A DNA stretch of 64,000 nucleotides, from contig JAHRHZ010000144.1 of NCBI GenBank assembly GCA_024137785.1, positions 19,092,317-19,156,316 on the forward strand. The letters are read 5' to 3'. This DNA comes from Ginglymostoma cirratum (taxonomy: Eukaryota). A program made the position numbers and the translations under genes. The notes beneath the pieces are model-generated. The model was not told the origin of the DNA, searched no databases, and saw only the letters and a list, made by a program, of their open reading frames with translations. Position 1 is the first letter of the stretch. Every line of letters starts with the position of its first letter. This document shows, piece by piece, positions 1 to 64,000 of this stretch.

Positions 1-224
1 CTCTTTCACCCTTCCTCCACACAAGTCGACTTCACCAAACCACCAGCTTTCCAACATCAGGGCTGCTTTCTGATCAACTCACACACCACTTTAGCCCTTC
101 AGGATGACATTTGGGAGCTCTGGGAAAAATATGCATGCTTCTGCCAGGTCACGTTTCACAGATGAACACATGTATCTGTGCATGATGCATGCTTTGCCTC
201 TAGTTATAACTTCAGCAGTCACTT

Positions 225-543
225 CATAGATTCATAGAATCCCAGAATCCCTACAGTGTGGAAAAAGGCCCTTCGGCCCAACAAGTCCACTCTGAACCTC
301 AGAGCATCCCACCCAGACCCATCCCCCTATAACCCACCTAATCTATACATCCCTGAACACTATGGGCAATTTGGCATGGCCAATCCACCTAACCTGCACA
401 TCTTTGGACTGTGGGAGGAAACCGGAGCAAACCCACATAGACACGGGGAGAATGTGCAAACTCCACACAGAGAGTCACCTAAGGGGAATTGAACCCGGGT
501 CCCTGGCACTGTGAGGCAGCAGTGCTAACCACTGTGCCACCCC
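225..543 (-). mobile_element. tRNA-derived V-SINE (HE1-like), full length
   Basis: Minus strand: A/B boxes (gtggttagcactgctgcctcacag; ggttcaattcc), V core gtgtggagtttgcacattctccccgtgtc, CR1-type tail ending in attct repeats. Confidence 0.88.
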
Positions 544-727
544 ATTTACTTTGCACTTCTTTGGAAACCACCAGCCTTTCGTGGCCTGCATTGCTTTTCA
601 GCCCTTCAGTCCCATATTACAGGCTGCCTGTATTTTAGAGCATATGGTCTTCAGTGAGAACTTACAGGGTGCCAACTTCTCCAGCTTTCATTGCCGTCGG
701 GTACAAAGGGGGCAGGCGACTTGTCAT

Positions 728-827
728 GGCGGCAGCACAGCGGTTCAATGGCTAGCAGTGCTGCCTCATAGTGCCAGGGACCCGGGTTCGATTCCAACTG
801 TCTGTGTGGGGTTTGCATGTTCACCCC
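728..827 (+). mobile_element. V-SINE 5' fragment
   Basis: gctgcctcatagtgccagggacccgggttcgattcc...gtttgcatgttc. Confidence 0.8.
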
Positions 828-1679
828 GAAGATGGGATGAGTCATTGTTAGTCTCAGGTGGAGCCTACAAATCACTCATGAGAACACAACATTGAAACCT
901 GCTCATCTTCACACCAAACATAACTGTGCAACAAGGAGACAAAGTGGCACCAGTTAGTAAGGGTGGAGTAAATTACTGATTTGATCTTCAACAGTATAAC
1001 TATTCACATAATGAGACCCAGCTAAGAGTAATTGTATTAATTATGTATTCAGTGATTCTGTAATGCCACCCACCTGCCATCAAATTGTTTTCAGTTGTTG
1101 TTCTTCTTGCAGCCATTTTACATTAGAAATGATGGCCTCAATCACTTTACATACCTGACACTGGGAGACATTTCAGAGCTGCCATATTCTCAGACCTAAC
1201 TGGAAGGATGCAATGACATATTCCATGATGTTCAAGGGCATTGAGTTTTGGGAGGGCATGCTATTATGGAGGACAAATGGCTACACCATAGCCCAATGTT
1301 GCATTGGTTCTGCAGCATACGTCTACCTAAGGTTACATAGCTCAGAGCTCCATTTCATGGCATGATATTGATCTCCTTGTGAAGTTGAAGCCTTCATGCC
1401 ACACTGTGTGAGGCAATAACATGTTGCTTCACTGAACTTGATGTGAAAGATCAGGAGTAAGCCATTACTAAAATTCTGTACTATTTCTGACACTCTCCAC
1501 AGATAATCTGCTTGTTCGTCTGAGATGGAAATGGCACGTGGGAGATTCTTTGTGGCCTTGGTGAACGTCAGATGATAACAATTACAACTACAATGTCATC
1601 ACCAGGCCCAGCTAGGACAAAAAACTTCAGCAGCTGACACTCAGGGTCCAGAGGAAGAATTAGCAGTTGAAGATCCTCC

Positions 1680-2520
1680 CAGGAGGTGGGGGAGGAAATG
1701 ACCAGACCTCGTATTTAATTGCCTTGTTGTCATTGTCTAAACTGTCAGAGAACCAGTGCAGCTGCAGACCAAGGATGTCCCAAGGCCGTTATCAATATGT
1801 CATCTGCTAAAGCAAGACTTGTGCTAGGAAGGAACAGGTCACAAGCTCATTCTGGTGCTCATGAAGATCACATCTAGCCTGAATATGTGTATCAGCGGCT
1901 CTTTCCAAGAAGCAACTGCGACATCTCCCACCTCTCAGTCCACAAATGCGTCTTGGAAATCACAGATACTACTTTCTGTAAGATTACACCAGTTCCCCTG
2001 TGCCCAGGCAAGTCAAGTAGCTTGGTCAGTGATTCTCCACCATCACTAGCTTCCTCCAGACACTGGACTCCACCCACATCGCTTTGAGAGCATCGGATCA
2101 CCAATCTGCAGAGTTCATTGATTGAAAAGGCTTCCGCACCAACGTCCAGCTCATCTGTGACCATCTATGCCAGATTCTGGATGACTGTGCAGTTATTCTG
2201 GGAGCTGCAACATGCACATATATTGGAGAACTCTCATAATCCTGCAACCTTCTAAGTTTCTTGGAACAAATAGGGACGGCTTCTGGGAGGTAAAGTCAAA
2301 CTCCTCCAACCACGGTTGATGCCACCTTTGCAAAATCCTCAGGCTGATGCACAATAGAGATGCAGTGCCACCCGTACTTCTACTAGGACCATAGTACAGC
2401 AAATCATGCATCTCCTGAAGATGAGGTTTGACTGCCTAGACTGCTCTGGTAGAGCACTGCAGTATAGCCTAAAAAGATGCGTACATCATTGTGGTATATT
2501 GTCCCTTTCACAGCTAGAGA
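1680..2520 (+). pseudogene. PIF/Harbinger (HARBI1-like) DDE transposase remnant
   Basis: Across frames: SGSFQ, DISHLSVHKCVLEITD, GSC..ILENS, LLGGK..LMPPLQNPQ, TRTIVQQIMHLLKMRFDCLDCSGRALQYS, CPFHS; disrupted. Confidence 0.82.
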
Positions 2521-3849
2521 TGGGGTGGGTGGTAATGTTCTCGACACAGATGAAATTAGAAAACAATCCTCCAGGGACATCCAAGAGATAAAATTAGACC
2601 AATGCATTGTTGAATGCGAGGAGCCAAATGGAGCCTCCGTGAAACCCACTCCCAAAAGGAATGAGCTGGGTTTGGACTTCCATTCATTGTGTTATGTAAC
2701 TAATCTGTTCAGCACACTGTACATGTAAATCTGATTATTTACAGGTTCTCTTTACCATTTGAGAGACAGCAGCAGTGAGACTGTAGCATGCATTCAACCA
2801 GCGTCATCGACCATGATGGGCAACAGGTTGGGAGTGAGGAAGAGGCACCTCCTTTACAGCCTTCCATTAACGGTTTGCTTTCCTTTGGCATTTCAGAGTT
2901 TGTTTGGATTGTTAAATTGCCTGGAGATACTTGCGCATCCAGTAGGGCAGCACTAAACCTGAGAGGGGCAGCACCTTGTGCAGCTTCTGTCAGCAGGCAC
3001 TGAGCTGTAAGCCTCCAGGGCTTGACTGGCACGGTGCCCTTTTGTAAAGCTGAAAGGGAGAATTTACCGTAGCTGCGGAAACATGTGGAATCATCACAGA
3101 CTCCATCCTTTCACTGAAAGGGTGGGTGTAAGTGGGGATGACTTGTGCATAATACCCACTCATTAATGTGGATGACACTGAGGCTGCAAGCAAAATACAA
3201 TGCCTTGTCTGCAATCATTAACATAACTGTTCAAGGATCCCTGATGTCTGGATACTATCTATAGTCAAGCAGTCAGTTGCTTGAGATGACCAATATTGAC
3301 TCTGCCACTGCAACTTTGTTTTGCCCAGGGATGTCTGAAAAGACTGCACATATATCAAATGTGTACAACTTCACCAGGACTGACAGCCCTGAAGAGACCA
3401 GAACAGACATTTTTAAGCGTATAAGTGAAAAGTGAAGGAATGTTTACAATGGAGTGTCATTTGTGCCACTTATGTTCCCTCAAAGTTTATTCCTTCCTTT
3501 CCCTCCCACCATGTTGATGTACAGTCCTGATATTAACAGTTGGTGTGGAGGGAGTCAGCTCTGTAGTTAGCCCTATTGGGTGGAAGATTTGGCTAAACAT
3601 CCCCAGAGCTGTTTGAATTCAAATGGCCCAGGCCCATTGAGAATCACTCATCCAAACACAGGCTCACTTTTCTCATCTTGGGCTTTTGCAGGGTTTCAGT
3701 ATCATACACAAGGATTACGGCCTGGCAATTCTAAAGTGCCCCGAGAGGAGCTGTCTGTGGGGCTCCTCCTGTCCAGGCACTTGCTAACATACCTTGTTTC
3801 CCAGAGAGGAAGGGACACCCGGAGTGAGATCAAGATTCCTTGAACCTCT

Positions 3850-5015
3850 CCAGCCTAGCCTTTGATGCAGAGTACCATTGGCTACAGCGATGGGAGTACA
3901 GGTCTGTGCATGTATCTGGCAGAGAGTGAGCTGGACCTCTGTCTCCATGGCAGTCATGTGCATGTCAGAGTCAGCATGGAGTCAATGTTGATGGACTCCT
4001 CCATTCTGTGATCCAGTTTACCGTCTGCCTCCTGCCACCTGTCCTGGAGTTTCTCTGCATGTTGACAAGGTGGGGCTGGGCGGGTGGGGGTGGCGGGCGC
4101 AGTATGCTGGGGACAGCCTTGCCAGTGTATCCTGTGAGGGTTTGGTGGTTTCCACCCGAGGAGGTGGAGCTTGAACTGAGTGTATGTGGTGCTGGCCTCT
4201 TCTTCATTGTGGTTCATTGGGTCCCTTTAGAACCTGCGCAAGAGAGGAAATTAGTTGTGAGAAAGAGGTAAAAGCGTGTTCAGGCTAAGAATGAGGTAGC
4301 ACTGACATTAATGGCCGAGCAGCATTGCATAGCACAACAAAGTTGATGTAGGGCTCTTTGTTTTCTTTTTGTGTGGCCAACTGTAGCAATTTGTCCTCAT
4401 GTATAACGGGAAACCTAAAGTCTGCCACCTCACTGCTGTCTTGACCATCTCAGCCCAGTTTTTTTCCTGCAATGGTGCAGGAGGCCATTTAGCTCGACAT
4501 GCCAAAGACAGAGGGGAATTCAAAGCGATGGACTGAAATGGAAGAGGTGACACACAGTCAGGAGAGGTGGTGAGGTGTCCACAGTTACTGAGTAGAAAGT
4601 TCAGAGGGCAGAAAGGGTTAGCAGTTTGGGAAGATGAGGTGGGTGAATACTGTTGAGTGTACACACTGCATGCAATAGTGAGTATTACAGTCTGTGAGCC
4701 ACGGTGAGAAGTGTTTGCACTGGCAGTGTTAGAGGATGTGATGGTGACCCTGTGAGTGAGAGTTGGAGTGAAAATGGTGGTACTTACCTTCTCGGTGTAA
4801 AGAACGTGATTATCCTTCTTCCTGCACTATCCAGTATTGCATTGAATCCACACAAATCCAGGCAGTAATCTCTGTCCAGATTGGCTGTGTCTGGTGGTGT
4901 TGACTCTTTTGGCAGTCTGGAAGAAACAGCACTTCCCTTCTCTAGAATACCTCGTACTCAAGCACCTCCAGGTCTCTATCTGAAAAACAAGCGCCAGTTT
5001 ATCTTTCTGGGCTAT
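3850..5015 (-). pseudogene. Harbinger Myb/SANT-like partner gene remnant with introns
   Basis: Exon 4788-5015 reads FSDRDLEVL..RREVLF..IWTEI..CRKK then gtaagt; further acceptors before 4466 and 4233; converges on the transposase. Confidence 0.7.
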
Positions 5016-5173
5016 GTCTTCAGTAATGAGCGTAACAACGGCCTGTGAAAGGCAGCACCTACCGGTGTCTGAAATGCTCTGAAACTGGGGTTTAAATAGG
5101 GTGCCAGCAGCTGGAATGTTGCCAAGTCCCAGCAGCAACTAGCAGTTCTGCAACACGATTACTATGTAGGCCA

Positions 5174-5267
5174 GAGATAACAAGGTGCAGAGCTGGATGA
5201 ACACAGCAGGTCAAGCAGCATCAGAGGAGCTGGAAATCTGACGTTTCGGGCCTAGACCCTTTAGAAA
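5174..5267 (-). mobile_element. Penelope-like element terminal fragment
   Basis: Same family as 28042-28197 and 41480-41613 (gagctggatgaacacagcagg...gacgtttcgggcctagaccct). Confidence 0.65.
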
Positions 5268-5281
5268 TGTAATGAATAAAG

Positions 5282-5614
5282 CATAGAATCACAGAAACCT
5301 TAGTGCAGATAGAGGCCATGTGGCCCATCAAATGCGCACTGACCCTCCGAAGAGCATACCACCGAGGGGTACTCTATTCTTGTAATTACCACGGTCACAC
5401 CACCTAACCTGTATGTCCCTGCACACTACTGGACAGCTTGGCATTGCCAACCCACCTAACCCATACATCTTTGGGCCGAGAGGAAACTAGTGCGCCCGGT
5501 GGGAACCCTTGCAGATATGGGAAGAATGTATAAAATCCACACAGACTGCCAAGGCTGGAATGAAACCCAGGTCCCTAGCACTGTGAGGCAGCAGTGCTAA
5601 CCACTATGCCACCA
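5282..5614 (-). mobile_element. V-SINE (HE1-like), diverged full-length copy
   Basis: Colinear with 225-543. Confidence 0.85.
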
Positions 5615-6109
5615 TGAATGAAATGAAGAGCTTATGACTGCATGAGAAAAATCTATATGGGCCATGTTGGATTGCACATCACAGATATCTCCGAAAAACA
5701 AGTACTTTGCCAAAAATTGAGAAAATTCAGTCAAAGGTCCTTTGCCAATTTAATATAAACATACTAACTTTTTTGTAAAAATGAAGAGTGTCAAAAAATG
5801 CAAGCTAATTCAATACATTAACTGGAATGAGAAGGCAGAATCCAAATAGGAAGTGAATGATGAAATACCGCTATAATGTCAAAGTTCAAGTGTACATAAA
5901 TTGAGTAACTTTGGATTTTTTTTCCTTCAATTATCACACATAAAAAGTATATTTTGTGAAACATGTTGTGAAAGCAAACTAATTTCAGTCTTGTAACTTT
6001 TGTCTGCATGAGTTTTGAGTCAGTGTGAACTGCTGGATGGTAGATTTGAGATCAACCTGCAACCAGCTGTCTGATTTCACACGATGTCTACAGATTCCTC
6101 AGTTTCAAA

Positions 6110-8204
6110 ATAAACACCACAGAATTTTATTTGTGTCAGATGAGAAGCAGTTTATTCTGGAATTACTCTACAGCAACAAACACAAGTGCAAATTTGACTG
6201 AAAACATGTACAAGCTAACACTAGCCAATCCCAAAATTTCATTCTGTTTTAACAGACTCCAGAATGACAGGACTTGAAACACCTTCTCTAAAGCACATTA
6301 AAATTCCACAGCGTATACCGGGACACAGTATCTTATTTTGCCCCATTTTTTTCCCTCATCACTTGTAAAAAGTTGAAGTAAAATATTTTTTTCAAAACTT
6401 TGTTGGAGTATTGTGGCAGGAAATTAAAATCATAAACCTCAGACCTTCATTTAATACCTGACCTTTCACAAAGTTCCCACTAATTCCTGTTACACAGTAT
6501 CCTGTATTGTTCAATAGAAGCTGTATTTTCAAAATGAAAAAATATGCAGCATTTTTTCAACATATTCAGATAATCTTAAAATACATCATTTTCTACAGCA
6601 AAAGATTAATTTACTTTCCAATGCATTTTACAGGCTCGTGAAAAAAAAGGTCTAATTTGTTTAATATTTGTTAAAGACATTGTACAGTTTGAGTACAATA
6701 ATAAATATCTGCATGGACCCTTGGCAGCAGACTGCAGCATTTACAAAACATACTTTCAATTACAATTTTTGTTAGCTCTGACATACTGCCCATCCAGCTC
6801 TGTGAAACAAGGTACTGCCTCTCAAAACCATCTGAGATTGCATTCTAAACTTTCATCATTCCTTCTTCAGTTAAAACGGACTTTTTAGATGTTAATGTGA
6901 GCTAAAACTTGAGAATAAAATCTATTGAGATGACTTATAAATTCAGAGAAAATACTGTATGATTACAGTAATTCTGAATTGAAGTCAATAAATCTGAACA
7001 AAAAATACTCCAACTATATATATATTATATACGTTATATAATATACATATTTTAAAAGCACCTTCTTTCATATGCCCCTACTACTTAAATAGACTTGCCA
7101 AATGAAGTAAACAGAAAACAGCATACACCAAATGCTACTGTGACCCCCTCAGTACATCAAAACTCTACAAAGCGATTTGTTTGAAATCTTTTTAACCTAG
7201 CAATACATCAACAAACTTGCATCTGGCACTAAAACAAGGTCATAGCTTTGGGTTGTTATAGTAAGCTCTTCATGCTAATTTTTTTCAGAGATAAATCTAA
7301 CAAGTATAACTGCTAACAGCTACCTTATTCTAAACAGTAACACCAAAAGGTGCAGAAACACAGATACTGTGAATAAAAGCATAACTTCAAGTATATAAGG
7401 GATAACACAACTTGCCACATAGGATATTATACTGTATCAAACAGCTGATCAAACAGAATATGAAAAGTAGGCATATACAGAAATCTAGCAAGGAACTGAC
7501 ACATTCTAATCAGATACATATCCTCAGCAGAGGAAATGCATCCTATTTAAAATAGCTGCATGATAGTTTTGAGCAACTTCATTCCCATTTTCGTTACAAC
7601 TTGTTTTGTAAAAATGCCAAACACCATGACCTTGTGAACAGGCGCAATAACTTGGTGTTCATGTCATGCTTTGACATTAATACTCCTGCTGCTTACCATA
7701 CCTGACTGCTTTTCTTTCCTGGACTCAAAGTCCAGGGATTCTTTACATATATTACTAGTTTCTGGACTTCAGCTTTTATTCCCAGGTAACACAGGTACGC
7801 AATAATTTATTTGACTTGCAATAAATATTATCAATAGACATCTTCCCTCACCTATTCGGGAAAACTTGTTTAATATTGAATGAGTAACTAGGAATAAAGC
7901 ATGTCAACTGCTTTCAGAGATCTGTTCCATTTCAACTCTGCCTGTAGCCATTAAACGTTGTAAATGCATTTGTCATCAGTCCATGCAAGTAGAGCTGAGA
8001 AATAACATTGCTATGTGTGATGTACAGCAGTTGTACCCATTCAAAGCCAGAAACCCGGCATAATGGAAACAAGATTTTGTTTTTATTCACTACAGTCTTA
8101 GGACATGATCAATATTTAATTGAAAGGAATAAACACAATCCCACTTTGAGCCTGTGAAAGGTCAAAGTACATGCTACAAACAATTTAAATTGTGGATAGC
8201 AAAA
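6110..8204 (-). other. MAP2: MAP2 3'UTR (approximate extent)
   Basis: AT-rich stretch with no recognisable transposon after the stop, ending at paired AATAAA signals. Confidence 0.55.
6126..6156 (-). terminator. Tandem polyadenylation signals
   Basis: Minus-strand AATAAA at 6151-6156 and 6126-6131, followed by GT/T-rich ctgtggtgtttattttg. Confidence 0.55.
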
Positions 8205-8420
8205 TCACAATCCTTGCTTGGCTAATGCAGCGGTAACATCATCGGCAAGTGTGGCCAGTTGTGGTGATTCCATTAGGTTGATGCTGCCAGAAGATGAGAC
8301 ATTGCTCAGCCTATGAGGAGTCGTGGCACCAGATCGTCCTGGTGACTGAGTGACAATATCTGCTCCATGGTCCACACGAGCCTTGGCATTCTCACGAAAG
8401 CTAAGCTTATGACTTTCAAT
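8205..8420 (-). CDS. MAP2: MAP2 last coding exon ([20 protein letters not shown]...[17 protein letters not shown])
   Basis: cttaacag|ATTGAA; TGA at 8205-8207; canonical tau/MAP2 C-terminus. Confidence 0.97.
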
Positions 8421-8741
8421 CTGTTAAGAAAACAAAGAGCAAATGCAGATCACTGGTGGAAATGATAAGGGCTAGAAGGAAAGAAATTATAATGTGATAT
8501 TCCGTGATACTATAGAGATTTTCATTTTGGTACAAAATACATTAGTAGAGGATGTTTTTTTTTCTCAAGGATCACAGATGCCATGAATGCAGCCAAATTA
8601 CCAAAATACACTTCTACCATGCAAAACTGGGGGCATTAATGATTAGGATGTACATTCAAGTTCAAATATCGAAATAGATCAAAATACATCTGTTGCTGAA
8701 TTACAAGAAATTCCACAACAGTTAAAGGCTTTAAGGAAGGA

Positions 8742-9975
8742 ATAGCTTAGTGGTTTTGATGGTGGACTAGTAACCCTGAACCCCAAGTAATGTTTTGGTG
8801 GACCTGTACTCAAATCACACCAAGGCAGACGATGGAACTACAATTAGAAGTGTTAATAATTACTTTGAAAACAGTGTCAATCGTGACAAAAACCTATTTG
8901 GTTTACTAATATCCTTCAGGGAAGTATATCTGCCATCCTCTCCTGGTCTGGCCCACGTGACTGCAGACCCACAGCAAAGTGGTTGACCCCACTGCTCTCT
9001 GAAATGGCCTACCAAGCTATTGCAGCAGTTGTATCAGCCACTAGAACATCTTGATAGAAAAGGAACCAACCAGACACGCTGCCCAGATTTGATTGAGGCA
9101 CTGGAAATTACAGCGGCAAGCTTTGTCCTGTCAACCCTGCAAAGTCCTCTTGACTAGCATTTGGGGGCTAGTGGCAAAATTGGGATTGCTGTTTCACAGA
9201 TTAGTCAGTCAATCAACAATCTGACAGTCCTATTCACAAATTCATACCTTACACAATGCCCCAGACACCACCATCACCATTTCTGGATATGTTTTGTCTC
9301 ACCGGCAGGACAGGTCCAGCAGAAATCGCAACACAATGGAATACAATCAGGAGGGTGGTGCCCTGGGAGTCCGAAACACTGCTCCAGACCCCAAGAAGAC
9401 TCATGGCATCAAGTCAAAATTGAGTGAGGAAAACTCGCGCTGATTAGCAGGTATATTTTCCTCTTCAGCTGATGAATCAGTCCTCCTCCATGGTGAGCAA
9501 TACTTTGATGAAGCACTGAGGACAGCAAGGTCACAAAATGTACTCTGAGTACAGGACTTCAAGGTCCACCACCACCACCACCACTAGTGGCTTGGCAGCG
9601 CTATTACTGACCGAGCTGGCTGAGTCCTAATGGACATAGTTACTAGACTGGGTCTGCAGCAGGTAGTCAGGGAACCAAATGAGGGAAAAACGTACTTGAC
9701 TCCATCCTCATTCATCTGCTCGCCACAGAAGCAGTGTCCACGATGGCATTGGTAAAAGTGATCACCACGCAGTTTGCGTGGAGGTGAAGTCTCATCTTCA
9801 CGTTAAAAATATCCTATATCATATTGTGTGGCACCATTACTGTGCTCAATAAAACACTTCAAAAATATCTAGCAACTCAAGACTGGGAATCCCTGGGGTG
9901 CTGAGGGCCATCTTCATCAGCAGAATTGTACTGCAACCCAACCAGCAACCTCATGGCCTGGCATATACCTCAATG
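8742..9975 (+). mobile_element. Non-LTR retrotransposon 5' region and AP-endonuclease fragment (CR1 group)
   Basis: Decayed endonuclease motifs (GLVAKLG, PDTTITISGYVL, QDR, DF.VHH, LDSIL, GKSDHH) after a SINE-like head shared with 13455-13775. Confidence 0.6.
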
Positions 9976-10277
9976 TCATTATGTATTATTATGACACATT
10001 ATTGATGATGTTAATGCTGATTTGATGTTTTAACTTCTTTTACTAAAGGTATATAGCCTGCAATCAAACTGAGCATATCCTGATGAATATAAAGTCATTG
10101 TAGAAATAAATACCTCACGTTCAGAAGAGTGAACAGAAAGAAAACAGGAGGTTGAACCTGACCCAATGACGTTGAAGAAACGCAAGACTGCAGAAATGTT
10201 ACAAAGTATTCGTTCCATCAAGTAATAACCAAATTATACCATTAACCATAACTTTTATTGCCCATTTCCATTCCTAC

Positions 10278-10390
10278 CTTTACATTTCCACCACCTGGAG
10301 TGTGACGTGTATTATCAAGTGAGCCAACCTTAGATTGAGCTTTTTCCTTAAAATCCAGCTTCTGACTTTCAATTCTAACATGCCCTCCAC
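10278..10390 (-). CDS. MAP2: MAP2 repeat-4 exon (113 bp, [38 protein letters not shown])
   Basis: ttgtgtag|GTGGAG...GTAAAG|gtagga; follows a 104-bp intron. Confidence 0.97.
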
Positions 10391-10494
10391 CTACACAAAG
10401 GTAACGAATTGTACTTTGAAATACATTGTAAATAAAATGAATAATAATGCTTGCGTCCAAGATCAGACAAGTAGTAATGAGCAACAGTCCATAC

Positions 10495-10576
10495 CTGGCC
10501 GATAGTGAATGTTGCTGAAAGAGCCACACTTTGACGTGATATGACTCACATCTATTTTCTTAGTAACAATTTGTAC
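10495..10576 (-). CDS. MAP2: MAP2 repeat-3 exon (82 bp, [27 protein letters not shown])
   Basis: ttcttcag|GTACAA...GGCCAG|gtatgg; 82-bp size typical of this tau/MAP2 exon. Confidence 0.96.
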
Positions 10577-10829
10577 CTGAAGAATATGAGAATAACATTT
10601 AAGTTTCAACGGAAAGCCATTAATTAACCTTTGATGACTACAATCAAATGTTCACATATCAGATTACCATCCTTCTGATTTATTGAAAAAGTAGTTTTAA
10701 AATATTCTGCAGTTACTTGTATTTGAATTGTACTTACAGACCAGTTAGTTTAATTTTGGAGTTAGGAAAATATCAAGTAACAATCTTTTGGCAAAACATT
10801 CATGGTTATGTGAAAAAGAAATTGTTTTA

Positions 10830-12005
10830 GTTTGGAAGAGTCAGCATGGATTTAAGGGAGATTCTTGTTTAACTTTTTTCTCCTCTCCCTGCAAGAGGTA
10901 CTGAGTGCATCCATGAGAAACAAGGCTGTTTGTGTGTTGGACTTTCAATACAGTGCCACTCAACAGACCAGGGTAGCAAGTTATAAATTATTGGATAAAG
11001 AGGATAACTGATGTGGATACAAAATTAGCTGAGTGATAGGATATAGTGTTTTCGCAAACGATTACTTTTCAGGTTGCAGGAAGGCTTGTAGTGTGGTTCT
11101 CCAAGGGTCAGTATTGGCACCCTTGCTTTTCATGATATGTATTAAAGATCTAGATGTTGGTAACGGTTGCAGGTGTCAAAACTTCAAAAAAACATCAAGA
11201 TGGCAATGTAGAATTTCAAAAAGACATTGACAGGTTGATGAAGTGAGCAGACAGGCGACAGATGAAGTTCAATGCAGAGAAATGAGATGTGATACATTTT
11301 GGTACAAAAATCAAGGGGAGACACCACAAATTAAAGAGTGCAAATCTAAACAGTGTGCAGGAGCTGAGAGATCTGGATGTCTACGTGAATATATCATTAA
11401 AAGCAGCAGGACAGGTAGAGGGAGTTGTTTAAAAAAAAACAAAGTAATCTAGTCTTTAGTAATAGCGGTATAGAGTGCAAGAGTAGTGAAGTTGCACAGA
11501 ACTTATAAAAGATACTGGTTAGACCTCAGCTGAAACATTCTACACACTTTTGCATGCCACACTATAAAGACACCACAGATGCATTGCAGCAAGTGCAAAA
11601 CAGGTTTACAAGACTAGTTCCAGTGATGAGAAACTTCAGTTACAGACGTTCTCAAAATCATGAGAGATTTGGACTGACTAGATAATGATAAGTTGTTCCT
11701 GCTGGTAGAAGGATTGACAACCAGATGACACAATTTTAAAGTCTTTTGTGAAGAAGTAAATGTGAAGCAGGACAGAAATTTTTCTCACAATGAGTGGTTT
11801 AAGTTTGGAATGAACTTCTTCAAAGTGTGATGGAGGCAAGTCCAATTGAAGTATTCAACAGGGCATTGGATGATTATTTAAATACAAACAACATACACAG
11901 CTATCCAAAAAGGCAGGAAATTGGCACTGAGTCAAAATGTTCAGAGTGCCAATGCTGGTAAAATGGCCATATGGCCTTCTTCAACACCTGAACAATTCTG
12001 ACATT
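10830..12005 (+). mobile_element. CR1/HER1-type LINE 3' fragment
   Basis: RT remnants QGSVLAPLLFMICIKDLD, HFG, LVRPQL; ends in attct tail. Confidence 0.75.
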
Positions 12006-13454
12006 CTACTTAGCAATTTGTGGGGTTTGAAAATTCGCATCATATATTTTTAAAGACACTGGGTTTTCAAGCACTTAAAGGGTTCATGCATGAGTAAAAC
12101 ATCTCTGTTGGGTTCAGGCAGCAAGCATTAAGAAAATGTCTATGCCATATTGTTATTTTCCAGAAGTAAAATTAGTTCTAATTTGAAATTTTGTGGGAAA
12201 GCACAGCTTAGGAATGCGGCACACTCCCTGGAGAGTTTCAATGCCAAACACTCTGAGGATGGGCAGTGCTCCAGTTTATGGCAACGCTGAACCCTTGCTA
12301 CATTGCTTGACTAAGAATATTTCTGTCATTGAGCCAAATTATACATTACATGCAGCCAACTTGCAGCTTCCCAATTTAGTTGAATTTAAAGAAATCATGT
12401 ACTAAAGTACCTAATTGTAATTGTAAATATCATCTTTTCAGCAACCACTGATCAACGGTAGGGAATGGAGATTGCCATCTTCAGTAAATATTAGCTCAGC
12501 TAACCAGATGATAAAAACAGCAACAATCGGAGGAATTTATGCTATTTAATCTCTATTAATACTTAAATTAAAAATAACAACTTGTTATTACGCGACATGC
12601 AGTTAAAAGACAAGTTAAATAGAGGTTAGAACTATATGCTACTTGTGAAAATAACACAAGACAAAGCAAGAGAGTGGGCTCATTATTTATCATTGTGTAT
12701 GACTGAGCAATGGTATGGTGTGAGGAGAGGACAAAAAGGGACATCTCGTTGTTCAAGGCATTTAAGACAGCTGTATTTTAACTATTCAAAGTAAATGTCA
12801 TTTGAGACCATCTCAGAAATGTGATTCCAGAAAATATGGATTTTTCAAAAATTCTGTGCGAGGATAAAAAGTATTTTTTTTTCCCCGAGACATCTTATTC
12901 CTTAGTTCCTGAAACTCTACCTGATTTCAAGGGAAAAAAGGTTCTAACTATGAAGTTTTTATTTTTAAGATCAATATTTTTGTTAGTGGATTTAACTAAA
13001 AGTCAGCATTCTTGACTCATTTCAGAAGGCTGTTATTTTATTGACATGTATTGTGTTGGCTGATCCTGAGTTCTGGGAATCATTACGCAATCTTTTTCAA
13101 GACAGATGAACTGTCATCACTGTCACAAACAAAATGTAACTATTAATTTAAAGCCTTCTCTTATTGATAAATCAACTATTCTTTTGTTGTTCTGACAGAT
13201 TTAACATTTGTTACAAGGCTTTTACAGTGTTCAACAAACCTCCCCCCCACCCACCCACCTGCTAATTGGGCAAAACTCATTAAAATGACTATGAAATGTT
13301 TCAGTCATTAATTCAGTCAAGTAGCAGTTAAATACCAAGTTATTTGACAAACCTTTCTAGATAGAAAATATAGCTATGCAGTAATTTCACAAGCATGAGG
13401 ATGATTGGAAAGTTACTTCCTTAGACAAATAACTACCAGCATCTTAAAGAAAAA

Positions 13455-13775
13455 GGAGGCCTAGTGGTATTATCGCTAGACAATTAAAGCCAGAGCCCCT
13501 GGCAATATTCTGGGGACCAGGTTCAAATCCCTGCATGGAATTCAATAAAATAATCTGGATTTAAGCATCCAAAAGATATCTAATTGTCAATTGTCTGAAA
13601 AAAATCTGATTCATTAATGTCCTTTCGGGAAGGAAATCTGCCATCCTTGCTTTGTCTGAAATGTCTACAACTCCAGATCCACAGCAATGTGGTTGACTCT
13701 TTACTACTCTCACAATAATTAGGGATGGACAATAAACGCTTGCTAGTGATGCCCACATCCCGTAAATGACTTTTA
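13455..13775 (+). mobile_element. tRNA-derived SINE (Deu/SacSINE-like)
   Basis: ggcctagtggta A box, ggttcaaatcc B box, tail gggatggacaataaa...gatgcccacatccc. Confidence 0.6.
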
Positions 13776-14399
13776 AAAAAAATTGTTATTGCTGCAAAGT
13801 ATGTTTTCATTAGTCACTATGGTAAATGCAGTTAGACATGAGAAGACAGTTTGAGATTAAACAGTAGAAACACAAATAGAGAACAGTAAAACTATAATTT
13901 GGCTCTTTAACACTGATGTATGCACTCAAAGTGGTGAAAATTAGAGACAACATTTCATTTTTAAGTGGCTATTACTTCAACATGACAATTTATGTGATTT
14001 TTATTCAACAATGTATTTTAAAAGAAAAAAAAAACTTTTATTTTGGCAAAATTGAAAAAGAAGGGTAACTGTGCTCTCAATGTTCCTGGAAACCAAAGCA
14101 TCTCTCTCACCTTGATGGGATGTGTCTGAGATTAGGAATGAAGCATGTGGAAAACAGACTGCAAACTCTTGTCTTACCACTAGATATTAAAGGATATAGC
14201 AGCAGGACTCATATTTTACTCTACTATAGAGAAAGGAGCTGGCTGTTTGTTGAGTGATTAGGCCTTTTTCCTAAATCTTAACTTTTAACATAGTACACAT
14301 GTTGGTGATAAAGCGAATATATAGAAGTCATCACAAGTAAGGGAATAATACATAGAAATACTTAAAATTGATTAAGGATGGCCATGATCTTTTAAGGTG

Positions 14400-15770
14400 T
14401 CAGCACATGAGAGTTGGGCATCATTGTGCTCCAAAGCAAACACATCTGCAGTGTCTGAAGTTCAAGATGATTTCAGGGTATGTGCTGGCAGCTGAATGAC
14501 AGACACTGCAATGTTTCAGGGAGGGAGAAAGTTATCTAAAGTCCTTGTACTGGGAAGTAGTCAAACCACTTCAGACAGGGTCTGATTTAGATAGTGCTCA
14601 GGGACAGGAGGATGTCCTGAAAAGAGACCAAAGTGTCAGCCTTTGTAATTGTCCAATAGGTCTGATGTTCTGTCATCCTGTTTGGCTAACAGCAGGGTGG
14701 ATGAACACACTGATCATGGCACATGATACAGGAAGGTGGTGGTGGTGGTGGGGGGGGGAGGGGGGTGGTGTGGGATAGTGAGCAACAAGAACTGAATTAG
14801 TAGGTGGTGATAGTATAGTGAGAGTGTAAATCCATTCTCTGCAGCAAATTACATAAGTGCAGACAGCTCAGTGCCAGAGTTTAGGATATCTGCTCAGGGT
14901 TGGATAGCAACTTGCAGGGCAAGGATTTATGGGCCATATAGGGATCAATGATATAGATGGAACCAGGAATGTGGCGCTGCACAGAGCTTGAGAAGGTCGG
15001 CATGGAATTTAAAAGCGGTACCTCATAAGATTATGATTTCTGGTTTGTTGCCTGAGTCGCATGCAAACCAGCATGGGATACATAAAATTATAGCGATAAA
15101 TAAACAGTTCAAAGATTGGTGTGGGAGAAGTGCACTCTGGTATCACTACTAGAGAAAACGGGGCTTGTACCATCAGTACAGTCTACAGGTGAAACGTGCC
15201 AGAGCCAGTGATATTGGGAAGCAGTGGAGGACCAAATGTGGAAAGGTGTGATTCAACAAAGAACTGAAATAAAGTCAGGAGGGAAAATAGAAATATGGGA
15301 AATGAAGGTTAGTAAAGAGCAGGAGGGGGTAGAAAGGCAAAAAAGACACTAGGAAGTCATGAGCAATAAATGTTGCAAAGATAACAAAAGGACAAAACTT
15401 AAGGCTCCGTATCTGAATGTGCATGGCATTCGTAAAGCAACTAAACTGACAGCACATTTGGAAATTAATAATTAGTATCTGATCGCTACCATACAGGCAC
15501 AGCTTCAACATGATAAGGATTGGGTCTTGAATATTGAGGGGTAAATGGCATTCAAGGAAAATAGGGAACTACGTGAAGGTGGAGGAGTAACAACGTAACT
15601 CAAGAATGAACTATGCAGTAATTAGAGATGACTTGGTTCAAGAGATCACAATGCAGAATCAATTTGACTGGATACGAAGAATAGTACGGAAAGGAAGTCA
15701 CTAGTTGGAGTGGTCTACAGGTGCTCGAAATGGTAACCACAAGGTGGGACAAAGTATACAAGAGGAAAGA
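14400..15770 (+). mobile_element. CR1 LINE 5' fragment (ORF1 remnant and ORF2 endonuclease start)
   Basis: HIGINDID-like motif; YLNVHGIR, WVLNIEG, GVVYR remnants. Confidence 0.55.
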
Positions 15771-15774
15771 CTAA

Positions 15775-15910
15775 AATGAAGCTAAGAACTGCAGATGCTG
15801 GAAATATGAAACTAAAATTGAAATGGGTGGAGAAACTCAGCAGATCTGGCAGCATTTGTAGAAAGAAAGCACAAGCAATATTTTGGGTCCACTGACCCAT
15901 GTTCAGACCT
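15775..15910 (-). mobile_element. Penelope-like terminal fragment
   Basis: agaactgcagatgctgg...aaactcagcagatctggcagcat, same family as 32341-32443. Confidence 0.6.
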
Positions 15911-18900
15911 CTAAGAGTTCTTTTTACACTTCATTCCCATCCATTTTCTTTTTTTTTGTAATATTTTCTTCCTCAGTGTTTTTCACAGGATCTTAAACTT
16001 CTGATAGCTGCAGCTTCTGATATTACTTGCATCCTTCACTCACGTGTACTTATTGTTCTTTAAAGTCAATCAATCCATTTACTCCCTGTTGCAGTTTCCC
16101 CTTTTATCATTGAGCTATTCTATTTTCTGCTAAAGTCCACTACTTGGATGCCAATTAGGATCAAACAGGAAAACCTCATGGGGTCACCAAAGGCCCAATT
16201 GTCATTCAGACATAGTGCAAGAGAGTTCCAATTTTCATTTTTACATTGGCTTTAACAGGTGCGTGTGCAGACACACCATAGACGGATGACAGGAGCAATC
16301 AAAGCAGGTTAGGAGCCCCTATACTCTACCTTTGAGGCAACTGATATTTAGATGGCACAATCCTACCAAACAGTAGGTGATAGAAGTAGGATATCAAGTA
16401 CGTACATGCAGTATGATGGTAGTTAAATAAGAGGAAGGTGCTGGTGTAAGTATGCAGCTACTCTTTTATTCCAAGAAAATCAATTGCAAGATCAGGGAGA
16501 GTTTATTTTCTTTTTTTTTGTAAAATGATGGTGAAACAGTTATTGATAGCTGGGTGAAAGTCTTTAGCACTGTCAAAGTTGTGGTCGTTTCCTTCACCTG
16601 TCTCTAAATATGCATATTGGCAAAAGTAGGACAGGTGACAATCTATAATGAAGATGGTCCTCATCACCAAGTGTAAAATTCCATAGCAGAAAGAGAAGCA
16701 ACTTTAAGTAGCTAATATTGATTTCTAGGCTACACAAGGTGGTCTCTTAAAAAGGACTGCACCTAAATGACAGCTCTGGAATCAGTAATGGTAGATTTTT
16801 CTATGAAAATTTTATCCCTATTGAAACTGCTGTTGTGAAAGGAGGTTTAAGTGTAGAGTTCTCAAATTCATTCCTATTAAATAAATATTGCTGAACACGA
16901 TTCAGGTGCAGGTATTGAAAAATCCACATAGCACTACTTACAAGTGTATTCTGTGAGAAAAAATTTGGAACAAAATACTTGCCCATCTTAAACTTCTGGA
17001 TCATATCATTTTTGGGAACTATTTTGAAATGAAACAGAGCTAGGAACAATATTCCTAAACATTTATGCATGTGTTTGATAGATCTCTGGTGTGCAATTAA
17101 AACGTCTCCCTTCTTGCTTATTTATCAGATGTCTTCCTGTGGATCATGCAGTCTACATCCTCTGTTTCAGTTCTGAAACTTGAGCCTTTCTTGCTTTTCC
17201 TTCAAACTTCCTTACACTGCCGATCCTGCTCATCCCTAATTCAAACTTCACCTTTGTTTCTCTCCTCTTCATACAGCATCATAGAATAGCTACAAAAAGG
17301 GAGGAGACCATTTGGCTCATTAAGTCTGCAGTTCGTCTTTTCTGAAGCTATTTAACTGTTCCCACTGCCCGTCCTTTTGCCCCGTAACTGGAATTATCTT
17401 AGTGCTTAAAGGTGCTTGCACAATTCCTGTGAAATCTCTGACTGAATTGACTTCCACTAATAAAGTCCAAATTATTTTTATTTTCCTTTTTCTCTTCACA
17501 GTGAATGAAATGCTGAACCTGAGTTCCAGTGATGAGCGCATTTAATAATGTTGAGTGAAGAGTGCAGAAGGGATTATAATACTGTGACCCTGCGATCTCC
17601 ATTTTTAACACTGAAGTGGATTCAGAATATGTACAATTTAGTTAGAGCTGGGACTTGCAACAGATCGCTGACCAATCCAAATCATACAACTACATGAATT
17701 CACAAAGAATGGGACAGGGACAAGAGGCATTATTTATGAATTATCAGTGGAATTAACTAGGGCCTGCTAGAACTTAACATTGCTGTAAGGTGATTAAGGT
17801 AAAAATTGAAGTTTCAAAAGAAAAATGTGCACAGTATCTGATGAAAGCAAAATGAATTATTCTGAAAGGAGAAAGAAGCCTTAGTATAACAAACAATGAA
17901 TGACACAAAAAATTAACAGACAGATGCAGCTGGCATTTACTTAATTCCTTTTAGTGACTAGTAAGTCTTCCACATTACTGCTCAATGGTAAATCAAAGCA
18001 TATGCAGCCTTGAACAATAAGGACATGATCAACAAATGGTGATGGCAACTGTATGATTAAGCATGACTATTAATAAATTCAGAACTCTCTATTGGTGCTG
18101 CCCATGCGGAGTTGGTGGGTACATTTTCAAACAACATTGGGTGTTTGTAGGTCATGGTAGGTCATCACGGATTAAGAAAAATCCTTTTCTAGTGGTACTT
18201 TGCAAATTAACAGCTTTTTATAAAAATCAGAAGTGATTCATTTCTTTCAGCACGTGTTCTTGCATCTGTATCTCGAATTTTAGCCTTTTACTATTTTGGA
18301 AACTGACAGGAATGATTTAGAATGAAGGCGCAATTAATAAAAATTATCCAAGGAACTTACACACACAAAGGAGGTTTCAAATACATGGAGGGACAGAGTA
18401 GGTCTTAGGAGTTTAGCGCTAAGTGGTGCTCGGGGAAACTCTAATTTACGGGAAGTAAGTTTCTGGAAAAGATCTTTAAAAACACTGAATCAAATGTTTT
18501 AAACAGGTTCAAGAGAAATAATTGAATTTTTATAACAAAGAGGAACCAAGTGATGCAATGTGCAAATCTGTAAGAAAAAAAAAAGTGCTTCCTAAAAGTT
18601 TTATATATTTAATGTTTACGTTACCATTTCTGGAAGAATTAATGAAGAAACTGGAAAGAACAATATAGACAATAAAACTATATAATTCGACAGTGTGTAA
18701 AACATTCATTTTGCATTCGTCATACTTAACACGATCATTAAATAGTTTGCATAATTTTAAAAACCAATGCATCTGATCTACTAAAAGTGAAATAATTCAC
18801 AATTATTTGTTCGTTGGTGGGTATGAGTAGACAGGATTATTTAAAAAATCCAGCTGTTATTGTTGCTGGAAGCAAATACTCATTCCCCAGCACTGGTTCT

Positions 18901-19214
18901 GTAAATATTGATTGCACAGTATATCTTTGTTACTATCTCTAAACTGTAACAATCAGAATGTGATTAGACATAGCTGCACTCAATGTGGACAACATAAAAT
19001 ACGTCAGCGCCTATCTGTTGTTTTCAAAAGTCAAATAAACAGCCCATAAATAACATCTCAAGGTATGAAATGATGCAAAGAAAAAGCATTATTTTTGACC
19101 AAAAAGACAAGCAAGCAATATTGCATATGTTTTCTTGTTAAGCATTTTATACAGTAATTACAGAATTTGTTTGTCAAATAAATTGCCAGTTTTAAAAGTA
19201 AGGAAGTGACTCAC

Positions 19215-19307
19215 GTTTCCAACCAGGGGAGAATAACGTACGTTGTCCAGCGAGCCACATTTTGGCTGAATATGGCTAAAATCAGGTTTTACATTTGCTA
19301 TATGTAC
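19215..19307 (-). CDS. MAP2: MAP2 alternative repeat-2 exon (93 bp, VHIANVKPDFSHIQPKCGSLDNVRYSPLVGN; 4R/MAP2d-type)
   Basis: atttccag|GTACAT...GGAAAC|gtgagt; 31 codons, phase 0-0, KCGS motif. Confidence 0.9.
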
Positions 19308-19908
19308 CTGGAAATGATAGGCACTTTACCAATCAATATCTACACACTAGTCATTCAGTGAGAAGATGCCCACTGTATATAATATTAGATACATATTGTT
19401 AAACATTTTATTATAAAAATGAATTTGATTTCCAATTTTTTATTAAATGCTTTAATCTCAATTGGGCTAAGAAAATATTCGACTACATTAAAAGCCACTA
19501 GCGCTTGGCAAGTGGCTTCGAGTGATTATTTCTGCAGTTCAAACACAAACTTTTGTTGGAGAAAATCATTTCAAGAATGTGAAATTACCATTGCTCAAAG
19601 TGTTGAGTTAAAATTTCAATTTAAAGATCATTACATATAAAATTAATGTGTTCACATTTATAATGCAATGAATTGTCTAACAAATGACATTCTAAACCAA
19701 CAGCACAGGTTTTAAAAATTATCACACCTTGCTTTTAAACGTACATTTACGCAAGTAATTGGTTTTAGCCATGAAACCTACATAAACAGCTTGTTCAATG
19801 ATGTTGTAAAAATCAAATTAAATAAAAAGAAAATGCAGCATAAAAAGCTTCATGTGCGAATATAAGACAGCAATTAAGCTATCAAATTGATACACATAAA
19901 CATGCGTG

Positions 19909-19911
<3 letters not shown>

Positions 19912-19980
<69 letters not shown>
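19912..19980. repeat. (CA)n microsatellite, about 34 units
   Basis: Perfect dinucleotide run. Confidence 0.98.
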
Positions 19981-19982
<2 letters not shown>

Positions 19983-20659
19983 TGTGTCCATAAGCCACCA
20001 AGACGTAACTGACCTCAGGGCATAACGTTTCAGTTTGCTGTGACAAATTAGAATCTAAAAGCTGACAGGTTTACAAATAATTCCTTTGTGCTTTGGAACT
20101 CTAATACAACAGTTGATTAGATTAGGGCACAGACACTGATTTTACAACGCAACATAACTTTCTACCTTCCTGCTCATTGTTGTCCAGTAATTGATCCAAC
20201 AGAAGATTTGGGCGAGAAATCATAGCTCACCATTTTTCTCATCCTACCTCATAGCAGCAACCTAAAATAATTGACAGATACACCTTCCAAGGGAAGCTGA
20301 AGTTACACAGTACCAAATTTTAAAATACAATGATTTCATTAGTTTGATTTTTCTTTGCTTCTTTACAAATTTACAAGCTGGCATAATTGAGTGGAGCTGG
20401 AAGGTTATCTCTCACTGCAGGAACTATTTGGTTAACCTAATGAAAATCGTCATAATCTACCAATAAAAAGTTCATCCTATTATACATTATGTCATATTGA
20501 CAAGTATAAATATAAGCAATCATCCACGCTACACAATGTCCATTTAACGTTCTCTTACAGGATTCACTTTTCTTAGGGACCAGTTACTTCCAAGATTATC
20601 AATTGTAACAAGCTAATTTGTGGAGTAACTGATTTAAGATTTAAATACATAATATATTG

Positions 20660-21410
20660 AGGATGTTGAGAATCTGCAATAAAGCAGAAAATGTTGGAAA
20701 TACTCTGCAACACCAAAGCATCTGCAGAGAGAGAAGCAGAGTTAACATATTAGCTTTGTAACCTTTCATCAAGCCCTGAGAAAGTCAGAATTATATTAGG
20801 TTTTGAGCAAATGTAAGGTGGGGGTTGAGACAGGGTGCTTGAGACGAATCCAAAAGGAATGAGGTGACTACAAGTCCAGGGTCACACTTGCCATCTGAAT
20901 TCTCCAACTTACTTCCCACCTAACATTTCAGCCCTCAGCCTCCTGCAGTGCTCTCACGAAGCAGCACCAATCTTTTGACTGGGCACTTGACAATATTTTT
21001 GACTTGTAAGAAAATTTGGAGTGCAGTAATTTTAGATTGTAACCTCCATCTCTATCTGACTTTGCTTCTCCTTGCTCTTTTCGGATATTTTTCTCTCACT
21101 TCTCATTTCTTTTCCTTTGCTTTGCTTCCAGACATTAGGCAATCATGGTCTTGCCATTCACGTCTCCTCTAAACATTTTGTTTCTTTACTTTGTCCTATT
21201 ATTACTCCCTATGGGTTTTCACTGTAAAACCAGCTATTTAATCTCTCCCGCCTTCCACCCCATCAAAGCCCTTCCATTTTGCCCACCCTCCCTTTTCACT
21301 TGCTTGAAACCCATTACATTGACTATGCCACTAAATGGCTAAAGGACCTGAAAAATGGCTAAAGGACAGATGCTGAAAAATCGATTGACTATTTACAGCA
21401 CTCAGTGTTC
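20660..21410. mobile_element. Old Penelope-like fragment with inverted ends
   Basis: aagcagaaaatgttggaaatactc...gagttaacat start, pyrimidine-rich body, cagatgctga near the end. Confidence 0.45.
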
Positions 21411-22039
21411 ATTTTAAATCCCTTGCCCATAAAATAGGTTGCTCGTACTCGAATATGTTAAGTTTTAAACATTTGCAAAAAATTTCAAAACTATAAAATC
21501 CAGTACAGTCTTTTCTAATTTGACTCAAAAAGTTTCTGAGTACCTTTTCTTTCCTCACAGTTAAAAGTTTGCGCTTAAGTACTTACAGCATCATTCCCAA
21601 ACATTTATACTTTTTGTGTTTGATTATTGCAGGCTCATGGCATTCATACAACTTCCTCTAAAAGTGACCAACTTGTGATAATTATTACAATCCCATAATA
21701 GTCTTCATCAAGTTCCACAGAAATTAAAAGACTTGGTTTCCAACAGATTTTTAAAGGGGCTCATTCGTAGATCACAGTCTCCTCTTTGGCATGTCAGAGA
21801 AAGTAGACGTCATACAGTCAATATACTTAATAGACAAATTTTAATTACATTGATGATAAAATTAACAATTGCTCAATTTTCCTTCCTTCGCAGTGGATTT
21901 TAAGACAAGTGAAGAACAAATATGTACAGGGTCTATTGATTACACAGTGTAGATGCCAACTTGAAGGTCGTCATAACAGGTGTAATCGGACTATTGCTAA
22001 GAAAATAAATCGTTCTTCTTATTGCCTCAGGCAGCAGGA

Positions 22040-24560
22040 CATGGGATTTAGGAACAGGATTAGGCCATTCATCCTTTTGAGTCTGCTTCACTATTCCACA
22101 TGATCGTGACTGATCTTAGCGGTAGTCTTGACCCCACTTTTCCATCTGCCCCATCACTACCCATATAGCCATTCACTTTCTATCTATCAAAAATATTGCA
22201 TTTTGCTTTAAACAAACAGCCTCCATTATCTTGTGGGAAGGGATTTCTACAAAGCCACAAACCACTGAAAGAAACCAAGATTCTCCTCACCTTCACCACA
22301 AAAGGGAATCCTCTTATAGGCAGTCCCAGGGTAATGAAGAGATTCAGTTCTGGAATCAGCTTACAAGACGATTTGTATGCAAGTTGGAACACAATGCAGG
22401 ACAATAAAAGCCACTCGTTAAATGATCATATGTCGTATATTTAAAATTACACCCGAGATTGTGTTTGTAAATATACTCATTTGTAAATTGGATGTTCATA
22501 AATCAGGGATCCCTGTACCCTTAAACAGTGTCCTATAGATCAAGTTAGTTTCACAAGAGGAAATATCCTTCCTGTATCTGCCCTATCAAGCACCCTCAGA
22601 ACCTTGTGTGTTTTAATTAGATCACTTCCAGTCAAACAAAATCTCTTAATTCCAAGTCAAATTCTAGTCATTCTCAAACTCACTCTTAGCAAGTGTTAAC
22701 AGATCAAAGATATGTGGGTGCAGAGACTGGGGAACAGAAGACAGTTTCAGGCCAGGTGGTCTGTTTTCATGCCAGTTTGAATGTCAAGTAATTTTCTATG
22801 ATGTGAAATAACAAGGAGATAAATTTTACTGCATCTGTAGGAGAAATAGCACTTGACTGAAGTTGTAAAATGAAAATTGTTTTAGATAAACCAGTTTAGA
22901 TTTTTTTGAGTTTGTAACCAAGAGGGCAGCTACATGGCAACCAGTTACTGTAGCATGTGTGGATTTCCAAAAAGCAGTTAATTAGAATGCAAGACTTTAT
23001 GACAAAAAATTAGAACTCATTCGATGGGTTAAGGATTGATTCAAGGTCTCAAAAGAGAATGGGGAAAAAAAAGGATCATTTTCAAGTTAGTTGGATACCT
23101 TCAGAATCAATGCTGGAGCCTTGTCTGTGATTATAATCAACGATTTAAATGGGGTGACTAAGTGTCATGTATCCAAGTCTGTTGATGACACAAAGATAGT
23201 TGGAAATGCAAGCTGTGAGGAGAACACAAGGAAACTACAAAGGAATACATTGTATTATGATTATAATTATAATATTATATATTATAATATTATAATTCAA
23301 GTATTATGATTTTTTTTAAAAAGCAACAAATGCTTCCCACTGAATACATTCAAGTCATAGATTCATAGCTGATGTGATAATATGGGAATGAAATGACAGG
23401 GGAATAACGGGGAAGTGAACAGCTGAGACTGATTAAGCATAATCTTGATTATACTGAATGGCAGAGCAGGCTCAAAAAGCTGGATGGTTTACTCCTGTTC
23501 CAAATGTATGTCCTTAGGAAATCCAGCTGCCACAGTTTAGCTCACTCGCTTAATCTATCAACGTCTTCGCAATTTAATGTTCACATCTAAACTACAACTT
23601 CAGTGCCATCAATAAATTTAGATACATATGCTTTAATGAGTTATCTAGGTCATTAATAGATGTAGTGAATAGCTGAGTCTCCAACAGAGATTCTGTGGAA
23701 TGCCACTAGCCACTTCTTCCATTTTGACTAACATATCTATCATTTTATTTTATTCTGCTCTCTATTTTATTCTGTCTAGCCAATCTCCTCACCAGATCAA
23801 TCATTTGTCTTCAATTCCATGAACTTTAATTCTGACTAACATTTGCTAATGCCAAAGTTTTATCAGGAAGTTTATATGAACTACATTCATAGACATTATA
23901 ATTTCATACTACTTTAGTTATTTCCTCAATAAATCACTCAAATCACAAAATATGTTGGTTCTAATACTGATCACTAAATCCTCAATAAACCCACTCCTTA
24001 GAACAAGTATTCTCCCTCTCTAACAACTCAACCTTGATAACCGGGCTTGTAAGCTACAGCTTGAATAAATGCTTTGAGCTACCTCAATGTAGCTGTAAGG
24101 TTTGCAAGGGCTTACAGTAACCTAGTGCTAGAAAGGCAAAGTGGTGGCTTGTAGCAATTAGTGTTATATAACCTTGATACACGGTAATGTTGGTTCTTCC
24201 TCGTATTGTCAGTCTTTGGAACATGGTGAAACTTTTCCCATATGATTCCAGTTCTTGCAAGACAAGGTACGGCTAGGATTTCTTTCCAGAAGTGATTATC
24301 TTCTGGAGATGGTACTCTGGAGTGACAACCACCTCTTGCTCCTATCTCAAAAGCCAGATATTCTACTCCAACAGTAAAACAAAACATTGGGAACTTTATA
24401 TTTCTGCCACTCAGCCCCTGTTGTGCCTCAATATAGCTTGAACTTAAAGGTTATCCACTACTTCTTTACTCCTTTTGTCCATACAGATTTTAAAAAAGGA
24501 AATAAATACTTAGAAGCTATTTTGATTCCTTGTAAGGCTCCAGAATATTCATTCTCTCTA
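22040..24560. mobile_element. Cluster of decayed CR1 LINE fragments in both orientations
   Basis: Plus-strand RT remnants (VDFQKA, NDLN..SKSVDDTK) and minus-strand CR1 tails. Confidence 0.55.
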
Positions 24561-25121
24561 TGCAGTTAGTTGTCTTTCATTCCATGCTGGTTACGTGTCA
24601 CAAAATATATTGGTTCTAATACTGATTGACTGCACAGCCTCTTTGTGTCGCTCACTTAAGAGATAAGCGACAATTGTAAACCGATGCATAACAACACTGG
24701 ACTGAGCTAGAGCAAGTTGTGAGGCCTCATTGTAAAATTTATTGTGAAGTTTTAAAGGTATAAATTTAATTCCAGAATTCACAATTCAGTTAAAGCTCCT
24801 TGTTCTTCTTGAACAAATGCTGATTGCAACCTCAACACTCAATATTTCTTCAGCAAAAGACTTGCGACAACTGGTTATGTTGCCCCTTTAAATTAGACAC
24901 TGCAAGTTTTATTACCAGACTCTTCTATTACCAGATATATAACTTTGCATCCAGCACTAGTATTATAACGGACAATCATCTAAAATTAGGATACAATTTT
25001 CAAGAAAAAAAATGTCATGCTGTCAATTTAAAGTTGTATTTGTTTTCCGAATCAATCTTTGGATTTTAAGGATTTCTATCAAATCTCTCATTTTTATGGA
25101 AGTGGTATTCACATCACATAC

Positions 25122-25450
25122 CTGGCCTCCTCTTGGTTGATGCTTTAGGTTGTCAATTGATCCAATCTTGGATTTGATATTTTTCAGATCTGGCATTGGT
25201 TGGTTGATCACTCGGAGTTGCTTTGGAGTAAGGGGAGATTTTGGAGGAGTGCGGATAATTGCCACTTTCCGTTCTGTGGGCACAAGGATGGGAGATTTGT
25301 GTGTACCAGGAGTGCCAGGAGTGCGGGGAGTCCTGCTGCCTGGTGTACGGGAATAGCTGGGTGGTGTGCCAGGTGTGACTGCAGTTGATCCAGGAGTGGA
25401 GGGTGTCGCAGTACCACTTCTTGCTGACCTGGTGCGAGTTGGTTCAGACC
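25122..25450 (-). CDS. MAP2: MAP2 proline-rich region plus microtubule-binding repeat 1 (329 bp)
   Basis: tttaaag|GGTCTG...GGCCAG|gtatgt; [45 protein letters not shown]. Confidence 0.97.
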
Positions 25451-26841
25451 CTTTAAATACATATACATAAAGCATATATATTTATACATAAAGAAATAGC
25501 TGAGCCTTTATACATATCTCAATACACAAATATTAATCCAGCATATATGAAATATAGAAAGGATAACATATTAATACATATAGTGCAACACAATTTATTT
25601 TGGAACAGTGACCAACCATTCAAAGAAGCATTTTATACCTCTAATACATAGCCTGACATCATAAAAAATAATGGAAAAACCATATTCTCAAGACTGTCTT
25701 TGGACATTCATTATTGGTCTATAAGATATTTACTTATTAAATTATGAAAAGGTCACTTCAAGTCTGTTCACCCTTGTGCAGATTTGAACTTTTATTATAC
25801 ATCTAGTCATGGTTCTGAATGTTTCACTTAAGTTATATCAAGTGTGTCATGCATGAAATAGTTGATAAATTTTACAAAGAGTTCAGTAGGCACGAAGCCA
25901 CTATTGACTAGGCTACCTGCACTAGTATGTGCTCGCGATCTGGTCACTCCTTGGCCCTTTTGATCGTTTCTAGGTTCAGTCCTTATAGCTATAATGGGGC
26001 AGAGGTGAAACACAGAGAATGGATAAGGACATTTGAGGCAAGTTAAGAGGAACAAAAAAAAACTGACTTTCAAAATATTTTAATAATGATTTTTATGCTT
26101 GCAATATAAGTAGCATGTGCTATTTGCCATTAATTTTACCACTTAAGTAATAAATAATCAAAAAACTGCTAAAATATAACTATAACTGCTTTGTTGGTTA
26201 ATCCAACTTAACCATCAATTAAGTTTTTGGAATTAGTGCCATAGTTTAAATAATTAATTGGAGAGATAAGTTAAATTTTAATACACAGCAATAGAAGCAT
26301 ATTGAATCAGCTCTGTAAAACGTATTAATTGCCATTTTGACCCTAATGAAATAGATACCTTCAATATCAATTAACTGTAAATTAGAGAAAGTCAAATTAA
26401 TGTGCTTTGGTCCTGTGGTACTACTTTGTCCTCCTTGAGCTATGAAAATCCAAATATTTAAGCAACCTTCAATAAATATGAATATTTTATACATATGTAT
26501 TTGTTGCCATGGCTCGATTTGAATTAAACATATTTAAAGATGCTCTGGGGGCACAGAGAGTGAAACATTACATTTGCGATGTTTCTTAGATCATGCAAAT
26601 AAATATCACTGTTCGCTGTTTTCCTTTGCGCTAATTATCTACATTGAGTTGTGTCGAAAATAGATATTTTTCTTGTTCAGACTCTCAATCTTGTTGATCT
26701 AGGTCTAAAGTGTGCATGCAGAAAAAGCAGTAAACTGTTATGGTTTTCCTCCAGAACACTTAATATTTTGTGCATTGAAAACACTACTGCAGGGCACATT
26801 GTAATCTTAAGGATAATTAAGAAAAGACGACAAAAACTAAC

Positions 26842-26989
26842 TTGTTGGTCGTTTCGGTGCCGGATAAACTGGGCTTGTAGCAGGAATAAAATGTGCATCT
26901 TTTTCTTCAGGTGGAGCCCGGCGGGTGGATAGAATTGAAGAAGGTCGGGGTAGGGCAGAGCGCTTCTCTGGACTCCTCATTGCAGCATC
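26842..26989 (-). CDS. MAP2: MAP2 exon (148 bp, DAAMRSPEKRSALPRPSSILSTRR...; exon 14 equivalent), with a candidate upstream acceptor at 27056
   Basis: ctctctgcag|GATGCT...CCAACAA|gttagt, phase 0-1; SPEKRSxLPRPSSIL motif. Confidence 0.93.
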
Positions 26990-28041
26990 CTGCAGAGAGC
27001 AAACTGTGTTATTACCATCTAAATCCTGTGTATGTGCTTCTTTCCAGAGCAGTGACCTGAAAAAGGGAAAAAAATTCCATGCATTTGCAAGTCAATTGTA
27101 GAATTATTCAACTGAAGAAAAATTGCCTATTCAAGTTATTCTCCGAGAATAAATTATTCCTCAAATTGCACATTCTCCTTCAAACCTCGCATGTAATATA
27201 TTGAGATTTCAAGATGTTATCAGCCCTCTCAGTTCCAGCTAGTTCAAAACACACTAAGGAGGAACTAGTGAATTCCACAGTAGTGAATTTCTGAAAGTTT
27301 GCATATTCACAAGGATCTGAATCAAAGAAAGTAAGAGGAACAGACTTCTGTTTAGTGCCATGCAGTGCTATCAGGATTCTTAAATAATTTTGCAGATAGT
27401 TTCCTGTTAGTTCAGCAGAGATTACAGATATTCATATCATATACATATGGCAACTTATTTTACTGTAGTTCTTGAAACACGTTGAATCTTCCACTTTAAA
27501 CAAAACGCCTTCAGCAAAATTTCAACAAAATTAAAACCATTAAGATATTTAAAATATTAAAATATTAAAAATGTGTATATTTTAAAAGAAAAAAAAACCT
27601 ATTTTCGACCAAGAATCATTATTAATCAGTTTATTGATGTAATCAACACAAATTCAGATCTCTCTGCCCTCTTCCTTGTTCAGAGATTTGCAAATAACAT
27701 ATTTTCAAGCAACTGCTACTACAGGCTACTGATTGTTTTACCAAAATATCTTTTGAAAAATCTGCTGTAAAGTATCCCTAGTTTCAGAATAACATTGAAA
27801 ACCTCATGGTGCAGAAGGGGCTATTTGGCCTGGCATGCATAAGACAACTGAAAGAGTTATTTGGCATAATCTTATCTTCCAGCTTGATCTAGAGCCACAC
27901 AGGTTATACCAACTTCATTGCATAGTCAAGTTAAAAAATATGAGGTTTTCTGCCTTTGCCACCCTTTCAGGCAGTGGGTTTCAGATTCGCACCACTCTTT
28001 GGAGTGGAATAAAGGATCACAACACATCTAACTCTTCCACC

Positions 28042-28717
28042 AGAGATAAAAGGTACTGCAGATGCTGGAGAATCCGAGATAACAAGCATGGGGCTGGATG
28101 AACACAGCAGGTCAAGCAGCATCATAGGAGCAGGAAAACTTGACGTTTCAGGCCTAAACCCTTCATCAGAAATGGGGGAGGGGAAGAGGGTTCTGAANNN
28201 NNNNNNNNNNNNNNNNNNNNNNNNNNNNNNNNNNNNNNNNNNNNNNNNNNNNNNNNNNNNNNNNNNNNNNNNNNNNNNNNNNNNNNNNNNNNNNNNNNNN
28301 NNNNNNNNNNNNNNNNNNNNNNNNNNNNNNNNNNNNNNNNNNNNNNNNNNNNNNNNNNNNNNNNNNNNNNNNNNNNNNNNNNNNNNNNNNNNNNNNNNNN
28401 NNNNNNNNNNNNNNNNNNNNNNNNNNNNNNNNNNNNNNNNNNNNNNNNNNNNNNNNNNNNNNNNNNNNNNNNNNNNNNNNNNNNNNNNNNNNNNNNNNNN
28501 NNNNNNNNNNNNNNNNNNNNNNNNNNNNNNNNNNNNNNNNNNNNNNNNNNNNNNNNNNNNNNNNNNNNNNNNNNNNNNNNNNNNNNNNNNNNNNNNNGCT
28601 TGACGTTTCGGGCCTAGACCCTTCATCAGAAATCCTGAAGGGTCTAGGCCCGAAACGTTAAGCTTTCCTGCTCCTATGATGCTACTTGGCCTGCTGTGTT
28701 CATCCAGCTCCACACCT
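28042..28717. mobile_element. Penelope-like element ends (direct and inverted copies) around an assembly gap
   Basis: gctggatgaacacagcagg...cccttcatcagaaat before and partly after the gap; inverted copy 28635-28717. Confidence 0.7.
28198..28597. other. Assembly gap (400 N)
   Basis: Run of N. Confidence 1.
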
Positions 28718-29209
28718 ACGTATATGTTAATCAATTATTCCATGATTTGTCCATCAGATGATGACCATTTTATTGGTACATGTCAAAGTTAAATTTCTTT
28801 TCTGGTTCTGAAGAAAAAAAAATGTGGCCACTAAATGACTTTCAAAATCTACCCTGTTCCAATGGCATATGGAGAATTAAGAGTAATGGCCTCCAGGTAA
28901 ATCTGCATTCCAGCAGGATTTGAAATATCTCTGCGCTGTACTGAAAAATGTATTGATAAAGGAATGTTTATCTAAAGCAGTTATCAATTTTCCTCAATTG
29001 GTTTGCTAGAAAAGTGATGTTACTGGTATTACTATAATTATAAAGCATTGAGAGGGAGGTTCAACGAAATTCTCAAAAACCTAGATTACAAAACCATAAA
29101 ATGGATTAGTTGCTTATGTTATTGTATAGAACAGCCAGTTAGTTTTCACAAAAATAAAAATAAACAAATTATCACGACAGATATTCATGAAATAATACTT
29201 AATAAATTC

Positions 29210-30010
29210 AGATTACAGAATGGTTAGAACTCTGGAGGCCATTCAACTCATGATGTCTGAGCAGGTCTCCACAGGCGCAATTTACCTTAGTCCACTCCCC
29301 TTTCTTTGCCTCATACATTGTTATTTAGAAAGAATGAATGTACAATGTAATGCCCTCTTGAATGCCTTGAATAAACCAGCCTCCACCACACTCAGAGGAA
29401 GTGCATTCAAAATCCTAGGCACTTTCTGAAAAGATTTTTTCCTCACGTTCATGTTGCCACTGCCTCATTTGGCAATTACCTTGAAACTGTGCCCACTTGA
29501 TCTCAAACCAATCACCAATGGGAACACTTTTTTTGCTTATCTACCTACATAATTCCTCGGCCCTGAGGTGATTGCCCTTGATGTTTTGCGTGGGTTCTCT
29601 AACGTCTCCACATGATCTTGAAAGGGTGGCGCCAGGACTAGATGCAACAGTATAGATTGAATCAGTTTCTACACAAGTTTAGCATAACTTTCTTGGTTTC
29701 ATACTCAATGATCCTATGACCTAGGATGTTTTGTGCTTTAACATCTGCTGTCAATATCTCCTACCACCTTCAATGATTAATGCACATATATGTGCTAGTC
29801 CCTCGCTCCTCTGCCTCCTTTAAAATAGCACCTTTTAGCTTTTATTGGCTCGCCTATGTTCTCTCTATCCAAATAAATCACTTCACACTTCTCTGCATTG
29901 AGTACATTTGCCATTTGTACACCTATTCCATCAGTCTATGTTCTTTGAAGTTCTACACTGTCTGTTCACAGTTCACAATGCTTCCAGGCTTCAAATCATC
30001 TTCAAAGATT
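29210..30010 (-). mobile_element. CR1 LINE 3' fragment
   Basis: Reverse complement resembles 10830-12005 and 63217-64000. Confidence 0.6.
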
Positions 30011-30612
30011 CAACATTTTAGCACGGGTGTTAACCATTTTTAAATAACCCAAGTGGTATCTGCATCAAGTCAGGAACTCTATGTTATTTGCTATCACCAA
30101 AAGCAAAATTTAAGACATGACACCCTCTTATGACCGAATTAGAACAGAGTACACCTTTTTGAAGGCAACAAATAATTACTTCACTAAACATTTCCCGCCC
30201 ATATGGCACCACTTTTTTTTTTTAAAATTTGTGCAACACCTGTGTACCTATCCATTTCTGTTGTTAGTGTAAAGACTTTTCTTCATTAATTTACATAATC
30301 TACATCAGCTGGGGAATCTGTCGCATTAAATGAGAGCTTGAGTACAAATGTCACGAAAATGCAAAATATATTTGTTATTTTAATTGAGTGGAAAATAGCA
30401 ACTTTTTAATTAATTGTTAAACCCATGTACATAGATAAAACAGCTGGCTGAATACTAAAAACGTAACAATCTTAATATTTCAACTTATTTTAACAGTGAC
30501 AGATAACAATAATAAAAATGAATTAAATTAGCATTGTTGCATTTCCATTCTAAGTTGTAATATTCAAGTGTAAGAAATAAGACCACTGATACGGACCATT
30601 TCTGCATCTTAC

Positions 30613-30786
30613 CTTTCTTATGGGTTGCTCAGTCAATGAATCCCTAGGGCCAGCAGACGAGGGTCGTGTGGGATAATAATCTAGGTCAATAAAGGCTTTT
30701 CTAGCAGCAGAACAAGTAGAATTGGGTCTTTCAGGGAGGAGGGAAGATAATTTTGAGGTAGGAATCTTTGTTAGTGCAGATGAATT
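30613..30786 (-). CDS. MAP2: MAP2 alternative exon (174 bp, NSSALTKIPTSK...RPSSAGPRDSLTEQPIRK; exon 13/MAP2e equivalent)
   Basis: catgaaaag|AATTCA...AGAAAG|gtaaga, phase 0-0; similar to mammalian NSTLSKIP...PTSAG. Confidence 0.85.
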
Positions 30787-31545
30787 CTTTTCATGAGAAA
30801 ATATAAAGTAAATTAGAAAAAAAAATAAGACAATGAACATAAAATGGATCAAAATACTGAAGTACATTAAATTAAAAGACTAACATGAAAATGCATGCCC
30901 TAACACACTAATGAATTCATCTAGACACATTGCAAATAATAACCACTTTAAAAGGTTCTGAGATTATTCTGTAACCTCAACTAAGCATTTTTGATCATTG
31001 AAGAGCACAAATTGTTTTGTAGAATTTGATACACTGTACAGAAAGTGATACAATTTTAACACTACTGTCTACTTCTATAATTACCAAGGTTTGAGAGATC
31101 CATTTTTACAAACTGCTATAGTAAGGATGGTTATTTTATAAGTTATCTTCAGAAGCACTTTTGTTATATAATCTGCTCAAAAAAAATCAATACAATAACA
31201 AATGTTATGGCAGAGCACATACTGAAATTGTTTTCTACTTTTTCAAATTTAGAAATTTTCCTAATTTTGGATGAATTAATAAATGTAATGTATTATAAGG
31301 AAACACTTTTCTTTTGTATAATATGCTCATGCTGTTATGAATGGAGATTTTGATTTTATAGTTTATTACTATGAGCTGCCAAATGCTCTGGTTTCTTTTC
31401 AACAATACACCAAAAATGGTGGGTTATTAATAGCTATTATATGGTAATACTTCTGTATCCTGTTGCTAACAATTTATCATGCTGAGTAAACTGCGAACAC
31501 AACAATTGTTATTATAGTGAGTTAACATATGTTAGGAAAGCATAC

Positions 31546-31580
31546 CATTCTTTTGCACGAAAAGAAACGACGTGCGGATT
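31546..31580 (-). CDS. MAP2: Candidate 35-nt MAP2 microexon
   Basis: tttaat branch-like motif, long T tract, ttggag|AATCCGCACGTCGTTTCTTTTCGTGCAAAAGAATG|gtatgc; four CpGs kept in an AT-rich intron. Confidence 0.5.
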
Positions 31581-32340
31581 CTCCAAATCAAAATGAAAAA
31601 AAACACAAACATTAAATGTATGATGTAATTTTCTTCAGTTCCTTTGCTGACATAGAACAGCGCTCAAGATAAGTGCTTGAAAAAATATTTAAAACCTTAA
31701 AACAAAATGCAACATTCTGTCTCCAGAATTTTACACTAAAATGCCTTAAAGGCATTTTATTGTGCTTGCTTTGTCATTTATTACTCTGATTTCATGAGAA
31801 ATAATTTTAATGCATGATCATCAATTCTATTTTAAAAAGCCTTTGATAGGAGATGAAAACTAAATCAACTTAACCACCTGGTTTATCATGGGAGTCATTA
31901 TGGCCAAACAAGGTACCCCTAACTTGTCCTAACCTCCTCGTATGCAGACTCACAATGTTTTCAGTCCTCACTGTTGGAAAACAGGTACAAAGAAACTCTG
32001 AATGAGCAGCATGGTCAACACTGCAATTCATCATATAACACACCAGTGCACTGCCATAATTTTCACGATCGCTGCATTCACATTCCATCAGTCGGTGATT
32101 CCACTAGTTTGGGGTTTAGAAATTCAGCAGCTGATAATATCATGTGTGTAACTCAAACATGGTAGGCCTTAAGCCCTATACAGAGTTGAACTCTTAGGCC
32201 AAACTGCTAACAGTTTCACCAGCTGTCATCCAAATTTCTACCGTCGACAATGCAACACAATTCAGGTTGGCAGATTAACATTATGCACAAAGCATGGTAA
32301 CCCTAGATCTTCGCGACCCTAATCCGGTTTTCAAGTACCA

Positions 32341-32443
32341 AAATAAAAACAAAGTTGCTGGAAAAGCTCAGCAGGTCTGGCAGCATCTGTGGAAGACAAA
32401 ACAGAGTTAACGTTTCGGGTCCGGTGACCCTTCCTCAGAACCC
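32341..32443 (-). mobile_element. 103-bp Penelope-like terminal insertion with a 12-bp target-site duplication and hammerhead motif
   Basis: TTTCAAGTACCA at 32329-32340 and 32444-32455; minus strand CTGAGGA-A-GGGTC-ACCG-GACCC-GAAAC-GTT. Confidence 0.8.
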
Positions 32444-33569
32444 TTTCAAGTACCAGTTTCTTTCATCAATTGAGTCAGCCACAAACTTGTGGTTAGGTCT
32501 TCAGTAGCCATGCAATTCTACAACTGGACTAATTCTAGGTCCAGGTTCCCAGGACACATAACTAGCATTCCTTAAAATGTTAGAAAATTACCATTATAAA
32601 AAATGATGCAGGTTCTTAAAAGCCTTTTCCCATCAGCATTCAAACAAACAAAAACACTGCTTGCGAACTCCCAACATAATAACTTGCAATGATTTAAATT
32701 CCCAGATTTGTTTTAAATTGTAGGAAAACTTTACCAGCTTTCACTCAGCATATACCTACTCCTGGAACAGTTTGATTGACAGGACATCTGATTTTTCAGT
32801 TTCCACAGGCAGTATTGTTATTACAGCTGAGTTCCTTACGAGTGCTTGGCTGAGTTTCAAAAGCTCCCGAATCACTTCCTTGGGAAGCAGGTCACGTATT
32901 CATTTTGATTTTCGATTTTAAGAGATTAGTAAAGGGTTAGCTGTCTTTGATATGGTTAATGAAATCGACCTTTATTTAAGCAACAGGCTGATCACGAGGG
33001 AACTTAGTTATCTTTAAGATTTAGTTTAATGCATGTAAGATTTTCTCAGCACGAGATATTTCTGAGTCAGACCTCTAGGAGATGTTAAAACTTCATTACC
33101 ATCATTTCAAAGATAAGGTTACGCATGTCTGCCCACTAGGGAGAATATATTGAGATGGGGGTAGCATAAGAAGATAAGGCAACATGGAGGTACCATGTGG
33201 AATATGAGAATAGTGAAGATAGAGTTTCAGAGCTAGACAACTAACGGTAAAATTGTGATGTCCCAGTAATTGGAGACATGTATTTTAGCGTTCTGACTTG
33301 ACTATCCATCTGTTTCCGTTATTACCTCAACTTTGCCTTAGGGCCTAACCTTGGGCCTCCTGCTCTGTCATCATTAAGAATGGAGATACTCATGGACTCT
33401 TAAGTAACTAATTGTCTGCCAAAGACCAGGACTAGATGATTGATAATCATTTGGCAGAAACGCAGGGACCTTTGCTCTGATCTTTTGGCTGTAGGATTGT
33501 TCAGTTCCTTATCCAGAATGCAGCTTCTCAACCCACTTAGTCTTGCTTTGTAGATTCACCAGGTTAAAA

Positions 33570-36040
33570 TGTACAAACTTATGAAATGGAAGTGATAGAC
33601 AATACAGTCCCTCAAACCAGCTCCATTGTTCAATACAATCATGACTGATTGCTGCGCAATTCCATTTTCACATTCTGCTCCCAATAACCCTTTGTTCCCG
33701 GAAAAATCAGTTTGTCTCAACTTTAAACATATTCAATGGTGGAGCTTCTACAACTCTTATCGAAAATTCAAAAGACACAACCCTTTGAGTGAAGAAATCC
33801 TCCTCATATTAGCCCTATGGGATCAGGCTCCCAACCTGAGTCTATGTCCCAGATTCCCCACTTGGGGAAATGGCACACAACTTTCTACTTTTGTCAAGCT
33901 TCTTTACAATCTTCTGTGCTTCAGTGAGATCACTTCCCATTCTTTGAAATTCCAGAGAGCAGAGACTCTATTCACTCAGCCTGGCGTCATACATCAATAC
34001 TCATATCCCAGTAATCAATTGAGTGAAGCCTCATAGTACCACCTTCAATACAAATAAAGCCTTCCTTAAATATAGAGACCAAAACTGCATATTGTATTCC
34101 AGACGTGATCTCACCAAAGCTCTGCAAAATTATATTTGCCACTTTGTTGTATGGTGTGCCTGTGTGCTAATTTTCCGTATTCCTTGACAGCACACCCAAG
34201 TCTCTCTGAACATCAGCATTTAGTAGTGTTAGAAGTGTTTAAAAACGTTAAATCTTTTTAAATGTTCTGATTTTCTGATCATACTACTGAAACAAAATAA
34301 CTTAATTTCCCATATTATATCCAACTGTCAATTTGTTGTCCATTCATTACACTTGTTCATATTTCATTGCAACTTTGTGTACTCACAGCTTCTATACCTA
34401 TTGAGCTTCACAAGGTCAGCAAACATTAACACAATGGATCTGTCTCTTCTTTTAAATCATTAATATAGATTGTAAATAGCTGAGGAACAAGCACATGCCA
34501 CACTTCATGAGTTACAGCCTGTCAACCCGAAAATGCTGTTGTTCCCTATTCTCTACTTCCTGCCCCTTAAAGAGTCCTTATTCAATGCTAAGCTGAGCAA
34601 GTGGTGCAATGTAGGCATGTCGGGCTTGTAATACACAGGTCAATGCATTACAGAATATATGAACTGATTCATTTTGACAGAAGGAATATAGAATATGAAC
34701 TGAATGGCATTTTTCCAAAGAGCGTGCAAGGACAGAGAGACATCCTGGGGATTCAGCTGCAGGTGGCAAGATCTTATGAGAAAGTAGTGAATAAATTAGA
34801 TGGGTTCTTGGGCTCCATGGAGGTACTGAGTACAAGAAAAGGGAGTTTTCCCTAAACCTGCAGCAAGCTCTGGTTAGGCCACAATGCAAGTATTGCATCC
34901 GGTTCTGCTCATCACATTTTTGGAAGAGTGTGAGAGCCCTCAAAGGAACAGAGGACATTTACTATATTGCTTCCAGTAACGAAAAAATCTAGCTACAAGA
35001 TTAGGTTGGAATAGTTGTGTTTGTTCTCCTTGGAGCAATAACGATGGATAGGAGATTTGATTGAGGTGTACAAGACTACAATAAGTTTAGACCAGGAGGG
35101 GCACCCATTTGGACAATGAGGAGATGAGTTGGAATGGATCAGAACCTTGTAAGTGTTTGCAGGTTGGTGGTTGTGGTGGTGGTGGGGGGGGGAGGGGGAG
35201 AAGAGGGAGGGGTGGAATTAGCAGTAGTGTTACACCTTGAGATTTTCTCCAATGGACATAGATAGCCAGTTAAGTCAGGATGCTCACTGCACACCTCAGC
35301 AAACTATGCAAGGGTACCTGATGGTCTAGGCACTTAGCCTCGGCCCCTCGTGCTGCCAGGTAAATGGCAGCAGCAGGATGGCATCTTTAAATGGGCAATA
35401 CATTGTGGGTACCCAAACCTCCCACCCACCACTGGTATAACTGCGGTGGTGGGAAGGTGCTGACAGGTCACCTGCTAGATTAAACATGCCCACTCACCTT
35501 CAAATTGTTGGCAGGATGCATCAAACTCAGTCAAATATTTCTGATAGACTATGCTCAAAGCTTTGTGTTCTTGTCTTGTATATTAACATTTTGTATAGCA
35601 CTTTTTTTGAATGCCTTTGGAAAATCCAGGTGAATTCCCCTTTAGCTACTTCTTAATTGCACTCTCAAACCTCAAATATGTGAAACTCCATTTCTAATGT
35701 GAAATCACGCTGACTTTGTCTAATCAAAATATGACTTTTAATTTGTTAACACTGTCCGATTAACTGGTCTGTAATTATCTATTTTGTCTCTCCTCCATTC
35801 TTGAATAGTGGTGTTACATTTGCAAACTTTAAACTCACTGCTACCATTCTAGATTGGAGAGAATTTTGGGAAATCATGACTTGTACAACCATTATCATTG
35901 CAGCTAACTCTTAAAACTTTAGAGTGATGGCTGTCAAGTCCTGGTCATTTTGTGGCTGTTAGCTCCTTACGTTTCTCCAATGCATCTTCTCTGTTGATGT
36001 TACTTAACTGAAGCTGCTATCTCTTACTAGTTCCAATATA
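33570..36040 (-). mobile_element. Decayed CR1 LINE with a nested plus-strand CR1 piece (about 34580-35095) and an unclassified insert (about 35205-35535)
   Basis: CR1 tail and RT similarity on both strands (IHFDRRN, LVRPQ). Confidence 0.55.
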
Positions 36041-36091
36041 CCTCAAGAAAGCAGCAAGAAAGACCAAAGTAAATGGAAAACATCAACTGTA

Positions 36092-39000
36092 AGACGGGCG
36101 TGCACAAATTTGGTTAGCAAGTAGATGCTGCTAGGGTCTCCCTGTGACCCAGCTTGTGTGGTTGCCACTGCAGCGTTTTTACGTAGCTTGTCCCCTGCAC
36201 TGTTTGGTCGAACCTCACGTGGCTCCTCCCTGGTAACGACAGTGGACGAGAGTACCTTTGTCTTATCTGGCTGGTAGACCTACCTACTGGCTACCTGAAC
36301 GGGGCTAGTACGGTGGGTCCCTCGGTCAGAGGTACAGGTCTTACTCGATCCTCTGCCGGTGATTACGACCAGAGAAAAATTGTCGAACCCGCGTGGGGCA
36401 ATGCGCTGCGCTTTAGTGGTGCCATTAAAGAAATAGTACGGTTGACACTAGTCTTCCTATATCTGGTTGGGCCGGTGACCGGATTAAAAAACTGCCCCAC
36501 AAGTTTGCTAGTGGTGGTAGCTTGCGCAAAGCGTAGTAGCCACAACAAGATTAGGACATCAGTCTCAACAGACGGACAGTTTGAGGCCCATTGTTTCTCA
36601 CCCTGTTTTTGTCCCCAGTTTCAAGCTAACGGGGTCAGAAGGTAGGGGAGATGATGAGAAGGATCTAGCTGTAGAGACAGCCAATGCCTTAGCTCAATCT
36701 TTTGGTGAGATTACAACACAAGTTTTCTACAACAGTAATTTTAGAAATATGGGCAACAAAGTATCAGAGCGTGGAGATACATCTGGTAATTTTAAGGTCA
36801 TCAAACCACCCAAGATGGAATGTAGAATGGAGGTAATACTTCAGTATCCTGTTGACATGTTCTTTTATGATAAGTGTCAGCTTACATGTCCCACAATGGG
36901 GGCATTTCGTTTGCATGTTAAGAAAGTACATGGTGTTAAAGTAATTCGGACAAGTTGCGTGAAGAGTGGAAGATGTGTTGAATATCGTTCTATAGCCTGC
37001 CATTATCTGAAATGTAAAGGTGACAGTAAAAGAGATGTTAACGTGGTTTTTTGAATGTTCAATGTGAAAGTTAAAATTTAGTACGAGGATTGACTGGGGA
37101 CAACATGAAAGACATAAATATGCGGGGTTAAGGAATCAGAAATGGATAGAAAATAGTAGGATGAAGAAAGAGGAGACAAATATAGGTAGAAGAGAGGGGA
37201 TTTGGTCAGGAGAAGAGATTAAATTGTTGATGCCGTTGGAAGAAGTATATAAAGTAGATAAACAAATTAATAAAAAGATAGTGAGCATGATAAATTCTAA
37301 GACACCAAAACAAATTTCTGATAAGCAGAGTTCTTCTTCAGAATAGGGGTAAGGGAAAGGAGGTAATTGTGTCCGGGGATTCACAGGAAGATGTAGGGAC
37401 TGATGGTAAGGATATGTTAGATCAGAGATATGTACAAGGGACACAGGGTAGAGTTGACTCTCGGGAGTTAACAAAGTACACTACTGAGGAATTGTTGGAT
37501 AAAGCAGAGGAATAGCTTAGTGCTAAAGAGGATCAGGAAGTTTTTAAACTTGGCTGATTCCATTACAGGGAGATTATTGAGGGGGGAGGGGAAGGAGCGG
37601 GCTGGTAATAATAGTGATGAAAGTAATAGATCTAGAAGAGAGGACGGTGACCAGCAAGAAAATAATAGAGTGAAACGAAAAGGAAATGGGGCCCAAAGAT
37701 AGTTTGCAAAAAGGAAATCAAACTTCCGTGCAAGCCAGGTGTTATTCAAGACAAATAGGCAACAGCTTGCAAGGGAATTGATGGGAGTGCCTCCCAGTTG
37801 TTTATGCCCCCTTAAGTAAGGGAGAATTGTTTTTAGTATTTGAGGAGAAACTTTCTGTATCTTATGATAAGGCAAATATTACTAGATTTGTACCCTACAG
37901 GGGCGACAGACAATTTAATTGTCTGATGGACTCGGTTGGTAGCGGAGAGGTAGAGGTGGCTATTGGGGAGGCAGACTCGAAAACGGCTGCAGGTCCTGAT
38001 GGGTGGGGATTGAGAGACGTTCAAGAGATCCATCAGAAGGACGTCACTTGTCTCTCACTTTTGTTTACCATATGGATCAGGACAGGTATGATCCCAGATG
38101 TTTTGAAGATTAGTAGGATAGTGTTATTACTAAAGTTGGACAACACAAAGTTTGAAAGACATCGACAACTGGCGACCTATTACCATTGGTCCTATTCTGC
38201 TACGCATCTTCACTCGAATTTTGGCGAGGAGGCTTAGTAGAGTACTGAAATTAAATCAGAAGCAAAAAGGCTTCCTGATAGGATCATCGGAATGTAATGA
38301 GAATACAGTGATCCTTCAGAATATCATAAAGGGAGCAAAGAAGCTGGAGGGGATTTGGCCGTTGTCTTTGTCGATGTGGCGAAAGCGTTCGACTCAGTAG
38401 GGCATAAATTGCTTTCCAGGGTGTTAGAAAGAGTGCGCCTATCGAAGGACTTCATTAGAATGATTATGAATTTCTATACGAATGATTCGACCGTGGTGGA
38501 AGGAAATAGATATAAAATGGACCCTACGGAAGTAAGACGTGGTGTTAAACAAGGGAATCCTTCATCTCCTAAATTGTTTAACATTGCCATGGATCCTTTG
38601 ATAGGCACGTTGGAGGAAACTGAATCGGGAATAATGATGGATCTAGAGGGAGAGCCTATCCATTGTAAGGTGTTGGCATTCACGGATGACATAGCACTCT
38701 TATGTGGATCTCACCTCGGGATGATTAAGAATTTGAAGACCGTACAATGTTTCTGTGATTACACTGGTTGCATGATTAATGTTAAGACCACCAAAGGTTC
38801 CTACTTTGAATGCAAAGGTAGGACATTTTTATACAATCGTTTAAAGGAATGGAAGTTCCGGGGGTGGCTGGGGAGCAGGGTGCGTTGTTCAATATATTAC
38901 CCTGGGTGAGCTAGAAAAGCATATAGGTGTGCCAGTCAATCCGTGGACAGGAATACGACTGGCCGAATGGGAGAAAATGCTTAAGGAATGTGCAGAAAAT

Positions 39001-40638
39001 CTGAGAAGATCAGCTCTTTGACCGATGCAGAAAGTCAAAATTTTTCGAACTTACTTTATCCCCAGATTACACTATCATTTGGTTCTGGCCGAGACGTCTC
39101 AAAATATTTTGTGTCGTTTGGACTCTTTTATCTGAGGTTTTATTAAAGAGATTTTAAATCTACCTTGTTATATATCAAATGGGGTATTATATGCTCATAG
39201 TAGGGACGGTGGTTTAGGGATTCCACATTTGGAGGTCAGGTCCTGATTGCCATTTTGAAAAAAAAAAAACGGCACTGGAAACGTTGGATAGATGAGGCCA
39301 TTCGTGCATCGTTTCGGTTTTGTGGGGAAAGGAATGTGAATGCGATCGTGGAACTAACAAAACTGAAAGTCATGCAAGAAATTTGGTCACCAGGACAGGT
39401 GGGTATGGAGCTCGAGAAAGATATGGGGGCTAAGGAAAAAAAGAGAGTTGGTAACTCGGCTGAACTTGAATTATAATGATTGGAGGGGGATAGAATGGCT
39501 TAGGTAGATGGCCTCACACTGCCAAGGATTAGGCATGCACTACTTTAGAAATGATAAGAAATTAAATGCATGGATCAAAATGGCAACGATCATGAAAACA
39601 TCGAAGGTAATTAATACCTTGCTGGTGCAACGTAATATATATCCAACTACAACAACGATAACTCGCGGAAGACCTCTCTGTATTCAAACATGCCGGAGAT
39701 GTGATGCAACATTACAGACACTCCCGCATATTTCTGGGTGGTGTCCAGCTGTGAAAAATGCATGAATTAAAAGGCATAGTAAGATTATGGAGAGATTATA
39801 TCAATTCATGGGGAATTTCGGTGGGAAAACTTTGGTGGAACTTCGGCTAAAGGACGAAGCAGGAAATTGTGGAAACCGGATCTGATTTTCCAGAAAGATT
39901 TGGTGGTTGTTGTGGTCGATGTAACAGTGAGATTTGGAAAAGGCTTGAGTTGAGAAGACGGCCAAGTATAGGCACCTGTCGGATGGAATTAGAGAATTAA
40001 TGAATTTCTTTAATTCATTATTAAAAAAATAATAATTTCTTTTTATTATTTTATGGTTTTGTAATGGGTGCAAAAGGCAAATGGGCGACAACAAATATTA
40101 AGTTAACGGAAAGTCTTGGAATTCGGAGGCTTCAGTCTTTTGCCTAAGACCTATCTAGGTTAAATGCCTCCAACTCTGAAACTGTTGCAAATCTCCAGTG
40201 ACTGCTGAGAGAGTTGATGGACTCCAATAGCTCTGATATAATTTTAATGCTTGCACATTTTATATTGTTTTAATGGTTTTAGAATTCAATTATACGTATA
40301 TTTTAGACCTTAGTATATTTTGTTTTCTTTAAATCTTTTAGAATTTTATATTGCGTTTTAATTAATAAAGTTGTTTAGTTTTAGTCACTTGTAAGGGTGT
40401 TTTCGTAATAAATTTTCACACAGGCACATCAGATGACGTTATCAGGGTTTATATGCTAATCAACAGGTTGTGTAACCCCGCTCACAGTTCCTGCATATGG
40501 TGTTCTGCTGTATAACAGGAAGACCCATTCCCTTTTTGTAAGATCTAGCTAGTTTAGCTATATATCGGGTTTTAATGGCACGTCGACAAGCGACATTAAA
40601 ACTCGGAAAGGGCACTGTCTTTTTACAGTGTTTTTAAT
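36092..40638 (+). mobile_element. Decayed near full-length R2-clade non-LTR retrotransposon with R2-A-like domain order, antisense in a MAP2 intron
   Basis: Zinc-finger remnants (KCQLTCPTMGAFRLHVKKVH; CVKSGR..IACHYLKC; ECSM..FSTRI..GQHERHK), Myb WSGEEIKLL..KTPKQISDK, RT motifs AAGPDG, WRPITI, FVDVAKAFDSV, GVKQGNPSSP, AFTDD, GGLGIP, then CRRC..LPHISGWC, RH, KPDL, VVVDVTV; many stops and frameshifts. Confidence 0.9.
36096..36280 (+). ncRNA. Degenerate HDV-like ribozyme at the 5' end of the R2-like element
   Basis: P2 GGTCGA (36206) / TAGACC (36275); P3-L3 ACC-TCACGT-GGC; P1 GGGCGTG / TCCTCCC; TGGTAAC junction; P4 GACGAG / CTTTGTC. Confidence 0.6.
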
Positions 40639-40644
40639 ACTGTA

Positions 40645-41070
40645 TTCCTTTTGGCTGCTCCCAGCAAGCAAGGCATTGGCTATATCCAACCAGCCAGACT
40701 TGCCTGCAAAATGCAAAACTGTCCAATATTAGACTGGTTTCATGATCGGACCTCATTTGGTACATAATTCGCATATACAAATAATTATGCTGACAGTGAA
40801 TTTAGGATCATCAGTCAAGGTCGCAGTGTCGACTTGAAGTTACTTTTATTACTACAGAGGTTACTGTTCTTTGCACACAGAAAGAGCATTTGTACTCACT
40901 GCACCTATTTCAACACAACAAGACATGCGACAGCCATTCTCTGGTCAAGGTATTGCCTTGAGAAATGAACCAACATCAACCAACATAAACCACCCGCAGA
41001 GTTTAAATTTAGACAATGCACGGCAGTTAATTTCAGTCATCATCTAGCATTCTCCATGGCAACTCCATTA
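40645..41070 (+). mobile_element. Penelope-like (GIY-YIG) ORF C-terminal fragment abutting the R2-like element
   Basis: Remnants KQGIGYIQPA, NYADSEFRIISQGRSV, VLCTQKEHLYSLHLF resemble PLE endonuclease C-termini. Confidence 0.55.
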
Positions 41071-41074
41071 AAAC

Positions 41075-41613
41075 TCAAATAGCAAGAACTGCAGATGCTG
41101 GAGTCAGAAATTGTGTCAGGTTATGTCGGATCAAGGAGGTGGGGATGCGAGGGAGGCTTGGACATGGGATGAGGCTGGGGGTTGGAGAGAATTTAAGACT
41201 GGTAAATTCCACATTTAGGCCATCGGGCTGTAGGCTCCAGAGGCATATTCTGCCTCAGGAGCCTACAGCCCGATGGCCTAAACGTGGAATTTACCAGTTT
41301 TAAAATCTCCTCACCCCTAGCCTCTTCCCATGTCCAACCCTCCCTCTCATCCCTGCTCCCTTGACCTGTCCATCTTCTCTCCCACCTATCCGCCCCAGCC
41401 ACCTCACTGATCAATCCCCACCACTGCCTACCTGCACTCACCTAGCACCATCCCACCTACCTTCCCCAGGCCCACCCCTCCTCTCTCTATTTATTTCCCA
41501 GCTCCCTTCCCCCTCCCCATTTCTGAAGAAGGGTCCCAACCTGAAACGTCAGCTTTCCTGCTCCTCTGATGCTGCCTGGCCTGCTGTGTTCTTGCAGCTC
41601 CACACTGTGTTGC
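41075..41613 (+). mobile_element. Penelope-like element 3' end with 5' inversion and hammerhead motif
   Basis: IFCLRSLQPDGLNVEFTSF ORF end at about 41246-41302; about 41140-41240 is an inverted copy of 41255-41360; CTGAAGAAGGG..CCTGAAACGTC at 41523-41550. Confidence 0.75.
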
Positions 41614-42854
41614 CTTTAAAACTCATTGCCCATTTGCCAACTAATCAGCAGTCTCCTCTTGGACAGTACCAAATGCAGCTTTCCCTTTTTGTTGGTAATT
41701 TGTGTCAACTGTCCTAATGCATGCTAGATAAAAGCCTCCACAAAATATGTTTTTTCAGCAACAAAGTTTTATACTACCAATGAATTATTGAAATAGTTAT
41801 TGCAAAAAAGATGTTTTATGATGAGACTACCAACTTAACCTACTTATCGCACAATACTAAGCCTAAGATAGCTTTACTCCTAATTTGTTTCATAACATGT
41901 TGTTCACAGAAATGACCACAAATCTATTCGAAGAGTTCATCTTTTAGAAACTTCTGCCAAATTAATTTAAACCTATACACAATTTCCTCGAAAGTATTTT
42001 ATTGTCTTGGCTCTAAGTTTCAAATAATTCTTGCTTAATTCCCTCTGTAACAGTATTTATACTGGTTGGGCCTAAAAGCTACTTACACGAACTTTCTCAT
42101 CCTTTTTATTACTAATCTCCACCCATTACGCTTCTACATCCCTACTTCCTGAGGGTGTGATGGTCCTTGCATAATCCTCTACTGTGAGGGCCATTCCTCC
42201 TGCTATTCCATTCTTTTTGTCTTTCTGCAATGTTATGTACACCGAAATATTTATTACCAATTATGGTACTGTTTCCGAAGGGTAGAGATCTGAAATCATA
42301 CTCAAAGACAAAAGGGATAGAGTGAAATGGAGGCTGACACAAAGATGGGAATAATAAATTCTGTTTGGCAATAAAGAGATAATAACAATATTTGAGGATT
42401 GTACGGAAAGAAAATAATCATAAAATAAGACACAAATAGTGGAAAATAAACAAAAAACAATGATAAACATAAAATGAACTCAAGACTTGGACAGGAAAGG
42501 AGGGGTTTCTTTTGATTGTGAGGTGATTAACCAACAATATTTTCAGAATTTCAACACTGAAATTCTAACAACCCATATCATACTGTCACAAGTATAAATC
42601 TGTAATGAACAGATTAATTTATTATGTTGTGATAGGCAGAGTGTGAATAGTTTTGTATGACTTTATGCATAATATTTTGGTATATCCACATTTCTCAAAA
42701 TCCATACTTTTTTGAAGCATATTACTCTATATCTATTCTGTAAAAGTTTAGGGAAATGACAAACATTGCCTAGATCAGAGAATTAAATGCAAAATTCACA
42801 GATTAAACATTCTACAATATTTTTCCTCTTTTATTCCATCTGCATTTCATATGC

Positions 42855-43130
42855 AAAAACAGAAACTGCCAGAAAAACTCAGCAAGTCTGGCAGCATCTG
42901 AGGAGAGAAAGCAGAGTTTACATTTTGGGTCCAGTGACCTTCCTTCATAATATTTGTTCTTCAGTGTTCATGTTTGGTCAAATGTACTAAAATTCAGAGA
43001 AGTGTTGTCACTGGGCCCGAAACATTAACTCTGCTTTTCCACACCCCCTCCACAGATGCTGTCAGACGTGCTGAGTTTTCCAGCAATTTCTATTTTTGTT
43101 TCTGAGTTCTAGCATCAACAGTTTTGTTTT
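42855..43130. mobile_element. Inverted pair of Penelope-like termini
   Basis: 42855-42948 and 42992-43100 are imperfect reverse complements. Confidence 0.7.
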
Positions 43131-43537
43131 TTCCTGTATTTCATATGATCTGATTGTTGATTTAATTGATATATATTGCGACATGACCTGTAGCTAATCA
43201 ATAGAGACCAAGTCCTTCCAGTTGAGTTTATGAGCTAGAGCAGAACATTTTGTCTAAGCAGTTGTATGTCACATCACACCTTAAAACTATGAACAAGAAA
43301 ACTCTCAAAGCCAAATCGAAAGGCAGAATGCATGCAAAAAGGCTAAAGTTATTTTCTGAAGATCTATCATGTGTGAAGATAATATTGAACAGTTTAAGAA
43401 TTGGTTTGGCTTTGACATTACAAATGTTTCCATAAAGTAATTTCTTTAAAATTAAAAAAACAATGAAATCTTCAAACGCTGCAGAAGTTGTTGCACCATC
43501 CATACCACAGGATGTAGTTATCAGGTAATTTACTTAC

Positions 43538-43614
43538 TGTCATTCTCTCCTTGGGTTGCTTAGCAACAGAGAATTTCTGGTCTATAACATAGGCACCTTC
43601 AACATTTCCAGAAG
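43538..43614 (-). CDS. MAP2: MAP2 exon (77 bp, ASGNVEGAYVIDQKFSVAKQPKERMT; exon 12 equivalent)
   Basis: ttttacccag|CTTCT...ATGACA|gtaagt, phase 1-0 as required; similar to SVFKQAKDKVS. Confidence 0.85.
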
Positions 43615-44208
43615 CTGGGTAAAAAGAATATTAATATTAGAATGCAACATTGTACTTTTTTGTGACAATCAGATAGAAATCAAGATGCGAATGTAAGCAG
43701 AAGACTTAAAATTAGTGTTGTCATAAGGGATGGGAAGCAACTAATGAGATACAAATTACCTAAACTGACAAATAAAAAAAAGCTCAGCGGGGAAGGAATC
43801 TTTGTGGGTTTTTTTAAAATAAATTATTTCTTAAAAATATACAAATGAAAAACATAAATTGCAAGTCAAGCAAGTTACACCTGAATACCTCTAAACACAA
43901 GAGAAATTAATATGAATGGATATCATGATGCAGGCTGCAACACTTTCCCACCAGCACACAGCAATTTATGCAAACTTTCACAATAAGAATTATGCCACCA
44001 CTTCAAGGTTAAGACCACGGTACTTGCAAGCTTGTGCGTGACAAGCATGTGTGATCATGACTGCTGTAGAAAAGAAAAAAATGAAAGCACTGAATACAGA
44101 TAAACTTGCAACAGCTCAGTGGCTGAAAAAAAGAGTAGCGCAGGACACAAGCCAGTCTAGCAATGAAGTCCATGTTTGCCAGCCACATTGCAGGGTTCAC
44201 ACAGTCAC

Positions 44209-44340
44209 CTGTCTGCTTCCGCTTAGTACAAGGTACGTGAGTTGGTCTATGATATCTTACAGCTGGTTTTAAAATGATTTTCCTGGAAGGAGAGCGGGTC
44301 TGAATTTCTGATTTTTTAGTAAGTTCAGACTTCTTATAGG
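44209..44340 (-). CDS. MAP2: MAP2 exon (132 bp, AYKKSELTKKSEIQTRSPSRKIILKPAVRYHRPTHVPCTKRKQT; exon 11 equivalent)
   Basis: cctctaacag|CCTAT...CAGACAG|gtgact, phase 1-1; matches SPSRKxILKPA.RPTH. Confidence 0.93.
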
Positions 44341-44610
44341 CTGTTAGAGGAAAAACAAAAGCAAATATTATGAGGACAGGAACAATGCGGTAGGTCAGGT
44401 GGAATGATCAATATCCACTTTTAATTTAAGAAATTAACAGGAAGAATTTAGGAAATTAGATATTACGACTTCTTGTTATTGTTTATTGTTATCTAAAATT
44501 TCTACAGTCAAATTTCTCAGCAAACATAACATTATTACATGGGCACAGTACAACCACCTCACGTCACAAAAATGCAACAAGAAAACATAAAATGCTTCGT
44601 TTGTATGAAC

Positions 44611-44814
44611 CTTTTCTCCTTTTCTTGTCTTCTTTGGAGACTGTACTGATATCTTTTTTAATTATTTTTCTCTCAGGTGTGGAAACTCTGTTTTTCCCAG
44701 TTTTTAACACCTTGCCTTTCCTATGTTTGTCTGAAGACAGGCTGATGAATTCCTTCTCTGCCTTTTCCTGTTTAGTAACAGCAGCTGGTTGTGTTACAAT
44801 GATACTCTCTTCAT
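44611..44814 (-). CDS. MAP2: MAP2 exon (204 bp, DEESII...RVSTPERK...KKRRK; exon 10 equivalent)
   Basis: ttctgcag|ATGAAG...GAGAAAAG|gttcat, phase 1-1; similar to mammalian EKAEKE..KHRK..RISTPERK. Confidence 0.92.
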
Positions 44815-45003
44815 CTGCAGAATTAAAGTGCAAGAAATCACTAATAGCAACAGGGCTCAAATACAGGAAAAAGAAAATTCAAGTTCCTTTTTAAAAATTA
44901 AGTAACATTAAATAATATAATGTAGTACAATATTTATTTATTTTACTTTTAAGAGATTTTATAATTTAGTCATAGCTGATAGCTATTAAGGCTTTATAGG
45001 CAC

Positions 45004-48000
45004 CTTGAGTATCCATCCAGAGGCTGTCTGTATCCATTATGGATTCATCAATGCTCTCGTCCTCTTTCAAGTCTGTAGGGATTTCAATTTTTTCCGGGAT
45101 CAGTGCAATTTGGACAGCTTTTGCAGGTGACTCATAAATCTGTCCTTCTGTTGACCGGGTTTGTTCACTAGGGGCAAGAACATCCTCAACATCACCATCA
45201 TCGGGCATGGCAAACCTCACATTATGACCTACGTCCTTTCCTCCTTCTAGTGTGGTCTGCACAACTGTAATGATGTCATCTTCTACTGTAATGACAGATT
45301 CCACAATTCCCCTCTCCTCTTCAGTTTCTTCTACGAGGATGTTTTCAGATACTTCATAGTCACCGGGATCTTCATGTAGAACAATTTCTGGCACAGGAAC
45401 GTCAAATAACAAATTGGACTTAACTTCCTCTTTAATGGTTTTCTGGGCTTCAGCTGGTTCTTGCACTGGAACAGCTTCAAGGACTTGCTGACCACCGGAT
45501 TCTGCTTTGGAAACTTCACTTGGTGCAGGTCCAGTTTTGCTTTCCATGGTTTCCTCAGTTGTGGCTATTACGCACTCAGCAACAATGTTGGATAAACCGG
45601 GCATCACAACATCTTTCACTCCCTTCTCAGTTTGAATAATTCCTTGCACAGGAGGGGATTTTTCAATTACTTTGTGATCATAATGCATAATTTCTACATC
45701 ACCACTTGGTGCAATATTGTTACAGGGAAGACAGGGCTTGGTATCGAGCTTCCTAATATTATTAGGTTGAATTGTTTCTGGAGCAGGGCCAACCTTCTCA
45801 GTTACCTGAACAATTTGCTCTATTTCAAAACCTACTTCAGGTACTGTATCCTCACTAGGCATAGTAGGCTCAGTGGAAACTATCATCGTTTCTGAAAGTG
45901 GACTGAATTCTTGTATAGGAGCAGTTTTCTCAGATATATTTTGACCAGCAGCCTCCAGTTTTACACTGGTTTCCAATATGTCAGCCTTAGTGAGTGGACT
46001 AGATTTGGATTCCACAGTCTCTTGAAGTTGAGGAGGCTCTTGAGTAGATGCAGTTTTCTCAGGCCCTTTCTGAGAAACGGATTCTGCCACAATCTCCTCA
46101 GTGGGCAATTTGGGCCTGGATTCATCATCTGGGATATTCTTAGGTTGAACAGAGTCTTGAGTCGGAGTAATTTGCTTGAAAATTGTGTGATCTATGCTGT
46201 CTACTTCTATATCCACATCCAGCACATTATCCTGCCTGGGCAAAGTAGGCCTGGGCTTATCTTCCAAGGCTTTCTTGGGTCGAGCTTGTTCTTGAACCGA
46301 GACACTTTTCTCAGACGGTTGGTGATCGGTAGTTTTACGTTTGAAACTCCCTTGTGGCACAGTAACGTCGCTGGGCAAAATATGCCTTGGTTCATCTTCC
46401 ATGGTTAATTGAAGATGTTCCTGAGGAGAAGCTTTCTCAGACGGTTTGTTTTCAATAAATCCTGTTTTCAAAGGTGTTTCCAATACTGCAACATTGCTAG
46501 GTAGATCAGACAAATCGTTAGATTTATCGGCATTTTCGGTTTTATCATCTGGAAACTCAATTGGAGAAATGTCTTTTGGAACTTTCTGAGTGTCAATGAT
46601 AATGGATATATTTTGAGTGCTAGATTCTCTCTGAGCAGGGTCATCAGGTAAATGATCTGGTTCAGTCACTAACTTGGCAACTTGGTTTGAAACACTTAAC
46701 GAAACCGTTTCATCAGTCTTGACTTCGGACTGTGCTTCCAAAATAGTAGCAATTTTTAATTCCCTGTCTTCTGATAAGGTACTAATTCTAAAATGGGAAT
46801 CTTCTTTCTGCTTATTTACATCTATTTGCCTTCTAATACTTTCCTCATCTATAGTCTGAGAAGCAGCACGGATTTGATGAAGGAAAATGCTGCCATCCTC
46901 CAGCGGACTTTTAACTTCCTCAGGAGTTGGTAAGGGAGCAGAGTATTCAAAAACACAGTAGCCCATTTCCTCTGCTTGATTAACATTTTTAATAATCGAT
47001 TTGATGCTTTCAGTTAAAGCCTCTGAGCCAGAAGCTACATTTTCAGTGGCAGATTCGCAGGGCATGGATGCTCTTCGAACAATTTCGATTTCTGTACCTT
47101 CTGAGCTCAGTCTCGTTCTAGTAACTCCTAAATCCAACATTTCAGGCAGGTCAGGAACCACAACAGTGTCATTTTTGTAATCATCTTTCAAAGTACGAGG
47201 GTAAGCATATTGAGAGTCTAATTGCAGGCATTCTGCGGCTGATTTCTCTTCAGCAACAGATACAGTTTTATCCTTTTCCACTTCAACAGGAAAATAAATT
47301 TGCTTCTCCTCAGCAGGTGTTGTTACTGGAAAGAACTCTGCTGACTCCTCTAAACTCATCCCTCTTGTACAGGCTAGAATATCAGAAGCCAAGGGAGACA
47401 GAGATTCTGGGGGACCTTGGCTCTCTGTTTCCACCTCCAGTGCTATTGAATCCAAAGACGCTGCAGGTAAATTCAACACCAGCTTTTGTAGTTCTTTATC
47501 AATATTTGCATCAGCACTAGAATTGGTTTGTTGAGATATTGCTGAGGGGCGCTCCTCTTTGGCCAAATGGCTTAGCTGAATAGGTAAAGGAGTTTCATTG
47601 GATTTAGCTTCAACAGGCAACACTTTAGCCTGTACATCAACAGGCGACGCATTAGCCTGTACATCAACAGGCACAGATGTCTGCGCAAGTGTGCTATAAT
47701 GAATTCCTTCGGCTGATACATCATTTTCAACTTTGTGGACATCCACTTCCGATTTTTCATGTGGGCCCTTCGAGAATTGTGGCACCACATGAGGAAGTCT
47801 TGAATTGTTTTCTTCTGTAATGGTCATTTCATAATAACCATCTTCAGGTGGTTTGGTACCATTTTTCCCATCATCTTTCAGAACAAATGTTTCAAAATAT
47901 TTTGACATTTCTGGTTGATCCTCCTCGATCTTGACTTTTGAGCCCACGTTAAAGGAGCCATATTGTTTATTTTGCACCGTTAGACTAGTGAAGCTTTGGG

Positions 48001-49446
48001 AATTTTTATCAGAATAAACATTTGAATCCGATAATGGGTTCACATTTTGTGGTTCCGTTTCTTTCTCTTTACCTTTCTCTTGTTGAATGCTTTTTTCTTC
48101 CGTTTTCATAGGTGTATCACCAACTTTTTTGATATTTGAATCCATGCTACACGGCTCTTGTTTCATCCTCTCAAGCACGGAGTCTTGACTTAAAAGGGCA
48201 TCACTAGTAATGGGATGCATGCCACATTGTACATTTAGATTAGATTCCTCCACATACGACTGGGCAGTCACAGCATCAGGCAACTGATAAACCTCTGCTA
48301 CCTCAAGGTTGGCTTCAATTTCTTTAAATAGAAGATTAGTTGGTTGTTGTTCAGACACATGTTTAGAGTATCCAGTTTGTAATAACTCTGTCGTACTGTA
48401 CATTGTCTCTACTGTTGCTTTTCCATTCAAATGTTCTAAATGATGTTCTGCAGCATCTGTAGAGCTGTATTCAACGCATTCTGACCTGTCCTCTGGCATT
48501 GAAAATACATCCGCTATATTTTCAACCAGCTTTATTGTATCTGGTGTATCTTTTCTTATATCACTAGAACCTTCTAAAGCTACAGGTTTGTCTTCAAGTG
48601 CACTGTGCGCAATTACAGGTAATTTGTCTATATGCAATTCCTCATGTACTTGTGGCTTTTCCTGGAGCACGTTTTGCACTCTGCTTTCAGGGACTGAAGT
48701 GTTGGTTGCGGCCAAGTCTATTTTTGCCTTTAGAGGAGGTAACACGTAATTATCGTCTGCTACTGTTACGCCTGTAAGCGATTGCCCTTTTAGCGAAGCA
48801 CTTTCACTGTCCTTCAGTGAATCTTTTGCAGAAGCTATTTCAATATTTGGGGAAATAGCCTTTTGTTTACAGATATCTGTATCTGAAATCCCTGTACTGG
48901 GCTGTTTTGATGAATCTGGAGTTTCAAAACTATCAAGAGATTTTTCACTTTGAACTGGAACAGATTTGCCAGGCAGTGCTTCTGCCAGAGTGTTTTGTGG
49001 TTTCATGATTTCATCTGTTTTCTTGGCAGAACCTGATTGCATATGGATAGCTTTACTCTCTGCTGCCACCACGGAGATGCATTCATCTTCACAAAGACTG
49101 GACTGCAGTGAATTTGCACGATGGCTAGTTGCGGTTTCAACACTCAAAGCCACTAAGTCTTCTCGACGTGGCTCAGTCTTGAATGAAACAGGAACAGGTT
49201 CTGTTTGCAAAACAGCTGAAGTTAAATCCTGCTTCTTGGAATCGGCTTCCTCTGCTGTTTGGATGACGTCATCATTATATTTTTCCAGTGTCGATAAAGG
49301 TGGCAGGTCAGATTTTTGCTGTTCAGGAATATTCTTATCTTTGAACTCTGTCACTGACACTTCTTGCAACGACAATCTTTCTCCACAAGTAACAGAGGAT
49401 TCTCCACTTGTTGACACCTTGTCCATCTTCGTGGCTGTAAGCAAAT
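45004..49446 (-). CDS. MAP2: MAP2 large projection-domain exon (4443 bp; exon 9 equivalent)
   Basis: Within ORF 44966..49465; actttag|AT TTG CTT (DLLTATKM) to SLWMDTQ G|gtgcct; conserved MAP2 blocks MSKYFET, LSPLASDIL, PDLPEMLDL, EEMGYCVF, EDDIITVVQTT, VRFA, DESIMDTDSLWMDTQ. Confidence 0.96.
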
Positions 49447-50950
49447 CTAAAGTAGTTTGTTGCATGCATATAGTTAACTGTTACTAATAGGGAAAACCAT
49501 TCCATTTCATATATTCCTACCCCCAGTCAAAAGGGTGTGTGTTGAATAAAAATGAGAAGTGCAAATTTGTTCAACTCTGCAGCAAAACATTCAGCATTGG
49601 TGAAAACAGACTGAATACAGTATTGGGCCTAAACTGTTCCTAAGCTGCAACTGATTCTCAGACTTGCTTAGTTATACTTAAAAGAAAACCACATTTTTAA
49701 GATAAGTTAGCAATACATTAATTCAGAAGAAAAGATACACAAACCAACCGCTAAAACTTCTAAAATTTAAAATTCCGTGTTATTTTATTCTGTAAGATGA
49801 AAACAAAACTATGTTGTATGTTGATCAGTGATTTATCTCAAGAATAGAAAGTGTGTTTGTTTCTCTATTTATCTTTCCAGATGCATCTCTTTGCTTTCTT
49901 AGAAAGTGGATGAATACATGTAATGAAGCTTTTTTGACTTTCCCTCATTGTCTTTCTTTTTAAAATATGTGTGTATGTGGCTGTCTTATACTCTACGTTG
50001 TTTGTCATATTTCTATTACTGACGGATTTTTTTGTGTGAGATTGTCTCCTTAGCTCCATTTCCTTTTTTAAAACCTCCTCTCTATACCACTTATAATTTT
50101 GTTTTAATTTTATAATCAGTTTTTCATCTCTTTGGGAGACGCAGATGCATTATAATTCTAGTCAGATAAATTCTTTGGTGTCTTCCTTGACAAAGAAAGG
50201 ATGTGGGTTATGGAGTTCAAGGGCAGAAGAGAAGGTATGCAGGGTTGTACTTCTACACCAGGATATATACTCTATCATCATCATGCTTGCCACGCAAGTC
50301 TTTATATAACTAAAGACATTATCCTCAAAATAATTTTAGCACAATCCTATTTCCACAATCCTCCAACTGTACACTTAATTTAAAAAAAAAAGCTTCTCAC
50401 TAACACCATTTTCATTCTTAACCAGCTGATCATCTTAAAAACAGAAGTGATTAATTAATGGTAAGCACTTGCCATAGCCCGAATAAAATAATAAATGCAA
50501 GATGCCAGCACCAAAACACGAAGCAAAACAATCTCTTTTCAAAATAATCCCAGAGATAAGCTTAAAAATACAGAAATGCAACTTAAAAAAAGCTTCGAAT
50601 CATGAATAAGTCTACGAATTAGAAAGCAAGTGAATCAACTCTAAAATAATTAATACACATTAGCAATGTAGCTGGCAAACATTTAGGCAATGAAAAGCCT
50701 GTGCTTTTTAAAAAATAAAATCAACTTGGTTGCAAAGCGTGTGACATCATGGAAACAAAATAACTCAAAATGTTAGGAGGAGTGGTGGGAAATTATTGTT
50801 GCTTCTGTCGCCAGCATCAGTCAGCTAAAAGCAATTTATGCCCAACGATTAAATTATCCTGAAAGCAACATATCTACCAGTAAACACTTGGAAGTGATAC
50901 AATACTCAAAAGGCATTTCTTATTTTGTGGAAGTTAGCAGGAAGACACAC

Positions 50951-51199
50951 CTTCTACAGAAGGTGGCATTTCTTCCAAGGACTCAACTTCCCTAAGAGTC
51001 ATTCCCTTTCCATTGGGAATTTCAGCTGGCACACTGTCTTCAGTTGATGATATGGCCTCCATATATTTGGAATCCTGAGCCTGGGTTCCAGCTTCTGCTT
51101 GCACTAAGTGCGCAGCAGACCACTGCTCTTGGACATGCTCTTGCTTAAGAGCTAGTGCTGGCTCCTCTTCATCAGACGCTGGACTCTCAACAACTTTTT
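50951..51199 (-). CDS. MAP2: MAP2 alternative exon (249 bp, EKVVESPASDEEEPAL...EEMPPSVE), positional equivalent of the MAP2a-specific exon 8
   Basis: cttcttcctttgagtag|AAAAAG...GTAGAAG|gtgtgt; 83 open acidic codons, phase 1-1; not in the ORF track; donor less certain. Confidence 0.7.
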
Positions 51200-51959
51200 C
51201 TACTCAAAGGAAGAAGTGGACATGTCAGGACAAGAGACAACACAGATGCTGTAACAAAACAGTTTTAATGGGACACTTTCAGCTCTGTTTTGAGGAAGTA
51301 ATCATGTCATTTAAATACAAATGACAAACAGAATTTAGTTAAATAACACTGCCTGAAGGGTGGTAAAAACATATTTGAGAGTAGCTTACAAAGGAGTTAA
51401 GCGTATATTTGAAAAAGAAAGATTTCTCAGGACCATGGATGAGATCGGCAGAGTTACTACTGGACAAACGCTTTCAAAGCACGAGCACAGCATAAGTAAA
51501 ATGGCATCACTTTCTTTGATTGCACGCATATATTTTCATTACTATGACAGAAATAGTATATTTCTTTTGACCAAATGCAATCCATCTCGGAATCTGTTTT
51601 CATTTTTAATCTGTTTTGATGGCAATTGCTTCTGTCAATTTAATTGGGAATTTAAAATCTACTAAAAATGGCAGAAATTCATGACAACAAAGTAATGGCT
51701 CATAGCTGCTATACTTAATTTCCTTTTAATGTTTCATTAGTAATTTCTAATGAAACGAGTAGACTCTTCCAGATTCAGATTTATAGATGTACAGTTTTGG
51801 TGTTTTTTGATGATTTATGGGTATATTTATTTCTAGCATGGTAAAATACCTGCAGGTCACACTAACATTTTATGTAGTTGTGATTAGTTTTGTGTGTCAC
51901 AAATTCACCTCCAGCTTTTTTTTTTTAAGTATCAATGAAAAAAAAAACACGCTCTATAC

Positions 51960-52940
51960 TGTTACGAAGCAGAGGTCGACACCTCTCGGATAACTAAAAC
52001 CAAAAGCCCCCATAGAAGCTCGCCTCACCTTGTAATCTGTTAAAGTAAATGTGAAAAGTGGTATAACCTGCCTCTCACTTCACAATCTGTTATAAAGGAG
52101 AGGTGAAATAAAATGAACTCCTGACAGTCACTCTACAATCAACAAATAACAATCTATTTATCTAACAAATAACAATTTATGTATCTAACTCTAACAGTTA
52201 ACAAATGAACAGAACTACTAACGAATCGAATAACTTCCCACCAACTACTAACTATTCCCAAATGAAACAAAATTCTAATAGCATGCTGTTCCAATAAATA
52301 CAAGTCCTACTTATATAAACCAAAGTAATAAGAAAAATAATTTAAAACTTAGTCTCTTAAAATTACAGCCAGGATAAGTCTTCTGGAATTTTCTTTGCCT
52401 TCTTTGCTGTTCTCCAGCCAGGAATGCCTTTCTCTGTTGAATTCGTGTGTCAGGAATATTAGCTAAGAGTACTGCTGTATCTTTAGCTTAGAAGATGGTT
52501 TTCAGAGAGCTTAGAGAATTCTGATCGAGTCAGTGATTCTTTGTTTTATAGCTGAGAGCTGTTCTCTTGGCAGATGACAGTTGACTCTCACACTGATTTT
52601 CAAATGCCCTCTTCTTTTATTCTCTTGATGACCTATTAATTTCTTACAGCAGGATTGGCCCTAGGTTGTCAAAACCATCAAATTTAAATTTAGTTGGGTT
52701 TTGGTATCTAGGCCCCGGTTTAAATTAATTGGTTAAGTTCAAAAACCTGTTGTCTTGGTAAAAAGGCTGCTTTTCCTGCTAACGGTATAGCTTTTTGATA
52801 CAGTGTTTCAATTTCAAGAACTCTGTGCATCTATTTCTGCCTGCAGACATTTTTTTTAAACCTCCAGGCCTTAAAAATAACATTTTTAAAGGGACCGTGT
52901 GCTCTTCCCCCTATCATTTTACAAACATCAAATTCTAACA
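51960..52940. mobile_element. Putative solo LTR
   Basis: About 1 kb non-coding block starting TGTTAC and ending TAACA; no convincing TSD. Confidence 0.35.
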
Positions 52941-55172
52941 TCCTGCCTTCCAATCCACAAACACTCTCCCCAACTTCGCAATAATACACTAAGAAGAACT
53001 TTCACAAAATAGTTTTCCAGATTTGCAAGCGAAGGGTCAACTTCCACAAATGCAAAGCAGGATGTTTTCTCAAGTGAGATATACACACGTCCTCAACATG
53101 ACAGACTTTACATGGCTTTTACTGGATATACTAACACGTGTACATTTTACTGAACAGAACAATATTGCCTGAAACCAACTTTATTTGCATTGTAAAGAGG
53201 GCACTCCTGTCAATTATTCATTTTTGCACAGTTTAACTGTGCTTTGAATCTAATTTTGTACATTTTGCAGCAGACTTTAGCTTAAAATTATTAAATGTGA
53301 ATTGTGGGAGGCATTGGGATTCTTTACTAAAGAAGAATTTTAAGAACCCACTGTGTCTTCACATTTACTGACCCGTAAGGCAGATTCTGCACTCTTACTA
53401 ATTGTGTGTCAAATTTAAAGCAACTTCCAGCACTTTATTTTACAAATACATATGGCTTATTTAATAATTATACCCCTTTTAAAAGAACTGTTATCAGATT
53501 TGCAACAAACAGCACAATATTTTAATAGCCATGCTTCATGTCATCAAAACATTGTATGTGAATGAAAAACATATTTGACTTGTAGTTTCTGATTTCATGG
53601 TGAATTATTACGAGCTGACACTTTCTCGTGTAATATGGTACAGTATTTTGCCAGTTCAACACCGCAAATAAATTAGTGTCACAGGCCAAGAGCTGAAAGT
53701 GTTTCAGTGATTTACATCAATACTGGAATGAAAATAATTTAGCATGCCAGAAATGAAAGCTATGTGGAGCACTCACATATTTAGTGCAGCATTAGGTGAA
53801 AAACATTGTGAATAAAATAACAGTTAAGTGCACTGAATTCATGATTCATGCACTGTTTTATCCAATGTAGGAAGTCCCCAGCTTAGTTCTAGTCACATGC
53901 TGAATACTGTTAAAGCCAGAATGTTTGTGTGGTAATTTTTTTAACTATGTTACTTTTGACATATCAAATAAAAGCTATGAACTTATATTCATTTCTCAAT
54001 TAGGTAGTAAATTATTGTGGGTATTTTGGTTTTATTTTCTTGAATCATTTGGGGTGATTGTGCTCAAATTGAGAGATGTCACTAAAAGACAATGGAACAG
54101 GTTTCGACTTGATTCTGCTGAGTTTTATCATCAGGTCAGCTTGGATGCAGTGTGAAACTGCCTTCTACATTACTCTGGCATCTGTCTATACATGAAGCTA
54201 TTTTCCACATCAAAATTAATTTAGAGGCAGCTTTGTATCATCAGTTACCTCTCACTAAGTGGAGTCAGGCTGTCTAACTGATCATAAAGCCTAAGGTGTT
54301 AGCAATTTTGGCGCAAAAATACAATGGTAACTTAAGATCAGAAACTTGCAGGTTTTGAAAATTAACATTACAGTAATCTTTCCCCAGGAAGCAATTAGGT
54401 GGCACATTCCACATGGATTCTTTATGGCACTAACTGTAAACCATTGGGTATTCTATCTACTTTGGGTACTATTCTTTAAAAATAATAAACTTGTACGCAG
54501 ACTTTGGAAAACCTGCACGTTTCAATGCCTCCATTGTACGAAAAAATATATTTTATGGAAGATATGAAAATATTTATCAAAATATATATTTTGTAAAACA
54601 CAATGTTTTTGTCTACGGAATTGAGATATGCAGGCTTTTGAAAGTGAACTTTTTTTTAAAGAAAGGAACAGGTAATTTTCTATCATGCTTTAATATGTTA
54701 GCTAAGTTTTTTTGTTCTTGCACTTATCAACCTTAGATGTTCCATTAAAATTAGTGGGATGGAGAAGAGGATCATACAAAATTGGAAGACCATAAACTCA
54801 AACTCTTAATATTGAGTATGTATGATCTAATTTTCACTGAAATTCTTAATACGTATTTGTACATTAAAAATTCAAATATAATACGCAGAATTACGTATTA
54901 GGCATTCTCCACATGTAATACAAAAGTGAATCAAAATTTAATCTAGCTTCATGGTTACCTACAAAATAGCTTGTGTGTCTGCAATGGACTTTTTTATGTA
55001 TTAATTCAGAACTTTGCCAAATGTGTTTGGAAAATTAGCCCTTTTTGAAGTGGTTTTTAAGTGTGCAAGGGACTTCACTCCCATGTGGAACAAAACAATT
55101 GGACTGGTGAATTCATGCAAGACAAAACCAAAGGGAGGGAGAACAATAAGAAAGGAACCATGCTTGGTTCAC

Positions 55173-55415
55173 CTTTGTCCTGACTATACAACTCATCTGC
55201 CTGTTGAACTGTGGCACTGGGGAGTGTACTAGTGGCAGTCCATTGTGAACTGAATAAAGGATGCTCATAGTACTCCTCATCAGAATTGTAAGGCTCTTCG
55301 TCGTGAACAGAAACAGAAATGGAGGGGGCTAGGAGTTTGCGCTTCTCCTGAGTGGTGGCAGGCTGATAGCTTGAGCACCTTTGGAGAGGTTTTGCCTTAA
55401 CCTCAATCCCTACAT
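55173..55415 (-). CDS. MAP2: MAP2 alternative exon (243 bp, DVGIEV...LAPSISVSVHDEEPYNSDEEYYEHPLFS...QDK)
   Basis: tgtctatttgtag|ATGTAG...GACAAAG|gtgaac, phase 1-1, open frame within ORF 55075..55461; resembles a motif recalled from fish MAP2 isoforms. Confidence 0.8.
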
Positions 55416-55619
55416 CTACAAATAGACACAGGGGTAATTCGACAAACAGACACAGGTTCACAACAAATACATCAGCTAAGTGTGATGAAACTAGCCATGA
55501 AGCAAATACTCAAGTCCTCATGAAATAAGTAGATCAGTGCTTACCTAGGAAGAGAGCACGGTTAAATTATGCATTTAAAAATTCAAGGCCATAACAAGAC
55601 TTAAACAAATACTGACCTC

Positions 55620-56915
55620 AGCAAAGCTCCAATAGTCATCTAATGCGTAAGCCTATGCTACATGCGTCTGTATGTAAAGAACAATGGCGAACTACTGACA
55701 CCAAACTTGGAAGTACTGTGAACTTTGAGGGTAATAATAGACGGAAGCAGGCTGGTGGTATGAGCAGATGCATGCAGAGTGAAGTTCAGTGCAAGGAATC
55801 ATGAAATGAACCACTTTGGTAGGAAGGATGAGAAATAATAGAATATAAAGAATACATTTCTAAAAATCATTCAACACATGAGAGACCTGGAGTTTTAAGT
55901 GCACAAATATTTGAAGGTGGCAGGGTAGCAAGACAGTGTTAATAAGGCAATTGGGATCCTTGGTTATATAAATAAAGGCATTGGGAAGGATGCTATTCAG
56001 GCTTTATGGTCCCAATAACACCCCAAATTCACACCTGCCAACAAGGGGACTGACTCAGCAACTTTTTTTTTTACTTTTCTGGAAACATCCAGCAGGATCA
56101 CTGTACAATTAAAGTAGTGAGCTCCTGAGAAGTAGGTTCTGCTGAGGCAGCTCAGGGATCGAGGGGGCACCCCCAACAGGGAAGCATCCACGGACAGTAT
56201 GTAAAAGGTTAACAGTGGGCCAAGCAGGCAGCCTACTCTGGATGGCTCCTTTGGACTGTGATGGACAGCATCCCTTGCCTGCAGTGTCCTTTATCTTAAC
56301 ATGATTCCACCAGCTCAAACTGCTTCCTGCACGGCCACAGGCACATGCCTAATACTGCATCTAAGAAATGTCTAATCTAAATGACTGCCCAATTCTGTCT
56401 GGCACTTAGCCACTTTGAATACGATTTGATTGGTAATACACTCGAGATTTTGACCATAGTTCCAGGGTGAGAGATTTCAGTTACGTGGATAGGTTGGCTG
56501 GGCCTATTGTATTTCAAGAAAAGAAGCTGGCGAAAAGATTTCACAGTCACGCTCAAAATCATGAGAGCTCGACTCAGGGTGCATAAAGAGAATTCAGTCC
56601 CATTGGCAGAAAGGTCAAGAACTGGACAACAGTGAGGTGAGGCACATGGCAAAAAAATAATGGTGACACGAGGACAATTCTTACAGAGCAAGAGTTTCAG
56701 ATCGTAAACATACAGCCTGAAAGTGCAGCAGAATCACATTCAATTGTGATTTGCAGAGGGAGCTAGAAATTCTCTGGAGAAAATTTTAGGATGACAGGGG
56801 AAGGGCAGGGGAGTGTGAAGAGCTGAGTTGCTCTTTTGGAGAGCCAGTAAAGAATCTGAAAAGCCAACTGGCTGGCAAATAAGCTGTAACCAATTTGTAA
56901 TTCTGTGTTTCTAGA
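55620..56915 (+). mobile_element. CR1 LINE 3' fragment interrupted by a GC-richer insert (about 56000-56400)
   Basis: DTKLG, HFGRK, RDLGV remnants; CR1-type tail gctgtaaccaatttgtaattctgtg. Confidence 0.55.
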
Positions 56916-57299
56916 CTGTAATGGATTACTTTCCGGTGCATCATTTACTTGTTAACCACAAATATTTTACTTTCTAGTATAATTTTATGTTCCTTCTACA
57001 TGTGAAACTTGAACTTGCCTCTATGAATACTAATTGTTTTTAACTGTTTTCGTTTTTTTGTTACAGAATTCAAAATCCTATTTAGCAGCACACGAGAAGT
57101 ACAAATTGTCACAGAGATATCTTCTAATAGTTGACTTTCTATTTTGAACAGTGAACAAATTTAACAGCATGGGAGTCAAATTCAGAAATCAGAAACAGGT
57201 GGTCTGAAACATTGCCCCATAGTTTAACTTTATTTAATCAAAACCCATTTGGTCCAATTGACTTTTTCTAGCAGTGAAAACAAATCATAAAAGATAACT

Positions 57300-57834
57300 G
57301 CCTAAAAAGCAGTTTTGGCAACATGGCAACAGAGCAGAGCGCTCCTCCTGTTCTTTCCGTTTCGTTTCTTCTCTCTCTTTTTAGCAGCCCTGCAGCAGCA
57401 CGCAGGGGAGCCTGAGTCCCGGAGCAGTGCCAGGGGAACAAGTCCTGGAGGTGCGTAAGGGGAAGCAAGTCCTGGAGCAATGCAACTTACTTTGGTGCAG
57501 CTGAGTATCAGTGCAGAGTGGACTGGAGGTTTGGAGCAGAACGGGACAGTTGTTGGACTCAGGCATGGCACGGGTGGTCAGATCATGTGCTGAGCTGCTG
57601 CTGTTTGAAATTCTTTACCAGACTGTCATGTCAATCCTTTAGCTATGTTATAACTATCTTAATTTTAACTCATTTTTTAGACACTAAGTAACGCTACTTC
57701 TTTTCCTCTTATTGTTCTTTTGTTTCTAAGATTTGTACCTAGGTAATGGTACCATTAAAGGCAACCACTGTAAAAACTTTTCACTGTACTCCAGTACTGG
57801 AGTACATGTGACAATAAAGGATATTCTATTCTAA
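57300..57834 (+). mobile_element. Short non-LTR element with an L2/Rex1-like tail
   Basis: Ends ttttcactgtactc..gagtacatgtgacaataaa..(attct)n; perfect 22-bp palindrome 57785-57806. Confidence 0.45.
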
Positions 57835-58409
57835 GATGTGAAGGAAACAAAAAAAAAATAGGATTTAAAAGAGCTTGCATAGTCTTTCATTCCCTGACAA
57901 AAGGACAAAACCTGCAACTAGCTCTCCTCACACTTGAGCTTATCATCAAAATGAAACACATGTACAAATTTATCTTAGGTGATAACTGCACGTTCTGTTG
58001 ATATATTACTCTCAATACAAAGGAAGTATTCCAAATCATGTGATAAAAAACAGTATTTTCTCAAGGAAGTTTTGAACTGAAGTGATTGCAATGATATGTT
58101 ATTGTTTTGCCTTGCACATCCCAGATATTATTGTTATTCAATTACTGCATGGCCAGTTTCATCCACTAATGTAGGTCAAATGCCAATATGTTAATCCTCG
58201 CAAACCATCCAAATGTTTCAATGAAAACATGGAAACATTGAAAAATTCAGTGGTTAGAACAAAAAACACATTTTATTTTAAAATTGGATTAGAATTGCTT
58301 CTAATCAACAATTTATTCACACACATGCATAAAAACAAAAACTTTTTCAACAGTCAAAATCAATTTATTGGTTTCAGTGCTCAGAGGTATGACCACACTA
58401 TTCTCTTAC

Positions 58410-58484
58410 CTTTCTCCGCTGGTCCAAAGTGCTCGGATGCTGGAGAAGGTGGTGGGGATGGTGGTAAATTGGCAGAGTCTTCTA
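58410..58484 (-). CDS. MAP2: MAP2 coding exon (75 bp, VEDSANLPPSPPPSPASEHFGPAEK), most 5' exon in the window
   Basis: Minus strand ttaaacag|TAGAAG...GAGAAAG|gtaaga, phase 1-1; matches the MAP2 motif ANLPPSPPPSPASE. Confidence 0.93.
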
Positions 58485-59899
58485 CTGTTTAATTAAAAAG
58501 AACAAAATGAGAAACAGATGCTTTAGTAGGAAACCAATAATAATTTGAACATCACTATATAACTTTTTAATCCGCGTGATAAAAACTCTTTATAAACTAA
58601 ACGGATTTTATCAGTGCCAGGATGAAACAAGATAGAACAGTGAAGTTGACAGCCTGTATCACAAAGTTGAATTTTGTTTTTTGTTGGTCATTTGTGGGAC
58701 ATGGACACTGCTGGCTGGCCAGCATTTACTGCCTGCCCCTAGTTACCCTTGAGAAAGTGGTGGAGAGCTGCCTTATTGAACCGCTTCCGTCTATCTTGTT
58801 GCTGATAGTAAAGTCCCACCAGTGGCAAGGAAAGCAGGATGAAATCCCACTTTGGCTGTTTGCTGGACGCCTCGATAAACTTTTACCAGAACTGGGGCTC
58901 CGTTAAAGATGGCAGCCACCCTAGATGGTCAGCAGCACTCTAGCTAGTGGCAACTGGGCTGGAGCATCTCAGTGGCAGGGCGTCCTGAGTGACAGGTCAG
59001 TGTGGTTGAGTGAAGGCAGCCAGTAAGAACGGTTAGGGCATAGGGTTCAGTGGGCCATAGAGCACCCATTAACGTCAGCACCTTGAGGAACCCACTGGGT
59101 CTTTCCTGGATCTCCTCATGAGGTGGTGGGTAATGGCCCTCAATTGAGCAGTCAAGTAGTTCAGGTGACTGCACAGTGGTCAGGTGAATCACTAGATTCC
59201 CCATCATTGGGAATACAACTTAGCAGTGGCAAGACATTGGGCTTCCCTACTGAAGCCTCCTTCTACCTTTCAATCAGTGAAAAGGGAAAATTCTGCCATA
59301 ATGTGCTGACAAATGGCCATCAATCCAGGATATGAACTTTGTTTGCTCTCCACACATGCATCTCCAGCATTTCCTGATTTTATGAAGAGAGGTGGTAGGG
59401 AGACATTGACCAATATATTTGCCGGCAGGCAAGGGAATAACATTGGTGACCTTGATGTTATGCTCCTGCTTAATACTGTTTGTTTCCTTCTAGTGTCTCA
59501 AGTTGGGAATACCTCTACAGGAAATGAATGGACATGATTCCAGGCATATCTGGTTAGAAGTGTGGGGTGGGGGCGGGGTGCGGGGCAGCGCTGGGTGCAC
59601 AATTATTTTGTCTGGAACAGTCTTATCCTGTAAAAAAACTGAGTACTATAATGGACGTACTGATAACTGAAAATGGTTACACGATCATGGTTCTATCTCC
59701 CACATAATTATGCTGGTGCTTAATCAGGAAATTAAATGATGGTAAATTTATCTAATTGTCCTGATTATACAATATGCTCAAAAGTCATGTAATTGTTTAA
59801 AATTGCCTCAGGGGTGGTTAGCAAAGAAGACAGTTACACAAATACATATTAAATCATTCAAATGCATAATTTAATTAATTCATACGTATTATGCTTAAA

Positions 59900-62390
59900 T
59901 CTCAATAGGGAGGACTTTTCTTTCCCCTCCGAGCATAGTAAGTCTATGGAATTCTTCACCTCAGAGGCCTGTAGAAGCTGAATAGTTAAGTATATTCAAA
60001 GCTGAGATGGATAGATTTTTAATCAGTAAGGGAAAGGAGGGTTATGGGGAAAAAGGCAGAAAAGTCAAATTTGGATTATCAGACTAATCATGATCTCATT
60101 GAATGTTAGAACAGACTTGAGAGTTTGAATGGCCTACTTCTAATCCAACATTTTATGGTCTTCATAAATACATAATACATTACAAAATAATCCTTAAAAT
60201 TTCAGTTAAGATAGATATGAATTTTTGGGAGGAGAGAAAATGACAGCGACAACACATTACCTTCCTCAGCACACCAGGAGAAGACAAATTATCTACTAGG
60301 AAAGAAGATAATCGAAGAGCTAATGAGAGTGAGGAGCCCAAGATAATTAATACCAGAGAAAAAGCATTGGAGATTATTGAGGAGACTAAATCTTAACTAA
60401 TCTTTAGACTTGGAGTCAGTGGCCATTCAGTCCATTGAGTCCATGCTATTCTCAGCAGATCAAATCAGCCAAGTCCACTGCCCTACTCAATTCCTGTAGC
60501 CCTGCAAATTTATTCAAATCAAGTGCCTATCTTTTTGCACTCTTGTCTTTCAGTTCCTTTTCTCAGGTTTTCTGTATCTATCTCTTCCAATTTGTCTTAA
60601 CTTTGTGATCAGTAGAAGTCCCTCAATTCGTGGGTTACATCGACTCAGGACAGGGAACTCTTGTCATGGGTATTCATGTGGCTAAACAGGCCAATTCCTG
60701 ACCTCCTGATCTTTGGGCACATGTGTTGTGCAGCCCATGAGGTTGTAGGAGCCAAAATGTAGTATTTGTTTTCTTTGCTTTTCTTCTCTGTCGCTGCTGC
60801 GCCTCATCATGAGGATATTGTCACTCAAACCATGGTTAACTACACAAGTTAAAAATAGCATTAAAATTAAAAGAAAAAGCACATAATTACTCAGGCACAG
60901 GTTCCAAGTCTGAGAACTGAATAGAATATAAAAGGAAAGCAAAGAATGACTAATAATTAATGTGGGGATAGTTAGAGAACAAGATAAAGCTAGCCAGTAA
61001 TATAGAAACTGAGTTTCCATAAATAAAAAGTGATTCTTGAGAATTAATAATGGGAAATGAGGAGATGACAAATGAATTAAAACATATATGTTGTACAAGT
61101 GTTCTCTTTAGACAGCGCAACTAACATCCCAGAAGTAGCGATAAATCAAGAAATGGAAGAAAAGGATAAACTCATATAAATTACAACCACCGGAGAAGTG
61201 GTCCTGAATGAATTGCTAAAGCCACAGACTGGCATGTGCCAAGTCCTTATGGACTTCATCCTAGAGCCTGAAAGAACTGTCCAGAGTTCATTGATGTAAT
61301 GATTTTCATTTTCCAAAACTGTTGATTTAGGGATGGTCTCTTTTCATTGGAAGGGAATGTAACTCCTTTCATCCAAAATGTGGAGATGACAGAAAGTGGG
61401 AAATTGCAAGCAAGTTAGCTTAACATCTGCCAAAGGGGAAGTGTTAAAAACTATTGTAGTGATAGCAAGGCACTTGAATCTGTTCAACAGGGAGATTTGC
61501 AAGGATAAATCCAAAGGCCAAAGGTGTGCAAATTAGGTGGATTGGCCATGCTAACTTACCCATAATGATCAGGAATGTGTAGGTTAGGTGCATTAGCCAT
61601 AGGAAATGCAGGGTTAAAGGGGTAGGGGAATGGATCTGGGTGGGATGTTCTGCGGAGGGTTGGTGTGGACTTATTGGGCCAAATGGCCTGTTTCCATGCT
61701 GTGGAGATTCTAATCTATTCTCATATTTCACTAATCTATTAGAGGTCTTTGAGGAAGTAATGTGCTGTGGATAAAGGGGAACGGATGAAGGTACTGTAAT
61801 TGGATTTCATGAAGGCATCTGACAAAATTGCAACTTCAAATGTCATTACAGAAAGTAAAAATGAATGGTGTAGAGGTAGTGTCTTGGGGTAGATGGAAGA
61901 TTATCTAACGGGAAGCACAGAGTAGACATATATGGCTCTTTTTCAGGTTAGCAAGATGTAACAAGTGGTATGCCACAGAGACCAGTGTTGGTACTTCACT
62001 ATTTATAATTTATCCAAATGGATTCAGATGAAGCTGCAGTTGCCAGGTTTGCTAATTACTCAAATATATTTAGGAAAGTAAGTCTGAAGGTGGCCTGAGG
62101 AGATAACCAGGGATACACAGCAGTTCAACGAGTGAACAAAAACATGGAAAATGGAGAATGGGGCAAAGTATGAAATTGTCCATTTTGGCAAGGATGAGAA
62201 AGCATTGTCTACGTGGAGAGAGATTGCAGAACTGTGATTCAGTGGGTTCTGGGTATCCTGATGCATTAACTGTAGGCACAGTAAATAATTAGGAAAGCCA
62301 ATAAAACATTAAAGTTTATCATAACAGGAACTGAATAGAAAAGTAGGCAGGCTATGCTTAAGTTAAACAGGACGCTGGCGAGACGGTCTA
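59900..62390 (+). mobile_element. Decayed CR1 LINE pieces
   Basis: LDFMKASDK, SGMPQRPVL, VHFGK remnants; CR1 tail 59900-60165. Confidence 0.55.
61510..61721 (+). mobile_element. V-SINE 3' half nested in CR1
   Basis: ttaggtggattggccatgc...ggcctgtttccatgctgtggagattcta. Confidence 0.8.
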
Positions 62391-62459
62391 TTTCTGCTCT
62401 TTGTTCATATGTAATGAATGACGTAACTGTTAACAGTCCTCATAATTCACAGAAAGCTT

Positions 62460-63210
62460 TTCCTAGTCATTAATTTCAATGATATGGTGTTTCAAGGAGA
62501 ACTTCAGCATGTCTTTGGAACCTTTTCTCTGCCTGTTCCTGAAATAATGGCCATTTAAGAAATGCAGAACAGGACATCCAGTTCATTGAATTTGAATTTT
62601 TAAGCGAGTTGTCTGATTGATTGTGGCACTGGCTTCATGAAGGATGCATACGTTTGTTCACTAGAACTCCCTCATTGAATCTGAAGCATGTAGAAAAGTA
62701 TTGCTGAAAAAAATTAGTCCAGCTCTTTTACAAATTGGGACTACACTATCCTGGTGTTGCCGCAGTACAGGAGTATAGTGACAGCAACTGCACTGCACTG
62801 CACTCCAGGTCTTTCTACGTCTTACTGGAGTCTTGCACGTCAAATACTGACTGCTGTAGTTTGAAGAGGTGTTGGCATAGCTGATCAACATCATCAATGT
62901 TGGCTACCAAGGGAAGTGTTCAACATATACAAGAGTCTGCCTTTCAACATTAAAGGAAGTCAAATGTTTTTCCTGACCAGGGGTAGGTGGACATGAGTTT
63001 TGATTTGGCACCATTCAAGGACAAGCCAAGTTTGTCGTAGGCAAAATTGAAGAGATTGAGAGTGGTCTTCATGTTGGGTTCAGTAACGAATGGCACTGCA
63101 GTTATCTGCAGTACATTGCAGATCATATATTTTTAACTTGGACAAATTAGCTTTGGCATGAAAACAAACCAGGTCAAAACGATTTCCATCTAGACAGTTT
63201 TAGAACTGAC
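62460..63210 (-). mobile_element. RTE-like LINE RT fragment
   Basis: Minus-strand remnants ADNC, YDKLGLSLNGAKSKLM, LGS. Confidence 0.45.
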
Positions 63211-63216
63211 ACCACG

Positions 63217-64000
63217 GAGTTATAAAGATATCCAGCACGGAAAAAGACCCTTCGGTCCATCTCGTCCATGTCGACCAGCTATCCTATATAAATCTAGTCC
63301 CATTTGCCAGTATTTGGCCCATATCACTCTAAACCCCTCCTACTTACGTACCCATCCAGATGGCTTTTAAATGTTGTTATCGGACCGGCCTCCACCAGCT
63401 CCTCTGGCAGCTCATTCCATACATGCACCACGCTCTGCATGAAAAAAACTGCCCCTTATGTCCCTTTTAAATCTTTTCCCCTCTCACCTTAAATCTATGC
63501 CCTCCAATTTTGGACTCCCCCACCCCAGTGAAAAGACCTTGGCTGTTTACCCTATCTTTGCCCTTCATTATTTTATAAACCTCAATTAGGTCACCCCTCA
63601 GCCTCCAATGCTCCAGAGAAAATAGCTCCAGCCTATTCAGCCTCTCCCTTTAGCTCAAACCCTGGCTACATCCTTTTTGAACCCTTTCAAGTTTCACAAC
63701 ATCCTTCCTATAGCAGAGAGACCAGAATTGCACACAATATTCCAATAGCAGCCTAACCAATGTCTTGTACAGTCGCAACATGACCTCCCAACTTGTATAC
63801 TCAATGCACTGATTTTAAAAGAAAGCATTCTAAACACCTTCCTCACTATCCTATCTACCTGCAACTCCACTTTCAAGGAACTATGAACCTGCACTCTAAG
63901 GTCTCTTTGTTCAGCAACACTTCCCAGGGCCTTACCATTAAAAGTCCTGCCCTGACATGCCTTTCCAAAATACAGCACCTCACATTTATCTAAATTAAAC
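63217..64000 (-). mobile_element. CR1/HER1-type LINE 3' end, relatively well preserved, runs off the window
   Basis: ORF 63694..63978 YFGKACQGRTFNGKALGSVAEQRDLRVQVHSSLKV; tail ggaccgaagggtctttttccgtgctg. Confidence 0.85.

What the first reader, a model, noticed from the sequence alone, without database searches (positions are those of the whole stretch)
36092..40638. R2-A-type retrotransposon outside rDNA, in a MAP2 intron
Seen: 4.5 kb with remnants, in order, of three zinc fingers (about 36866-36931, 36956-37016, 37056-37122; CCHH/CCHC/CCHH-like), a Myb domain (37200-37330), an RT, a CCHC knuckle (39691-39744), RH and a PD..D restriction-like endonuclease. The 28S target (AAGG/TAGCCAAATGCC) is absent at both junctions. 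Known: this domain order defines R2-A elements, which normally insert at one site in 28S rDNA; a few R2 lineages that changed or lost specificity are known. Inference: this is a shark R2 lineage with altered or relaxed targeting. That would be of interest because vertebrate R2-A proteins are used for site-specific transgene insertion. This copy is dead, but a consensus could be rebuilt. I cannot check whether the family is already catalogued.
Basis: partly seen in the sequence, partly recalled or inferred. Interest (0 to 1): 0.85.

Follow-up and report, generated by a model that had tools for sequence, protein, structure and literature searches.

The report
Dead off-target shark R2 copy
This is a broken copy of R2, a jumping gene that normally inserts only in ribosomal RNA genes, lying in a MAP2 intron; its many scattered relatives carry ribosomal-gene remnants or sit at look-alikes of the normal target, so it is most likely a rare mis-insertion by an ordinary R2 rather than a retargeted family.

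Summary
The anatomy is real: a decayed three-zinc-finger/Myb/RT/restriction-like-endonuclease R2 (36134-40637, + strand), antisense in a MAP2 intron, with no 28S at either junction. The reading 'lineage with altered or relaxed targeting' is not supported. It nests in a shark lineage-A R2 group that includes the published, 28S-flanked R2-1_CPu. About 70 dispersed relics were retrieved from this genome. Many betray an rDNA source: 28S tails starting exactly at TAGCC, 28S on both sides, or 5' ends starting near 28S position -28, the ribozyme cut. Untailed copies favour TAGC at the 3' junction (7 of 27; null 0.2). Six relics end at one nucleotide of an abundant LINE whose empty copies mimic the 28S target. 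A second, unrelated R2 lineage here leaks in the same way. Best explanation: long-retained off-target insertions from rDNA-resident masters. Left open (about 12%): the youngest subfamily, to which this copy belongs, carries its own ribozyme leader and has only one short 28S-tailed member, so it might have copied itself outside rDNA. The scan noted similar shark R2 strays on other DNA; the LINE hot spot was not found in my literature searches.

The parts
36134..40637 (+). Decayed R2 lineage-A element, lacking only the first ~30 nt of the family's 5' end; no target-site duplication
36134..36276 (+). Remnant of HDV-like ribozyme (P3/L3 core 36211-36222, P1 3' strand about 36223-36231); the P1 5' strand is missing, so it is predicted inactive
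36462..40225 (+). Broken ORF (8 stops, about 15 frameshifts against P0004)
36866..36931 (+). ZnF3 remnant (CCHH type)
36956..37015 (+). ZnF2 remnant (CCHC type)
37056..37122 (+). ZnF1 remnant (CCHH type)
37200..37328 (+). Myb domain remnant
38325..38804 (+). RT core (Pfam RVT_1; catalytic motif FTDD at 38679-38690)
39691..39744 (+). CCHC zinc knuckle
39772..39932 (+). RH motif and PD..D restriction-like endonuclease core (frameshifted)
40229..40637 (+). 3' UTR with the family's conserved terminal motif
40638..40642 (+). 3' flank TACTG: only 2 of 5 letters match the 28S target TAGCC
35654..36000 (.). Old host LINE remnant upstream of the element
44966..49480 (-). MAP2 large exon (projection domain)
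44567..44878 (-). Open stretch holding the MAP2-like exon upstream (in gene sense) of the host intron
   Evidence: found with recalled MAP2 peptide motifs
26840..27091 (-). Open stretch holding the MAP2-like exon downstream of the host intron
   Evidence: found with recalled MAP2 peptide motifs
25023..25481 (-). MAP2 exon with tubulin-binding repeat

Best explanation
The element is a dead copy of a shark lineage-A R2 that most likely came from a master copy inside a 28S rRNA gene and was mis-inserted into a MAP2 intron. Shown: domain set, decay, place in the shark R2-A group, and 28S remnants on many sister copies at the exact canonical site. Inferred: master copies were co-transcribed with pre-rRNA and released by their HDV-like ribozyme; the R2 protein now and then primed reverse transcription at non-rDNA sites, helped by pairing of the RNA's short 28S tail (TAGC) with the cut strand and by look-alikes of the target, including one site in an abundant LINE; such strays escape the turnover of the rDNA array and stay for very long, so they outnumber on-target copies in an assembly that holds almost no rDNA. 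This copy lost its first ~30 nt on insertion and matches the target by only 2 letters, so it probably used a weak site or an existing break.
For: (1) 7 of the 8 genomic matches to the 28S sequence downstream of the R2 site are directly preceded by an R2 3' part; the eighth is the intact rDNA unit. (2) 11 of the 12 matches to the upstream 28S sequence are followed by an R2 5' end, 9 of them at non-rDNA places starting about 22-34 nt before the site, as expected from ribozyme cleavage at -28 (PMC3774820). More leader-bearing copies. (3) 28S-associated copies are spread through the tree (4 changes for 6 tailed rows of 28), and a 58-bp 3' end with a 36-nt 28S tail (L147) matches L044, inside the window's own clade, at 54 of 58 letters. 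(4) The intact, 28S-flanked R2-1_CPu nests among the dispersed copies (98 SH-aLRT; exclusion rejected, p-AU 0.033) and has the same drifted, element-internal leader. (5) 3' junctions of 27 untailed copies: TAGC 7 of 27 (null mean 0.21, maximum 3 in 20000 draws), mean 2.96 of 5 against 2.02, the signature of engineered R2 off-targets (PMC11371274, PMC12222951). (6) L039 sits in CTTAAGA|TAGCC with a 50-bp duplication. (7) Six relics end at one nucleotide of a LINE whose 29 empty copies match the 28S target by commonest letter at 20 of 33 positions; three keep both LINE flanks and start with the 28S leader. (8) A second R2 lineage leaks likewise (L144, L148, L202-L206). (9) No shared non-28S 3' flank other than that LINE site among 27 copies.
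Against: The 12-copy clade that holds the window (100/100) has no member with a long 28S tail or upstream 28S; the link to rDNA there rests on the 58-bp L147 and on look-alike sites. Its leader is element-internal, so it no longer reports an rDNA source. R2-1_CPu is not sister to this clade (p-AU 0.040). No intact on-target copy was seen: the only rDNA unit found is empty. The window's own junction matches the target poorly (2 of 5). Tailed and leader-bearing copies were partly found by searching with 28S motifs, so their share is inflated. 4 of the 27 junctions in the TAGC test are the LINE site.
Confidence: 0.82

Rival explanations
1. The youngest subfamily (window, L009, L010, L011-L015, L038, L039, L044, L149) relaxed its targeting and copied itself from dispersed loci: its ribozyme no longer needs upstream 28S, so read-through transcripts of host genes could release full-length RNA.
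For: 12-copy clade without long 28S tails; leader drifted from 28S and P1 partner changed to match; several near full-length copies; no on-target copy in the assembly.
Against: L147 (28S tail) belongs to this clade by its 3' end; L039 is at a target look-alike; 9 of 10 intact ends are followed by T and 7 by TA; R2-1_CPu has the same internal leader yet sits in 28S; DNA searches return only 6-12 relatives each; no non-rDNA transductions.
Confidence: 0.12
2. The copies were moved passively: R2-28S co-transcripts reverse-transcribed by another LINE, or pieces of rDNA displaced as DNA, with no role for R2's own nuclease.
For: Some relics have 28S on both sides (L112, L144, L145, L206) or tails up to about 1 kb; the window's junction has little target likeness.
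Against: No poly(A) or simple-repeat tails and a clear duplication in only 1 of 27; most copies end at the exact R2 3' end; repeated use of one 28S look-alike nucleotide in a LINE needs R2-type recognition. It may still explain the few both-sided pieces.
Confidence: 0.06

Closest known systems
R2-1_CPu and R2-1_CPl, bamboo-shark lineage-A R2 (Hassan et al. 2026, PMC13188248, Table S2)
   Same: Same domain set; protein P0004 starts with the R2-1_CPu ORF sequence and aligns over its length (44% identity); same style of 5' end and ribozyme core by eye; nests in the same radiation.
   Different: Those are flanked by 28S on both sides and R2-1_CPu has an intact ORF; this copy is dead, intronic, and belongs to a later-branching subfamily.
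Vertebrate R2-A proteins with solved structures (PDB 9nl2, 9nl3, 9dou R2Tg)
   Same: Best structural-database hits; three ZnF + Myb + RT + RLE; their engineered off-targets show the same 4-5 nt downstream match (PMC11371274, PMC12222951).
   Different: More distant (separate vertebrate branch); use a 28S-derived leader, whereas this subfamily's leader is element-internal.
R2NS-1_SMed and R2NS-1_CSi, non-specific R2 of flatworms (Kojima et al. 2016, PMC5035012)
   Same: R2 copies outside rDNA.
   Different: Those are D and C clade, with copies over 98% identical to consensus and no 28S link; here copies are 65-92% alike and repeatedly tied to the canonical site. The closer parallel is oyster R2NS-1_CGi, renamed R2-1_CGi once a 28S-adjacent copy was found.
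Extra-rDNA R2 and R1 copies of Drosophila (Stage and Eickbush 2009, PMC2718515)
   Same: Dead-end strays; R1 strays carry upstream 28S leaders or short 28S tails and often sit in repeats.
   Different: Here far more numerous and older, spanning many successive subfamilies.

Membership tests
R2 lineage A | Three N-terminal zinc fingers (CCHH, CCHC, CCHH) plus Myb | tested here: met
   each window finger has lost a ligand, sister copies L039 and L015 keep all
R2 lineage A | Single ORF with RT, CCHC knuckle and PD..D restriction-like endonuclease | tested here: met
R2 lineage A | RT groups with vertebrate lineage-A R2 | tested here: met
   shark clade (100 SH-aLRT) within the vertebrate group; no R8, R9, NeSL, R4 or HERO rows were available for the tree
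R2 lineage A | Family inserts at the canonical 28S site | tested here: met
   sister copies with 28S starting at TAGCC or ending at the site; not met by the window copy itself
R2 lineage A | 5' HDV-like ribozyme | tested here: inconclusive
   P1, two J1/2 hairpins, P3, P1.1 and P2 can be drawn; 81% of cells paired, 5 pairs with changes on both sides, 11 of 500 shuffles as high (8 related rows, structure derived from one of them); P4 and J4/2 not resolved; no Rfam match; cleavage untested
R2 lineage A | Co-folded ZnF3:2 pair | not tested
   no structure prediction run
Non-specific R2 (R2NS type) | No association with 28S at any copy | tested here: not met
Non-specific R2 (R2NS type) | Young, near-identical dispersed copies | tested here: not met
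   closest pair 92%; most 65-83%
Retargeted R2 (R8/R9 type) | One new shared target replacing the R2 site | tested here: not met
   6 relics share a LINE site, but it mimics the canonical target and its users carry 28S leaders; other flanks are unrelated

The most novel reading that the evidence does not exclude
After internalising the 28S-derived arm of its ribozyme, the youngest shark R2-A subfamily became independent of rDNA and copied itself from dispersed loci such as introns, cut out of host read-through transcripts, with only a 2-4 nt target preference: the first vertebrate R2 to leave the rDNA, and a natural relaxed-specificity R2-A protein.
Probability: 0.12. Interest if true: 0.72.

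Novelty: new member of a known kind. Interest (0 to 1): 0.36.

Why it matters
As a retargeted R2 it does not hold up. What remains useful is the family record: about 70 germline off-target insertions of a vertebrate R2-A lineage, showing in nature the junction bias seen for engineered R2 gene-insertion tools, a recurrent near-cognate site in a high-copy LINE (a warning that repeats can supply off-target hot spots), and a graded series from 28S-derived to element-internal ribozyme leader that fits the route proposed in PMC3774820 (Fig. 8). It also illustrates the caution in PMC13580325 that extant locations can mislead about specificity.

Tried and rejected
Rfam scan of the element: nothing above gathering score. 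Whole-strand fold z-score of a 5' end was not significant (z -0.69; pseudoknots are not modelled). My first idea, that the drifted 28S-like leader proves long residence outside rDNA, was dropped because R2-1_CPu has it inside 28S. Target-site duplication at the window: none at 7 or more letters beside the 5' end; a 6-letter ACTGTA match near 36087 was seen by eye and treated as chance. Rebuilding the window's empty site failed: the upstream LINE remnant does not continue in the 3' flank. The first protein tree used P0004 as ruler and put it basal; re-anchored on the turtle protein it nested inside; the careful mixture-model tree did not finish. Rows dropped: 7 copies with too few residues, 3 more had no tblastn hit; 30 of 70 loci gave no 3'-end hit; the anchor picker mis-registered 2 of 27 test rows and 2 of 6 tailed controls. 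Sequencing runs: no RNA holder listed; contigs of 4 runs laid on L039 gave low-depth pieces of dispersed copies and no 28S junction, uninformative because human-like records are filtered out. Scan notes for this genome: none. Literature searches found no paper on dispersed shark R2 copies or a LINE-borne R2 look-alike site; Repbase, Dfam and non-open journals could not be searched, and Table S2 cells were cut at 400 characters.

Full report
Observation. Translation and tblastn against full-length R2 proteins show, in order, three zinc-finger remnants, Myb, RT, CCHC knuckle, RH and PD..D. The RT scores best against solved R2 proteins (E 2e-27 to 1e-18) and far less against LINE-1. The ORF has 8 stops and about 15 frameshifts. 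MAP2 exons lie on the minus strand on both sides, so the element is antisense in an intron. No 28S lies at either junction.

Family. DNA and protein searches of the own genome gave dispersed relatives on many contigs; 70 loci including the window were examined, 67 with a tblastn hit to P0004 and 3 by DNA only. These are lower bounds (150 of 13672 candidates scored). Of 60 copies placed in a protein tree, 58 form a ladder of subfamilies in one shark clade within vertebrate lineage A, and 2 (L144, L148) belong to a second R2 lineage. The closest named proteins are from bamboo shark and catshark; the host was not identified further. P0004 begins with the ORF listed as R2-1_CPu, which is 28S-flanked on both sides (PMC13188248 Table S2). 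With the turtle protein as ruler it nests among the dispersed copies; trees that exclude it, or make it sister to the youngest clade, are both marginally rejected (p-AU 0.033 and 0.040).

Where the masters lived. The assembly gave one rDNA unit, empty at the R2 site. Of 8 matches to the downstream 28S sequence, 7 follow an R2 3' part, with 36 to about 1000 nt of decayed 28S starting exactly at TAGCC; L040, L112, L045 and L126 add tails of about 18-103 nt. Of 12 matches to the upstream 28S sequence, 11 precede an R2 5' end: 2 with long upstream 28S and 9 starting about 22-34 nt before the site in unrelated DNA. That is the piece left by ribozyme cleavage at -28 (PMC3774820, passages read). Five of these 11 are the second lineage, so dispersal is not special to one lineage. 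Tailed copies need 4 changes on the DNA tree. In the window's own 12-copy clade no long tail occurs, but the 58-bp L147 with a 36-nt tail matches L044 at 54 of 58 letters, next best 48. These copies were partly found with 28S motifs, so their share cannot be read as a rate.

How the strays were made. In 27 untailed copies with intact ends, TAGC follows the end in 7 and TAG in 9 (null means 0.21 and 1.07; none of 20000 draws reached either), and the match fades after about 4 letters. Engineered avian R2 off-targets (0.1-1% of junctions) show the same short downstream match (PMC11371274, PMC12222951, passages read). Duplications are absent except 50 bp at L039, whose site reads CTTAAGA|TAGCC, and a doubtful 16 bp at L123; tails end without poly(A). 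An all-against-all test of the 27 flanks found one shared flank: L110, L120, L124, L155, plus L139 and L211, end at the same nucleotide of a LINE with APE endonuclease and RT (the label CR1-type is recalled, not from a call). In 29 empty copies the commonest letter equals the 28S target at 20 of 33 positions from -28 to +5, including -10, -9, -7, -6, -4 to +4 and the T at -20 that PMC12222951 found most conserved in R2Tg off-targets. L120, L139 and L211 keep both LINE flanks and begin with the 28S leader: RNA cut from pre-rRNA, inserted at a look-alike. The window copy matches only TA and lacks the first ~30 nt, so its own site is among the weakest.

Ribozyme. Older copies start with true 28S letters; L123 has a tandem duplicate of that leader; younger ones have a drifted leader still similar to 28S -28..-1 (shuffle p 0 to 0.04 in 5 of 6 intact 5' ends) whose G-run pairs with a changed P1 partner. 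This fits the internal-P1 route of PMC3774820 Fig. 8 (inference). It would let such an RNA free itself from any transcript, which is why the rival is not excluded; but R2-1_CPu has this leader inside 28S.

Age. The window's end branch is 0.11 substitutions per site; with the low rates recalled for sharks this means tens of millions of years or more (recalled, not computed). Some 70 copies over the whole ladder is a slow leak, not a generalist expansion (inference).

Comparison with print. PMC13188248 (abstract, sections 5, 11, 14, passages, the 15 Chondrichthyes rows of supplementary file 7, cut at 400 characters) lists shark R2s, nearly all 28S-flanked, and does not discuss dispersed copies in what I read. 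PMC5035012 (parts 1-3 of 5) describes non-specific R2 only in flatworms. PMC2718515 (passages) reports extra-rDNA R2 in 5 Drosophila species. PMC13580325 (passages, section 7) warns that extant locations can mislead. Searches found no report of the LINE site. The scan's own notes from other genomes describe similar shark strays; they were read after my analysis and are not evidence.

Verdict. A real but ordinary object, a dead off-target copy of a known kind of element (0.82); relaxed youngest subfamily 0.12; passive movement 0.06. The family-level record has moderate value for R2 specialists.

Noticed in passing
L110:6346, L120:6540, L124:5791, L139:6019, L155:6647 (element-sense coordinates), L211:2232: Six R2 relics inserted at the same nucleotide of an abundant APE-RT LINE whose empty copies mimic the 28S R2 target; a natural off-target hot spot.
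   Followed up: yes
L144, L148, L202-L206: A second R2 lineage (5' end resembling R2-2_STig by eye) with dispersed copies starting at 28S position about -28 or carrying 28S tails.
   Followed up: partly
L009 (G000:C36, about 1307500-1309290), L045, L211: Internally deleted copies that keep both ends (SIDE-like); L009 is the window's nearest relative (81% over 759 columns).
   Followed up: partly
L208:1470-1520 (same locus as L123): Tandem duplication of the 28S leader at an R2 5' end, the intermediate proposed for moving the ribozyme cut inside the element.
   Followed up: partly
L039 (G000:C77): Least decayed copy seen (3 stops, 3 frameshifts against P0004), with a 50-bp target duplication at a 28S look-alike.
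   Followed up: yes
window 28198-28597: 400-base run of N flanked by repeat-like sequence, in the same MAP2 intron.
   Followed up: no
window 44966-49480 (minus strand): MAP2 projection-domain exon is an open frame of about 1500 codons.
   Followed up: partly
P0002, P0003, P0005, P0090: R2 relatives annotated as genes on large catshark and bamboo-shark contigs (0.25-1.9 Mb), hinting that dispersed R2 copies are common in sharks; flanks not seen.
   Followed up: no

Follow-up and report, generated by a model that had tools for sequence, protein, structure and literature searches.

A damaged HDV-like ribozyme core in an intronic lineage-A R2 relic of a shark, and its dispersed relatives

The window analysed here is a 64,000-nt stretch of Ginglymostoma cirratum DNA, which contains on its forward strand a decayed R2 non-LTR retrotransposon of lineage A that lacks about the first 31 nt of its family (36129..40637). 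These limits come from DNA homology and protein pieces, with homology to other copies starting at 36129-36137 and ending at 40633-40642. The minus strand carries a MAP2-like host gene, represented by a large exon (44969..49480; Pfam MAP2_projctn, E = 1.5e-60) and by further MAP2-like exons recognised from tau-type repeat motifs in six-frame translation (~25170-25250 and ~10300-10540). Since the element sits between the projection-domain exon and the tau-repeat exons, it is intronic and antisense to its host gene. Elsewhere in the window, a low-GC segment at ~27970-28730, open in many frames on both strands, is probably a simple tandem repeat, and 41026-41500 is a very high-copy repeat (read depth >100,000), probably a common shark SINE or LINE end.

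Residues 90-1289 of a shark R2 protein of 1289 aa (P0004) are matched collinearly by the element in several frames (tblastn), and the nine listed protein pieces contain 18 stop codons. The reverse transcriptase remnant (38301..38906, forward strand; Pfam RVT_1, E = 7.7e-20) is 49-54% identical to its best database relatives, which are shark R2-like proteins, and among its five best PDB matches four R2-named or R2-length proteins rank above LINE-1. Upstream, the remnants of three N-terminal zinc fingers and a Myb-like domain (36710..37328, forward strand) align with residues 90-319 of P0004, their motifs being read by eye in the translation of broken frames. Together with a C-terminal RLE endonuclease and a single ORF, these form the domain set of lineage A, to which the collinear match with P0004 assigns the element. 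The reverse transcriptase is closest to R2 proteins and nests among shark R2-like rows in two trees, both of which consist of R2 sequences only and take a single turtle protein (P0006) as root; the first dropped 6 of 41 rows for low cover (L021, L033, L038, L046, L089 and L093) and the second used 18 chosen rows. The window copy is not inserted at the 28S R2 site: the window has no 28S match, and the 3' flank of the element agrees with the target at 2 of 5 bases. Among its relatives the likeness to the target is relaxed.

A preliminary description of this DNA had placed an HDV-like ribozyme fold at the element's 5' end. Rfam returns nothing at gathering score in the 64-kb window and gives six matches near the ribozyme, all at chance level, so the test had to be comparative; a plain minimum free energy fold of 36096-36285 is free of pseudoknots and uninformative. 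Judged against the other copies, the HDV-like R2 ribozyme core at 36205-36371 is real, though likely dead, and the comparison confirms that it belongs to an R2 element lying outside rDNA, at its 5' end. The parts upheld by the other copies are, on the forward strand, the 5' strand of P2 (36205..36211), P3 (36212-36214/36221-36223), L3 (36215-36220), the 3' strand of P1, or P1' (36224-36231), and the GG of P1.1 (36232-36233), all placed by alignments A3 and A4 and their pair table except the P2 strand, which is placed by its pairing partner. The J1/2 remnant (36134..36202, forward strand; alignment A4 and pair counts) consists of the GGGTC/GACCC hairpin, likewise upheld, an orphan 3' strand (~36154-36164) that lost its 5' partner with the head, and a helix at 36166-36173/36195-36202. 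In alignment A4 J1/2 helix a is paired in 82% of cells and shows two-sided changes at 3 of its 10 pairs, and helix c is paired in 92% of cells and shows them at 4 of 8; the J1/2 region of L037 taken alone has unremarkable stability (z = -1.2).

Downstream of P1.1 the preliminary assignments do not stand. What had been read as J4/2 (GCTGG) and the 3' strand of P2 (TAGACC) at 36270-36280 lies inside a predicted P4 hairpin of 122 nt (36237..36358, forward strand; -57.4 kcal/mol, z = -4.24, none of 200 shuffles equally stable), which in predicted folds also displaces the short P4 proposed earlier (GACGAG/CTTTGTC). The outer fold of this hairpin is the same in a six-copy alignment, where a 30-pair consensus forms with a two-sided change at just 1 of the 30 pairs. 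Beyond it, on the same strand, follow J4/2 (36359..36363), with the catalytic position at 36360, and the 3' strand of P2 (36364..36371), which has one bulged base (36365) and pairs 7/7 by Watson-Crick, through 36364 and 36366-36371, with the P2 5' strand. A one-bulge partner of this quality is expected by chance at 2.8% per 200 nt, and the earlier 5/6 partner at 7.6% per 60 nt. A J4/2 motif followed by a P2 partner about 125 nt past P1.1 also occurs in L033, L034, L035, L036, L039, L040 and L080, and L037 and L038 are interrupted before J4/2. The core thus has P2 closing after J4/2, P3 and the nested strand order of HDV-like ribozymes (P2 7/7, P3 2/3). A second P2 register through 36268-36275 was considered by eye and dropped when the distant J4/2-P2 was found.

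Across alignment A4, 80.6% of 371 cells are paired in the revised structure, a figure that took the earlier short P4 as one helix, which is not evidence now that the long hairpin is favoured; the slid structure pairs in 33-49% of cells. As many pairs were reached in 2 of 500 shuffles, compared with 16 of 500 for the earlier structure (76.6% of 137 cells), and these counts are not probabilities, the structure having been drawn from the same rows. P1 is a weak helix, 53% paired across the decayed copies, with 6 of 7 pairs in L033 and L037, 5 in L038, 4 in L036, 2 in L034 and 1 in L080.

We give very little credence to the compact fold proposed at first, with P1 starting at 36096, J4/2 at 36270 and P2 ending at 36280, as a working and 5'-complete ribozyme. 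All 16 of its quoted motifs are present where they were placed, its P4 can pair in 91% of cells and its P2 is paired in 75% of cells across copies. Those P2 pairs are mostly G-U, however, with only 1-4 of 6 being Watson-Crick in other copies, and the helix fails in L036, L037, L039 and L080; the bases of its J4/2 and P2 fold into the long P4, and its L3 is short of one P1.1 C. Its P1 is at chance level, as 39% of 5000 random 60-nt stretches contain a G-started 7-mer with at least 5 of 7 pairs, and lies outside the family homology, at a point where the orthologous copy described below has 46 more letters.

The segment 36096..36130 (no strand assigned), which holds that putative P1 strand, is likely host flank outside the element. 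It also holds two of the J1/2 helices proposed earlier (CACAA/TTGTG and TAGCA/TGCTA), and it does not resemble the family head above chance: of 2774 random stretches, 40% score as well as 36084-36128, while each of the six true heads beats all 2774. This head, about 31 nt long and beginning with a G-run, is common to 6 of 8 other copies with a 5' region (L033-L038); of the other two, L040 breaks off close to where the window copy does, and L039 has nothing upstream of the core. When the head was searched for with a strict pattern, L037 alone matched. The family's 5' end is fixed by L036, in which a target duplication of ~50 bp extends up to the G-run; the empty site there is similar to the 28S target. 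L036 is the only one of nine copies tested, the window copy included, in which a target duplication was found, and long target duplications are unusual for canonical R2. With its position at G000:C77, ~24285600-24290150, it is also the best-preserved copy of the family.

The orthologous locus of organism B, a related species, recovered in three runs with one contig each, has the flank up to 36130, the element from 36132 and 46 letters in between, and in it the 36096-36130 stretch is continuous with the upstream flank. The count of 46 letters, which are known by number only, would suit the absent head together with a little flank. The simplest reading of these alignments is likely that the head was deleted in the lineage of the window species, although an insertion in organism B may be responsible instead. 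The view that the window copy is 5'-complete gives way to one in which its ~31-nt head is absent, and the idea that the element carries its own P1 holds for the family, through the internal head, and not for this copy, which has no P1 5' strand.

Further damage affects the core itself. Position 36360 is T in the window copy and in run X1 of organism A, and its equivalent is C in all six family copies that reach it (L033, L034, L035, L036, L039 and L040), in L080, and in every organism-B contig covering the position, the ortholog included. L3 lacks one C of the CC that pairs with GG in P1.1, a helix with 2/2 Watson-Crick pairs in L033, L034, L037, L038 and L080; one P3 pair is A-C, and the P1 3' strand carries an extra base. 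The loss of the L3 C is probably older than the change to T and appears to precede the split from organism B, because the ortholog aligns without a gap there. The catalytic C is described as essential in two accounts of HDV-like ribozymes (PMC11331408; PMC3774820). With T at the catalytic position and one L3 C missing, the window RNA is therefore predicted not to cleave, and a cut just 5' of G36096, as first suggested, would not be expected from a copy that also has no head and hence no 6-7 bp P1 starting at a cleavage-site G. The raw RNA runs X17 (24% read) and X18 (57% read) gave 0 reads on 36113-36450, which has no bearing on expression. The copy is likely inactive, and is in itself an ordinary dead relic.

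The relatives of this relic are dispersed through the 4.36-Gb genome, where DNA searches found at least 7-12 places each and a protein search at least 31 matches, the copies being broken and 60-80% alike. At 10 of 21 dispersed 3' junctions, at least four of the first five downstream bases agree with 28S, with a chance rate of 5.8% over six offsets; the count sets aside 10 loci without a profile match, 3 that stop short of the end, and L085 and L115 as circular, and the junction position was itself set partly from L036, L043 and L085. L043 and L115 have downstream 28S (30 and 36 nt) with upstream 28S not above chance, and L038 has a shorter downstream tail seen by eye. Five places matched a search pattern in which the element's 3' end runs into the 28S target, namely L043, L115 and three for which no element homology was shown. 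In L115 (7328-7420) and L043 (2625-2656) element 3' ends are followed by 28S, L115 comprising a 59-nt tail only.

That the dispersed copies were originally inserted in rDNA and only afterwards left it along with short stretches of 28S, as orphons or eroded rDNA pseudogenes, and so would not be mis-targeted insertions, is in our view improbable. Such an origin would suit L085, which is within a 28S pseudogene, and the downstream 28S of L043, L115 and L038, and Kojima et al. describe decayed R2s in birds that have fragmented 28S or non-rRNA sequence at their flanks (PMC5035012). It sits poorly, though, with the ~50-bp duplication in L036, which is of a non-rDNA target, and with the 28-29 of 33 stretches without a 28S match at E 0.01 (the listed matches being L085, L043, L081 and L094); moreover, flanks cease to resemble 28S right after 3-5 bases, where likeness within the element still stands at 65-80%.

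Several relatives can be set in register with the genome's own 28S, forming a series from 28S through L085, L081/L094 and L080 to the family, with the register of the J1/2 hairpin common to all, as is the J1/2 strand that pairs with 28S-derived bases. L085 (2052-5960), a lineage-A R2 relic within a dispersed 28S pseudogene fragment, takes its P1 strand from 28S. L081 and L094 are dispersed, and their first 23-24 nt are 28S -28 sequence, in the absence of other 28S; these stretches (L081 1401-1424, L094 2410-2432) are likely fossil footprints of cleavage at -28. L080 has a drifted version of the segment with a 28S-type P1', and the family itself has a G-run head with a C-run P1'. The likeness of 28S to the head is weak when taken alone (4% of random stretches score as high). 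We infer that in six other copies the family head is a drifted duplicate of this segment, which makes P1 self-contained. Eickbush et al. (2013; PMC3774820) predicted in their Fig 8 that a duplicated 28S P1 strand would be internalised, and the sequence series from 28S to the family matches steps d-e of that figure. The relatives likely record elements taking over a piece of rRNA as their own start.

The closest known systems are two lineage-A R2s from bamboo sharks, R2-1_CPu and R2-1_CPl (Table S2 of Hassan et al. 2026, PMC13188248). P0004 agrees in length with the ORF given there for R2-1_CPu and is taken to be that element. In the first 400 letters, inspected by eye, the core, J1/2 helices, long P4 and distant J4/2-P2 are those of the family; R2-1_CPu shares the head as well, its internal G-run forming 7/7 P1 pairs, and has 28S on both sides. 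Three zinc fingers and Myb are present, and the reverse transcriptase is 52% identical to that of the window element. The two bamboo shark elements reside in 28S rDNA with long ORFs, whereas the window copy is intronic, decayed and headless, with T at 36360. The key sequence type is already deposited as R2-1_CPu, and PMC13188248 contains no ribozyme analysis, the word occurring twice, in the reference list. In either tree R2-1_CPu is outside the window's clade, with the grouping not rejected (AU p = 0.16). Given this placement, and the 28S-type P1' of L080, which belongs to the sister clade, there may have been two origins of the internal P1.

The R2 ribozymes described by Eickbush et al. (2013; PMC3774820) share with the family the order of the double pseudoknot, a P1 of 6-7 bp, conserved P3, L3 and P1.1, variable J1/2 and P4, and the catalytic C. 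The shark material differs in that the internal strand can still be recognised as 28S-derived and P1 occurs in both states among the relics of one genome, and the window copy differs in failing at the catalytic C, P1.1 and P1. Within the same genome, L021 (4004-7570, G000:C102) is an R2 found in 28S that belongs to another lineage, a full-length, decayed two-zinc-finger element within a degenerate copy of 28S. At E 1e-6 it does not match the window element at the DNA level. Its compact ribozyme has the same P3/L3 core and a J1/2 helix pairing with the 28S segment, but takes its P1 5' strand from 28S at -28, has short J1/2 and P4, and resembles R2-2_STig. L046 is a 1-kb 5'-truncated copy with the 3' end of L021.

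A self-contained P1 had been taken to allow survival outside rDNA, a step that the comparison does not support. In its full form, this account has the family leaving rDNA and replicating from ordinary chromosomal sites, its ribozyme freeing it from read-through RNA, and we regard it as unlikely while still deserving consideration. There are at least 12 copies of the window's clade at unrelated sites, six of which share derived changes in the head relative to 28S; several subfamilies exist; and no member was found in the assembly's 28S units among the 4 of 968 rDNA candidates scored (lower bounds). Non-specific R2 families are known in flatworms, and R2NS-1_SMed and R2NS-1_CSi have copies at non-rDNA sites, as here (Kojima et al. 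2016; PMC5035012). Yet the copies of those families are >98% identical to their consensus, and the shark copies, with their broken sequences and target-like 3' junctions, are not young, near-identical insertions made irrespective of target. The 28S tails of two or three copies point to a source in rDNA, and the number of copies is low for a genome of this size. The same head is present in R2-1_CPu, which is inserted in 28S, and clades that depend on 28S for P1 (L081, L094 and L080) are equally dispersed, so that an own P1 is not needed for dispersal. Drosophila R2s are wholly self-contained yet rDNA-specific, according to PMC3774820 and PMC13580325. Absence from rDNA can also mislead, as copies within rDNA are purged while ectopic ones persist, the rates of loss differing inside and outside it (PMC13580325). 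About as unlikely is an extended version of this history, in which a shark R2 internalised the 28S P1 strand, became independent of rDNA and then replicated for a long time from chromosomal sites with relaxed targeting and long duplications; if true, it would be the first vertebrate R2 to have left rDNA, with the intermediate steps fossilised in one genome.

The reading that we favour, and consider probable, is that the window ribozyme is a damaged and likely inactive remnant of an off-target lineage-A R2 insertion from a source resident in 28S rDNA. The dispersed copies would likewise be off-target fossils of rDNA-resident elements and likely not a lineage freed from rDNA. For this account we infer the fold, cleavage, rDNA source and order of losses from sequence; the coordinates, homology limits, T at 36360, 46 extra ortholog letters and 28S-like junctions are direct observations. 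The source ribozyme would have formed P1 from its own G-rich 5' head, the drifted 28S -28 duplicate, and folded through a J1/2 of ~105 nt, P2/P3/L3/P1.1, the 122-nt P4 and a J4/2 whose catalytic C corresponds to 36360. By analogy with R2 biochemistry, a cut just before the G-run would free the RNA from the rRNA co-transcript, and mis-priming by the R2 protein likely followed, at a place in the chromosomes with a loose resemblance to the 28S target. Once the copy was inserted, the L3 C was likely lost before organism B split off; later, in the lineage of the window species, the catalytic C would have been lost, likely along with the head, and the ORF decayed. Points that weigh against this reading are the lack of a clade member in the 28S units found among the 4 of 968 rDNA candidates scored, the P1 paired at only 53%, the weak likeness of 28S to the head, the placement of R2-1_CPu outside the window's clade, and the window flank with 2 of 5 target bases; the short 28S tails could also stem from insertion into small fragments of 28S.

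The relatives are more useful than the window copy. One genome contains 28S-supplied P1 strands, ectopic copies starting at -28 and a drifted internal P1, a natural series for the route proposed in Fig 8 by Eickbush et al. (2013). The dispersed lineage-A R2 relics, about 30 in number and with target-like junctions, provide a natural record of R2 mis-insertion sites that is relevant to how specific R2-based gene insertion is. In the literature covered, with subscription journals largely outside it, neither the series nor the off-target record is described for sharks. The contigs that carry the shark proteins P0002, P0003 and P0005 measure 0.25-1.7 Mb, so that dispersed R2 relics may be widespread in sharks. 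In the present genome, L077-L095 comprise about 19 further dispersed R2-like relics, which fall into at least two other clades.
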